A stretch of 41,246 nucleotides of DNA from an uncultured Burkholderiales bacterium (GTDB lineage Bacteria; Pseudomonadota; Gammaproteobacteria; Burkholderiales; Eutrophovitaceae): positions 1 through 41,246 of the forward strand of contig CBFIFN010000003.1 in assembly GCA_965661885.1 (NCBI GenBank), written 5' to 3'. Shown piece by piece: positions 1 through 41,246 of this stretch (positions are counted from its first letter, which is position 1; the number at the start of each line of letters is the position of its first letter). A model generated the notes under the pieces. It was not told where the DNA came from. It did not search any database and worked only from the letters and a program-made list of their open reading frames with translations. A program made the translations under genes and the position numbers.

Positions 1-1
1 C

Positions 2-370
2 GGTATCGAAAATGCAATTGATTTGCCTAATGCAGCGACTATGTGTAACCAATGCGGCGTGGTGTGCCCGGTTAAAATTCCTTTGCCTGACTTGATGAGA
101 AAGCTTAGAGAAAAGCAATTTGAAAAAAAATTGAAATCAAATATGGAAAAGTGGTCATTAAGACTCTGGGCATATCTTGCACTTCGTCCAAAAATTTATT
201 CGGTTGTCACACGAGTCATGGCTCGTATCGGTCGCATGCTGGGCGGAGACTCTAGGCGAATCCGTCGCATGATCATCATCGGACAAGATTGGACCAAAAA
301 TCGAGATATGCCTGCTCCAAGCGGAAGAACTTTTCGGGATATCTATTTAAATAAAATGAATAAGCGATAA
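2..370 (+). CDS. lutB: Lactate utilization Fe-S protein LutB/LldF, C-terminal part (5' truncated by window edge)
   Basis: Frame is open from the window start. It contains ATMCNQCGVVCPVKIPLPDLMRKLR (ferredoxin-like Cys motif) and the C-terminal W..RDMPAPSGRTFR typical of LutB. A LutC-like gene follows. Confidence 0.85.
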   Translation, partial: GIENAIDLPNAATMCNQCGVVCPVKIPLPDLMRKLREKQFEKKLKSNMEKWSLRLWAYLALRPKIYSVVTRVMARIGRMLGGDSRRIRRMIIIGQDWTKNRDMPAPSGRTFRDIYLNKMNKR

Positions 371-378
371 ATATTATT

Positions 379-1023
379 ATGTCTGCTAGAGAGAATATCT
401 TAGCTCGTATAAGGTCGGCAAATAAGGTTGCTGAGAATCCGGATGTTATCGGTGGCACAGCAGCTGATCGCATCAAGGCGCACCCTTCCAGTCCGCTTCC
501 AACGCTAAATTGGGAAAATGAGGACCACTTTAAATTACGTTGTCATGAATTGGCGTCCTCGCTCGATCAAATCGATTCGATGGACCATTTACCTAAGGCG
601 GTGAATCGATACCTTACTGAGAATAATTTACCGAAAAAAATAGTGTGTTGGCCGGAGTTTACTGATTTAAATTGGTCAGATGAGAATCTTCAGATGGAGG
701 GTCGCAGTGCTGTTGGTGAAGATAAGGTAGGCTTGACTGGAAGTTATTGTGCTATCGCTGAAACTGGCACGCTGGTGATGTTGTCCGGTGAAAACCAACA
801 CGCAACAACGAGCCTATTGCCTGAAACACATATTGCTGTTGTTTCCAGATCCCGCATACTTCGAACAATGGAGGAGGCTTGGGAGCTTATAAGAAGAGAA
901 ACACAATCGGTACCAAGGCAGGTGAATTTTATCTCCGGCCCTTCCAGAACGGCTGACATCGAAATGACACTTGTGTACGGTGCTCACGGTCCATATCGAG
1001 TTCATGTGATCATTACTGAGTAA
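379..1023 (+). CDS. lutC: Lactate utilization protein LutC/YkgG (LUD domain)
   Basis: MSARENILARIR start, AIAETGTLV, SLLPETHIAVV and FISGPSRTADIEMTLVYGAHGP motifs; directly after lutB. Confidence 0.9.
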   Translation: MSARENILARIRSANKVAENPDVIGGTAADRIKAHPSSPLPTLNWENEDHFKLRCHELASSLDQIDSMDHLPKAVNRYLTENNLPKKIVCWPEFTDLNWSDENLQMEGRSAVGEDKVGLTGSYCAIAETGTLVMLSGENQHATTSLLPETHIAVVSRSRILRTMEEAWELIRRETQSVPRQVNFISGPSRTADIEMTLVYGAHGPYRVHVIITE

Positions 1024-1062
1024 TGGGTCGTTATCAATTTAACTTATGATTAAATTTTACGG

Positions 1063-1635
1063 ATGAAGAATAAGAAATTCCGTGGTGGATGGCGATCCAA
1101 GTTGAGACGATTTTTGCCGTCAACCGAGACTGTCAGAAATAATAAATGGGTTGGATGGATCGGACCTGCTCTCTACCACCCTAGGCTATGGCAGCTTAAT
1201 CGAAAAGGGGTTGCTACAGGTGTGGCGATTGGTATTTTTTTCGGTTTTCTAGTTCCTCTTCTTCAGATACCATTCGCTGCAATCTTTGCAGTATGGTTTA
1301 GAGGGCATCTGGTTGCAGCCGTTGTGTCCACAATGATCACTAATCCATTAACGTTCGCGCCGATTTATTTGCTAGCAAATGAAATAGGATCATTTATCTT
1401 CGATTTGCTAGAGCCAGACACTCCGAATATCATCACCGATGCTGCGTATCAAGCTGGAGACATGGTCGTAGGATGGCTTGATAGGTTTATGTCCGTTGGG
1501 AAAAATGTTGCGGTTGGATTACTCTCGCTAGCGATCTTTGGTGCTATATCATCGTACGCTCTTGTGTTAGGTGTTTGGAGGATAGTCGTAAATATTGAAT
1601 GGCGCCGAAGACGAAAAAGTAGGACCTCGCATTAA
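1063..1635 (+). CDS. DUF2062-family membrane protein
   Basis: LWQLNRKGVATGVAIGIFFG..PLLQIP and ITNPLTFAPIY motifs, hydrophobic segments and a basic C-terminal WRRRR. Confidence 0.8.
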   Translation: MKNKKFRGGWRSKLRRFLPSTETVRNNKWVGWIGPALYHPRLWQLNRKGVATGVAIGIFFGFLVPLLQIPFAAIFAVWFRGHLVAAVVSTMITNPLTFAPIYLLANEIGSFIFDLLEPDTPNIITDAAYQAGDMVVGWLDRFMSVGKNVAVGLLSLAIFGAISSYALVLGVWRIVVNIEWRRRRKSRTSH

Positions 1636-1663
1636 GCATTGGCTAGGTCGCGTATCAAAGAGA

Positions 1664-1694
1664 TCCATGACTCCAGGCAGTTGGAGAACATGGA
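1664..1694. terminator. Imperfect hairpin between convergent DUF2062 and nhaB genes, possible terminator
   Basis: TCCATG-A-CTCCA-GGCAGT-TGGAG-AA-CATGGA inverted repeat; no clear U-tract. Confidence 0.4.
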
Positions 1695-1711
1695 CCCAAA
1701 TATTTTACAGT

Positions 1712-3316
1712 TCAATGATGACTTGTAGTGTCATCCCCATGCCCACCTATCTCGGAGGCTTCATGATGATTGATCAGGCCGCGCTCGTATAACGTCTCCG
1801 TCATTGCCGGTAGCCACATAGTCACCGTTAGAAACCCTGTAATCGCCATTGTTATGGTGTACGGAAGGGCCATTAACACCATCCTCCCATACGATAGCTG
1901 TATCAATGGAGCTAATGCGGACGTCAACAGGAATAAGAAGGCAGCTTGACCATTCGGTGTTGCAACACTCGGAATATTGGTGCCGGTGTTCACGGCAACG
2001 GCCAGAAGGTCGAACTGGTCTCTGGAAATTATACCTTCAGCTAAAGCCTTGGCAAGCTCGTTAATGTAAACGGTGGCTACAAAAACATTATCGCTTATCG
2101 CGGATAGTACGCCGTTAGCAACATAAAATAATCCGATCTGTTCAACACCCTCGAGAGCGAGACCATAGTGAATGATACCGGCGAATAGATTTTGATCTTG
2201 AATCACGGCAACAATCGCGAAAAAAACAACCAATAAAGCGGTGAAGGGCAGCGCTTCGGTAAAGGCATAACCGATATCATGTTCTTTTATTACGCCATTA
2301 AACGCCGTGATGAAAATAATCACAGATAATCCAATGACCCCCACTTCAGCTAGGTGCATACCTAAAGCGATCATGAGCCATACGCCAGCAATCGCTTGTA
2401 TTGTTAATTTCGCTTTATCTTGAGGGGTTCTTTTGGCTTCCTCTTGCTTATCGAAGTCGATAAGAACGTCTAAAACTTCACTTGGGATTTTCGCTCCATA
2501 GCCGAGAATCTTGAATTTTTCGACAACAGCGCATGTGATTAAACCGATTACTAAAACAGGCATTGTTACCGGTGCCATTCGGATAAAGAATTCGATAAAT
2601 TCCCAATTGGCTCTCTCGGCGATCAGAAGATTTTGTGGCTCACCTACAAGAGTACAAACTCCTCCGAGGGCAGTTCCCACAGCACCATGCATCATAAGGC
2701 TCCTGAGGAACGATTTAAACTGATCTAGTTTGTCCCGGTGAATCTCCTGAATATGTTGGTCGTCCGCGATATCCACCGTGTCGTTGATGGTCTTACCTGA
2801 CGCAACTTTGTGATAAATTCCGTAAAAACCGACTGCTACGGCGATAATTACTGCTGTAACTGTCAACGCATCGAGGAACGCTGATAAGAATGCTGCCATT
2901 AGCGAGAACAGCAAAGATAAAACAATTTTAGAGCGAACGTTAATGAGCACCTTGGTGAAGAGAAAAAGCAGCAGGCCTTTCATAAAATAAATGCCCGCAA
3001 CCATGAACATTAGCAGCAATATTACTGGAAAATTCAGCACAATCTCATGGTAAACGGTGGCAGGAGATGTCATTCCGATTGCAACAGCTTCTATTGCAAG
3101 AAGACCACCTGGTGCGAGTGGGTACGCTTTGAGGGCCATTGCAAGGGTGAAAATGAACTCCAAGATTAGAACCCAGCCGGTGACGAATGGACCTGCTGTG
3201 TGGAATAAGATGGGATTGATAATCAAAAAGGCGATTATTGCCGCTTTGTACCAGTTTGGCGTTCCTTGAAGGAAATTTGTTAAGTAAACCGAGCGACCTA
3301 CGTTTGATGATGTCAA
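1712..3316 (-). CDS. nhaB: Na+/H+ antiporter NhaB
   Basis: [49 protein letters not shown] and [24 protein letters not shown] motifs. TTG start with a G-rich SD at 3324-3330. Confidence 0.95.
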
Positions 3317-3544
3317 AGTGTTACCCCCCCTTGTTGAGACTATCCGCGAAGCTGTCGGTTTCCGGATACAACCGTATGTATTAAACTATGTTCGATTTTA
3401 ACATGTTCATAAATGACAACTCTTTTTTAAATGGGCTAGTGACGATGCAGAAAAGATCGCTATATTTTTTGCTGTTGTTGGTATTTACTACGACGGAGTA
3501 ATGCGATTGAAAGAGTTTTGAAAATATCAACTGGGCCTATTGAG

Positions 3545-4510
3545 ATGAAAAAAGTTGTGATTACCCGCGAAGTCTTTAGTGAAACGATAGAGTTGTTGTC
3601 CACGCATTTCGATATTGTTTCTAATCAACGGGATCTTTTGTTGAAGAGAGATGAGTTATTCGCCCTTAATGCGGACGCTGAAGGGATTCAAACAGCGACC
3701 AGCGATAGGGTGGACGATGAGTTTTTAGATGCTGCGCCACTCGTTAAGGTTATCGCTAACACAGCTGTTGGGTACAACAATATTGATGTTGAGGCATGCT
3801 CACGTAGAGGTGTGATCGTTACCAATACACCTGGCGTTCTTGATGCGAGTGTTGCTGACTACGCAATAGGACTGATGATTGCTGCGTGTAGGAGGATTGG
3901 AGAGGGTGAACGTTATGTACGGTCCGGCCAATGGAAAGGTATGCGCTTCAAACAACTACTTGGAGTCGATGTGCATGGTGGGACGCTTGGTTTGCTTGGT
4001 TTTGGTCGGATTGGCCAAGAAATTGCAAAGCGTGCAAACGGATTTGGCATGCGAGTGTTATATCATTCAAGGTCACCTGTTGATCCTGCCATTGAGGCGG
4101 ATCTAAATGCTATTCACGTCAGCAAAGACAAGTTACTTCAAAATTCAGATGTGCTTATGCTAATTTTGCCGTATTCCAAAGAGACGCACCATATGATCGG
4201 TGAAAACCAGCTGTCTCAGATGAAAAAGGACTCAGTTTTGGTTAACATCGCGAGAGGTGGTATCGTAGACGATAAGGCGTTGATAAACGCCCTTAAAAAT
4301 CAAACCTTATTTGCCGCTGGGCTGGATGTTTATGAGGGAGAGCCAAATTTAGATCCGGAATTTTTGGAACTTGAAAATGTGGTTTTATCGCCCCATATCG
4401 GTAGTGGGTCGGTGTCGACTCGAAGAGCGATGGCGATGACTGCTGCAAATAATCTAGTGAGCGTTTTGTCCCATAATCAAGCGCCGCTTAACCCAGTGAA
4501 TCAAACTTAA
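3545..4510 (+). CDS. D-isomer-specific 2-hydroxyacid dehydrogenase (glyoxylate/hydroxypyruvate reductase-like)
   Basis: AVGYNNID, VTNTPGVL, GFGRIG Rossmann motif, NIARGGIVD, GLDVYEGEP and PHIGS. ATG at 3545 preferred over TTG at 3518. Confidence 0.9.
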   Translation: MKKVVITREVFSETIELLSTHFDIVSNQRDLLLKRDELFALNADAEGIQTATSDRVDDEFLDAAPLVKVIANTAVGYNNIDVEACSRRGVIVTNTPGVLDASVADYAIGLMIAACRRIGEGERYVRSGQWKGMRFKQLLGVDVHGGTLGLLGFGRIGQEIAKRANGFGMRVLYHSRSPVDPAIEADLNAIHVSKDKLLQNSDVLMLILPYSKETHHMIGENQLSQMKKDSVLVNIARGGIVDDKALINALKNQTLFAAGLDVYEGEPNLDPEFLELENVVLSPHIGSGSVSTRRAMAMTAANNLVSVLSHNQAPLNPVNQT

Positions 4511-4554
4511 CATTACAAAAAAAAACGAATATCTTTATAGGTTTTATCGTCAAT

Positions 4555-5874
4555 ATGAATCAATACTTTAAATTAGGTTTGCATGAGGTAGCACAAAGGC
4601 TGCGCAAGGGTAAGCTGAAGCCGTCTGTTTATATTTCAAATTTGTTGGAACGTATCAATAATTTGGAGGGCAGTGTTCAGGCATGGCAATGGTTAGATAG
4701 AGATCGAGCATTAGCGATTGCGAAAAAGGCTGATTCCTCGGCGGCCGCCTTGCGAGCGGCCCATCCACTTTACGGCATTCCAATTGGCGTTAAGGATAAT
4801 ATCTTTACCGCTGGTATTCCTACCGAAATGGGTAGTTGTTTGTATCAAAATTATGTACCAGAAAAATCCGCAGACATTGTGACTCGGATTGAGAAGTCAG
4901 GTGCTTTTGTCCTTGGAAAAACGGTCACGACTGAAGCGGCCTTTATGGTGCCTTCAAAGACGCGTAATCCATGGAACCTACGACACACTCCAGGAGGTTC
5001 TTCGAGCGGCTCCGCAGCGGCGGTGGCGGCGGGGTTCGTCCCTGGTGCGATCGGTACGCAAACTAATGGCTCAGTAATCCGACCAGCGGCTTATTGCGGA
5101 ATCGTCGGTTATAAAATGACGCGGGGATTGATTGGTTTGGACGGAATTATGCCATTTTCCCCAATGTTTTATCAGCCAGGTGTGTTTGCGAGAAGCGTAG
5201 CAGTTTCCGCGTTGTTAGCCTCAAGCTTTGCAGGCCCGCGCTCGGGAATATCTCCGAATGCAGCTCCACTAAAAAACGCACCTCGGTTAGCCGCCGTGCG
5301 CTCTCCTTCTTGGTATCTTGCTGCGCCAGAGGCGAGAGCTCAGTTTGAATCGGATATTGCAAGATTGAGAGGTGCTGGCGCATCAATAGATATCATTGAA
5401 CTCCCTGGTGACTTTGATCGTGCTCATAAAGTACACCGAACGATTATGCTGTATGAAGCTGCTCGTGTATCTCGTGCGGTTAGGTACGAATTTCGGGGTT
5501 ATTTTTCGGATTTTCTGATACATGCATTGGAGGAAGGGGATCGTGTCACTGAAACGCAGTTTAGGGACGCTGTAAAAAAGAAAAACGCCTTACAGAATAG
5601 TTTCGCTTCCTTTATGGATAGAGGCTATTCGGCAATCATTACGTTACCAGCAACCGGGGAGGCGCCCAACTCGCTTCATGTAACGGGTGACCCTAGTTTT
5701 TGCTCAATATGGACATTAGTCGGTGCACCAGCTATTACTATCCCAACTGGCATGGGCCCTAGAGGGCTGCCGTTGGGTTTACAAGTAATTAGTGCGGTGG
5801 ACGAGGACAATTATCTCCTGGCGACTGCTGCATGGTGCGAGCGTTCTTCGCCATTTAAAGGGCTCAGCAGTTGA
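4555..5874 (+). CDS. Amidase signature family enzyme
   Basis: GIPIGVKD (catalytic Lys), TPGGSSSGSAAAVAAG and GTQTNGSVIRPAAYCG (Ser-cisSer-Lys triad region). Confidence 0.9.
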   Translation: MNQYFKLGLHEVAQRLRKGKLKPSVYISNLLERINNLEGSVQAWQWLDRDRALAIAKKADSSAAALRAAHPLYGIPIGVKDNIFTAGIPTEMGSCLYQNYVPEKSADIVTRIEKSGAFVLGKTVTTEAAFMVPSKTRNPWNLRHTPGGSSSGSAAAVAAGFVPGAIGTQTNGSVIRPAAYCGIVGYKMTRGLIGLDGIMPFSPMFYQPGVFARSVAVSALLASSFAGPRSGISPNAAPLKNAPRLAAVRSPSWYLAAPEARAQFESDIARLRGAGASIDIIELPGDFDRAHKVHRTIMLYEAARVSRAVRYEFRGYFSDFLIHALEEGDRVTETQFRDAVKKKNALQNSFASFMDRGYSAIITLPATGEAPNSLHVTGDPSFCSIWTLVGAPAITIPTGMGPRGLPLGLQVISAVDEDNYLLATAAWCERSSPFKGLSS

Positions 5875-5955
5875 CGTATCATTAAACCGAGTTTTATCCT
5901 GATGTCGAACGACTGATTAAAAAATTTGTCGTCAAAGGGCCGCTTTAATCTTCCA

Positions 5956-8900
5956 ATGAGCAACCAGCGTAAAAATTACCGAAAAGAAATTTATAATTTA
6001 ATCGATTCGTGTTTGGTTCGAGATCAACACGCTTTTCGTAAACAATTCGATCGTTTGGATCTGGAAAAAAACGATAAAGTGGATGTTGGCTTAGAACAAC
6101 TTGACCGCCTACGGTTAAAAATAAGAGATTCGATGGAGTTGGTCTCTGAAAGAAAGAGAAAAGTCCCTACTATTTCTTTTCCTGAGTCTCTTCCAGTAGT
6201 CGAAAAGCAATATGAAATAAAGGAGCTAATAAAAGAAAATCAAGTCACGATTTTGTGCGGAGAAACTGGATCTGGCAAAACCACACAATTACCTAAAATG
6301 TTGTTGGAAATCGGTAGGGGCGTTCACGGTCAGATCGCACATACGCAGCCGAGGAGAATCGCTGCCAGTTCAGTCGCAAATAGACTAGCCAAAGAGATGG
6401 GCTCAGAAGTCGGAGATTTGGTTGGTTACCAAGTTCGTTTTTTAGATCACTCAAGTAGCAATAATCTCGTCAAAGTTATGACCGATGGCATATTACTGTC
6501 AGAGACGCAGAGTGATCGTTATTTAAAGAGATACGACACCATCATTATTGATGAGGCCCATGAACGAAATTTAAATGTGGATTTCCTCTTCGGTTATTTA
6601 AAGGCTTTATTAAAAAAAAGACACGATCTTAAGTTGATCATTACTTCAGCGACCATTGATGCCGAGAAGTTTTCTAATCACTTTAATCAAGCCCCCGTCA
6701 TCGAGGTGTCAGGTCGCTTGTATCCGGTTGAAATCAAGTATCAACCGCCGGAGGACAGCACTGTATCGGATGATTTAGAGAGCATCGACGATGTTATATG
6801 TCGGGTCATAGAGGACATTGATGTCTCAGGTGGCGGCGGAGATGTATTGGTTTTTTTGCCTGGGGAGCGGGAAATCAACCAGTCTCTTGACTCGATTCGT
6901 AAATATTTTTTATCTAAAAAGAGGCGCACAGTTTGGGAGGTCTTGCCGTTGTATTCAAGACTGTCCATTCAGGATCAAAGGAAGATTTTCACCGCAACAA
7001 AGGGTAGAAGAATCATTCTGTCTACAAATATTGCTGAAACATCCTTAACAATTCCAAATATCCAATACGTCATAGATTCTGGCTTAGCAAGAGTCAAACG
7101 ATATAGTTATCGTAATAAAGTTGAGATGCTTCAAGTCGAAAAGGTGTCACAGGCCTCCGCCAATCAACGTTCAGGACGAAGCGGTAGAGTGATGAATGGC
7201 GTTTGCGTTAGGCTTTACTCAGAGGAGGATTACGAATCGCGTCCCGCTCACACAGAGCCGGAGATTCTCCGCTCATCCCTGGCATCTGTGATATTGAGGA
7301 TGTCTACTCTTGGTCTTGACGAACCAGAAAAATTCCCTTTTATTGATCCACCGCTGTCTCGTGCACTTGCCGACGGTTACCAACTTCTTGAGGAATTGGG
7401 GGCAATAGACCAAAGAAGACGTCTAACATCAATTGGAAAAAAAGTTGCTCGAATCCCCGTAGATCCGAGGGTGGCTCGCATGATTCTTGCAGGTAATGAA
7501 TTTAGTTGTCTTGACGAAATATTAAAGCTCGCGGCGGGGTTATCTGTACAGGACCCAAGAGAGCGGGACTTTAATTCCTCGGAAGAGGGGGTGAGCGCTA
7601 AAGTTGTCGAGGAGAAATCAGATTTTCTATCATTACTGTCGGTATGGTTATGGTTTTCGGATGTGTTCGATAAAAAACCTGGAAAGAAAAAATTACGAGA
7701 GATTTGTTTAAAACAACATATATCTTTGGCTAGAATGTTTGAATGGCGCGAGCTATACCGTCACCTCAAGTCCATGGCTGCTGATATGGGCTTTAAAGTT
7801 AACCAAAAACCTGGACGTCGTTCAGATATTCACCAGGCACTATTAACTGGCCTTTTAGGAAATATCGGGTTTCGAGGAGATGGCGATGGTGTTTACTATG
7901 GTGCACGAGGTATTAAATTTCACATACATCCTGGCTCCGAATTGAGACGGAGCAAACCTAAATGGATTGTCGCTTCAGAACTAGTCGAGACTTCACGCTT
8001 ATATGCTCGTTGCGTATCGGAGATTAGTGTAGATTGGGTCGAACCGCTCGCTAAACATTTGACGCAATCAACCTATCATGATCCGCGATGGTCGAAATCT
8101 TCTGGGAATGTAGTGGTATCAGAACGGGTTACCCTGTACGGCTTAGTGATAATTCCAAGACGTCAAATTAATTACGGGCCTATCGATCCTAGAGAGTCAC
8201 GTGAAATTTTCATTCGTAACGCGTTAGTGCAAGGTCAAGTAAAAACCTTTCCGTCTTTTTTAAAGCATAACCTGTCATTAATTGAATCTTTGGAAAATGT
8301 TGAGGCGAGATCTAGAAAATATGACTTGCTTGTTGACGATTCAGTGGTTTATTCATTCTTTGACGAAAAAATTCCCGAACATATATGGAGTTGGGTCGAA
8401 TTCGAAAAATGGCGTAAGCACATAGAAAAGAAAAACCAACGGCACCTGTATTTGAGTAAGTCGCTGTTAATTAAAAAAGAGATTGAGTCCTCAACATTCG
8501 ATTTGTATCCTGACTTTTTAGAGATGAACGGTTGTGAGTTTAAGCTTGATTACCGTTTTGAACCCGGGCATATTCTTGATGGCGTAACTCTAAAGACGCC
8601 CATCGAGATGGTAAACAAAATTGATCACTCTCGAGTTGAATGGTTAGTGCCTGGTTTGATTCGAGAAAAAGTTACACAAATTGTCAAGTCTCTACCCAAA
8701 TCAATAAGAAGGCGAGTCTTCCCTTTGCCGCAATTTGTTGATGAAGTTGTCGGCGACTTAAAGCCGAAGAATAACTCTCTTTACGATGAGGTCATACGTA
8801 TCGTTACTCATCATTACGGTGGTGATCTTACGAGGGAGACGTTTGATGAAACTGACTTCCCTTTGTATCTCAGAATGAACTATATTGTATTAGATGAATT

Positions 8901-9900
8901 AGGAAACGAGTTAGGTTCTGGTCGTGATTTGCCTGCTATACAACAAAAATTTGGTGTAACAGCAAAGGAAGTATTTACACTTCACGCCGCTCCTGAATTA
9001 ACTCAAACTGGAATCAAGTCTTGGAACTTCGGAGACCTTCCGAGTGTCGTTGAAATGACGTTAAAGGGCAAAAAAGTACCGGGTTTTCCATGTATAAAAG
9101 ATGAAGAAGAGTCTGTTTCGGTGATCGTAGTTGACACAGAGGCAGAGGCGGACCTTGTTTCAAAAAAAGGTATTCAACGATTATTCCAGATAGCCAATAA
9201 AGATCAGTTCAAGTTTATTGCGAAAAACTGGACTGGATTATCTCGGGCAGCGCTCCAGTACTCGATGCTCTTAAGTGCGTGCGAGGAGCCCTTTGGCCCC
9301 TTAACTGTTCAAAATAGATTGAGTAACGAGATGTTGGCGGCGACCAGTGCTAGAGCTTTATCCGCAGACGGTTATGAGGTTCGAAGCCAAGCTGAATTCC
9401 TTGATTTGATCAAGAGGGCTAAACCGACAATTACCGTGATTGCTAATGAAATTAATCAAACCGTAGTTGAGACTTTTGATTTATATGCTGAGGTCATAGC
9501 GGCTTTGAAAGCTAATAAAGTCTCAGATACGTCTATATTCTTTCAAAACATTAAATCTCATCTGTCTCACTTAATGCCACCCAACTTTATTTCAATTACC
9601 CCCCACGCGCATCTTATTAATATTCCGCGTTATCTTGAGGCTTTGCGCTTTAGAATAGAGAAGATGCGTTCTGACCCTCAGCGCGACCAATCTTGGCAGC
9701 AACAAATATCAGAGTATGTGAGCAAGCTCGATGCGGCGATTAGGGTGGCTGTTAGCGAGAGTCAGAGAAATCAGTTGGTTGAAGTTAGATGGTCAATTGA
9801 GGAACTGCGAGTATCTTTGTGGGCGCAACAAATTAAAACCTTGTATCCCATTTCCTTCAAGCGAATTGAGCGTGCTATGGCTGAAGCGATGAAAACCTGA
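5956..9900 (+). CDS. hrpA: ATP-dependent RNA helicase HrpA
   Basis: GETGSGKTTQLP, DEAHER, SAT, STNIAETSLT and QRSGRSGR motifs, C-terminal EELRVSLWAQ, about 1315 aa. Start could be TTG 5926 or ATG 5956. Confidence 0.95.
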   Translation: MSNQRKNYRKEIYNLIDSCLVRDQHAFRKQFDRLDLEKNDKVDVGLEQLDRLRLKIRDSMELVSERKRKVPTISFPESLPVVEKQYEIKELIKENQVTILCGETGSGKTTQLPKMLLEIGRGVHGQIAHTQPRRIAASSVANRLAKEMGSEVGDLVGYQVRFLDHSSSNNLVKVMTDGILLSETQSDRYLKRYDTIIIDEAHERNLNVDFLFGYLKALLKKRHDLKLIITSATIDAEKFSNHFNQAPVIEVSGRLYPVEIKYQPPEDSTVSDDLESIDDVICRVIEDIDVSGGGGDVLVFLPGEREINQSLDSIRKYFLSKKRRTVWEVLPLYSRLSIQDQRKIFTATKGRRIILSTNIAETSLTIPNIQYVIDSGLARVKRYSYRNKVEMLQVEKVSQASANQRSGRSGRVMNGVCVRLYSEEDYESRPAHTEPEILRSSLASVILRMSTLGLDEPEKFPFIDPPLSRALADGYQLLEELGAIDQRRRLTSIGKKVARIPVDPRVARMILAGNEFSCLDEILKLAAGLSVQDPRERDFNSSEEGVSAKVVEEKSDFLSLLSVWLWFSDVFDKKPGKKKLREICLKQHISLARMFEWRELYRHLKSMAADMGFKVNQKPGRRSDIHQALLTGLLGNIGFRGDGDGVYYGARGIKFHIHPGSELRRSKPKWIVASELVETSRLYARCVSEISVDWVEPLAKHLTQSTYHDPRWSKSSGNVVVSERVTLYGLVIIPRRQINYGPIDPRESREIFIRNALVQGQVKTFPSFLKHNLSLIESLENVEARSRKYDLLVDDSVVYSFFDEKIPEHIWSWVEFEKWRKHIEKKNQRHLYLSKSLLIKKEIESSTFDLYPDFLEMNGCEFKLDYRFEPGHILDGVTLKTPIEMVNKIDHSRVEWLVPGLIREKVTQIVKSLPKSIRRRVFPLPQFVDEVVGDLKPKNNSLYDEVIRIVTHHYGGDLTRETFDETDFPLYLRMNYIVLDELGNELGSGRDLPAIQQKFGVTAKEVFTLHAAPELTQTGIKSWNFGDLPSVVEMTLKGKKVPGFPCIKDEEESVSVIVVDTEAEADLVSKKGIQRLFQIANKDQFKFIAKNWTGLSRAALQYSMLLSACEEPFGPLTVQNRLSNEMLAATSARALSADGYEVRSQAEFLDLIKRAKPTITVIANEINQTVVETFDLYAEVIAALKANKVSDTSIFFQNIKSHLSHLMPPNFISITPHAHLINIPRYLEALRFRIEKMRSDPQRDQSWQQQISEYVSKLDAAIRVAVSESQRNQLVEVRWSIEELRVSLWAQQIKTLYPISFKRIERAMAEAMKT

Positions 9901-10024
9901 TAAGCCGAGTTTTTATAAATCAATTTTGCGCAGTTAAAAAAATGAAATTTTTTGGTGGCATTCAAGTCAATCACCTAAACCAGTCACAGTAATTCAATTT
10001 CATTAGAGATGATCGGTAGAAAAT

Positions 10025-10966
10025 ATGCTAAAAATATTAAGATATTGGACTTTCGTGGCGTGTGTATCATTTTCAATGACTGCACTCTCAGCAGATTTTA
10101 TTGTAATCGGAGATATGCCATACGGACATGGAGACAAAGTCGAAGGTGGGTACCGCAAACTAATAAGCAGTATAAACTCCGAGGACTCAGCATTTGTAGT
10201 TCATCTGGGCGATATTAAAAGCGGATCAACACTTTGCGACGATCAAATGTACGTGAAGCAAAGAGTTTTTTTTTCCTTATTTGAGTCGCCTTTTGTTTAT
10301 ACGCCAGGGGATAATGAGTGGACCGATTGTCATAGGAGAAGTAACGGTGGCTATGATCCTCTAGAGCGACTGGAGAGACTAAGAGAGGTTTTATTTGATG
10401 AGCCATATTTTTATCAGAATTCATCGTTAGGATTGAATAGTCAGGGCGCGATTTCAGACGAATTCAGCGAGTTTGTTGAAAATCAAATGTGGGTATCTTC
10501 ACAAACGTTATTTCTCACGCTGCATGTCGTCGGAAGTAACAACAATATGGAATCAGGTACGCGTCGCGGAGAGCTTGAGTTTATGCGACGCGAGCGCGCG
10601 AACAAAAATTGGATCAATGAAGGGTTTGATCGCTTGGCTAGCGAAGACATTTCAGAGGCGGTCGTAATTTTTCACGGTGATCCGTTTGTTGATTGGATGA
10701 TGCCAAGCCCATCAGTAATGTTTTCGGGATTTTCTGAGGCCATCGGCTCACAATTGATGGGTAGAATTCGTAACACCGATAAGCAGGTATTAATGATTCA
10801 CGGCGACACGCACAATTACCGATGGGATTCCGAGTTCTATAGCGATCAACTAAACAATAGTAATCTCACTCGTTTAGTCGTCCCGGGAGCCGGAGATATG
10901 AGAGCGGTTAAGGTCAGTGTTCAACGAAGTTCGAAGGAGTATTTCAAACATCAGTTGATCGAGTGA
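10025..10966 (+). CDS. Secreted calcineurin-like metallophosphoesterase
   Basis: Signal peptide (..SMTALSA) and the motifs GDMPY, HLGD, PGDNEWTDCH and IHGDTH. Confidence 0.8.
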   Translation: MLKILRYWTFVACVSFSMTALSADFIVIGDMPYGHGDKVEGGYRKLISSINSEDSAFVVHLGDIKSGSTLCDDQMYVKQRVFFSLFESPFVYTPGDNEWTDCHRRSNGGYDPLERLERLREVLFDEPYFYQNSSLGLNSQGAISDEFSEFVENQMWVSSQTLFLTLHVVGSNNNMESGTRRGELEFMRRERANKNWINEGFDRLASEDISEAVVIFHGDPFVDWMMPSPSVMFSGFSEAIGSQLMGRIRNTDKQVLMIHGDTHNYRWDSEFYSDQLNNSNLTRLVVPGAGDMRAVKVSVQRSSKEYFKHQLIE

Positions 10967-11020
10967 GTTTTTGCACTTAAATCAAATTTTTTGGCTGTTA
11001 GTGATACAGGTTTTTGAGCC

Positions 11021-11479
11021 TTAGTTACATCTGCCCTTGCATTTAATAACTTTTTGAGCGCAGTTAATATCACTGAAATTTTTCTTAGCTAAAAAACTGT
11101 AATCTCCGCCGGAATGCAGTGCCCCCGCTCCATTACATTGCAAGCGCTTCGTTACAAAGACCGGTTTTGTGATCCACTTCACATTAGCGCACCCAGGGTT
11201 TCCGCTTCCAAACTGCATACCTAGACGATACGTCGCACAAAATCCTGCTTGATGACTTACATCTCCCTCAATTTGCCAATGGCCATCTTCTCTTAACCAT
11301 CCCCTCACTGTACCGAAGTCAAAATCAAGCCTTGCTTCCTGAGTTCCACCTAAGTTACTTGATAGCGTAGCCTCAGAAGATAAAGAACGTATTTCTTCAC
11401 CAGATTGGACAGTAAATGGCGATAAGCCAATGGCTGCAATCAATGCCATCAAGGTTAGCTTTGAAATTTTTGTATTCAT
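11021..11479 (-). CDS. Hypothetical secreted protein with six Cys
   Basis: 152-aa ORF with an N-terminal signal-peptide-like segment filling the gap between genes; no family recognised. Confidence 0.7.
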   Translation of the reverse strand: MNTKISKLTLMALIAAIGLSPFTVQSGEEIRSLSSEATLSSNLGGTQEARLDFDFGTVRGWLREDGHWQIEGDVSHQAGFCATYRLGMQFGSGNPGCANVKWITKPVFVTKRLQCNGAGALHSGGDYSFLAKKNFSDINCAQKVIKCKGRCN

Positions 11480-11682
11480 ATGGACAAGTTATCATGAATA
11501 AAAAACTGAGACTAGCCCGGATTTCATGTTTATTCTCAGGTTTATGCTGTTAAAGCGATGACAAATTGAAGGGAGCCTGGATTTAAAAATATTCTGTACG
11601 TATGATTTAATAAAGGAAATATTTGTTTTAAGATCTCACTTCTCTTCAGGCACTCATAAATTCGGCGTCGGACTATTTTTGT

Positions 11683-12414
11683 ATGACAGATGCGTACACA
11701 TTTACCCCTCTAGGCGACCGCGCTGTTGTGATTAAGCTATTGCCTGAAATGACGGTTAAAAATCACTCGATGTCGGCCGCAGGACTTTGCGAAAGAATTA
11801 AGCTGTTTGATCTTCAAGGTATAACGGATATCGTTCCCGCGTTCCTACAAATAGCAATTCATTATGACCCAGTATTTTGGACAAGTGTCTCGAGCGAGTC
11901 GCCCTATGAGGCGATAGTCCAGTATTTAAGTGAAAGGCTTGCGGACACAAAGATGCACGCAGATGACCGAACATCATCACTTGTGCGCGTTCCGGTATGT
12001 TACGACACCGAGTTCGGTATCGATCTCGAATTTCTATCCTTAAAATTGGGCTTACCCATACCGGATTTAATTGATCTGCATAAATCGCCGATTTATACAG
12101 TCGGAGCCATTGGCTTTGCGCCAGGTTTTGCCTATCTTGAGGGGTTGGACTCTAGGTTGGTATTACCGCGAAGAGAGTCTCCGAGGACCCGAGTGCCCAA
12201 GGGAAGTATAGCCATTGCGGCAAGCTACACTGGTATTTACCCCTCCGAATTGCCAGGAGGGTGGCATATTCTGGGGCGCACTCTTACTACCTTTTTTCAA
12301 TGGTCGGACAATGTTGGCTCGTTATTGGCTGTCGGCGACCAGGTGCAATTTGACGCAGTTAGTTTAACGGAATTTCGAACTCTAGAAAGTCCCTCTGTGG
12401 TCAAAGATGACTGA
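11683..12414 (+). CDS. pxpB: 5-oxoprolinase subunit B (CT_C_D / KipI-like)
   Basis: PLGDRAV, VPVCYDTEFGIDL, IGFAPGFAYL, PRTRVPKGSIAIA and YPSELPGGWHILGRT; first gene of the pxpBCA operon. Confidence 0.92.
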   Translation: MTDAYTFTPLGDRAVVIKLLPEMTVKNHSMSAAGLCERIKLFDLQGITDIVPAFLQIAIHYDPVFWTSVSSESPYEAIVQYLSERLADTKMHADDRTSSLVRVPVCYDTEFGIDLEFLSLKLGLPIPDLIDLHKSPIYTVGAIGFAPGFAYLEGLDSRLVLPRRESPRTRVPKGSIAIAASYTGIYPSELPGGWHILGRTLTTFFQWSDNVGSLLAVGDQVQFDAVSLTEFRTLESPSVVKDD

Positions 12415-13423
12415 GAGTGAGTGCATCATAACTGTGACGGATCCCGGGTTGTTTTCAACAATTCAGGATGAAGGGCGGGATGGTTGGCAGAGTCAAGGTG
12501 TTTCTGTTTCTGGATCGGCCGATTTAAATTCCATGAGGATAGCTAACGTTTTGGTTGGGAATAAGCCTAAAGCCCCAGTTATAGAATTTGTCATGCAGGG
12601 ACCGACCTTAACTTTTTCTGAGGACTGTATTATTGCTTTTTGCGGCGCTGAATATACAGCGAGTATTAGCGAGACGCCCTTGCCTCAGGGGCGTCCAGTG
12701 AGAGTTCATGCAGGAACCACTCTCGTGACCGGTCGATCGATAGGAGGAATGTTTGGCTATTTGGCTGTTTCTGGAGGGTTAAAAATCGACGAAGTGATGG
12801 GTAGTGCGGCAACCGATACAAACAACGGATTTGGTGGTTTAGAGGGTAGGGCCCTGAAAGTAGGTGATAAATTGTCAGTTGCTAAACGTCCTCGTAATTT
12901 TCGTAACTTAAAAGATAAGAAGCGAAATTCGATGCAGCAGCCTTTTATCACCACGAATTGGGGGGTTAAGCGTTTTTTTAATGGCGAAAAGAGATTATTT
13001 AGATTCATTCCATCTTCACGGTGGTCTTTTTTATCACATGACATGAAGGAGGTTTTTTTGTCGGAGACTTTTCGGGTCACCTCGCAATCAAATCGTATGG
13101 GGGTTCGGTTAGTGGGGTGCGAAATTAATATGGGTCCAGATTTGGGGGAGCCATCGAGTCCTGTTGCACTGGGTACAATCCAAATTCCCTCGGATGGACA
13201 ACCGATCATCTTGTCAGTTGATCGTCAAACTGTTGGAGGCTACCCATCAATGGGCGTTGTTATATCAGCAGACCGAACACACTTCGTCCAAAGTCAACCG
13301 GGTGCAGGCATAAAATTCGCTGAGGTCTCTTTGTTTGACGCTCAAAAAGCTCTGATCGCAGAGGATAATTCGATGAAAGAGCTTCGTCGATATGTTTTTG
13401 ATCGCGTAAAGGAATTAGATTGA
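12407..13423 (+). CDS. pxpC: 5-oxoprolinase subunit C (CT_A_B / KipA-like)
   Basis: PGLFSTIQDEGR, YLAVSGG, SNRMGVRL, GTIQIPSDGQPII and DRQTVGGYP; overlaps pxpB by 8 bp. Confidence 0.9.
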   Translation: MTESECIITVTDPGLFSTIQDEGRDGWQSQGVSVSGSADLNSMRIANVLVGNKPKAPVIEFVMQGPTLTFSEDCIIAFCGAEYTASISETPLPQGRPVRVHAGTTLVTGRSIGGMFGYLAVSGGLKIDEVMGSAATDTNNGFGGLEGRALKVGDKLSVAKRPRNFRNLKDKKRNSMQQPFITTNWGVKRFFNGEKRLFRFIPSSRWSFLSHDMKEVFLSETFRVTSQSNRMGVRLVGCEINMGPDLGEPSSPVALGTIQIPSDGQPIILSVDRQTVGGYPSMGVVISADRTHFVQSQPGAGIKFAEVSLFDAQKALIAEDNSMKELRRYVFDRVKELD

Positions 13424-14205
13424 TGAGACATGCGATTGATCTAAATTGTGATCTTGGCGAGTATGTCTCCAAGACGGAGGAGGAGAAGGAGATGGCGATT
13501 ATTCCTTACGTAAGCTCAGCAAATATCGCTTGTGGATTGCATGCGGGAAATCAGCGATCAATAAAAAATACCATTTCTCGAGCCGTTCAGAATAACGTAG
13601 GGGTAGGCGCACACCCCTCTTTTCCGGATCGAGATAATTTTGGACGCAAGGCAATGACGATGCCCGAGGACGCCCTCCGGGAAGTTATTCGTCGTCAGCT
13701 TGATGATTTCGCAAATTGCGCTAGTGCTGTGGGCGCTCAGATGACGCATGTTAAGGCGCATGGAGCGCTTTACAATATGGCCGCTGTTGATTTATCCCTG
13801 GCTACAGTAGTGTGTGAGACAATTTACGATATCAATCCGCATTTGCTTGTGTTTGGACTCGCTAACTCGTTTTGGGTTCGTGCGGCAAATGATGTTGGTA
13901 TCGTTCTGATTGAAGAGGCTTTCGCTGATAGACGCTATCTTTCTAGTAGCCAGCTCGTCCCTCGGTCTAATAAGCACGCCTTAATCAACCATGTTCTTGA
14001 AGCGGAACAACAAGTTCTAAAGCTTGTTCGTGACAAAATAGTTACGAGTATCGATGGGACCGAGCATGAGGTTAAGGCGGGTACTATTTGTATTCATGGC
14101 GATAGTGATTTTGCGTTGAATATTGTTTCGGGTCTCGAAGAGTCTTTATTGGCGAACCAAATAGACATTTGTTATCCAACTTATAGTGGACTTACGAACC
14201 GTTAG
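13423..14205 (+). CDS. pxpA: 5-oxoprolinase subunit A (LamB/YcsF)
   Basis: IDLNCDLGE, SANIACGLHAG, GAHPSFPDRDNFGR, HVKAHGALYN, EAFADRRY and TICIHGD; TGATG coupling to pxpC. Confidence 0.93.
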   Translation: MRHAIDLNCDLGEYVSKTEEEKEMAIIPYVSSANIACGLHAGNQRSIKNTISRAVQNNVGVGAHPSFPDRDNFGRKAMTMPEDALREVIRRQLDDFANCASAVGAQMTHVKAHGALYNMAAVDLSLATVVCETIYDINPHLLVFGLANSFWVRAANDVGIVLIEEAFADRRYLSSSQLVPRSNKHALINHVLEAEQQVLKLVRDKIVTSIDGTEHEVKAGTICIHGDSDFALNIVSGLEESLLANQIDICYPTYSGLTNR

Positions 14206-14250
14206 TCCGATTTGAGAATCTTTTTTTTAAGGAATGTTAGGGGTGTTTGA

Positions 14251-15009
14251 GTGGTCAGCATTGGATTGGTAATTATAGGAGATGAAATTTTATCCGGAAG
14301 ACGGAAAGATAGGCACTTGGATAGGGCGATCGAAATAACTCATGCGCGGGGACTTAAGATCAACTGGTCAACCTACATGGAGGACAACCCAGAGTTATTA
14401 ACGAAAACGTTCCGGCGCACGCTCGCTTCGGACGACATTGTTTTTAGCTTCGGCGGGATTGGCGCCACGCCTGATGATTACACCAGGGAATCTGTTGCTG
14501 AGGCACTTGGAGTGGACACAATCATCCATCCCGATGCGAGGCGGGAGATAGAGGATCAGTTCGGCAAAGACGCTTATCCAAATCGAATCAAAATGGGCGA
14601 TTTCCCTATCGGGTCGAGGATTATTCCTAATAGTTTCAACAAAATTCCTGGGTTCAGTATTGGTAGTCATCATTTTTTGCCCGGATTCCCCTCAATGGCC
14701 TGGTCTATGATGGAGTGGGTACTTGATTCTGAGTATTCGGAAGCACATTTGAGCGTTCGTGACATTGAACGGTCGTTATTAATTTTGGATGTTCCGGAAA
14801 GTAACCTAATTCCCTTAATGGACGAATGTCTGATGATGTTTCCAGGATGTAAAGTATTCAGTCTTCCAACGATCACTGAGGACCGGAAACGCCGCGTGGA
14901 GCTTGGGGTGAAGGGCATACCGATGGTGGTTGATGAGGCGTACGACCATCTGAAGGGTTTGGTTATGAGGTTAAACTGCGAGTGGAGCGAATTGCCTCCG
15001 CGCCTCTAA
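14251..15009 (+). CDS. CinA N-terminal-like molybdopterin-binding domain protein (COG1058)
   Basis: IIGDEILSGRRKD, FGGIGATPDDYT and FLPGFPSMAW; GTG start. Confidence 0.85.
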   Translation: MVSIGLVIIGDEILSGRRKDRHLDRAIEITHARGLKINWSTYMEDNPELLTKTFRRTLASDDIVFSFGGIGATPDDYTRESVAEALGVDTIIHPDARREIEDQFGKDAYPNRIKMGDFPIGSRIIPNSFNKIPGFSIGSHHFLPGFPSMAWSMMEWVLDSEYSEAHLSVRDIERSLLILDVPESNLIPLMDECLMMFPGCKVFSLPTITEDRKRRVELGVKGIPMVVDEAYDHLKGLVMRLNCEWSELPPRL

Positions 15010-15889
15010 TGCTGGGGTAGTCGGTAGCGGTTAACAAAGGGTTCCAATGATGGACAGCCCAACTGACGATTTCCGTAGGGTTTGCGTCGCAAAGTTCACG
15101 CGGCGGATCCTGAGATAGAAAATGTAGAACTTTTATTAGTGTTTCGGTGACGTGTTCCGTATTGATTGGTTCTGCTTTATTCTGTTTTGAGAGCTTCTGA
15201 CCCTTTTCATTCCTGACTAGTGGAATATGCAAGAAATTTTGCGTTGGGTATCCCAATATTGTTTGAATCGCAGCTTGCCTCAAACTAGAGGACAGCAAGT
15301 CTCTACCTCTAACAATATTTGTAACGCTTGCGTTATGATCATCGAGAACGCTAGCTAAGTGATAGGAGGGCGTTCCATCCGCTTTAAAAACAACAAAGTC
15401 TCCATATAGAGACTGTAAATCCTGACTTATAGACCCGAGTGCAGTATCGTTAATGGTAGTGATACTCGGTTCGTTCAGTTTAATTCGGTAATTTCTGATA
15501 GTCTCGTTGATGATCGGATGGGTTCTACAGTGTCCGTTATAAACCCACTCGTCATTAACTTGAATAGAGCGTTGGCGCAGGACTTTACGGCTGCAAGCGC
15601 ATGGATAACAATCAATTTTTACGCCAAATTCGTTAAGCCAATCCTCATAATATCGTCTCTGCTGACTTTGATAAATTGGCTCGTCATTCCAAGTAAGTGC
15701 GAAACTCTCAAGTACTCGAAAAATTTCAGTGTCAGCACCTGCAACGTTTCTTTCTTGGTCTAGATCATCAATACGAATTAACCATTTCCCTGACTGAGAT
15801 TTCGCGTCACAAAAACTTCCAACAGCGGTAACTAGGGATCCAAAATGAAGAGGACCGGATGGAGTTGGTGCAAACCGTCCAACGTACAT
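14963..15889 (-). CDS. gluQ: tRNA glutamyl-Q(34) synthetase GluQRS
   Basis: GRFAPTPSGPLHFGS (HIGH-like), CACSRK...YNGHCR zinc motif, IVRGRDL and KLSKQN (KMSKS-like). At 308 aa it lacks an anticodon-binding domain. Confidence 0.92.
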   Translation of the reverse strand: MYVGRFAPTPSGPLHFGSLVTAVGSFCDAKSQSGKWLIRIDDLDQERNVAGADTEIFRVLESFALTWNDEPIYQSQQRRYYEDWLNEFGVKIDCYPCACSRKVLRQRSIQVNDEWVYNGHCRTHPIINETIRNYRIKLNEPSITTINDTALGSISQDLQSLYGDFVVFKADGTPSYHLASVLDDHNASVTNIVRGRDLLSSSLRQAAIQTILGYPTQNFLHIPLVRNEKGQKLSKQNKAEPINTEHVTETLIKVLHFLSQDPPRELCDANPTEIVSWAVHHWNPLLTATDYPSIRGAEAIRSTRSLTS

Positions 15890-15898
15890 TATGACTAG

Positions 15899-16240
15899 TT
15901 ACGTTTCGCTGGCACGGACGATACGTACTGAAAACAAAATGGCTGTGAAAGTCATCAGAGAGAAGACAACTTCCCCAACAGCCATAAATCTAAATATATC
16001 TGATTCTGCATAGGCTCGAACGACTCCCTCTATAAAATAAGGAATCACTAGCAGCACCGTATATTGGTAAGTTTGTAAATTATTTCGCAGAACTCCTAGC
16101 AGTGGCAAAACGATGGGAATACTCTTGAGAATTAGCCAAGAGCCTCCTGGGGCTAACGGTGCTATGTGCGCCTCCCAAGCCAGGCACCACAAACTTAATC
16201 CAATTAACCCGGCACTTGAAAAAAATTGATGTAAACGCAT
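15899..16240 (-). CDS. DUF2069-family membrane protein
   Basis: WE...APL.PGGSWL.LK..P and YFIEGVVRA; typical position downstream of wrbA. Confidence 0.8.
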   Translation of the reverse strand: MRLHQFFSSAGLIGLSLWCLAWEAHIAPLAPGGSWLILKSIPIVLPLLGVLRNNLQTYQYTVLLVIPYFIEGVVRAYAESDIFRFMAVGEVVFSLMTFTAILFSVRIVRASET

Positions 16241-16242
16241 GG

Positions 16243-16854
16243 CTACTTATCTTCAGTGTTATTCAGTTTTTTTGCAATGCTGGCCAGGTGTCGGCCTTGT
16301 GCTATGCACAGAGCTTTTTCCTCTGAGGAGATTGGTAAATTTCCATCAGGCCCGGCGAAATGACTGGTCCCGTAAGGTGTGCCACCGGTAACGGTTGTAT
16401 GTAACTCTCGTTCAGAGTACGGAACACCTGTAATAACCATTCCGAGATGGATGAGAGGAAACATCATGGTAGCTAATGTAATCTCTTGACCTCCATGCAT
16501 GGAAGACGCCGATGTAAATACAGTGGCTGGCTGTCCAACCAGATCTCCAGAATGCCAGATACCACCTAATTGATCTAAAAAATGTTTCATGGCCGCGGAC
16601 ATGTTACCGAAACGCGTTGGACTCCCGATAGCTAGCCCGATGCAATCTCTCATGTCATCAAGCTCAACATAAGGTGAGCCATCAACTGGGATGGTAGCTT
16701 CTGTTTTCTCGATATTGGTAGAGATTGGAGGCACAGTTCTAACTCGAGAGGTCACGCCTGGTACCATTTCGATACCTCTTGCAATTAGCTTAGCCATTTG
16801 TTGGACACTACCATTACGTGAGTAGTATAGGACGAGTATTTCTGATGTTTTCAT
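16243..16854 (-). CDS. wrbA: NAD(P)H:quinone oxidoreductase, WrbA family
   Basis: ILVLYYSRNGS, GSPTRFGNM, SMHGGQE and GGTPYGTSH. Confidence 0.92.
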   Translation of the reverse strand: MKTSEILVLYYSRNGSVQQMAKLIARGIEMVPGVTSRVRTVPPISTNIEKTEATIPVDGSPYVELDDMRDCIGLAIGSPTRFGNMSAAMKHFLDQLGGIWHSGDLVGQPATVFTSASSMHGGQEITLATMMFPLIHLGMVITGVPYSERELHTTVTGGTPYGTSHFAGPDGNLPISSEEKALCIAQGRHLASIAKKLNNTEDK

Positions 16855-16879
16855 GTTTGGAATTTATTTGATAAATTGT

Positions 16880-18589
16880 CTAGCCTAATCTTCGAACTAT
16901 CTCGTCTAAGATATTTGTAATAGATATTGAGCTAGACTCACCCGTTGATCTATTTGTCCACTCGAGGGTTCCTTCATTGAGTCCTCTCTCGCCTACGGTT
17001 AAGCGGTAGGGTATTCCAACCAGTTCAAGGTCAGCGAACATCACGCCAGGCCTTTCGCCACGGTCATCGAGTAGGACGTCGACATCACGTTTCAAAAGCT
17101 TAGTTTCTAGATCGTCACAAAATGCCTTAACCGCTGCGTTTTTTTTGTATCCGATTGCTGCGATAGCAACGGTGAAGGGTGAAATTGAATCTGGCCATAT
17201 AATGCCTTTCTCGTCATAATTTTGCTCTATTGACGCAGCTACAATCCTTGATACTCCTATACCGTAGCAACCCATTTCAGTTGGTTTGCTTTTGCCGTCA
17301 GCATCGAGAAAATGACATTTAAGCGCTTCAGAGTATTTTTTTCTAAGCTGAAAAATATGACCGACCTCAATCCCTCTGCAGATTTCGAGAGTACCTTTAC
17401 CGTCTGGGCTGGGATCTCCGGTTTGTACATTTCTCACATCCGCGATTTCTATTTCATTCTTGATGTCTCGGATGAAATTCACCCCTGTTAAATGAAAGTC
17501 TGGCTCATTAGCACCACAACAAAAGTTCTCCATTATTTTTATCGATCTATCTCCAATAATTCGAATATCTGAGTCGATATTAGTCGGTCCTATGAATCCT
17601 ATAGGACACCCTAGGCGTTTCTTTACTTCATCTTCCGTGGCAAAACGGAAACGCGACATACCTTGAATTTTTGTTAGCTTTATTTCATTAAGCTGGTGGT
17701 CTCCTCTCATTACAACTAGGACAAAATTATCATCAGCGACGATTGCGAGCGTTTTTAGAATATTTGATTGGTCTATATTAAGTAAGTTAGCTACATCCTC
17801 ACATCTGGTCGATCCGGGTGTAGAAATTTTTTTCATCTCCTGTGGCGTTTGGGTATTTGTGCTGTCTGGTGCTACTGCCTCTGCGAGCTCTATATTGGCT
17901 GCATATTTTGACTGGGGGCAATAAGCCAGTGCGTCCTCACCTGAATCAGCGAGGACGTGAAACTCATGCGATCCACTTCCACCTATTGCACCTGTGTCTG
18001 CAGCTACTGATCGGTAACTCAAGCCTATACGTTCGAAGATGCGGGAGTAGGTATCAAACATGTTCTGGTATTCCCTCTCGAGATCATGAAAGTCAGCATG
18101 AAAAGAGTAAGCATCTTTCATCAGGAATTCTCTCGCTCGCATCACGCCAAATCTGGGTCGAATCTCATCTCGAAATTTCGTCTGAATTTGGTAGAGATTG
18201 ATAGGGAGTTGACGGTAAGACTTTATATCTTGGCGTGCGATATCTGCGATGACCTCTTCATGAGTAGGGCCGAAACAAAAATCTCGCTCGTGTCGATCTT
18301 TAATTTTAAGCATTTGTTCGCCAAAAAGCTCCCATCTACCGGACTCTTTCCATAGCTCAGAGGGCTGAACGGCAGGCATGAGAACCTCTAAAGCGCCCGC
18401 TTTTTCCATTTCTTCTCTAATTATCCTCTCTATTTTTTTTAAAACACGGAGTCCCAGTGGGAGCCACGAGTAAAGACCGCTGCCTAATTTTTTAATAAGA
18501 CCGGCCCTGAGCATTAGCTGATGTGATGCTAGCTCGGCTTCATTCGGGGCTTCGCGTAAGGTATTTAAAAAAAATTGAGTTAATCGCAT
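16880..18589 (-). CDS. proS: Proline--tRNA ligase (with INS editing domain)
   Basis: [49 protein letters not shown] in the editing domain, [10 protein letters not shown] and [10 protein letters not shown]. Confidence 0.98.
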
Positions 18590-18697
18590 GTTTCTATAAT
18601 CATTTTGACCAGAAAGCAGTATTCTATCCCGATGAATAAAAGTTATGTTGCTAAACCCAAAGTTAAATGAGGGATTAGCGAAGATGGTGGTAACAAT

Positions 18698-19474
18698 ATG
18701 CTAAAAAAGTTTAATTTCCGTAGAGGTTCTCAAAACAAATGGGAAGTTGAGGTTAGTGAGACCCATGGTTTCAGACACTTGTATTTGGGCAGTCGAACTA
18801 TACAAAGCTCTATGAAACTTTCTGATCCATTCAGTCTGGTCCTTGATTATACCCAGGCGATGATGGCGTTTATGCTTTTTGATGACCGTATACGAAAAGT
18901 TGCTTGTATCGGACTTGGCGGTGGTTCTATGCCTAAATTTATTTGGAAATATCTACCGGAGATGAATGTTTGCGTGGTGGAAAATTCCCTCCAAGTTATA
19001 AACGTGGCGCGGCAACTATTCGCACTTCCTAGCGATGACGGGAGATTGTCGGTGATACATGGTGACGGGATGGTTTGGATTAACGGTGCGAATCAACACG
19101 ATGTCATTATGCTTGACGCTTTTGACGGAGCAGGAGTGCCCGATGGGTTCACTGAGGAGATTTTTATCGAAAAAGTGAAACGATGTCTTACTCATCGAGG
19201 TATCTATATTCAAAATTTGTGGTCGAATGATCCGTTACTGAAATCAAGAATTAACCAAATCGAGAGTCATTTCGAACAGATTGTCTTAGTGCCTACACCC
19301 AAGGGGGGTAACATCGTCGCTATCGCTTTTTGTAAGATGCCGGCGGCTGATAAGTTATCCCAGATTGATCATCGGGCGAAAATTTTGAAGCGTCAGCTTG
19401 GTCTAGATTTTGACGCTATGTTAGCTAAAATGCGCTCGTTTCAATCGACGCAAACTAAAAAACTTCTAATTTGA
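18698..19474 (+). CDS. Spermidine synthase-like class I SAM-dependent transferase
   Basis: IQSSM..DP..L.L.YT..MM, IGLGGGS SAM-binding loop, HGDG and DVIMLDAFD. Confidence 0.8.
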
Positions 19475-19538
19475 CCCCTCGGAGAGCGATAAGTATGTAA
19501 AAATATACTTATTATTAGATTTGACGGGGGCTTGGGTC

Positions 19539-20033
19539 ATGATTGATCGAGATGGTTACCGTCCGAACGTAGGTATTATTCTTTGCAACAAGCGCAATGA
19601 GGTTTTTTGGGGAAAACGTGTTCGGGAATATGCATGGCAGTTTCCGCAAGGGGGTATTCAGGAGGGTGAATCTCCTGCGCAAGCCATGTACCGTGAACTC
19701 GACGAGGAAGTAGGACTGGAAGCGCAACATGTGAAGATAGTTGGGCGAACTGCAGAATGGTTACGTTACGATGTGCCAAGGCAGTTTGTTCGTCGCGATT
19801 CGCGCGTTACCTATAGAGGACAGAAGCAAATATGGTTTTTATTGCGTTTGGTGGGGCACGACAGCGACATTTCCTTGAGAAAGTCCAGCGTGCCAGAATT
19901 TGATGCGTGGCGCTGGCATCCATTTTTTGTGCCGCTTAGCTCGGTCATTGACTTTAAAAGAAGTGTCTATAAGCAGGCATTGTCAGAGCTGGCACCTCAT
20001 TTAAGATTGAGGGTTCCCAAGGCGTATCAATAG
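19539..20033 (+). CDS. rppH: RNA pyrophosphohydrolase
   Basis: [14 protein letters not shown], Nudix box [35 protein letters not shown] and EFDAWRW. Confidence 0.96.
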
Positions 20034-20043
20034 TTCTCTGGTT

Positions 20044-21054
20044 TCAATCGTTAGACTTTACATCCAACATGATTTTTCCGATGTGCTGGCTTGACTCCAT
20101 CAATGAGTGAGCTTCAGCTGCCTGTTCGAGTGGGAAGGATTTGAAAATTAGTGGTTTGATTGTTTTTGCTTCAAGAAGTGGCCACACTTTTGCTTTGAGT
20201 GAGTGGGCAATGTTTGCTTTAAATGAAGCAGATCGAGGTCTTAATGTTGATCCAGTTACTGTTAATCTTCTTCGAAGAACATCGGTCATATTGAAGTTTG
20301 TTTTTACACCGCCTAAAAAAGCGATAATCACCAGCCGACCATCGTCTGATAGGCAATTTAAGTTACGCTGTAAATAATCACCCGCGACCATATCGAGAAT
20401 CACATCAACACCTTTTCCGTCAGTGAGTGACAGTATCCGCTGTTCGAAATCCTCAGTTTTATAATTAATGGCATTTTTTGCACCAATTGCTTCGCAAGCG
20501 CGACATTTTTCACTAGAACCGGCCGTTACGTAGACTTCGTGCCCAAGAGCCCGACATAACTGAATAGCAGTGGTTCCTATCCCGCTTGACCCACCGTGCA
20601 CAAGGATCGTTTCTTGACCTTTTAACTTCGCCCGATCAAACACGTTGGACCAGACGGTAAAGTAGGTTTCTGGGAGAGCGGCAGCCTCACGGAGATCAAG
20701 GCCCGTCGGTATATTCAAGCATTGCGACGCAGGCGCGGCAACATATTCTGCGTAACCACCCCCAGCGACGAGTGCACACACAGCATCTCCAATTTCCCAA
20801 TCAGAAACTTTCTCTCCGAGTGCAACAACAATGCCAGAGACTTCCAAGCCAGGAATATCAGTGGCTCCGGGTGGCGGTGGATAAAGGCCGGCACGCTGCA
20901 TAACATCTGGACGGTTAACTCCGGCGTTGGCGACTTGAATGAGAACTTCATGTTCGGTTATTGAAGGTAAGGGACGTTCCGTGATCTTTAAAACATCAGG
21001 TTTGCCTGGCTCGGTCACTTCATCAGCTTGCATGTTTTCCGGTAAGTTGTGCAT
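20044..21054 (-). CDS. NAD(P)H-quinone oxidoreductase, PIG3 family (MDR)
   Basis: AGVNRPDVMQRAGLYPPPPGA, PGLEVSG, GGGYAEY, HGGSSGIGT, GSTLRPR and HIGKI. Confidence 0.92.
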   Translation of the reverse strand: MHNLPENMQADEVTEPGKPDVLKITERPLPSITEHEVLIQVANAGVNRPDVMQRAGLYPPPPGATDIPGLEVSGIVVALGEKVSDWEIGDAVCALVAGGGYAEYVAAPASQCLNIPTGLDLREAAALPETYFTVWSNVFDRAKLKGQETILVHGGSSGIGTTAIQLCRALGHEVYVTAGSSEKCRACEAIGAKNAINYKTEDFEQRILSLTDGKGVDVILDMVAGDYLQRNLNCLSDDGRLVIIAFLGGVKTNFNMTDVLRRRLTVTGSTLRPRSASFKANIAHSLKAKVWPLLEAKTIKPLIFKSFPLEQAAEAHSLMESSQHIGKIMLDVKSND

Positions 21055-21166
21055 TATTAGTCCTATCTACTTTGCATAGTGCATGATGATTTCTATTCGA
21101 GTTTACAGATTAGAAATAATTTAAGCTTTGTTTCCACATACAAATTAACACAGGGGGACCATACCA

Positions 21167-22174
21167 ATGGATTATTGTTCGCTAGGTGCCAGTCAGCTCA
21201 AAGTTTCTAAATTATGTTTAGGTACCATGATGTTTGGCGCCCAAACCAATAAGTCTGTCTCTCGACAGATAATAAACTCAGCAAAAGATAATGGCGTAAA
21301 TTTTATTGATACGGCTGATGTATATGTTAAGGGTGAATCGGAGCGTGTTGTTGGTGAACTTATAAAGCCATCTCGAGACTGGTGGATCCTGGCAACAAAG
21401 GCTGGTCAACCGTTCGAAGATTTACCAAATCATGGAGGGCTGTCCAGGAAATGGTTATGCCAATCAATAGAGAAAAGTCTATCAAGATTAAATACGGATT
21501 ATATTGATATTTTTTATTTGCACCGAGACTATGAGCCGGAGTCTCTGGTTGAGGCAGTCACCACAATGGGAGATATGATCCAAGCAGGCAAAATTCGGTA
21601 TTTCGGAGTATCCAACTTTAGGGGATGGAGGATAGCCGAGGTTTTAATGTTGTGTAAAGAGTTTGGTGTGCCGCCGCCTATTGTATGTCAACCTTATTAC
21701 AACGCTGTTAACCGAATGCCTGAAGTGGAAATTTTACCGGTATGCAAGCAATTTGGCTTAGGTGTTGTTCCTTTTAGTCCGATCGCAAGAGGAGTTTTGA
21801 CGGGAAAATATGAGGTCGGACAGATCCCAAGTGAGAATAGCCGCGCGGGCAGGAAGGACAAACGCATGATGGAGACTGAGTTTCGTGATGAGTCCATTAC
21901 TCTCGCGAAACAATTCGTTCAATACGCCAATGATAAAGGCGTTTCGCCCGGCCAGTTTGCAGTTGCCTGGGTCCTAGCTAACCCCATCGTCAATAGTGTG
22001 ATCGGTGGCCCGAGAACACTCGAGCAGTGGGAAGACTATTACGGGGCTTTAAAAATCCAATTAAGTAGAGACGATGAACAGTTTGTAAATGAGCTAGTCG
22101 CACCAGGTCATCCGTCGACACCGGGGTATACGGATCCGGCTTTTCCAGTTACGGGGAGACCCGATCAAGTTTAA
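21167..22174 (+). CDS. Aldo/keto reductase
   Basis: LCLGTMMFG, FIDTADVY, ILATK, DYIDIFYLH, GKIRYFGVSNF and PFSPIARGVLTGKY. Confidence 0.93.
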   Translation: MDYCSLGASQLKVSKLCLGTMMFGAQTNKSVSRQIINSAKDNGVNFIDTADVYVKGESERVVGELIKPSRDWWILATKAGQPFEDLPNHGGLSRKWLCQSIEKSLSRLNTDYIDIFYLHRDYEPESLVEAVTTMGDMIQAGKIRYFGVSNFRGWRIAEVLMLCKEFGVPPPIVCQPYYNAVNRMPEVEILPVCKQFGLGVVPFSPIARGVLTGKYEVGQIPSENSRAGRKDKRMMETEFRDESITLAKQFVQYANDKGVSPGQFAVAWVLANPIVNSVIGGPRTLEQWEDYYGALKIQLSRDDEQFVNELVAPGHPSTPGYTDPAFPVTGRPDQV

Positions 22175-22232
22175 TCGCTAGCTCAATATGAGACATTGTT
22201 GACTTAATTTCCATCTTATGGCCTCAGTTTTT

Positions 22233-23456
22233 TTAACCAAATACTGGGAACTGATTAAACCGGTGTCTTAGAACTTGCTCATGTGTTTTTAGGCCTAACC
22301 AACCGCTTATGGCAGTAGCATAGACCCGTCTAAAATCAGTTGTGTGGAACATATTTCCGTCATGGAGATCCGTAAGGCTGGGTATGTCGCCATAATGTCC
22401 CCCTTGAACTGCACGACCAATTAGATACATGTTATTTGCGGTTCCGTGATCTGTCCCCTGATTTGTATTTTCAGCCACACGCCTTCCAAACTCAGAAAAT
22501 ACCAACATCACAACATCATCCGCACGCCCGATTCGGTCCATGTCCATAAAAAAACCAGATACGGCGTCCGAGAAGTAAGTTAACAATCTTTGATGTAAGT
22601 TGGGCTGCTGAACGTGAGTGTCAAACGCATTTCGCCTGAACGACGTGTAAAAAAGGCGCGTATTCATATCGGCATTAATCAGCGCCGCAATTTTATTGAG
22701 GTCCAGGGGCGCTATCCCATAATCAACGGGTGTTTTGTAGTTACCACAGGCGGTCCGCACTTTTTCAGATGCTTGACGTGCGCTTTTCGCTAGTCCCAAT
22801 AGTCGTCTTTTGGCCTGAGAGCTTGTGTCGCTCGCTATGCGGTCCACATCTAGCAACGGTCTGGATTTAAATAACCCTTTTCTGCCGAATTCCTCGGGGT
22901 CATCGAAGACAACTGGGACATGGTTTTTCGCTACAACAGCTAAAGATTGCGTGGCATCTACGTTTACAAGGTAATTGGGGTCGATACCGGGGTTCATTGC
23001 ATCAGCGAGCTTTCCCATCCAACCCAAGGACTCTCCACTGTTCGGAGCCGCCGTTTGCCAATAAGCCATGGAAGTGAAGTGTGAATAAGATGGTTGGTCG
23101 TAACCGCATCCATGGAAAACGGCCATATGTCCGTCCTTGTAAAGCTTTTCCATCCCCGACATGTCAGGATTGAAACCAAAGTGGTCATCTATTTTTCTTA
23201 ATTTATTTGGTTTTATTCCTAGTGTCGGCCTATTTTTGTAATAGGCATCGTTGCCGTAAGGAACTAATGTATTTAACCCGTCGTTACCTCCCGAGAGTTC
23301 CAGCACGACGAGGATTTTATTGCTTAGCGGGCGGTCACCAGCAAACGCTAGAGGGGACATTTGAGAAAATATAGACTGGGGAAGGCCACTTGTTGCTGCA
23401 CCAACGCCCATAAGTTTTAAAAAATCTCTTCGATTTAAATGATGTGGTTTACGCAT
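22233..23456 (-). CDS. DUF1501-family protein, Tat-exported
   Basis: Twin-arginine NRRDFLK, LVVLELSGGNDGLNT, SHF, FDTH, FSEFGRR..EN...GTDHG and DFRRVYAT. Confidence 0.9.
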   Translation of the reverse strand: MRKPHHLNRRDFLKLMGVGAATSGLPQSIFSQMSPLAFAGDRPLSNKILVVLELSGGNDGLNTLVPYGNDAYYKNRPTLGIKPNKLRKIDDHFGFNPDMSGMEKLYKDGHMAVFHGCGYDQPSYSHFTSMAYWQTAAPNSGESLGWMGKLADAMNPGIDPNYLVNVDATQSLAVVAKNHVPVVFDDPEEFGRKGLFKSRPLLDVDRIASDTSSQAKRRLLGLAKSARQASEKVRTACGNYKTPVDYGIAPLDLNKIAALINADMNTRLFYTSFRRNAFDTHVQQPNLHQRLLTYFSDAVSGFFMDMDRIGRADDVVMLVFSEFGRRVAENTNQGTDHGTANNMYLIGRAVQGGHYGDIPSLTDLHDGNMFHTTDFRRVYATAISGWLGLKTHEQVLRHRFNQFPVFG

Positions 23457-23470
23457 ATAAATTCTTTGCC

Positions 23471-25282
23471 TTACCCAAGTTGATACTCTGGAAGGGATAA
23501 AAGCAGATGGAGGGTTTCCCTCAGCGCTTCCTCCGAGAATGTTTTTGCTGCCTCAAGGTCATTCGTGCCAAGTTGTCTCGTGAGAAAGCTAGTTATTTCT
23601 TGCTGCGTTTTTTTATCGATCGAAACTGAGAAAAATCTTTTGATGAGATATTCAACTGCTTCATTGGTCGATTGACACCGGGCCTCGATTAAAATCTTAG
23701 TTAGATCTAACGGTGCCGGCGATCTGACAATCGGCTTAACTTTTTCTATGGCTTTTCTCCAACCTCGATAACTGCCAAGGCGTGTATTAAATTCCTCATC
23801 GCGGTCAACCATATCGTTCGACGCGGAGGTTGCGTAGCTGTCTTCCGGTTGCGTTGCTGTGGCAATGTCGGCCCCAGCCGCCAGTCTCTCCGCAACGATT
23901 CCTATTTGATAGTTTTCTGGATATCGGTCGCTTGGTATAAAGTTGATATCTGGATAGACGGTGTCATAAACAAAGTTACCTCTGGCTAAAAGTAGACCGG
24001 GTGTTAACCAGCTTTTCCCGCCAGCCCAGCCAGCAACCGTCGGTGGAAACAGTAACGTTTGTCCTAGTGATTGTGTTGTGTCGTGGAAATCCGGTACCCC
24101 GGGTAACACATCAAGTCCTAATTTCTTGTAAGTGGAAACTACCAAATCGGTGGGCGACTTGATATGAGTCCCCATCGATGCGGAACTGTAAAAATCTTGT
24201 GACAGGAAAATTTTTTCCAACAAGGGAGTAATTTCATATCCAGAGTTGTAGAAGAAGGTAGCCAGTTCTTTTTGAAGCGCTGGATCAATATTCTCGCGGA
24301 CAAAGAATTTATAGATTTTTCCAGAGATATATTCTGCTGTGACCGGCTTCTCCAAAATCATATCAATGATGTCTAGTCCATCCCAATTGCCGGTTTTATT
24401 CAGAAACGTCTTTTGAGATGAATCGTGTTGGTCAGCATTCAAAACGAACTTGAGATCCGTATGATTCCACCCCGTAAAAGCTCGTGCGCCCTCACGAATG
24501 TCTTGCTCTGTGTAGTTTCCTACTCCCATCGTGAAGAGTTCCATTATTTCTCTAGCGAAGTTCTCGTTTGGTGACCCCTTTACGTTGACGCCTGCGTCCA
24601 GAAAATCCAACATGGCCGGGTCCTGCGAGACTTGTGTCAGCAACTCTTTGAAATTGCCGGTCCCGTACTCTCGAAAAACCGCATTTTGTTGAAGTAGTTT
24701 ACGGTAGTCCCTGACTTTTTCTTCGTTAGTGGCGAAGTGTCCATGCCAAAAAAGAGCCATTTTTTCTTCTAGCGGTCGCTTGCTAATAAGCATACGGTTG
24801 GCCCACCAGTGAGCGACTCGTCGTGTTTCCAGCATGCTCGCTCTTAACCAATAAAAAAAACGATCAACGACCGGTTGGAGTCGGCGGTTACCGCTGGGCT
24901 TTACTCGAACTCCAATCGCCTCTCCGGTTTCTTTTGCTAGTTTGGTCGCCGCAGGTCTGGACGAGGGAAATGGTTCGATACCAGAGTCGAATATTCCCGA
25001 ATGGTCAAAGTCATCCAAATGTTTGGGAATACTCTGAAAATACACAAGCTCTCGAACGGAAGCTCGCGGACCCATCAGTACGAAGCGCTCAATATTTTTG
25101 GGCTTTTCGCCGAATCCAACTCGATCAATTAAATGACGGGCCTTAGCATAGTCCCAGTCGTTCTCAGAGATCGGCGTTAACTTGTTTGTCCAAGTGTCAG
25201 TGGATTGAGCTAGAAGCGGTGTAATCAAGGATGCAAAAAGCAGACTGTGGATCGTAAGTTTTTTGATAAAGTCTGTATTCAT
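23471..25282 (-). CDS. DUF1800-family protein
   Basis: LEEKMALFWHGHFAT, DPAMLDFLD, PNENFAREIMELFTMG, AFTGW, PPTVAGW and C-terminal PEYQL. ATG 25282 gives a signal peptide; an upstream ATG at 25342 is also possible. Confidence 0.9.
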   Translation of the reverse strand: MNTDFIKKLTIHSLLFASLITPLLAQSTDTWTNKLTPISENDWDYAKARHLIDRVGFGEKPKNIERFVLMGPRASVRELVYFQSIPKHLDDFDHSGIFDSGIEPFPSSRPAATKLAKETGEAIGVRVKPSGNRRLQPVVDRFFYWLRASMLETRRVAHWWANRMLISKRPLEEKMALFWHGHFATNEEKVRDYRKLLQQNAVFREYGTGNFKELLTQVSQDPAMLDFLDAGVNVKGSPNENFAREIMELFTMGVGNYTEQDIREGARAFTGWNHTDLKFVLNADQHDSSQKTFLNKTGNWDGLDIIDMILEKPVTAEYISGKIYKFFVRENIDPALQKELATFFYNSGYEITPLLEKIFLSQDFYSSASMGTHIKSPTDLVVSTYKKLGLDVLPGVPDFHDTTQSLGQTLLFPPTVAGWAGGKSWLTPGLLLARGNFVYDTVYPDINFIPSDRYPENYQIGIVAERLAAGADIATATQPEDSYATSASNDMVDRDEEFNTRLGSYRGWRKAIEKVKPIVRSPAPLDLTKILIEARCQSTNEAVEYLIKRFFSVSIDKKTQQEITSFLTRQLGTNDLEAAKTFSEEALRETLHLLLSLPEYQLG

Positions 25283-25402
25283 GAATTCATAAAAGAGGGT
25301 CTGAGAAAGAAGGTATAAAAAAGATTTTGCTGTAAGACTCATTTTTTACACTTAAATTTTATTATCACCGGGCCTTAAGACATATCAGTAATTTCATGAA
25401 AA

Positions 25403-25837
25403 TTAGGTTGAAATTTGGGTGAGTGCGTTCAGCATCGATTTTGAGAGCAAGGCGGGACGTCGAGTATTCCGGTCCACGTAAACGTGAGTAAATGTACCTT
25501 GGGCCGACGCGAGCTTGTCTGTCTCTCGAAACAATCCAACGCCATAATTAACCGATGTATTCCCAATTTTATTCACTCTCACTCCGCTTGTGACCACTTC
25601 AGGAAATGTTATTGGAGAAAAATACTGACATTGGGTCTCAACAACCAGTCCAATTATCGACGCATTTTCAATATTCAGCAAACCTTGTTCTATTAAGAAC
25701 TGATTTACCGCCGTGTCGAAAAATGAGTAATAAATGACATTATTCACGTGTTGGTAGACGTCATTATCCATCCAGCGAGTAGGAATTGTTTGAAAATGAA
25801 AGAAGTCTTCCCGGCAGCTAGGATTAGTTTTTGGCAT
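25403..25837 (-). CDS. Acyl-CoA thioesterase (4HBT/YbgC-like hotdog fold)
   Basis: TRWMDNDVYQHVNNVIYYSFFDTAVN, IGNTSV.Y and FTHVYVDR. Confidence 0.9.
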   Translation of the reverse strand: MPKTNPSCREDFFHFQTIPTRWMDNDVYQHVNNVIYYSFFDTAVNQFLIEQGLLNIENASIIGLVVETQCQYFSPITFPEVVTSGVRVNKIGNTSVNYGVGLFRETDKLASAQGTFTHVYVDRNTRRPALLSKSMLNALTQIST

Positions 25838-26082
25838 AAATTATCATCAATTATTAGTTGGTTGTGGCAGATTTTTTCGACCAGAATTGGCTGTGGCCCG
25901 TAAATGTATCGCTTGATCTTACCAATTCGTAGCTCACAACAGTAAAACACGAGGCTCAGCAGGGTGAAATGTCGGGTATTTTTTATAAAAATCATTCATT
26001 TACTATGTTATCATCCGCTTGCTGCGGTCTCAGTAATAGAGCCCAAAAATATTTTAATACTCACCTTCAATAGGAAGATTAC

Positions 26083-26868
26083 ATGACATTTTTATTCAAA
26101 CTCACCAAGTCTGTTCTTGTCGGATTTGCTGCTCTGACATTAGTTGCGTGCCAAACAACTAACAAGAGCGCCGAGACCGTGGAGGAATTTTCGGATAACT
26201 TTGAATACATTGAAGCTGCGGCTCAGGCTGAGCAAGAGCAGCTTCAGCAGGAGCTGGAGCAAGCCCAGAGTGATCAAGAAAAGCTTCAATCAGAAGCTGA
26301 GCAACTTCAGGCTGAGGCAGATAAAGCTCGCGAAGCGCAAGCTTTGGCTGAGGAGAGAGCTCTTGCTGAAGAGCAAGCCAGAGCAGCGGCTGAAGAAAGA
26401 GCTTTGAAAGAAGCTGCGGCCAGAGCCAAAGCGCAAGCCGAGGCCGATGCTTTGAAAGCTGAGGCCGATGCTTTGAAAGCTGAGGCAGAAGCGGCTTCAT
26501 CCGGGGAGGCTGGCGTGGTGAACGATGTCGTGCCTCAGGGAAAGCCAACTGATTCGGTTTATTTTGATTTTGATAAGAGTTTTATAGTCCCTAAATTTGA
26601 TGATGTGATCACTTCGCACGCTGAGTACTTGCGTGCCAATCCCGATCTGAATGTTGAGATACAAGGAAATTGTGATGAGCGGGGTAGTCGAGAATACAAT
26701 ATCGGTCTCGGCAACAGACGTGCTTTGGCGGTGAAGGCTGCGCTCGAAATACTTGGGATCGAAGGTGGACGTATCACAATTACTAGCTTTGGTTCAGAGA
26801 AGCCGGTAGCAATGGGGCATGATGAGTCCAGTTGGCAGCAAAATCGTCGCGCTGATTTTGCATACTAG
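26083..26868 (+). CDS. Pal/OmpA-C peptidoglycan-binding lipoprotein with a long Ala/Glu/Gln helical insert
   Basis: Lipobox LVAC (Cys23). C-terminal Pal domain motifs VYFDFDKS, QGNCDERGSREYNIGLGNRRA, SFGSEKP and QNRRA. Residues ~41-138 are A/E/Q/K-rich with no Pro or Gly. Confidence 0.88.
   Translation: MTFLFKLTKSVLVGFAALTLVACQTTNKSAETVEEFSDNFEYIEAAAQAEQEQLQQELEQAQSDQEKLQSEAEQLQAEADKAREAQALAEERALAEEQARAAAEERALKEAAARAKAQAEADALKAEADALKAEAEAASSGEAGVVNDVVPQGKPTDSVYFDFDKSFIVPKFDDVITSHAEYLRANPDLNVEIQGNCDERGSREYNIGLGNRRALAVKAALEILGIEGGRITITSFGSEKPVAMGHDESSWQQNRRADFAY
26440..26486 (+). repeat. Perfect 21-bp tandem repeat (2.2 copies) encoding the heptad EADALKA
   Basis: GAGGCCGATGCTTTGAAAGCT at 26440-26460 and 26461-26481, followed by GAGGC. 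Confidence 0.95.
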
Positions 26869-26889
26869 ACCCAGTTTTTTGGGTAGGTG

Positions 26890-26915
26890 AAAAGGGGCGT
26901 TTTTCGCCCCTTTTT
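26890..26915 (+). terminator. Rho-independent terminator after the Pal-like gene (potentially bidirectional)
   Basis: AAAAGGGGCG-TTTTT-CGCCCCTTTTT, preceded by a small ACCCA/TGGGT hairpin at 26869-26884. Confidence 0.85.
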
Positions 26916-26954
26916 GTTTGAGAAAACTTTTTCGATAGGGTACATTTGGTAGTC

Positions 26955-28316
26955 ATGAAAAGAGCCATATTGACGGTGCTTCTAGTTTGTTTGGGCGCTA
27001 CGATAGTGTTTGCTCAAAATAGGCCGGGTGCCCCTATTGAGACCGCTAAAAAAATTAGAGATGCTCGTCCAAGCTTCAAGGAGTTAGTGAATGAAGTGGA
27101 TCGTCTCAAGCAGGATCTTTTAAAGATAGAAATCGCGATCACCGAAGCTAAAAACAGCATCACTGAAAACAATAATGGACGGTTGCAAGATCGGAACGAA
27201 GATCAGCAAGGAATCATAGAGCTTTTGGGGGATATTAGCCAAATTCGAGTGGATTTGGTCTCCCACACCGGTTCCTTGCAGTATTTAGAAGGGGAACAAA
27301 GCCAGTTCAAGGTGCTTCAAATAGAGGCCAGAAACTTGCTCGAGGCACTCCAAAATGAATTCGAGACCAGAGGTAAAAAATTACTTGATTTAAAGCGTCA
27401 GTTGGACGTTGCGGATGACGGCTTGACAGACCTCGGAACTATCATCGAAGATTCTGACACGTTAACCGAGAAGCAGATCGTTAAACTCAGTGGCCGGCTT
27501 GATGTGCTTTCAGGCAATATTAAAGATCTGCGGTCGCAATATGTCGAGAAGATGGTGTTTGAAGCAAGAGAAAAAGAGTTGCTCATTCGAATAAATAACC
27601 TTAAAGCGAATAGCCAAGCTTCAAAAGAGCGCATGAAGCTCGCTGAGGCACGTATCCTGGTGCTGGAGCAGCAGATCGTTGAAAACTCGGGACAACTAGA
27701 AAGGTTGAACAGCGCCTCAGCGGTTAATGCAACTCAAATCGTAAGAATCGACGGTCAACTGTTGGAGCTTGATCGTGTCTCCAATGAAGTTGAGCTACTT
27801 ACGCAAGAACGGTTTGCGCTGAGTCAAAAGCTAGAGGCCCTTTCTTATTTACCTCAACGGTTAGATGAAATTTCATCTGGTATCAATGCAGTAGAAATGG
27901 AATTAATTCGCTTGGACGGGGATTTGAAGGATTATGGCGATGTCTCAGAGCTAAATTCTGAAGATTTGAAACTACTCATTAAACGTCTGGCTGAAACGCG
28001 CGTTGCCCAAATATCAAAGGTGGGTACGGATGAGTTGACATCGATTTTGAAACGGATAGACGAATTGGAAATTATTCAACCAGATCTTGCGGACCAACAA
28101 GCCTTGAGAGGTCGTGTTGATGAGCTGTATCGCCGACAAACACTGATCACTGAGGAGATGAATCGAGTGAATTTAATGGAGGAAAAATTGATCTTGCTGG
28201 AGACGAGGATCAATGAACGCATGTTTTTGGGACCTGACGGGGACGAGCGAAGCGAAGAGCAGCGGGAACAAAAGCAGCAGAAACAAGAGGGTGTTTCTGG
28301 CTCCAACTATCAATAG
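26955..28316 (+). CDS. Secreted long coiled-coil hypothetical protein
   Basis: Signal peptide MKRAILTVLLVCLGATIVFA. The remainder is L/I/E/Q/R-rich with heptad periodicity; no catalytic domain recognised. Confidence 0.8.
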   Translation: MKRAILTVLLVCLGATIVFAQNRPGAPIETAKKIRDARPSFKELVNEVDRLKQDLLKIEIAITEAKNSITENNNGRLQDRNEDQQGIIELLGDISQIRVDLVSHTGSLQYLEGEQSQFKVLQIEARNLLEALQNEFETRGKKLLDLKRQLDVADDGLTDLGTIIEDSDTLTEKQIVKLSGRLDVLSGNIKDLRSQYVEKMVFEAREKELLIRINNLKANSQASKERMKLAEARILVLEQQIVENSGQLERLNSASAVNATQIVRIDGQLLELDRVSNEVELLTQERFALSQKLEALSYLPQRLDEISSGINAVEMELIRLDGDLKDYGDVSELNSEDLKLLIKRLAETRVAQISKVGTDELTSILKRIDELEIIQPDLADQQALRGRVDELYRRQTLITEEMNRVNLMEEKLILLETRINERMFLGPDGDERSEEQREQKQQKQEGVSGSNYQ

Positions 28317-28526
28317 CTACTGGTACCAGATGAAATCCAAAGAAGTTCTTGTTACGTTTTTATGTGTTTCCGGGAGCGTATCTTGGTCGCTAGTTATTTC
28401 CGCCAATTCTGAATCAGGTATGTCTTACCGAATTAATTTCTGAACTTTTGATATCGTTTATAACTCGATTTTGTTGTGTAAAGTTTTACGAAAAAAACCA
28501 ACTGCTGTGATTTCCGGTGCCACTAT

Positions 28527-30629
28527 ATGCGTTCTAAACTAGTAATTTTTGGTCTTGTATGGCTTGCGGTGGTCGCAGTTTCGATTTTGTTTCCTGCTCA
28601 CGCAAAAGATCATGTCGTAGATGCTCAACACACCACCCTTGAGTTGATTTCTGAATTCGATACCGTTGCACCGGGTCAAGAGTTTTATTTGGGTGTGCGT
28701 GTGACACTTGACGAAGGTTGGCACATATATTGGAGGAATCCTGGTGATACCGGATTACCTACTCGGGTTACTTGGAATGCCCCCGACGAGCTAGACATAG
28801 GCCCTATACTTTGGCCTGCTCCAATCAGCTTTAGATTAGAGAACTTCATTAATTTCGGCTATGAGGGTGCGGTCACGTTTCCCTTTCTCGTTAAGGTGTC
28901 CGGTTCTACAACATTGGGTACAACCCTGGTTGAGGCTAATGTAAGTTGGTTGATATGTAAGGATTTGTGTATTCCTGGGGATGCACAGCTCTTGATGGAT
29001 CTAAATGTGGGAAAGACTCCGATGGCCAGTTTGGAGGAGAAGCATTTAACGACGGTAGTCAGTAAGTTGCCAATGGAGGCGGGGGATAATGGATTCCGGT
29101 CTGTAGTGACACAGGATGGTCGATGGAGCCTCGATTTGAGTTATTTAGATTTTCCGGTGTCGTCCGCACAATTTTTCCCGGACTATAGCGACACGATTAG
29201 TTACGACGCACAGCAAACGTTAGAGAGAAACTCAAATGGTTTGAGTTTGAGAGGAGAACTATCTGCGGACTACAAAAACTCAGTGAATGAATTTGCGGGT
29301 ACGCTGGTCGTGGAAAACGAGGTCAATCGAGAGCTGCAAAGTTATGACTTTACTCGGGTGCCTGAGCAGAAAATTGCACTTGAAAGATCGATTTCCTTTC
29401 AAGAGGAGTCGCAGACGGTTTTCAGTCTATGGCTTGCCATCTGTTTTGCTTTAATCGGTGGTGTGATACTGAATTTCATGCCTTGCGTTCTCCCCGTCTT
29501 AGCTATCAAGTTAATCTCTCTGATTGAACATGGCGAGCAATCGCGTAGGTCGCGATTTCGTGAGACTTTTTTGTTTTCTGCTGGAGTGGTGTTGACGTTT
29601 TGCGTAATCGGGGTAACGCTCATAATGCTTAGGTCAGCAGGGGAGCAGATTGGTTGGGGTTTTCAACTCCAGTCGCCGGAAACGGTTCTCACTTTAATTA
29701 TTTTATTTTTTGCTCTGTCATTGAACATGTCTGGTTTGTTTGAAATTGGGACTAGCCTGCAACGATTTGGTGGAATGAACAATACTTTCGGTCGTTGGTC
29801 TTCCTTCGCCTCTGGGGCTCTCGTCACGATTATCGCGACACCCTGCACCGCGCCCTTTATGGGTGCTGCTATTGGGTTTTCAATTGCGCAAGGAACTTTG
29901 GCGAGCATGCTTACTTTTTTTGCACTTGGAGTGGGTATGGCGACACCGTACGCGCTGATCTCGTTGCGCCCTGGATTGCTTAAATGGTTACCAAAGCCTG
30001 GTGAGTGGATGAATACGTTGAAGAACCTCTTGAGTTTGCCGCTATATCTTACTGTTGTTTGGCTTATCTGGGTGCTGGGCCAGCAGACAAATATCCACAT
30101 TGTGAGTCAAGTTCTTGTTGTCATGGTTTTTACTGGATTATCTGCATGGGCTATTGGAAAAATCCAGTATGGACAAGTCTCTCGCATCCATGCTTGGAGA
30201 GGTCTTATTGCAGTCAGCGTTCTGATATCGGCCCTAGGGCTTGCCTATGTCTTGACTAGCTTCGATAACTCGCCAGGTGAAAATAATGCGAATATTGATT
30301 GGGAAGTATGGTCGGCTGACTCGGTTCTTGAGGCCCGCAAAGATGGTCAATCTGTGTTCGTTGACTATACGGCTGCTTGGTGTATCACCTGTCAGGTGAA
30401 TAAGGCGCTGGTGCTAGATGATCAAGATGTTCTGAGGATGTTTCAAGAAAACAAAGTACTCATGTTCAGAGCGGATTGGACCTCTCGGGACCCGAGCATA
30501 ACGCAGTCACTAACTGGCCTTGGGCGATCAGGAGTGCCCGTGTACGCTTACTATCCCCCAGATAATGGGCCTCCGTTATTATTGTCGGAGATACTGACTA
30601 AGAAAGAGATATTCGCACTGTTCGACTAG
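28527..30629 (+). CDS. dsbD: Thiol:disulfide interchange protein, DsbD/ScsB-like
   Basis: N-domain GWHIYWRNPGD..P and ICKDLCIP, transmembrane NFMPCVLPV and ATPCTAPF, thioredoxin domain DYTAAWCITC. Confidence 0.88.
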   Translation: MRSKLVIFGLVWLAVVAVSILFPAHAKDHVVDAQHTTLELISEFDTVAPGQEFYLGVRVTLDEGWHIYWRNPGDTGLPTRVTWNAPDELDIGPILWPAPISFRLENFINFGYEGAVTFPFLVKVSGSTTLGTTLVEANVSWLICKDLCIPGDAQLLMDLNVGKTPMASLEEKHLTTVVSKLPMEAGDNGFRSVVTQDGRWSLDLSYLDFPVSSAQFFPDYSDTISYDAQQTLERNSNGLSLRGELSADYKNSVNEFAGTLVVENEVNRELQSYDFTRVPEQKIALERSISFQEESQTVFSLWLAICFALIGGVILNFMPCVLPVLAIKLISLIEHGEQSRRSRFRETFLFSAGVVLTFCVIGVTLIMLRSAGEQIGWGFQLQSPETVLTLIILFFALSLNMSGLFEIGTSLQRFGGMNNTFGRWSSFASGALVTIIATPCTAPFMGAAIGFSIAQGTLASMLTFFALGVGMATPYALISLRPGLLKWLPKPGEWMNTLKNLLSLPLYLTVVWLIWVLGQQTNIHIVSQVLVVMVFTGLSAWAIGKIQYGQVSRIHAWRGLIAVSVLISALGLAYVLTSFDNSPGENNANIDWEVWSADSVLEARKDGQSVFVDYTAAWCITCQVNKALVLDDQDVLRMFQENKVLMFRADWTSRDPSITQSLTGLGRSGVPVYAYYPPDNGPPLLLSEILTKKEIFALFD

Positions 30630-30691
30630 GGAGTCGCGCTTTTTTGTAACTGGTCAGTGTGAGCTACTCTCAGATATTGAGGTAACGCAGA

Positions 30692-31663
30692 TTGGAACGA
30701 ACAGAACGTTTTTATAAAATTGACCGCTTACTTCGAGAGAATAGATCAGTCTCCTTAGAAAGATTTCTTGAGGAACTGGCTATATCCAAAGCTACGTTTA
30801 AGCGTGACATAGAGTACATGAGAGATCGACTCGGGGCTCCTATTAGCTGGGATCGAGGCCTGCGGGGGTATCTTTTTGATCACGATCTGGATGATCTGCC
30901 GGCTTATGAGCTGCCGGGTATATGGTTTAATCAATCGGAAATCTTTGCTCTCTTATCGATGGAATCTTTGCTAAGTCAAATTCAACCTGGACTATTGGGG
31001 CAACGGCTAGACCCATTAAAGCAAAAGTTACATGATTTGATGGAGGTAGGTGAGTACTCCGTTGATGTGATAAAGAATCGAATCAAAATCCTCAACATGG
31101 GCTCTCGCAGTCGTAACATTAAACATTTCGAGGTAATTGCTCTATCTTTAATGAAGCAGTCACAGCTTGAGATTACTTACTATGTTCGCACTCGAGACGA
31201 ATTGACCACACGGTCAGTTTCACCGCAAAGAATCATTTACTACAGGGATAATTGGTACTTGGATGCATGGTGCCACGTTGCAAATAGTGTGAGAAGTTTT
31301 TCGCTTGATGCAGTGCAATCCGCGGTGCTAAGCGAAAATGATGCTTTACGATGTGATGAGCAAGAATTAGACGCGGTGCTAGGTTCGGGATATGGCATTT
31401 TTTCTGGGACTGATCTCCAATGGGCTAAATTGAAATTTCGACCAGAACGCGCTAAATGGGTTTCTCTAGAGGAATGGCATCCATCTCAGCGAACACAATT
31501 CGATCATGAGGGGTACTTCATCTTAGAAATCCCCTACAGCGAGGAGCATGAGCTGGTAATGGATATTTTACGTTTTGGTCCCGATGTTGAGGTGCTGGGG
31601 CCGGCATCATTGCGAAGTGTGGTTATACATAAAATGACTGAAATGTCGAAGATATATAAATAA
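30692..31663 (+). CDS. HTH-WYL-WCX transcriptional regulator (YafY/PafBC/DriD-like)
   Basis: N-terminal wHTH (ISKATFKRDIEYMRD), WYL domain (RSVSPQRI.YYRDNWYLDAWCH...RSFSLD) and WCX (DILRFGPDVEVLGP..LR). TTG start with SD GAGGT at 30680-30684. Confidence 0.92.
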   Translation: MERTERFYKIDRLLRENRSVSLERFLEELAISKATFKRDIEYMRDRLGAPISWDRGLRGYLFDHDLDDLPAYELPGIWFNQSEIFALLSMESLLSQIQPGLLGQRLDPLKQKLHDLMEVGEYSVDVIKNRIKILNMGSRSRNIKHFEVIALSLMKQSQLEITYYVRTRDELTTRSVSPQRIIYYRDNWYLDAWCHVANSVRSFSLDAVQSAVLSENDALRCDEQELDAVLGSGYGIFSGTDLQWAKLKFRPERAKWVSLEEWHPSQRTQFDHEGYFILEIPYSEEHELVMDILRFGPDVEVLGPASLRSVVIHKMTEMSKIYK

Positions 31664-31714
31664 GCTTCTGATTTTTAACTTTTTAATTTTTTTTTAAGGA
31701 TTATGATTGGAGAG

Positions 31715-31729
31715 GCTCACCTAGTGAGC
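31715..31729. promoter_or_regulatory. Palindromic operator candidate GCTCAC-CTA-GTGAGC
   Basis: Perfect 6-bp arms in an AT-rich intergenic region right after the WYL gene, with 17 nt between its end and a -10-like TACCTT (31747-31752). Assignment to the WYL protein is inference. Confidence 0.6.
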
Positions 31730-31782
31730 TAGTACTGGGCGCAAACTACCTTCAACCTAAATAATTAATTTGGAGGTTAGTC

Positions 31783-32745
31783 ATGGAACAGCTTAGTTTT
31801 TTTCAAAATAATCTATCTAATCAGAGATTACGCCGTAGCGTCTCCAGTGTTAGAGATCGTGTGGATCGCACGGTGTCAAATACTAAGGGCGCTAAAACGT
31901 CTAGATTGCCTCACTTAGAAATACCGTTTCCGCGCTCTGGCTCTATTTCGAAGGCTCGCGCATCCTTTTCGAATGGAAAAAACTCAGCACTCAATAGCCG
32001 TGCAACGGTTTCATCATCGAGTGAACAGGCTACGTTCATTGATCGCTTAGGGACTGATAACTCAATCAAAAAACTGATTCGAGGTCGTCAATTTATACCG
32101 CATGAAAATATTCTGAATACAATTGAACGTGCGTTAGTCGCGCTAAGAATAGACCCAGACGAGGTTGATATATTGATTGACCGTGGCGCATATAGCGCTC
32201 AAATGTCCTTGGTGATCTCATTACCCGCTTACTACGACTATGACCCTGGCTATATGGATGCATTTAAACTTCAACTTGTTTTTCACAATTGTGTGAGTCG
32301 CGGTGGACTTCGGGTGCTTGCACGATGGTGTCAAGAGGGAACAGGAGTGGTTTGCTCCGTGGGGGTCACGCAACTCAATGCCAGTCTCGCGCACAGAATA
32401 CCAGCTAGAGAGGAGCAGATTTTGCCCACCTTTAGGCGGGCCATAGATCTCGCTAATGACGACCGTACCCGGTTTGGGAAATGGCTAAAGCAAGACGTAA
32501 AAGATGATTTAGTTCAAACTTGGACGTCAGAGTCAGTTCGTCGAATGTGGGGTACGCGAGGAAAAAATGAAATACAGAAAAAAATTAAAATGCAGAATAG
32601 TAAGCAGACGGTTTTCAATCTTTTAATAACCGTAGCTGAATACTCTATTAAGACGAAAGATATTCTGAAACAATGTGACCAGGTGGTTGAGGGTGCCGTT
32701 TTGATACGTTCGCTTCTTAAGAAAAAGGCTACAACATCCGTTTAA
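31783..32745 (+). CDS. Hypothetical protein, possibly a divergent DUF932-like domain with an N-terminal QLSFF motif
   Basis: Strong SD (GGAGG) and ATG. The segments QFIPHENILNTIERAL, YSAQMSLVI, DPG..FKLQLVFHN and LRVLARW resemble DUF932-type proteins as I recall them; the family call is tentative. Confidence 0.6.
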   Translation: MEQLSFFQNNLSNQRLRRSVSSVRDRVDRTVSNTKGAKTSRLPHLEIPFPRSGSISKARASFSNGKNSALNSRATVSSSSEQATFIDRLGTDNSIKKLIRGRQFIPHENILNTIERALVALRIDPDEVDILIDRGAYSAQMSLVISLPAYYDYDPGYMDAFKLQLVFHNCVSRGGLRVLARWCQEGTGVVCSVGVTQLNASLAHRIPAREEQILPTFRRAIDLANDDRTRFGKWLKQDVKDDLVQTWTSESVRRMWGTRGKNEIQKKIKMQNSKQTVFNLLITVAEYSIKTKDILKQCDQVVEGAVLIRSLLKKKATTSV

Positions 32746-32870
32746 TAATGTTCAGTCGAACTACTCGGTGGTAGCGATTACAATTCCAGGGTATTTATGA
32801 GCCGATAAAAACAAGATATGATTGGGACACAAAGATGTTCTTTTTATTTCTCATAAACCAGGTTTAAGCG

Positions 32871-33944
32871 ATGCTCATCTTCCGTCAATTAGTTGATCAA
32901 CAGTCTTCCACCTACAGTTATTTGTTGGGCGATCCTGAATCGAAAGAATGTGTGTTGATTGATCCTGTTTTCGAGCAATCGGCACGTGACCGGGCGATGC
33001 TTGATGAAATGGGCTTGCAATTAGTTGCCACCATTGATACGCACGTCCACGCTGACCACGTCACCGGTTCTTGGTTGTTGCACAACAGGTTGAAGAGTGA
33101 AATCGTTGTTTCTAGGGACAGCAGAGCCGAAGGTGCTGGGCGGTATGTTCAACATGGCGATACTGTAGGTTTTGGTGAGCGATCCCTTTCAGTCAGAGCC
33201 ACGCCTGGGCATACAAGCGGTTGTATTTCTTTGGTCCTTGATGATCAAACCATGGTTTTTAGCGGAGACTGCTTGCTTATTCGAGGCACTGGCCGAACAG
33301 ATTTCCAAGAGGGAAATCCGAAATTGATGTTCCGTTCGATCCAGGATCAAATTTTCACGTTGCCTAACTCCTGTTTAGTCTATCCTGGGCATGACTACAG
33401 AGGCTTAACTGTTACAAGCGTAGCGGAAGAAAAATTTTTTAATCCAAGGTTGGGTGGTGAGGCTAACGTAGAGGACTTTTGCGGGTATATGGATAACTTG
33501 AAGTTGCCACACCCTAAACAGATTAATCGCGCAGTACCAGCGAATTTGAAGTGTGGCCAGCCTAACGGCCACCTCGCTGAGTTGGAAGATCAAAATTGGG
33601 CCGACCTTACCTACAGTTTTGCGGGTGCTTGGGACATAAAGCCATCGTCCTTAGAGGAAGTCTTAAGTATTGTTAATGTTATAGACGTCAGAGAGGCAAG
33701 TGAATTTGAGGGTCCGCTAGGTCGTATCTCGACTGCTCGTTTAATGCCCCTAGGCCAATTGGAAGAGCTGAGTAAAAATCTTGATCCTGATGTTCCTATT
33801 GTCGCCGTTTGCCGCTCTGGAGCACGATCAACCCAGGCGATTTCGTATCTCAAGGCGCTTGGATTTACAAAAATCGCCAACTTAGCCGGTGGTATGTTGC
33901 GTTGGAACGTTGAGGGCTATCCTGTTTTAGGTGGTTCAGACTGA
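32871..33944 (+). CDS. Persulfide dioxygenase (ETHE1-like MBL fold)-rhodanese fusion
   Basis: IFRQL....SSTYSYL, THVHADHVTG, TPGHT.GC, GRTDFQ, YPGHDY.G and VPANL.CG, plus C-terminal rhodanese IDVRE...CRSGARS..LAGGM..W. Confidence 0.9.
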   Translation: MLIFRQLVDQQSSTYSYLLGDPESKECVLIDPVFEQSARDRAMLDEMGLQLVATIDTHVHADHVTGSWLLHNRLKSEIVVSRDSRAEGAGRYVQHGDTVGFGERSLSVRATPGHTSGCISLVLDDQTMVFSGDCLLIRGTGRTDFQEGNPKLMFRSIQDQIFTLPNSCLVYPGHDYRGLTVTSVAEEKFFNPRLGGEANVEDFCGYMDNLKLPHPKQINRAVPANLKCGQPNGHLAELEDQNWADLTYSFAGAWDIKPSSLEEVLSIVNVIDVREASEFEGPLGRISTARLMPLGQLEELSKNLDPDVPIVAVCRSGARSTQAISYLKALGFTKIANLAGGMLRWNVEGYPVLGGSD

Positions 33945-33989
33945 AATCAGACGCAAGGGCGAAGAACGTTGTTCAGTTATCACGTTTCC

Positions 33990-34607
33990 CTATAGCTGCG
34001 CTTCGGCTTTTTTGGTTCTTAGGAAAGCCGGTCGAGAGGTCAGTCGCCGCAAGTACGAGGCTATAGAATCTGGAAATGGTTCTTCGACGTGCTTCGTGTA
34101 AGCGGTTAGTGCGATCCCCGTCATAATATCCGCTCCAGAGAATTTTTCTCCGAGCAACCACTCTTTGTCACCCAAAAACACGTTCAAGGCTTCTAAGCAA
34201 GCATTTGCACGCTTCTTGAATTCACTAATTACCTCTTGGTTGTGCGTGTTGGGAAATGCTCGCTTGTGTCTGATGATTTCGGAAATCGACGACGCGAAGG
34301 TTGCTTCTGCAAACCAGCTCCATTCAAGGTATTTCATGTATAACGGATCATTGATTTCAGGCATCAGTCTTCCGTTTCCGTACTTTGTTATAAGGTAGTG
34401 GACCATTGCCCCGCTCTCACACATCGTTGTGTCCCCATCTTGCATGGCGGGAACTTTACCGATTGGGCTGATTCGAAGGAATTCATTACTGAATCGATAG
34501 TTAGTGGAAAAGTCAACAAATTGAAGTGTGTACTGCAGATTTAATTCTTCGCAAACCCAAATAGGTCTGAGGCCTCTAGTGTTTGTAAAATGGTATATTT
34601 TTATCAC
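33990..34607 (-). CDS. Glutathione S-transferase family protein
   Basis: SPIGKVPAM.DG...ESGA, FSGADI and RPAF; GTG start with GGAGG SD. Confidence 0.9.
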   Translation of the reverse strand: MIKIYHFTNTRGLRPIWVCEELNLQYTLQFVDFSTNYRFSNEFLRISPIGKVPAMQDGDTTMCESGAMVHYLITKYGNGRLMPEINDPLYMKYLEWSWFAEATFASSISEIIRHKRAFPNTHNQEVISEFKKRANACLEALNVFLGDKEWLLGEKFSGADIMTGIALTAYTKHVEEPFPDSIASYLRRLTSRPAFLRTKKAEAQL

Positions 34608-34787
34608 TTTGGATGATCCTCCATGTCGATTAACACTCGCCGGAATGAGTAGAACGGATTATAACTTCTATCCCCAGCTGCCGATAATAATGTTGGCATT
34701 TGATTAAACTGTCAGTAGAAAAACATAATCGATTTGTTGTTCAGATTCGATTAATATAATGAGCTAATTTTTTAAGGAAGATAATAA

Positions 34788-35465
34788 ATGAAAAAGATCT
34801 TGTTTATAGCGCTGGTGCTTTTGACGTCAGCTTGTTCAAAAGAGGCGGTAACTGCTGACGTTGTTTTGGAAACAGAGGATCAAAAAACGCTCTACGCCAT
34901 TGGTATGCTCATCAGTAATCAATTGCAGCCATTTGCGCTGAGTGAAGAGGAAATCGCTCCCATCGTGCAAGGAATTATGGACGGTATTAAAGGGGATGAT
35001 CCTCAGGTTGATATGAAAACATACGAGGCACGAATAAATGAAATGATTTCTGAGAGGTCGGCAGTGGTCGCAGCCAAAGAGGCTGAAGCGTCCGGGACGT
35101 ATCTCAAACAATTCGAAGACGACGATTCAATCGTGAAGACGGACTCTGGTGCGCTAGTAAAGATGATTGAAGATGGCTCCGGTGAATTTCCAGGAGCTGA
35201 CGATACAGTGATGGTTCACTACGAAGGTACGCTTATTGACGGCACCGTCTTTGACAGCTCCCTTGCTCGTGGTTCGCCAGCGACCTTTCCTCTTAGCGGA
35301 GTGGTGACTTGTTGGAAGGAAGGTTTGCAAAAAATAAAGGTCGGTGGAAAAGCGCAATTAATTTGTCCGGCAGATACAGCTTACGGTGATAGAGGCGCGC
35401 CACCAAAAATTGGGCCAGGAGCGACACTCATTTTTGAAGTAAATCTTCTAGAAATAAAAAAATAA
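34788..35465 (+). CDS. FKBP-type peptidyl-prolyl isomerase (FkpA/Mip-like lipoprotein)
   Basis: Lipobox-like TSAC, N-terminal dimerisation YAIG, VHYEGTLIDGTVFDSS and AYG....P.I..GATLIFEV.L. A TATAAT at 34755-34760 lies upstream. Confidence 0.92.
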   Translation: MKKILFIALVLLTSACSKEAVTADVVLETEDQKTLYAIGMLISNQLQPFALSEEEIAPIVQGIMDGIKGDDPQVDMKTYEARINEMISERSAVVAAKEAEASGTYLKQFEDDDSIVKTDSGALVKMIEDGSGEFPGADDTVMVHYEGTLIDGTVFDSSLARGSPATFPLSGVVTCWKEGLQKIKVGGKAQLICPADTAYGDRGAPPKIGPGATLIFEVNLLEIKK

Positions 35466-35487
35466 AAAGTAAATCTTCTAAAGGGGA

Positions 35488-35826
35488 ATGCAAATGTTGA
35501 TTGATATGAGAACGTACCGATGCAAACCGGGCACCATTAAAAAACACTTGGCGTTATACGAGAGGCTTGGTAAACCAGCTCAGACGAAGCACCTTGGCCA
35601 GCCACTCGCGTATCTCCAGTGCGAGAGTGGAGATCCAAACGAGTACGTGCACATGTGGATTTACGATAATGCAGCTGATAGAGAGGCCAAGAGAGCTGCT
35701 ATGCAGGCTGATCCAGACTGGATAAATTATCTTGGAGAGAGTGCCAGTTTGGGGGCTCTTGAAAACCAAAAAAACAAGTTAATGAAGCCTGTTGATTTCT
35801 TTCCTGCACCTCAAAATCTGGGGTAA
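35488..35826 (+). CDS. NIPSNAP family protein
   Basis: DMRTY..KPG and VHMW.Y....DRE.KRAAM.ADPDW. Confidence 0.88.
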   Translation: MQMLIDMRTYRCKPGTIKKHLALYERLGKPAQTKHLGQPLAYLQCESGDPNEYVHMWIYDNAADREAKRAAMQADPDWINYLGESASLGALENQKNKLMKPVDFFPAPQNLG

Positions 35827-35828
35827 CT

Positions 35829-35860
35829 AAAAAAGGGTGGGCTGCAAAATTTAGCCCACC
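35829..35860 (-). terminator. Rho-independent terminator between the convergent NIPSNAP and CoA-ligase genes
   Basis: GGTGGGCT-N9-AGCCCACC stem with an A6 tract at 35829-35834, which is a U-tract for the minus-strand transcript. Confidence 0.75.
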
Positions 35861-35867
35861 ACTCTCT

Positions 35868-37445
35868 TCATTGCTTTTCGCGTTCCTTTTGAATTAAGAC
35901 CCTTCTTAATATTTTTCCTGACGCTGATTTAGGAATTTGTTGAACGAATTCGACGATCCGAATCCTTTTGTGTGGCGCCACCCTTTCAGAGACAAAAGAC
36001 ATCACGTCCACCTCGCTCATTTCCATCTCCGCCTTAGTGACAACAACGGCCTTTGGTAATTCCCCGGCTTCTTCGTCAGCGACAGGAATGACGGCAACGT
36101 CAGCGATTGACGAATGGGTCAGTAAAAGCGCTTCTAGCTCTGCTGGTGCGACTTGCATGCCTTTAAATTTTATAAGCTCTTTGATTCGATCCACAGCATA
36201 GAATAGACCTTCCTCGTCAACGTATCCAATGTCTCCTGTTCTATACCATCCATTTTTTGTAATGCTATCGGCAGTGTCTTTTGGACGGTTTAGGTAGCCT
36301 TTCATAATTTGCGGGCCCCTGATCCAAATCTCACCATTCTGATTTTTACCAAGAGGTTCCTCCGTTTCTGGATCAACAATCATGACTTCCGTATTGGGAA
36401 TAGGTAATCCAATTGACCCTATATTTTTCTTTTCATCACTAATCGGCAATAAATGCGTCACCGGACTCGCCTCGGTCATCCCAAACCCTTGAGCAATATT
36501 GCAGCCTATTCGGTTAGCGGCCTCTAGCGCTACTCCCTCGCCCAGTGGGGCCGCTCCAGATAAAATGAGCTCAAGACTTGATAAATCGTACTTTTCGACT
36601 GCTGGGTGTTTTGCGAGGCCCAAAACGATCGGAGGAACGATCGGGGCTTTTGTTACTTTGTATGTTTCGATGGCCTTTAGAAAGTCATCCATTTCGAAGC
36701 GTGACATGCATACGATGGTTCCCCTACGGTAAAGTGTGTAGAGCATGATGACGACCATCCCGTAAATATGAAAGAAAGGTAGAACCCCAAGAACGGTATC
36801 GTTTTCTGTTATTGCGTTGTGGCTCTCCATCCCCTCGGTCTGACACATATTCACGATCAAATTATGGTGAGTGAGCATGACTCCCTTCGGTAGGCCAGTC
36901 GTCCCGCTTGAATATGGGAGTACGCAAACATCGCTATCTGACGATATGGCTGGCAAAATTATGTCATTACCAGTGAGCATTAAGTCTTTCAAACTTCTGT
37001 GATTCGGCGCACCGTCAATCACGATTATTTCGTCAATATTTTGATTTTTTGTAGAGGCTTCTGCTTTATCTAAAAATGCGGAAACAGTAACAATCAATTT
37101 AGCCTTGGAGTCTTTAAGCTGTTTTGCCAATTCGTCTGCTGTGTATAGCGGGTTCACGGTTGTGCATACGCCCCCAAGTTTCAGGACGGCTAGAAAAACT
37201 ATGACGTATTCAGGCAAATTTGGACTATAGATGGCAAGCACATCACCTTTTTCAAATCCTGTTACTTGGAGTCCCTTCGCAAGTTGATTGACCGACTCTG
37301 ATATTTCTTGGTAGCTAATTTTTCGCCCTGTTTCGGCTTGAACAATAGCAGTCTTATCCTTATGCGATGAGATATCACCAAGAACAAATTCCAAAACATT
37401 TATTTTTGGCGCAGACACATCCGCATGTGGACCTCGAAAAATCAT
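35868..37445 (-). CDS. 4-coumarate--CoA ligase-like AMP-binding enzyme
   Basis: LPYSSGTTGLPKGVMLTH, LPFFHIYG, QGFGMTE, GEIWIRGPQIMKGY, RTGDIG, DRIKELIK and PKSASGKILRR. Confidence 0.88.
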   Translation of the reverse strand: MIFRGPHADVSAPKINVLEFVLGDISSHKDKTAIVQAETGRKISYQEISESVNQLAKGLQVTGFEKGDVLAIYSPNLPEYVIVFLAVLKLGGVCTTVNPLYTADELAKQLKDSKAKLIVTVSAFLDKAEASTKNQNIDEIIVIDGAPNHRSLKDLMLTGNDIILPAISSDSDVCVLPYSSGTTGLPKGVMLTHHNLIVNMCQTEGMESHNAITENDTVLGVLPFFHIYGMVVIMLYTLYRRGTIVCMSRFEMDDFLKAIETYKVTKAPIVPPIVLGLAKHPAVEKYDLSSLELILSGAAPLGEGVALEAANRIGCNIAQGFGMTEASPVTHLLPISDEKKNIGSIGLPIPNTEVMIVDPETEEPLGKNQNGEIWIRGPQIMKGYLNRPKDTADSITKNGWYRTGDIGYVDEEGLFYAVDRIKELIKFKGMQVAPAELEALLLTHSSIADVAVIPVADEEAGELPKAVVVTKAEMEMSEVDVMSFVSERVAPHKRIRIVEFVQQIPKSASGKILRRVLIQKEREKQ

Positions 37446-37571
37446 ACAACTCTCCCCTTATAATTCGTTTTTAGGTTCCTTACTCATTTATATTACATTA
37501 TAAATTCAGCATATCACTTAGTTTAAAATGTCTTCATCAATGACCGGGGGCAATCGTTTTGGAGGTATTTA

Positions 37572-38066
37572 ATGAGTATTGAGATAAATGGCGTGGCACA
37601 CATTCAGTTAACAGTAAGTAATAGTCTGAGTATCGATTTTTGGCGAACTCTGTGTGAATTCATGTCAATGAGTAAGTTGATTGACAATAAAGACGTACAC
37701 TACAGCATTGGTGGTCGGACCGGAGTTGCTGTTCGCTTGGCTCCGAACGATAAGCAGTCTGTTCAATTTGATCAGGATACCAGTGGGTTACACCATATAT
37801 GCTTTCGTGCGCGCTCAAGAGAGGATGTTGAGCTTGTCGCTGAATTTGTAAGCGGCCTTGAGCACGCTCGCATGGTTCATCCGCCAGAGGAGGGCGGGCG
37901 TTTTGCCCCCGGATACTATTCGGTTTTATTTGAAGATCCTGATGGCATACGCGTCGAGGTCAATTATGTGCCAGGACAAGGACATTTTGGTAAAGATGGA
38001 CGCCTAGGAAGTGAGGGACAGGGACCGGCAAACACCTATGGTGAAGATGGGTTAACGAATACATAA
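37572..38066 (+). CDS. VOC (glyoxalase/bleomycin resistance) family protein
   Basis: GVAHIQLTV, GLHHICFRA and YYSVLFEDPDGIRVE. Confidence 0.88.
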   Translation: MSIEINGVAHIQLTVSNSLSIDFWRTLCEFMSMSKLIDNKDVHYSIGGRTGVAVRLAPNDKQSVQFDQDTSGLHHICFRARSREDVELVAEFVSGLEHARMVHPPEEGGRFAPGYYSVLFEDPDGIRVEVNYVPGQGHFGKDGRLGSEGQGPANTYGEDGLTNT

Positions 38067-38118
38067 CTTCATTGGCCAAAAGATAAAATATTTTGTTTTT
38101 GATAGTTGAAAGGTAAAT

Positions 38119-38535
38119 ATGAGTAATTTGACTTTAGAGCACGCTAAAAAATGTCTTGACCTCGCTGTTACGATGGCTAATGACGAATTTAAGCGACCCG
38201 TTTGTGTCTCGATTTGTGATTCTTATGGATATCAAGTCGCATTTTTTCGAATGGATAAAGCTCCCATTCGAAGTATCGTAATCTCGCAGCGAAAAGCACA
38301 CACTGCAACTCGAATGGGGATGTCAACCGACGCGTTTCTGGATCGATTGAGAACTGATAATGTTGATATAGGATATTTTTGTGATCCTTTGATGACTGCG
38401 TTACCTGGGGGAAATCTGTTGATAACTAAAAGCGGTGAAATGGTCGGCGCTGTAGGCGTGAGTGGATTAAAACCTGTTGAGGATCAATTGATCACAGAGT
38501 CGGTTGCCTCACGGTTTTTAGAGTTCACTAAATGA
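38119..38535 (+). CDS. GlcG/HbpS-family heme-binding protein
   Basis: V.I.D..G....F.RMD.A, KAHTA, LPGG and VGAVGVSG...EDQ. Confidence 0.85.
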   Translation: MSNLTLEHAKKCLDLAVTMANDEFKRPVCVSICDSYGYQVAFFRMDKAPIRSIVISQRKAHTATRMGMSTDAFLDRLRTDNVDIGYFCDPLMTALPGGNLLITKSGEMVGAVGVSGLKPVEDQLITESVASRFLEFTK

Positions 38536-38560
38536 CGCTGATGCTTTGAGCGCTTAATTT

Positions 38561-40048
38561 ATGACCCTAGTAACGGATAAGGAAATCTTTAGGAATAATA
38601 AACTCGCGAAATTGGGTTGGGTATTGGGCTTCTTCACATTTGTGCTTATGCTCCTAATGCCTGCCCCTCAAGAGTTGAGCTCTGAGGCTTGGTGTGTAGC
38701 GGCGTTAGGTATCCTGATGGCCATTTTATGGATCACAGAAGCTATCCCTCTTCCGGCTACCGCGTTGCTGCCAATCCCGTTAGTACCACTGTTGGGTGTG
38801 GCCTCGGTCAAAGATACAGTTTCGTCTTACTCACACCCAGTGATTTTTTTATTTATGGGTGGGTTTATCGTCGCGCTGGCGATGGAACGATGGAAATTAC
38901 ATCAACGTATCGCCCTTGTCGTACTCAAATATAGCAGCGATAGTCCTGATCGGTTGATCGCTGGCTTCATGGCGATAAGTGCTTTTCTAAGCATGTGGGT
39001 GTCAAATACAGCGACCACCCTCATGATGCTTCCGATCGCAGTATCCGTGGTGACCATGTTGAAAACGGACCACGATCACAACAGTGATCTGCCGAAGGCG
39101 CTGATGTTAGCCTTAGCATATGGAGCTACCGCTGGCGGCATGGCTACGTTAGTTGGCACACCACCCAATGCTTTCTTCGCGGGTTTCGTAAAGGAGACAT
39201 ATGGATTGGAAGTGGGCTTTTTAGATTGGATGATCATTGCGCTACCACTCTCTATTTTGATGCTTCTCGCTATTTGGGTGTTACTAACAAAAGTTATTTT
39301 TAAAGTTAGTAAACACTCAATTGCTGGTGTTACCGAACTTATTGATTCTCAATTTCGAGCGCGAGGCAAAATGACGCGAGGAGAAATATCGGTAGGATTA
39401 ATTTTTATTACGCTTGCTGCTTTATGGATATTGCGCCCTTGGTTAAATTCTATTTTTCCAGATTTGAAATTGTCAGACACTGTAATTGGTATGTCCGTTG
39501 GTTTATCGACCTTTTTAATACCAGTGGACTGGAAAAACGGTGTATTTGTAATGAACTGGGAGTGGGGTAAAAAAATCCCCTTCGGCATTTTAATTTTATT
39601 CGGTGGTGGGCTCACACTCGCTTCGTTGATTCAGAAAACAGGCCTTTCTGTATGGATTGGCCAACAGTTGAGTGGGTTAGCAACATTTCCGACATTAGTA
39701 ATTGTATTGGCGATGGTGTTACTTGTCATTCTTCTGACGGAGTTGACATCGAATACCGCGACCACTGCAACCTTATTGCCGGTTGCCGGTGCTCTAGCGA
39801 TCACACTCGGAGAACACCCCTTAATGCTCATCATTCCAGCGACGCTCGCAGTAAGCTGTGCATTTATGCTGCCGGTGGCCACACCTCCCAATGCGATAGT
39901 ATTTTCTGCGGGATATTTGTCGCAAACGGACATGACAAAGGCTGGATTTAGTTTGAACATCATCGGCGTTATGCTCGTCACCGTTACTGCTTACACTTTA
40001 ATGGCTTGGGTATTTGGAATTAAGCCCGGACTCTCCCTTATACTTTAG
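38561..40048 (+). CDS. DASS/SLC13 sodium:dicarboxylate/sulfate symporter
   Basis: WITEAIPL, LSMWVSNTATT, GGMATLVGTPPN, TELTSNTAT and AFMLPVATPPNAIVF. Confidence 0.93.
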   Translation: MTLVTDKEIFRNNKLAKLGWVLGFFTFVLMLLMPAPQELSSEAWCVAALGILMAILWITEAIPLPATALLPIPLVPLLGVASVKDTVSSYSHPVIFLFMGGFIVALAMERWKLHQRIALVVLKYSSDSPDRLIAGFMAISAFLSMWVSNTATTLMMLPIAVSVVTMLKTDHDHNSDLPKALMLALAYGATAGGMATLVGTPPNAFFAGFVKETYGLEVGFLDWMIIALPLSILMLLAIWVLLTKVIFKVSKHSIAGVTELIDSQFRARGKMTRGEISVGLIFITLAALWILRPWLNSIFPDLKLSDTVIGMSVGLSTFLIPVDWKNGVFVMNWEWGKKIPFGILILFGGGLTLASLIQKTGLSVWIGQQLSGLATFPTLVIVLAMVLLVILLTELTSNTATTATLLPVAGALAITLGEHPLMLIIPATLAVSCAFMLPVATPPNAIVFSAGYLSQTDMTKAGFSLNIIGVMLVTVTAYTLMAWVFGIKPGLSLIL

Positions 40049-40933
40049 TCACTCAGCCGAGCTGTCAGTCTCAAGACTCAGAGCAACCCGAAACCCTAAG
40101 TCAATGTGTTTGGTGCCATAAAACTTATAGCGTTGTGCTGTTCTAAGGTAATACGGTTGATTTGTTAACCAAGAACCTCCTCTGTAGGCTCGTTGGTCGC
40201 AATCGCCATCAATGAATGGTTGGCCCTTTAGAGACCCCCGACTGTGGCGCCAATTGGGGTTGAGGCAGTCCTCAACCCATTCCCAAACGTTACCTAACAT
40301 GTCAAAGACGCCAAATTCGTTTGGTTTGTAGGATCCGACGCCAACTAAACTCGCTGCTCCGTCATGGCAAGGTAACCTACGCCATCCGAATTGATATTCT
40401 TGTTCCGCAGATTCATCATAACCATTTCCGTATTCACAGGCATTTTCAGGTGGTATACCAAATAGTATCGCCCGTTGTTTACCAGATTGAGCGGCGTATT
40501 CCCACTCTGCCTCGGATGGCAAACGATAGGTTTTTCCTGTAATTGTTTGTAACCATTGGAGATAAGATTGGGTATCTGCCCAAGACACATTTATTACCGG
40601 TTGTTCTCCTCTGCCGTATCCCTCATCATCCGCTGGGCGGCATATTCCGTCTGCCACACAGACTTCCCACTGATTAAATGTGACCTCAAATTGCCCTATA
40701 GCGAAAGACTGTTCAAACACTATATCGAGAATGTAGCCCTCATTGTATGGACTACCAAACTCGTTAGGGGGAGAGCCGAAGCCATAATTCCCTTTAGGTA
40801 TGACGACCATGCTGGGACAAAATTTACAATCTTGAAAAACGGTTAGCGGCTTTTGCTCCGCGACTGCCTGCTGACTATAAAAAAAAGAAATAGCACCAAT
40901 TACTAAGGCTCGAGATATTTTTTTGTTAAGCAT
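40049..40933 (-). CDS. Secreted FGE-sulfatase-fold (SUMF1/EgtB/PvdO-like) protein
   Basis: Signal peptide, FQDCKFCPSMVVIP.G, EVTFNQW, PVINVSW, YRLPSEAEWEYAA, DMLGNVWEW, RGGSW and GFRVA; TGATG coupling to the upstream gene. Confidence 0.9.
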   Translation of the reverse strand: MLNKKISRALVIGAISFFYSQQAVAEQKPLTVFQDCKFCPSMVVIPKGNYGFGSPPNEFGSPYNEGYILDIVFEQSFAIGQFEVTFNQWEVCVADGICRPADDEGYGRGEQPVINVSWADTQSYLQWLQTITGKTYRLPSEAEWEYAAQSGKQRAILFGIPPENACEYGNGYDESAEQEYQFGWRRLPCHDGAASLVGVGSYKPNEFGVFDMLGNVWEWVEDCLNPNWRHSRGSLKGQPFIDGDCDQRAYRGGSWLTNQPYYLRTAQRYKFYGTKHIDLGFRVALSLETDSSAE

Positions 40934-41244
40934 CAATTAAAGTTTAAACTCATACCCACTCTGAAACCTAGATCGATTTCTCGTGCTCCCATGTATTTAT
41001 ACCGGTCCGGTATCTGTAAATACTTAGGCGGATGGCTCAGCCAAGAGCTTCCTCGGTAAGCCCGCTGTGAACAATGACCGTCGACTCTGGCTGCCGCATC
41101 AGTAGGACCGCTTCGCCACAAAATTGCTTGACAGTCCTCTGTCCATTCCCAAACGTTTCCGAGCGTGTCATAAACTCCGAACTGATTCGGTTTCAGCGAG
41201 CCGACAGGAGCAGAAAAATCAAAATGGTCATCACACGGGATGCT
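40933..41244 (-). CDS. FGE-sulfatase-fold protein, C-terminal part (5' truncated by window edge)
   Basis: The frame is open to the edge: SIPCDDHFDFSAPVGSLKPNQFGVYDTLGNVWEWTEDC...RAYRGSSW...DLGFRVG. Confidence 0.88.
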   Translation of the reverse strand, partial: SIPCDDHFDFSAPVGSLKPNQFGVYDTLGNVWEWTEDCQAILWRSGPTDAAARVDGHCSQRAYRGSSWLSHPPKYLQIPDRYKYMGAREIDLGFRVGMSLNFN

Positions 41245-41246
41245 CT

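Follow-up and report, generated by a model that had tools for sequence, protein, structure and literature searches.

A WYL-domain transcription factor gene and a gene for a divergent DUF932-family protein lie next to each other in a 41,246-nucleotide stretch of DNA from an uncultured Burkholderiales bacterium (the window), separated by a gap with a palindrome that is conserved in all related loci and recurs beside an orthologous regulator in Variovorax. We propose that the pair is a single-copy, vertically inherited chromosomal unit in a few marine Burkholderiales. The reading that we prefer, with a confidence a little short of even, is that the two genes and the palindrome form a regulator-operator-target unit whose WYL domain probably handles its ligand otherwise than the ssDNA sensors do, with docking of the target on the sliding clamp as an added guess. 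The features are collected in Table 1. Found as it is in uncultured bacteria, the pair is of value as a lead and not as a result.

TABLE 1 Features of the regulator gene, the intergenic region and the 320-aa protein gene in the window
Feature	Position	Strand	Basis or remark
wHTH-WYL-WCX transcription factor gene	30692..31663	+	ORF with TTG start, 323 aa; Pfam
Intergenic region, 119 bp	31664..31782	.	5' half AT-rich and variable; 3' 70 bp (31713-31782) conserved in the 7-locus alignment
Palindrome GGCTCAC-CTA-GTGAGCT, proposed WYL operator	31714..31730	.	Conserved in all 7 loci and in Variovorax
Conserved box CAAACTACCT, candidate -10 region (nAnACT)	31742..31751	+	20 nt from the palindrome centre; inferred
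Shine-Dalgarno GGAGG	31772..31776	+	6 nt before ATG; invariant in 7/7 loci
Divergent DUF932-family protein gene, 320 aa	31783..32745	+	ORF with ATG start
QLSFF, codons 3-7, candidate beta-sliding-clamp-binding motif	31789..31803	+	Invariant N terminus; resembles QLxLF
DUF932-like core, residues 100-320: one helix, five-stranded sheet, four long helices	32080..32742	+	pLDDT 75-94

An intact HTH-WYL-WCX gene had been predicted from the letters of the DNA, and an open reading frame lies exactly there. Its central domain matches Pfam WYL (E 2e-17; 63.4 bits, cut-off 21.8) and its C-terminal domain matches Pfam WCX (E 1.4e-14; 54.6 bits, cut-off 23.9), while the N terminus scores just under the 25-bit cut-off of HTH_11 (E 3.9e-5, 23.9 bits), with matches to HTH_DeoR and Mga likewise sub-threshold. 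The TTG start is supported by a GTG at the equivalent position in the related locus L002. The PADLOC families that match the regulator are generic WYL models and no others (1.9e-35), and among solved structures PafBC/PafC come closest to it (E 3e-13), followed by DriD. The protein is 79.5 to 82.6% identical across the six related loci, with a dN/dS of 0.03 to 0.07, and W188-Y189-L190 is invariant or nearly so among 118 orthologues. The betaproteobacterial orthogroup to which it belongs comprises at least 7316 clusters at E<=1e-40 and is without a described operator or target; the palindrome is a testable operator candidate for it.

The 320-aa protein, called a DUF932-like orphan in the original prediction, is an orphan as far as family libraries go: it has no Pfam match even at E<=10, the DUF932 model included, no PADLOC-DB 2.0 family at E<=1, and only chance-level matches in PHROGs and NCBIfam. 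The DUF932 label turns out to be right at a remote level. A phmmer search of 1.84 billion representatives returned 38 hits at E<=1e-3, covering residues 98 to 262, and PF06067 lies above its cut-off in 29 of the 34 distant relatives scanned (34 of the 37 non-self hits, leaving aside three fragments of 88 to 169 aa). The AlphaFold2 model is confident for residues 100 to 320, and Foldseek against the predicted structures of BFVD yields 34 matches at E<=1e-3 (best E 1.5e-6), ten of them named phage proteins with TM scores of 0.38 to 0.50, annotated as DUF932 (7), TIGR03299 (2) and DUF945 (1). These phage DUF932 models and the language-model neighbours concur with a remote DUF932 relationship. The protein also shares the near-invariant H107, N169, W182, H204 and W256-G257 with PF06067/TIGR03299 proteins, to which it is connected by a chain of sequence homology and, among predicted structures, by the same core fold. 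Unlike its DUF932 relatives, it reads NC(V/L)S and QEGTG in place of the NSVD and CSNG motifs, and unlike PF06067 members it falls below detection by the Pfam model. Direct profile comparison (hhalign) of the family with Escherichia coli YfjQ is not significant, and a broader profile of DUF932 relatives finds YfjQ at 4.3e-6 within a small set. We therefore regard the 320-aa protein as a remote relative of DUF932, confirmed only at that distance through intermediate sequences and a predicted fold.

This family has 21 members or clusters. The 320-aa gene has a dN/dS of 0.13 to 0.23, compared to 0.03 to 0.07 for the regulator, and such purifying selection indicates that the gene is real. A conserved basic helix and a disordered linker of about 70 residues precede the DUF932 core; no longer or fused forms were found, which is weak evidence, and tblastn against plasmid and phage collections gave no match. 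In being chromosomal, syntenic and single copy, with a clade-specific N-terminal module, it differs from a typical DUF932 gene. The predicted role as a DNA-processing protein has no basis in solved folds or in described functions of DUF932: the family profile finds nothing below E 0.087 among PDB sequences, and Foldseek against PDB has nothing at E<=1e-3, its best scores (E 0.015, with TM of 0.1 to 0.2 to DnaK, CorA and E2 enzymes) being treated as noise. The open-access literature searched contains no functional study of DUF932, nor of YfjQ, YafZ, TIGR03299 or UPF0380.

As originally described, the gap between the two genes holds one palindrome and a strong Shine-Dalgarno sequence; its 5' half is AT-rich. 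The palindrome, with its inner part GCTCAC-CTA-GTGAGC at 31715-31729, is the single GGCTCAY-N3-RTGAGCY site of the 41-kb window and stands directly before the 320-aa gene. Judged by the window alone it is within chance (one match against 0.16 expected, with 15 of 100 shuffles reaching one). What indicates that the palindrome is real is not window statistics but its conservation across loci and its recurrence beside the Variovorax orthologue: it is found once per locus in all six related loci, with a core invariant in 7/7, and the 13-kb Variovorax locus also holds just one copy (0.07 expected). There it separates the WYL orthologue (47.7% identical), which starts 51 bp away, from a divergent gene that starts 58 bp away on the other side and is unrelated to the target here. 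An 'A.ACTACCT' string stands in this divergent promoter at the same spacing from the palindrome as in the window clade. The recurrence counts as one independent locus, represented by four near-identical Variovorax replicons. Since the palindrome is common to orthologous regulators with different neighbours, we propose that GGCTCAY-N3-RTGAGCY is the operator of the regulator, a role that the comparison of loci suggests. A half-site-like GTGAGCTAC at 30659-30667, upstream of the regulator gene, was considered as an autoregulatory site and rejected, as the other loci do not preserve it.

The mechanism that we infer starts with a dimer of the WYL regulator, which would bind the 17-bp palindrome, whose centre at 31722 lies 61 bp ahead of the 320-aa gene's start codon. 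Upon binding of a ligand by the WYL domain, the regulator would switch transcription of that gene, up or down. If CAAACT is the -10 element, the palindrome would cover about -40 to -24, a -35 region without a recognisable -35 hexamer; a second -10-like sequence, ATAAT at 31761-31765, would instead place it near -48. A consensus scan of the gap finds neither a sigma-70 promoter nor a terminator-like site downstream of the regulator gene, so transcripts of that gene could continue into the next. The target would be a clade-specific, faster-evolving member of a phage and plasmid family, and, if docked on the clamp through MEQLSFF, its DUF932 core may act at replication forks or on clamps that have stayed behind on the DNA.

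Such a unit is comparable to PafBC, SiwR and DriD, which have the same wHTH-WYL-WCX architecture and include the best solved-structure matches of the regulator. SiwR is likewise described as controlling the gene directly adjoining its own. A site close to or over the -35/-26 region of a promoter without a -35 hexamer is also described for it, the placement that we propose here, and DriD is reported to bind a palindrome as well (PMC9186387). Unlike in these systems, key ssDNA-contacting arginines are replaced throughout the present orthogroup, the target belongs to the DUF932 family and not to recA, didA or DinB/YfiT-like enzymes, and neither a regulon nor a site ahead of the regulator's own gene is apparent in the available sequence. 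With BrxR and CapW the pair shares the three-domain architecture, a palindromic operator (here a proposed one) and a regulator gene that immediately precedes its target on the same strand. It differs from them in reading NWYLD for the reported RWHVR motif (PMC11662680), in a target that matches no known defence protein and lies outside any island context, and in a proposed operator that is downstream and not upstream of the regulator gene.

A precedent for such a pairing at the level of families is found in E. coli K-12, where yfjQ (DUF932, 3.4e-52) is directly followed by yfjR (HTH and WYL) in the cryptic prophage CP4-57, and two of four further YfjR-type plasmid loci carry a DUF932 gene within 3 kb on the same strand. 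The window pair thus resembles YfjQ-YfjR and related plasmid modules in having DUF932 and WYL-regulator genes adjacent or within 3 kb on one strand. The K-12 gene order, however, is reversed; YfjR, an HTH-WYL protein of 233 aa, is shorter and gives no WCX hit, YfjQ is without the N-terminal QLSFF extension, and those modules reside in mobile elements together with GTPase, antirestriction, RadC and CbtA-type genes. YfjR is reported to have given no ChIP-exo peaks (PMC8464067). Vibrio and Aliivibrio plasmid DUF932 genes have hypothetical neighbours only and no WYL gene.

WYL regulators are increasingly seen as the main LexA-independent sensors of DNA damage and infection. The original prediction for the pair was of this kind. 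Spelled out, ssDNA arising from damage would bind the WYL domain, as in DriD, PafBC and SiwR, and the DUF932-like gene would be activated as a repair or checkpoint factor. We consider such a damage switch unlikely, though it is the foremost of the alternatives. It would agree with PafBC/PafC and DriD being the nearest solved relatives, and with the fact that all characterised members of the same architecture bind ssDNA in the literature examined (PMC9186387, PMC11804915, PMC11662680; SiwR). A site over the -35/-26 region without a -35 hexamer would suit activation of the PafBC/SiwR type described, a clamp-binding-like motif would fit a damage-induced factor, and DriD R178, Y192 and R204, three of its five mapped contact residues, are kept as R174, Y189 and R201. 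The pocket, however, argues against it. The basic residues that bind ssDNA have been described for DriD, PafBC and CapW (PMC9186387, PMC11804915, PMC11662680), and in PafBC the change of two arginines, PafC R201 and R204, to alanine is reported to abolish ssDNA binding (PMC11804915). By sequence mapping these two align with S204 and A207 of the regulator, while T172 and S204 take the places of DriD R176 and R207, and N187 and D191 those of the two arginines in the CapW/BrxR RWHVR motif. Nor is this peculiar to the window: among the 118 orthologues, position 204 is A in 66, S in 51 and G in 1, and position 207 is A in 92, C in 16, G in 4 and T in 3, with Thr, Asn and Asp as the residues of the orthogroup at positions 172, 187 and 191. 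A WYL regulator with a ligand other than ssDNA is also on record, a c-di-GMP sensor (PMC11880434). Furthermore, the palindrome stands at no recA, lexA or repair gene in the sequence available (the window and six loci). The predicted nucleic-acid-sensing switch is therefore not supported by the pocket, in which key ssDNA arginines are largely replaced; the alignment suggests that the ligand is probably held otherwise than ssDNA is in PafBC, DriD or CapW. This raises the question of whether all such WYL regulators sense ssDNA.

Within the preferred regulator-operator-target unit, the extreme N terminus of the target offers a new lead. MEQLSF is present in 17 of the 17 proteins of the 21-member family that reach the N terminus, followed by F in 14, L in 2 and S in 1, and among loci codons 2 and 4 of this peptide vary synonymously. 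QLSFF has no second QLx[LFMI]F beside it in the 104 ORFs of the window; it resembles the reported beta-clamp-binding consensus QLxLF (PMC4549789), although all four consensus positions agree only if Phe may stand in for Leu at position 4, and the segment has a pLDDT of <50. In Hda, residues 6 to 11 (QLSLPL) are described as a clamp-binding motif (PMC5397184), and the 320-aa protein similarly has a short Q-L-S-hydrophobic-F peptide at its extreme N terminus, then a flexible stretch. Unlike Hda and the QLxLF proteins, it has Phe at position 4, and with no Hda homology the likeness is at the motif level only. The resemblance was noticed post hoc; YfjQ and most distant DUF932 relatives are without the peptide, and the window holds no dnaN gene. 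Our best guess is that MEQLSFF may dock the 320-aa protein on the beta sliding clamp.

A bolder version, in which a phage or plasmid DUF932 protein was domesticated into the core chromosome of a marine Burkholderiales lineage as a clamp-docking factor under a WYL regulator that, its pocket having lost the ssDNA-binding arginines, senses a different, non-ssDNA signal, is a long shot. If true, it would provide the first functional handle on DUF932, in the form of a replisome- or clamp-directed activity, and it would supply thousands of WYL regulators that are still uncharacterised with a new ligand class and an operator, GGCTCAY-N3-RTGAGCY. A chromosomal, single-copy DUF932 member with a proposed operator and a candidate clamp peptide is a clean entry point to the family.

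The original prediction also allowed for a role against mobile elements. In an anti-phage or anti-mobile-element module of this kind, a BrxR/CapW-like repressor would silence a costly DUF932-derived effector until infection. DUF932 is indeed mostly a family of phages, plasmids and integrative elements, WYL repressors are reported to control defence loci (PMC11662680), the target evolves two to four times faster than the regulator, and in Variovorax the orthologue is part of an accessory region, adjoining MazEF. In addition, a preprint describes a DUF932 gene of an integrated plasmid as being under strong selection after phage exposure (bioRxiv 10.1101/2025.06.20.660599). Against this, the effector matches no PADLOC model, the gene is single and fixed in a syntenic housekeeping block with ordinary G+C in 7/7 genomes and not in a variable island, its dN/dS well below 1 does not point to an arms race, the RWHVR arginines of CapW and BrxR are missing from the regulator, and the proposed operator does not stand upstream of the regulator gene as in the autoregulated BrxR/CapW layout. 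Neither PADLOC nor gene context backs a defence role, and we give it only a small chance.

How far adjacency itself speaks for a functional link is another matter. The WYL-DUF932 pair is kept in 6/6 related genomes (7/7 loci), as is the whole housekeeping neighbourhood, and the six related loci are syntenic over >10 kb. All Pfam matches among the 37 window ORFs scanned are to housekeeping families, and the pair has a G+C of 0.41 to 0.46, matching its surroundings; the earlier statement that no mobile-element genes flank the pair is thus borne out for these ORFs. The host organism of the pair is represented by metagenome-assembled genomes only. The expected conservation of a WYL-effector pairing is seen in all seven loci but within one syntenic clade only; the 48%-identical Variovorax orthologue, the only more distant context read, has the same palindrome and no DUF932 neighbour. 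Because the whole neighbourhood is syntenic, adjacency in six loci is not an independent observation and is weak evidence of a functional link; the palindrome is the stronger evidence. The two genes could then be mere neighbours, the regulator acting elsewhere in the genome and the 320-aa gene, a remnant of an old mobile element, being expressed independently. The sizes of the two families (at least 7316 clusters in the regulator orthogroup versus 21 for the target family) and the Variovorax context would be in keeping with this. On the other hand, both the window and every one of the six loci carry a single copy of the palindrome, always directly before the 320-aa gene, and purifying selection together with the invariant N-terminal motif indicates that the gene is not a decaying relic. 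The chance of mere neighbourhood appears slim.

Least probable of all is that the palindrome and the next conserved 60 nt act in RNA, independent of the WYL protein, as a leader or intercistronic spacer whose 5' hairpin and anti-Shine-Dalgarno helix would control translation of the 320-aa gene or mRNA stability. RNAalifold folds the region into a 7-bp hairpin and an ACCUYC:GGAGGU helix, paired cells amount to 97.9% compared to 27 to 46% with the partners slid, the variation in the hairpin is all wobble-compatible (G-C/G-U; C-G/U-G/U-A), and the two genes are not separated by a terminator. However, no pair is changed on both sides, the covariation in the predicted helices is not significant, with the observed values reached by 51 and 344 of 500 shuffles, and the gap matches no Rfam family at E<=1. 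The Variovorax palindrome, moreover, belongs to a divergent promoter region that precedes unrelated genes, a position that fits a protein site and not a leader of the 320-aa gene. Anti-Shine-Dalgarno pairing could nonetheless coexist with an operator at the palindrome.

Comparison of the sequences suggests that the locus is best read as a regulator-operator-target unit: a WYL protein from a large, uncharacterised orthogroup would control a domesticated, divergent DUF932 protein. WYL regulators that stand next to their targets are already known, and this unit is a new variant. Of the original prediction, a LexA-independent DNA-damage or anti-MGE module, the gene pair with its conserved palindrome proved real, whereas the DNA-damage and anti-MGE labels gained no support from the tests. 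The leads that it offers are a putative operator sequence and a clamp-binding-like peptide. Both ORFs were exactly reproduced in coordinates, strand and length. In L002, a related locus, a GTG stands where the regulator has its TTG, which supports that start. The regulator matches WYL (2e-17) and WCX (1.4e-14) in Pfam, with an N-terminal HTH_11 match (3.9e-5) slightly under the curated cut-off, and the generic WYL models of PADLOC (1.9e-35). No mobile-element genes had been seen beside the pair, in agreement with the 37 window ORFs scanned, which include no member of a mobile-element family and have housekeeping roles (for example NhaB, HrpA-type helicase, prolyl-tRNA synthetase, DsbD, MBL-rhodanese fusion, GST, FKBP); the G+C of the pair resembles its surroundings.

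Features of the gene pair
Feature	Window position	Strand	Description
WYL regulator gene	30692-31663	+	ORF, TTG start, 323 aa
Target gene	31783-32745	+	ORF, ATG start, 320 aa
Shine-Dalgarno GGAGG of target gene	6 nt 5' of ATG		read directly

A genome scan recovered six loci from six species-level genomes, and the WYL orthologue lies immediately 5' of the target orthologue in all six. Since the entire block is syntenic (OmpA-like, 456-aa unknown, DsbD, WYL, target, MBL-rhodanese, GST, FKBP, NIPSNAP, AMP-ligase), this adjacency does not count as independent evidence. Compared with the window, the regulator is 79.5 to 82.6% identical and the target 50.9 to 52.8%; the neighbours are intermediate, with only the 456-aa unknown (32 to 38%) below the range of the target. 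For the less saturated pairs, dN/dS is 0.13 to 0.23 in the target and 0.03 to 0.07 in the regulator; by such comparisons the target is a genuine constrained gene, evolving at 2 to 4 times the rate of the regulator. The regulator orthogroup holds at least 7,316 proteins at E<=1e-40 among 8,000 scored candidates; the best 120 listed are 50 to 95% identical, and the source names listed are YafY-family or WYL proteins from Burkholderiales, Usitatibacter and Sulfuricella. The target family comprises only 21 clusters against this vast orthogroup, indicating that the regulator is old and widespread and the target a lineage-specific partner.

The 119-bp gap between the genes holds GCTCAC-CTA-GTGAGC at 31715-31729, a palindrome that in the window alone is not above chance (1 match versus 0.16 expected; 15 of 100 shuffles). 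When the seven loci are aligned, the 5' half of the gap is free to vary and its last 70 bp are conserved, comprising the palindrome GGCTCAY-N3-RTGAGCY, GGGCGCAMACTRYC, ATAAT and GGAGGT. Each related locus has one copy of the palindrome there (6/6) and no other. The decisive observation for a putative operator comes from Variovorax. The regulator matches 22 records of the plasmid collection at E<=1e-10. The top four, near-identical Variovorax replicons of 0.8 Mb, encode a full-length orthologue that is 47.7% identical; the remainder are at most 28.4% identical. No DUF932 gene was found at the Variovorax locus by a profile search that recovered its positive controls, YfjQ and two Vibrionaceae plasmid DUF932 proteins. 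Its divergent intergenic region carries GGCTCAT-AGC-GTGAGCC, 51 bp 5' of the regulator start and 58 bp 5' of a divergent 139-aa gene, the sole copy within 13 kb (0.07 expected), followed in the direction of the divergent gene by A.ACTACCT at the same spacing as in the window. Because the palindrome stands beside orthologous regulators with unrelated neighbours, it looks like their cognate operator. An RNA role is possible as an add-on, through a 7-bp hairpin and an anti-SD helix in the leader, and 97.9% of cells are paired in this predicted structure; however, no pair has changed on both sides, shuffles are not beaten and Rfam gives no match, and the Variovorax copy speaks against a hairpin peculiar to the target mRNA.

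How the putative operator would act depends on the promoter. With CAAACT (31742-31747) as the -10 element, the palindrome would extend from about -40 to -24 in a promoter without a -35 hexamer. This placement recalls the -26 sites that the SiwR paper describes for PafBC and SiwR, and suits a repressor equally well. If ATAAT (31761-31765) is taken instead, the centre of the palindrome would lie near -48. A consensus scan found no promoter within the gap and no terminator 3' of the regulator gene. A sequence akin to the right half of the operator, GTGAGCTAC, occurs at 30659-30667, 25 bp 5' of the regulator start codon, and is absent at the corresponding place in all six related loci.

The closest solved relatives of the regulator are PafBC and PafC (E 3e-13), then DriD. 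We aligned 118 orthologues: the window and Variovorax proteins and 116 of the best 120 listed, four being dropped for length. PafC R201 and R204 (PafB R211/R214), whose replacement by alanine abolishes ssDNA binding (PMC11804915), fall at position 204, where the orthologues have A 66, S 51 and G 1, and at position 207, where they have A 92, C 16, G 4 and T 3. Of the conserved contact residues named for DriD (PMC9186387), R178, Y192 and R204 are retained as R174, Y189 and R201, whereas T172 (T 106, S 6, Q 6) and S204 take the places of R176 and R207; the alignment does not reach Y168. The CapW/BrxR motif RWHVR (PMC11662680) reads NWYLD, with N187 and D191 each in 117/118 orthologues. R166, R174, R180, R185 and R201 are invariant, so the protein may still bind nucleic acid. 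Judged by these residues, the pocket is not like that of any characterised ssDNA sensor. The DNA-damage reading is accordingly lowered.

Pfam does not match the target even at E<=10, nor does PADLOC, and its matches in PHROGs and NCBIfam are at chance level. A word-indexed search (2,624 candidates) gave a family of 21 proteins including the query, whose few named members are all from marine Betaproteobacteria or Burkholderiales MAGs. Exhaustive phmmer against 1.84 billion representatives returned 38 proteins at E<=1e-3; a Pfam scan of 34 of the 37 non-self hits (three fragments of 88 to 169 aa left out) placed DUF932 (PF06067) above cut-off in 29, and not in the query or its five closest relatives. 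The AlphaFold2 model, built from the 21-sequence alignment, is confident at residues 100-320 (block means 75 to 94), with disorder at 1-13 and 32-100. At E<=1e-3, Foldseek matched nothing in the PDB and 34 predicted phage proteins, ten of them named DUF932, TIGR03299 or DUF945 (TM 0.38 to 0.50). An ESM Atlas feature search found 29 of 30 neighbours in DUF932 clusters, with a score of 0.96; at the recognition value of the target, the tool grades such evidence as weak. In a global alignment with 24 DUF932-type relatives, H107, N169, W182, H204, W234 and W256-G257 are shared positions, while the NSVD and CSNG motifs of the relatives are replaced. The phmmer relatives, Foldseek and alignment thus bear out "DUF932-like" as remote homology to which the Pfam model itself is blind; the label "DNA-processing" has had no basis so far.

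Of the 21 family proteins, 17 reach the N terminus and all of these carry MEQLSF, including some only 31 to 40% identical; the residue after it is F (14), L (2) or S (1). In the most distant member the motif is preceded by an 18-residue extension, probably mis-called. Codons 2 (GAA/GAG) and 4 (CTT/CTA/CTC/CTG) vary synonymously among loci, indicating that selection acts on the peptide. The next 90 residues are poorly conserved and predicted to be disordered, except for a predicted basic helix at residues 14-32 (window 31783-31880), LRRx(I/V)xx(I/V)RDRVD, the second conserved N-terminal element after QLSFF, retained down to 40% identity. QLSFF is similar to QLxLF, the consensus for clamp binding in bacteria (PMC4549789), a likeness of motif only, noticed post hoc; the clamp-binding motif of Hda, QLSLPL, is likewise N-terminal (PMC5397184). 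Across the 104 window ORFs with 60 aa or more, the only QLx[LFMI]F is the one at the target N terminus. Similar near-N-terminal strings (QMELPY, QPSLF, QLSLF) are found in a few distant DUF932 relatives and are missing from most of them and from YfjQ.

Precedents exist for the pairing. In CP4-57 of E. coli K-12, yfjQ (DUF932, 3.4e-52) is directly followed by yfjR, whose product matches HTH and WYL (25.0 bits for WYL versus a 21.8-bit cut-off). Among four divergent YfjR-type loci of enterobacterial plasmids (3-kb flanks), a DUF932 gene lies downstream on the same strand in two and is absent in two. WYL and DUF932 genes thus co-occur in mobile modules. YfjR is listed without ChIP-exo peaks in PMC8464067. 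Full-text searching of the open literature found no functional study of DUF932; in a preprint (bioRxiv 10.1101/2025.06.20.660599), a DUF932 gene of Variovorax is reported to be under selection after exposure to phage. Across the plasmid loci and CP4-57 there is a recurrent co-directional module of GTPase, short HTH-WYL regulator, small unknowns, DUF905, DUF932, antirestriction, RadC and CbtA-type toxin genes; the WYL gene directly follows the GTPase gene in 3/4 plasmid loci, and the DUF932 gene shifts position.

Thiol/sulfur redox genes flank the pair: DsbD (28527-30629), a metallo-beta-lactamase-fold and rhodanese fusion (persulfide-dioxygenase-like; 32871-33944) and glutathione S-transferase (33990-34607). 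A tie to the regulator is conceivable by analogy with SiwR, a WYL activator controlling adjacent stress enzymes; a window scan found no palindrome before these three genes. The 456-aa ORF (26946-28316, +), beside an OmpA-family gene (26083-26868), has no Pfam match and is the fastest-evolving gene of the block (32 to 38% identity in four loci, against 58 to 86% for neighbours). The AMP-ligase orthologue of one related MAG (L001 6003-7581, -) and the OmpA-like orthologue of another (L004 124-1192, +) are each broken into two ORFs, which could be a frameshift, pseudogene or assembly error. In Variovorax sp. WDL1 (replicon NZ_LR594690.1; L011 3714-7703), the WYL orthologue lies in an accessory region, with two unknown genes and an acyltransferase_3 gene divergent from the shared putative operator, mazEF directly downstream, and CoiA-family, DUF2924 and SHOCT genes close by.
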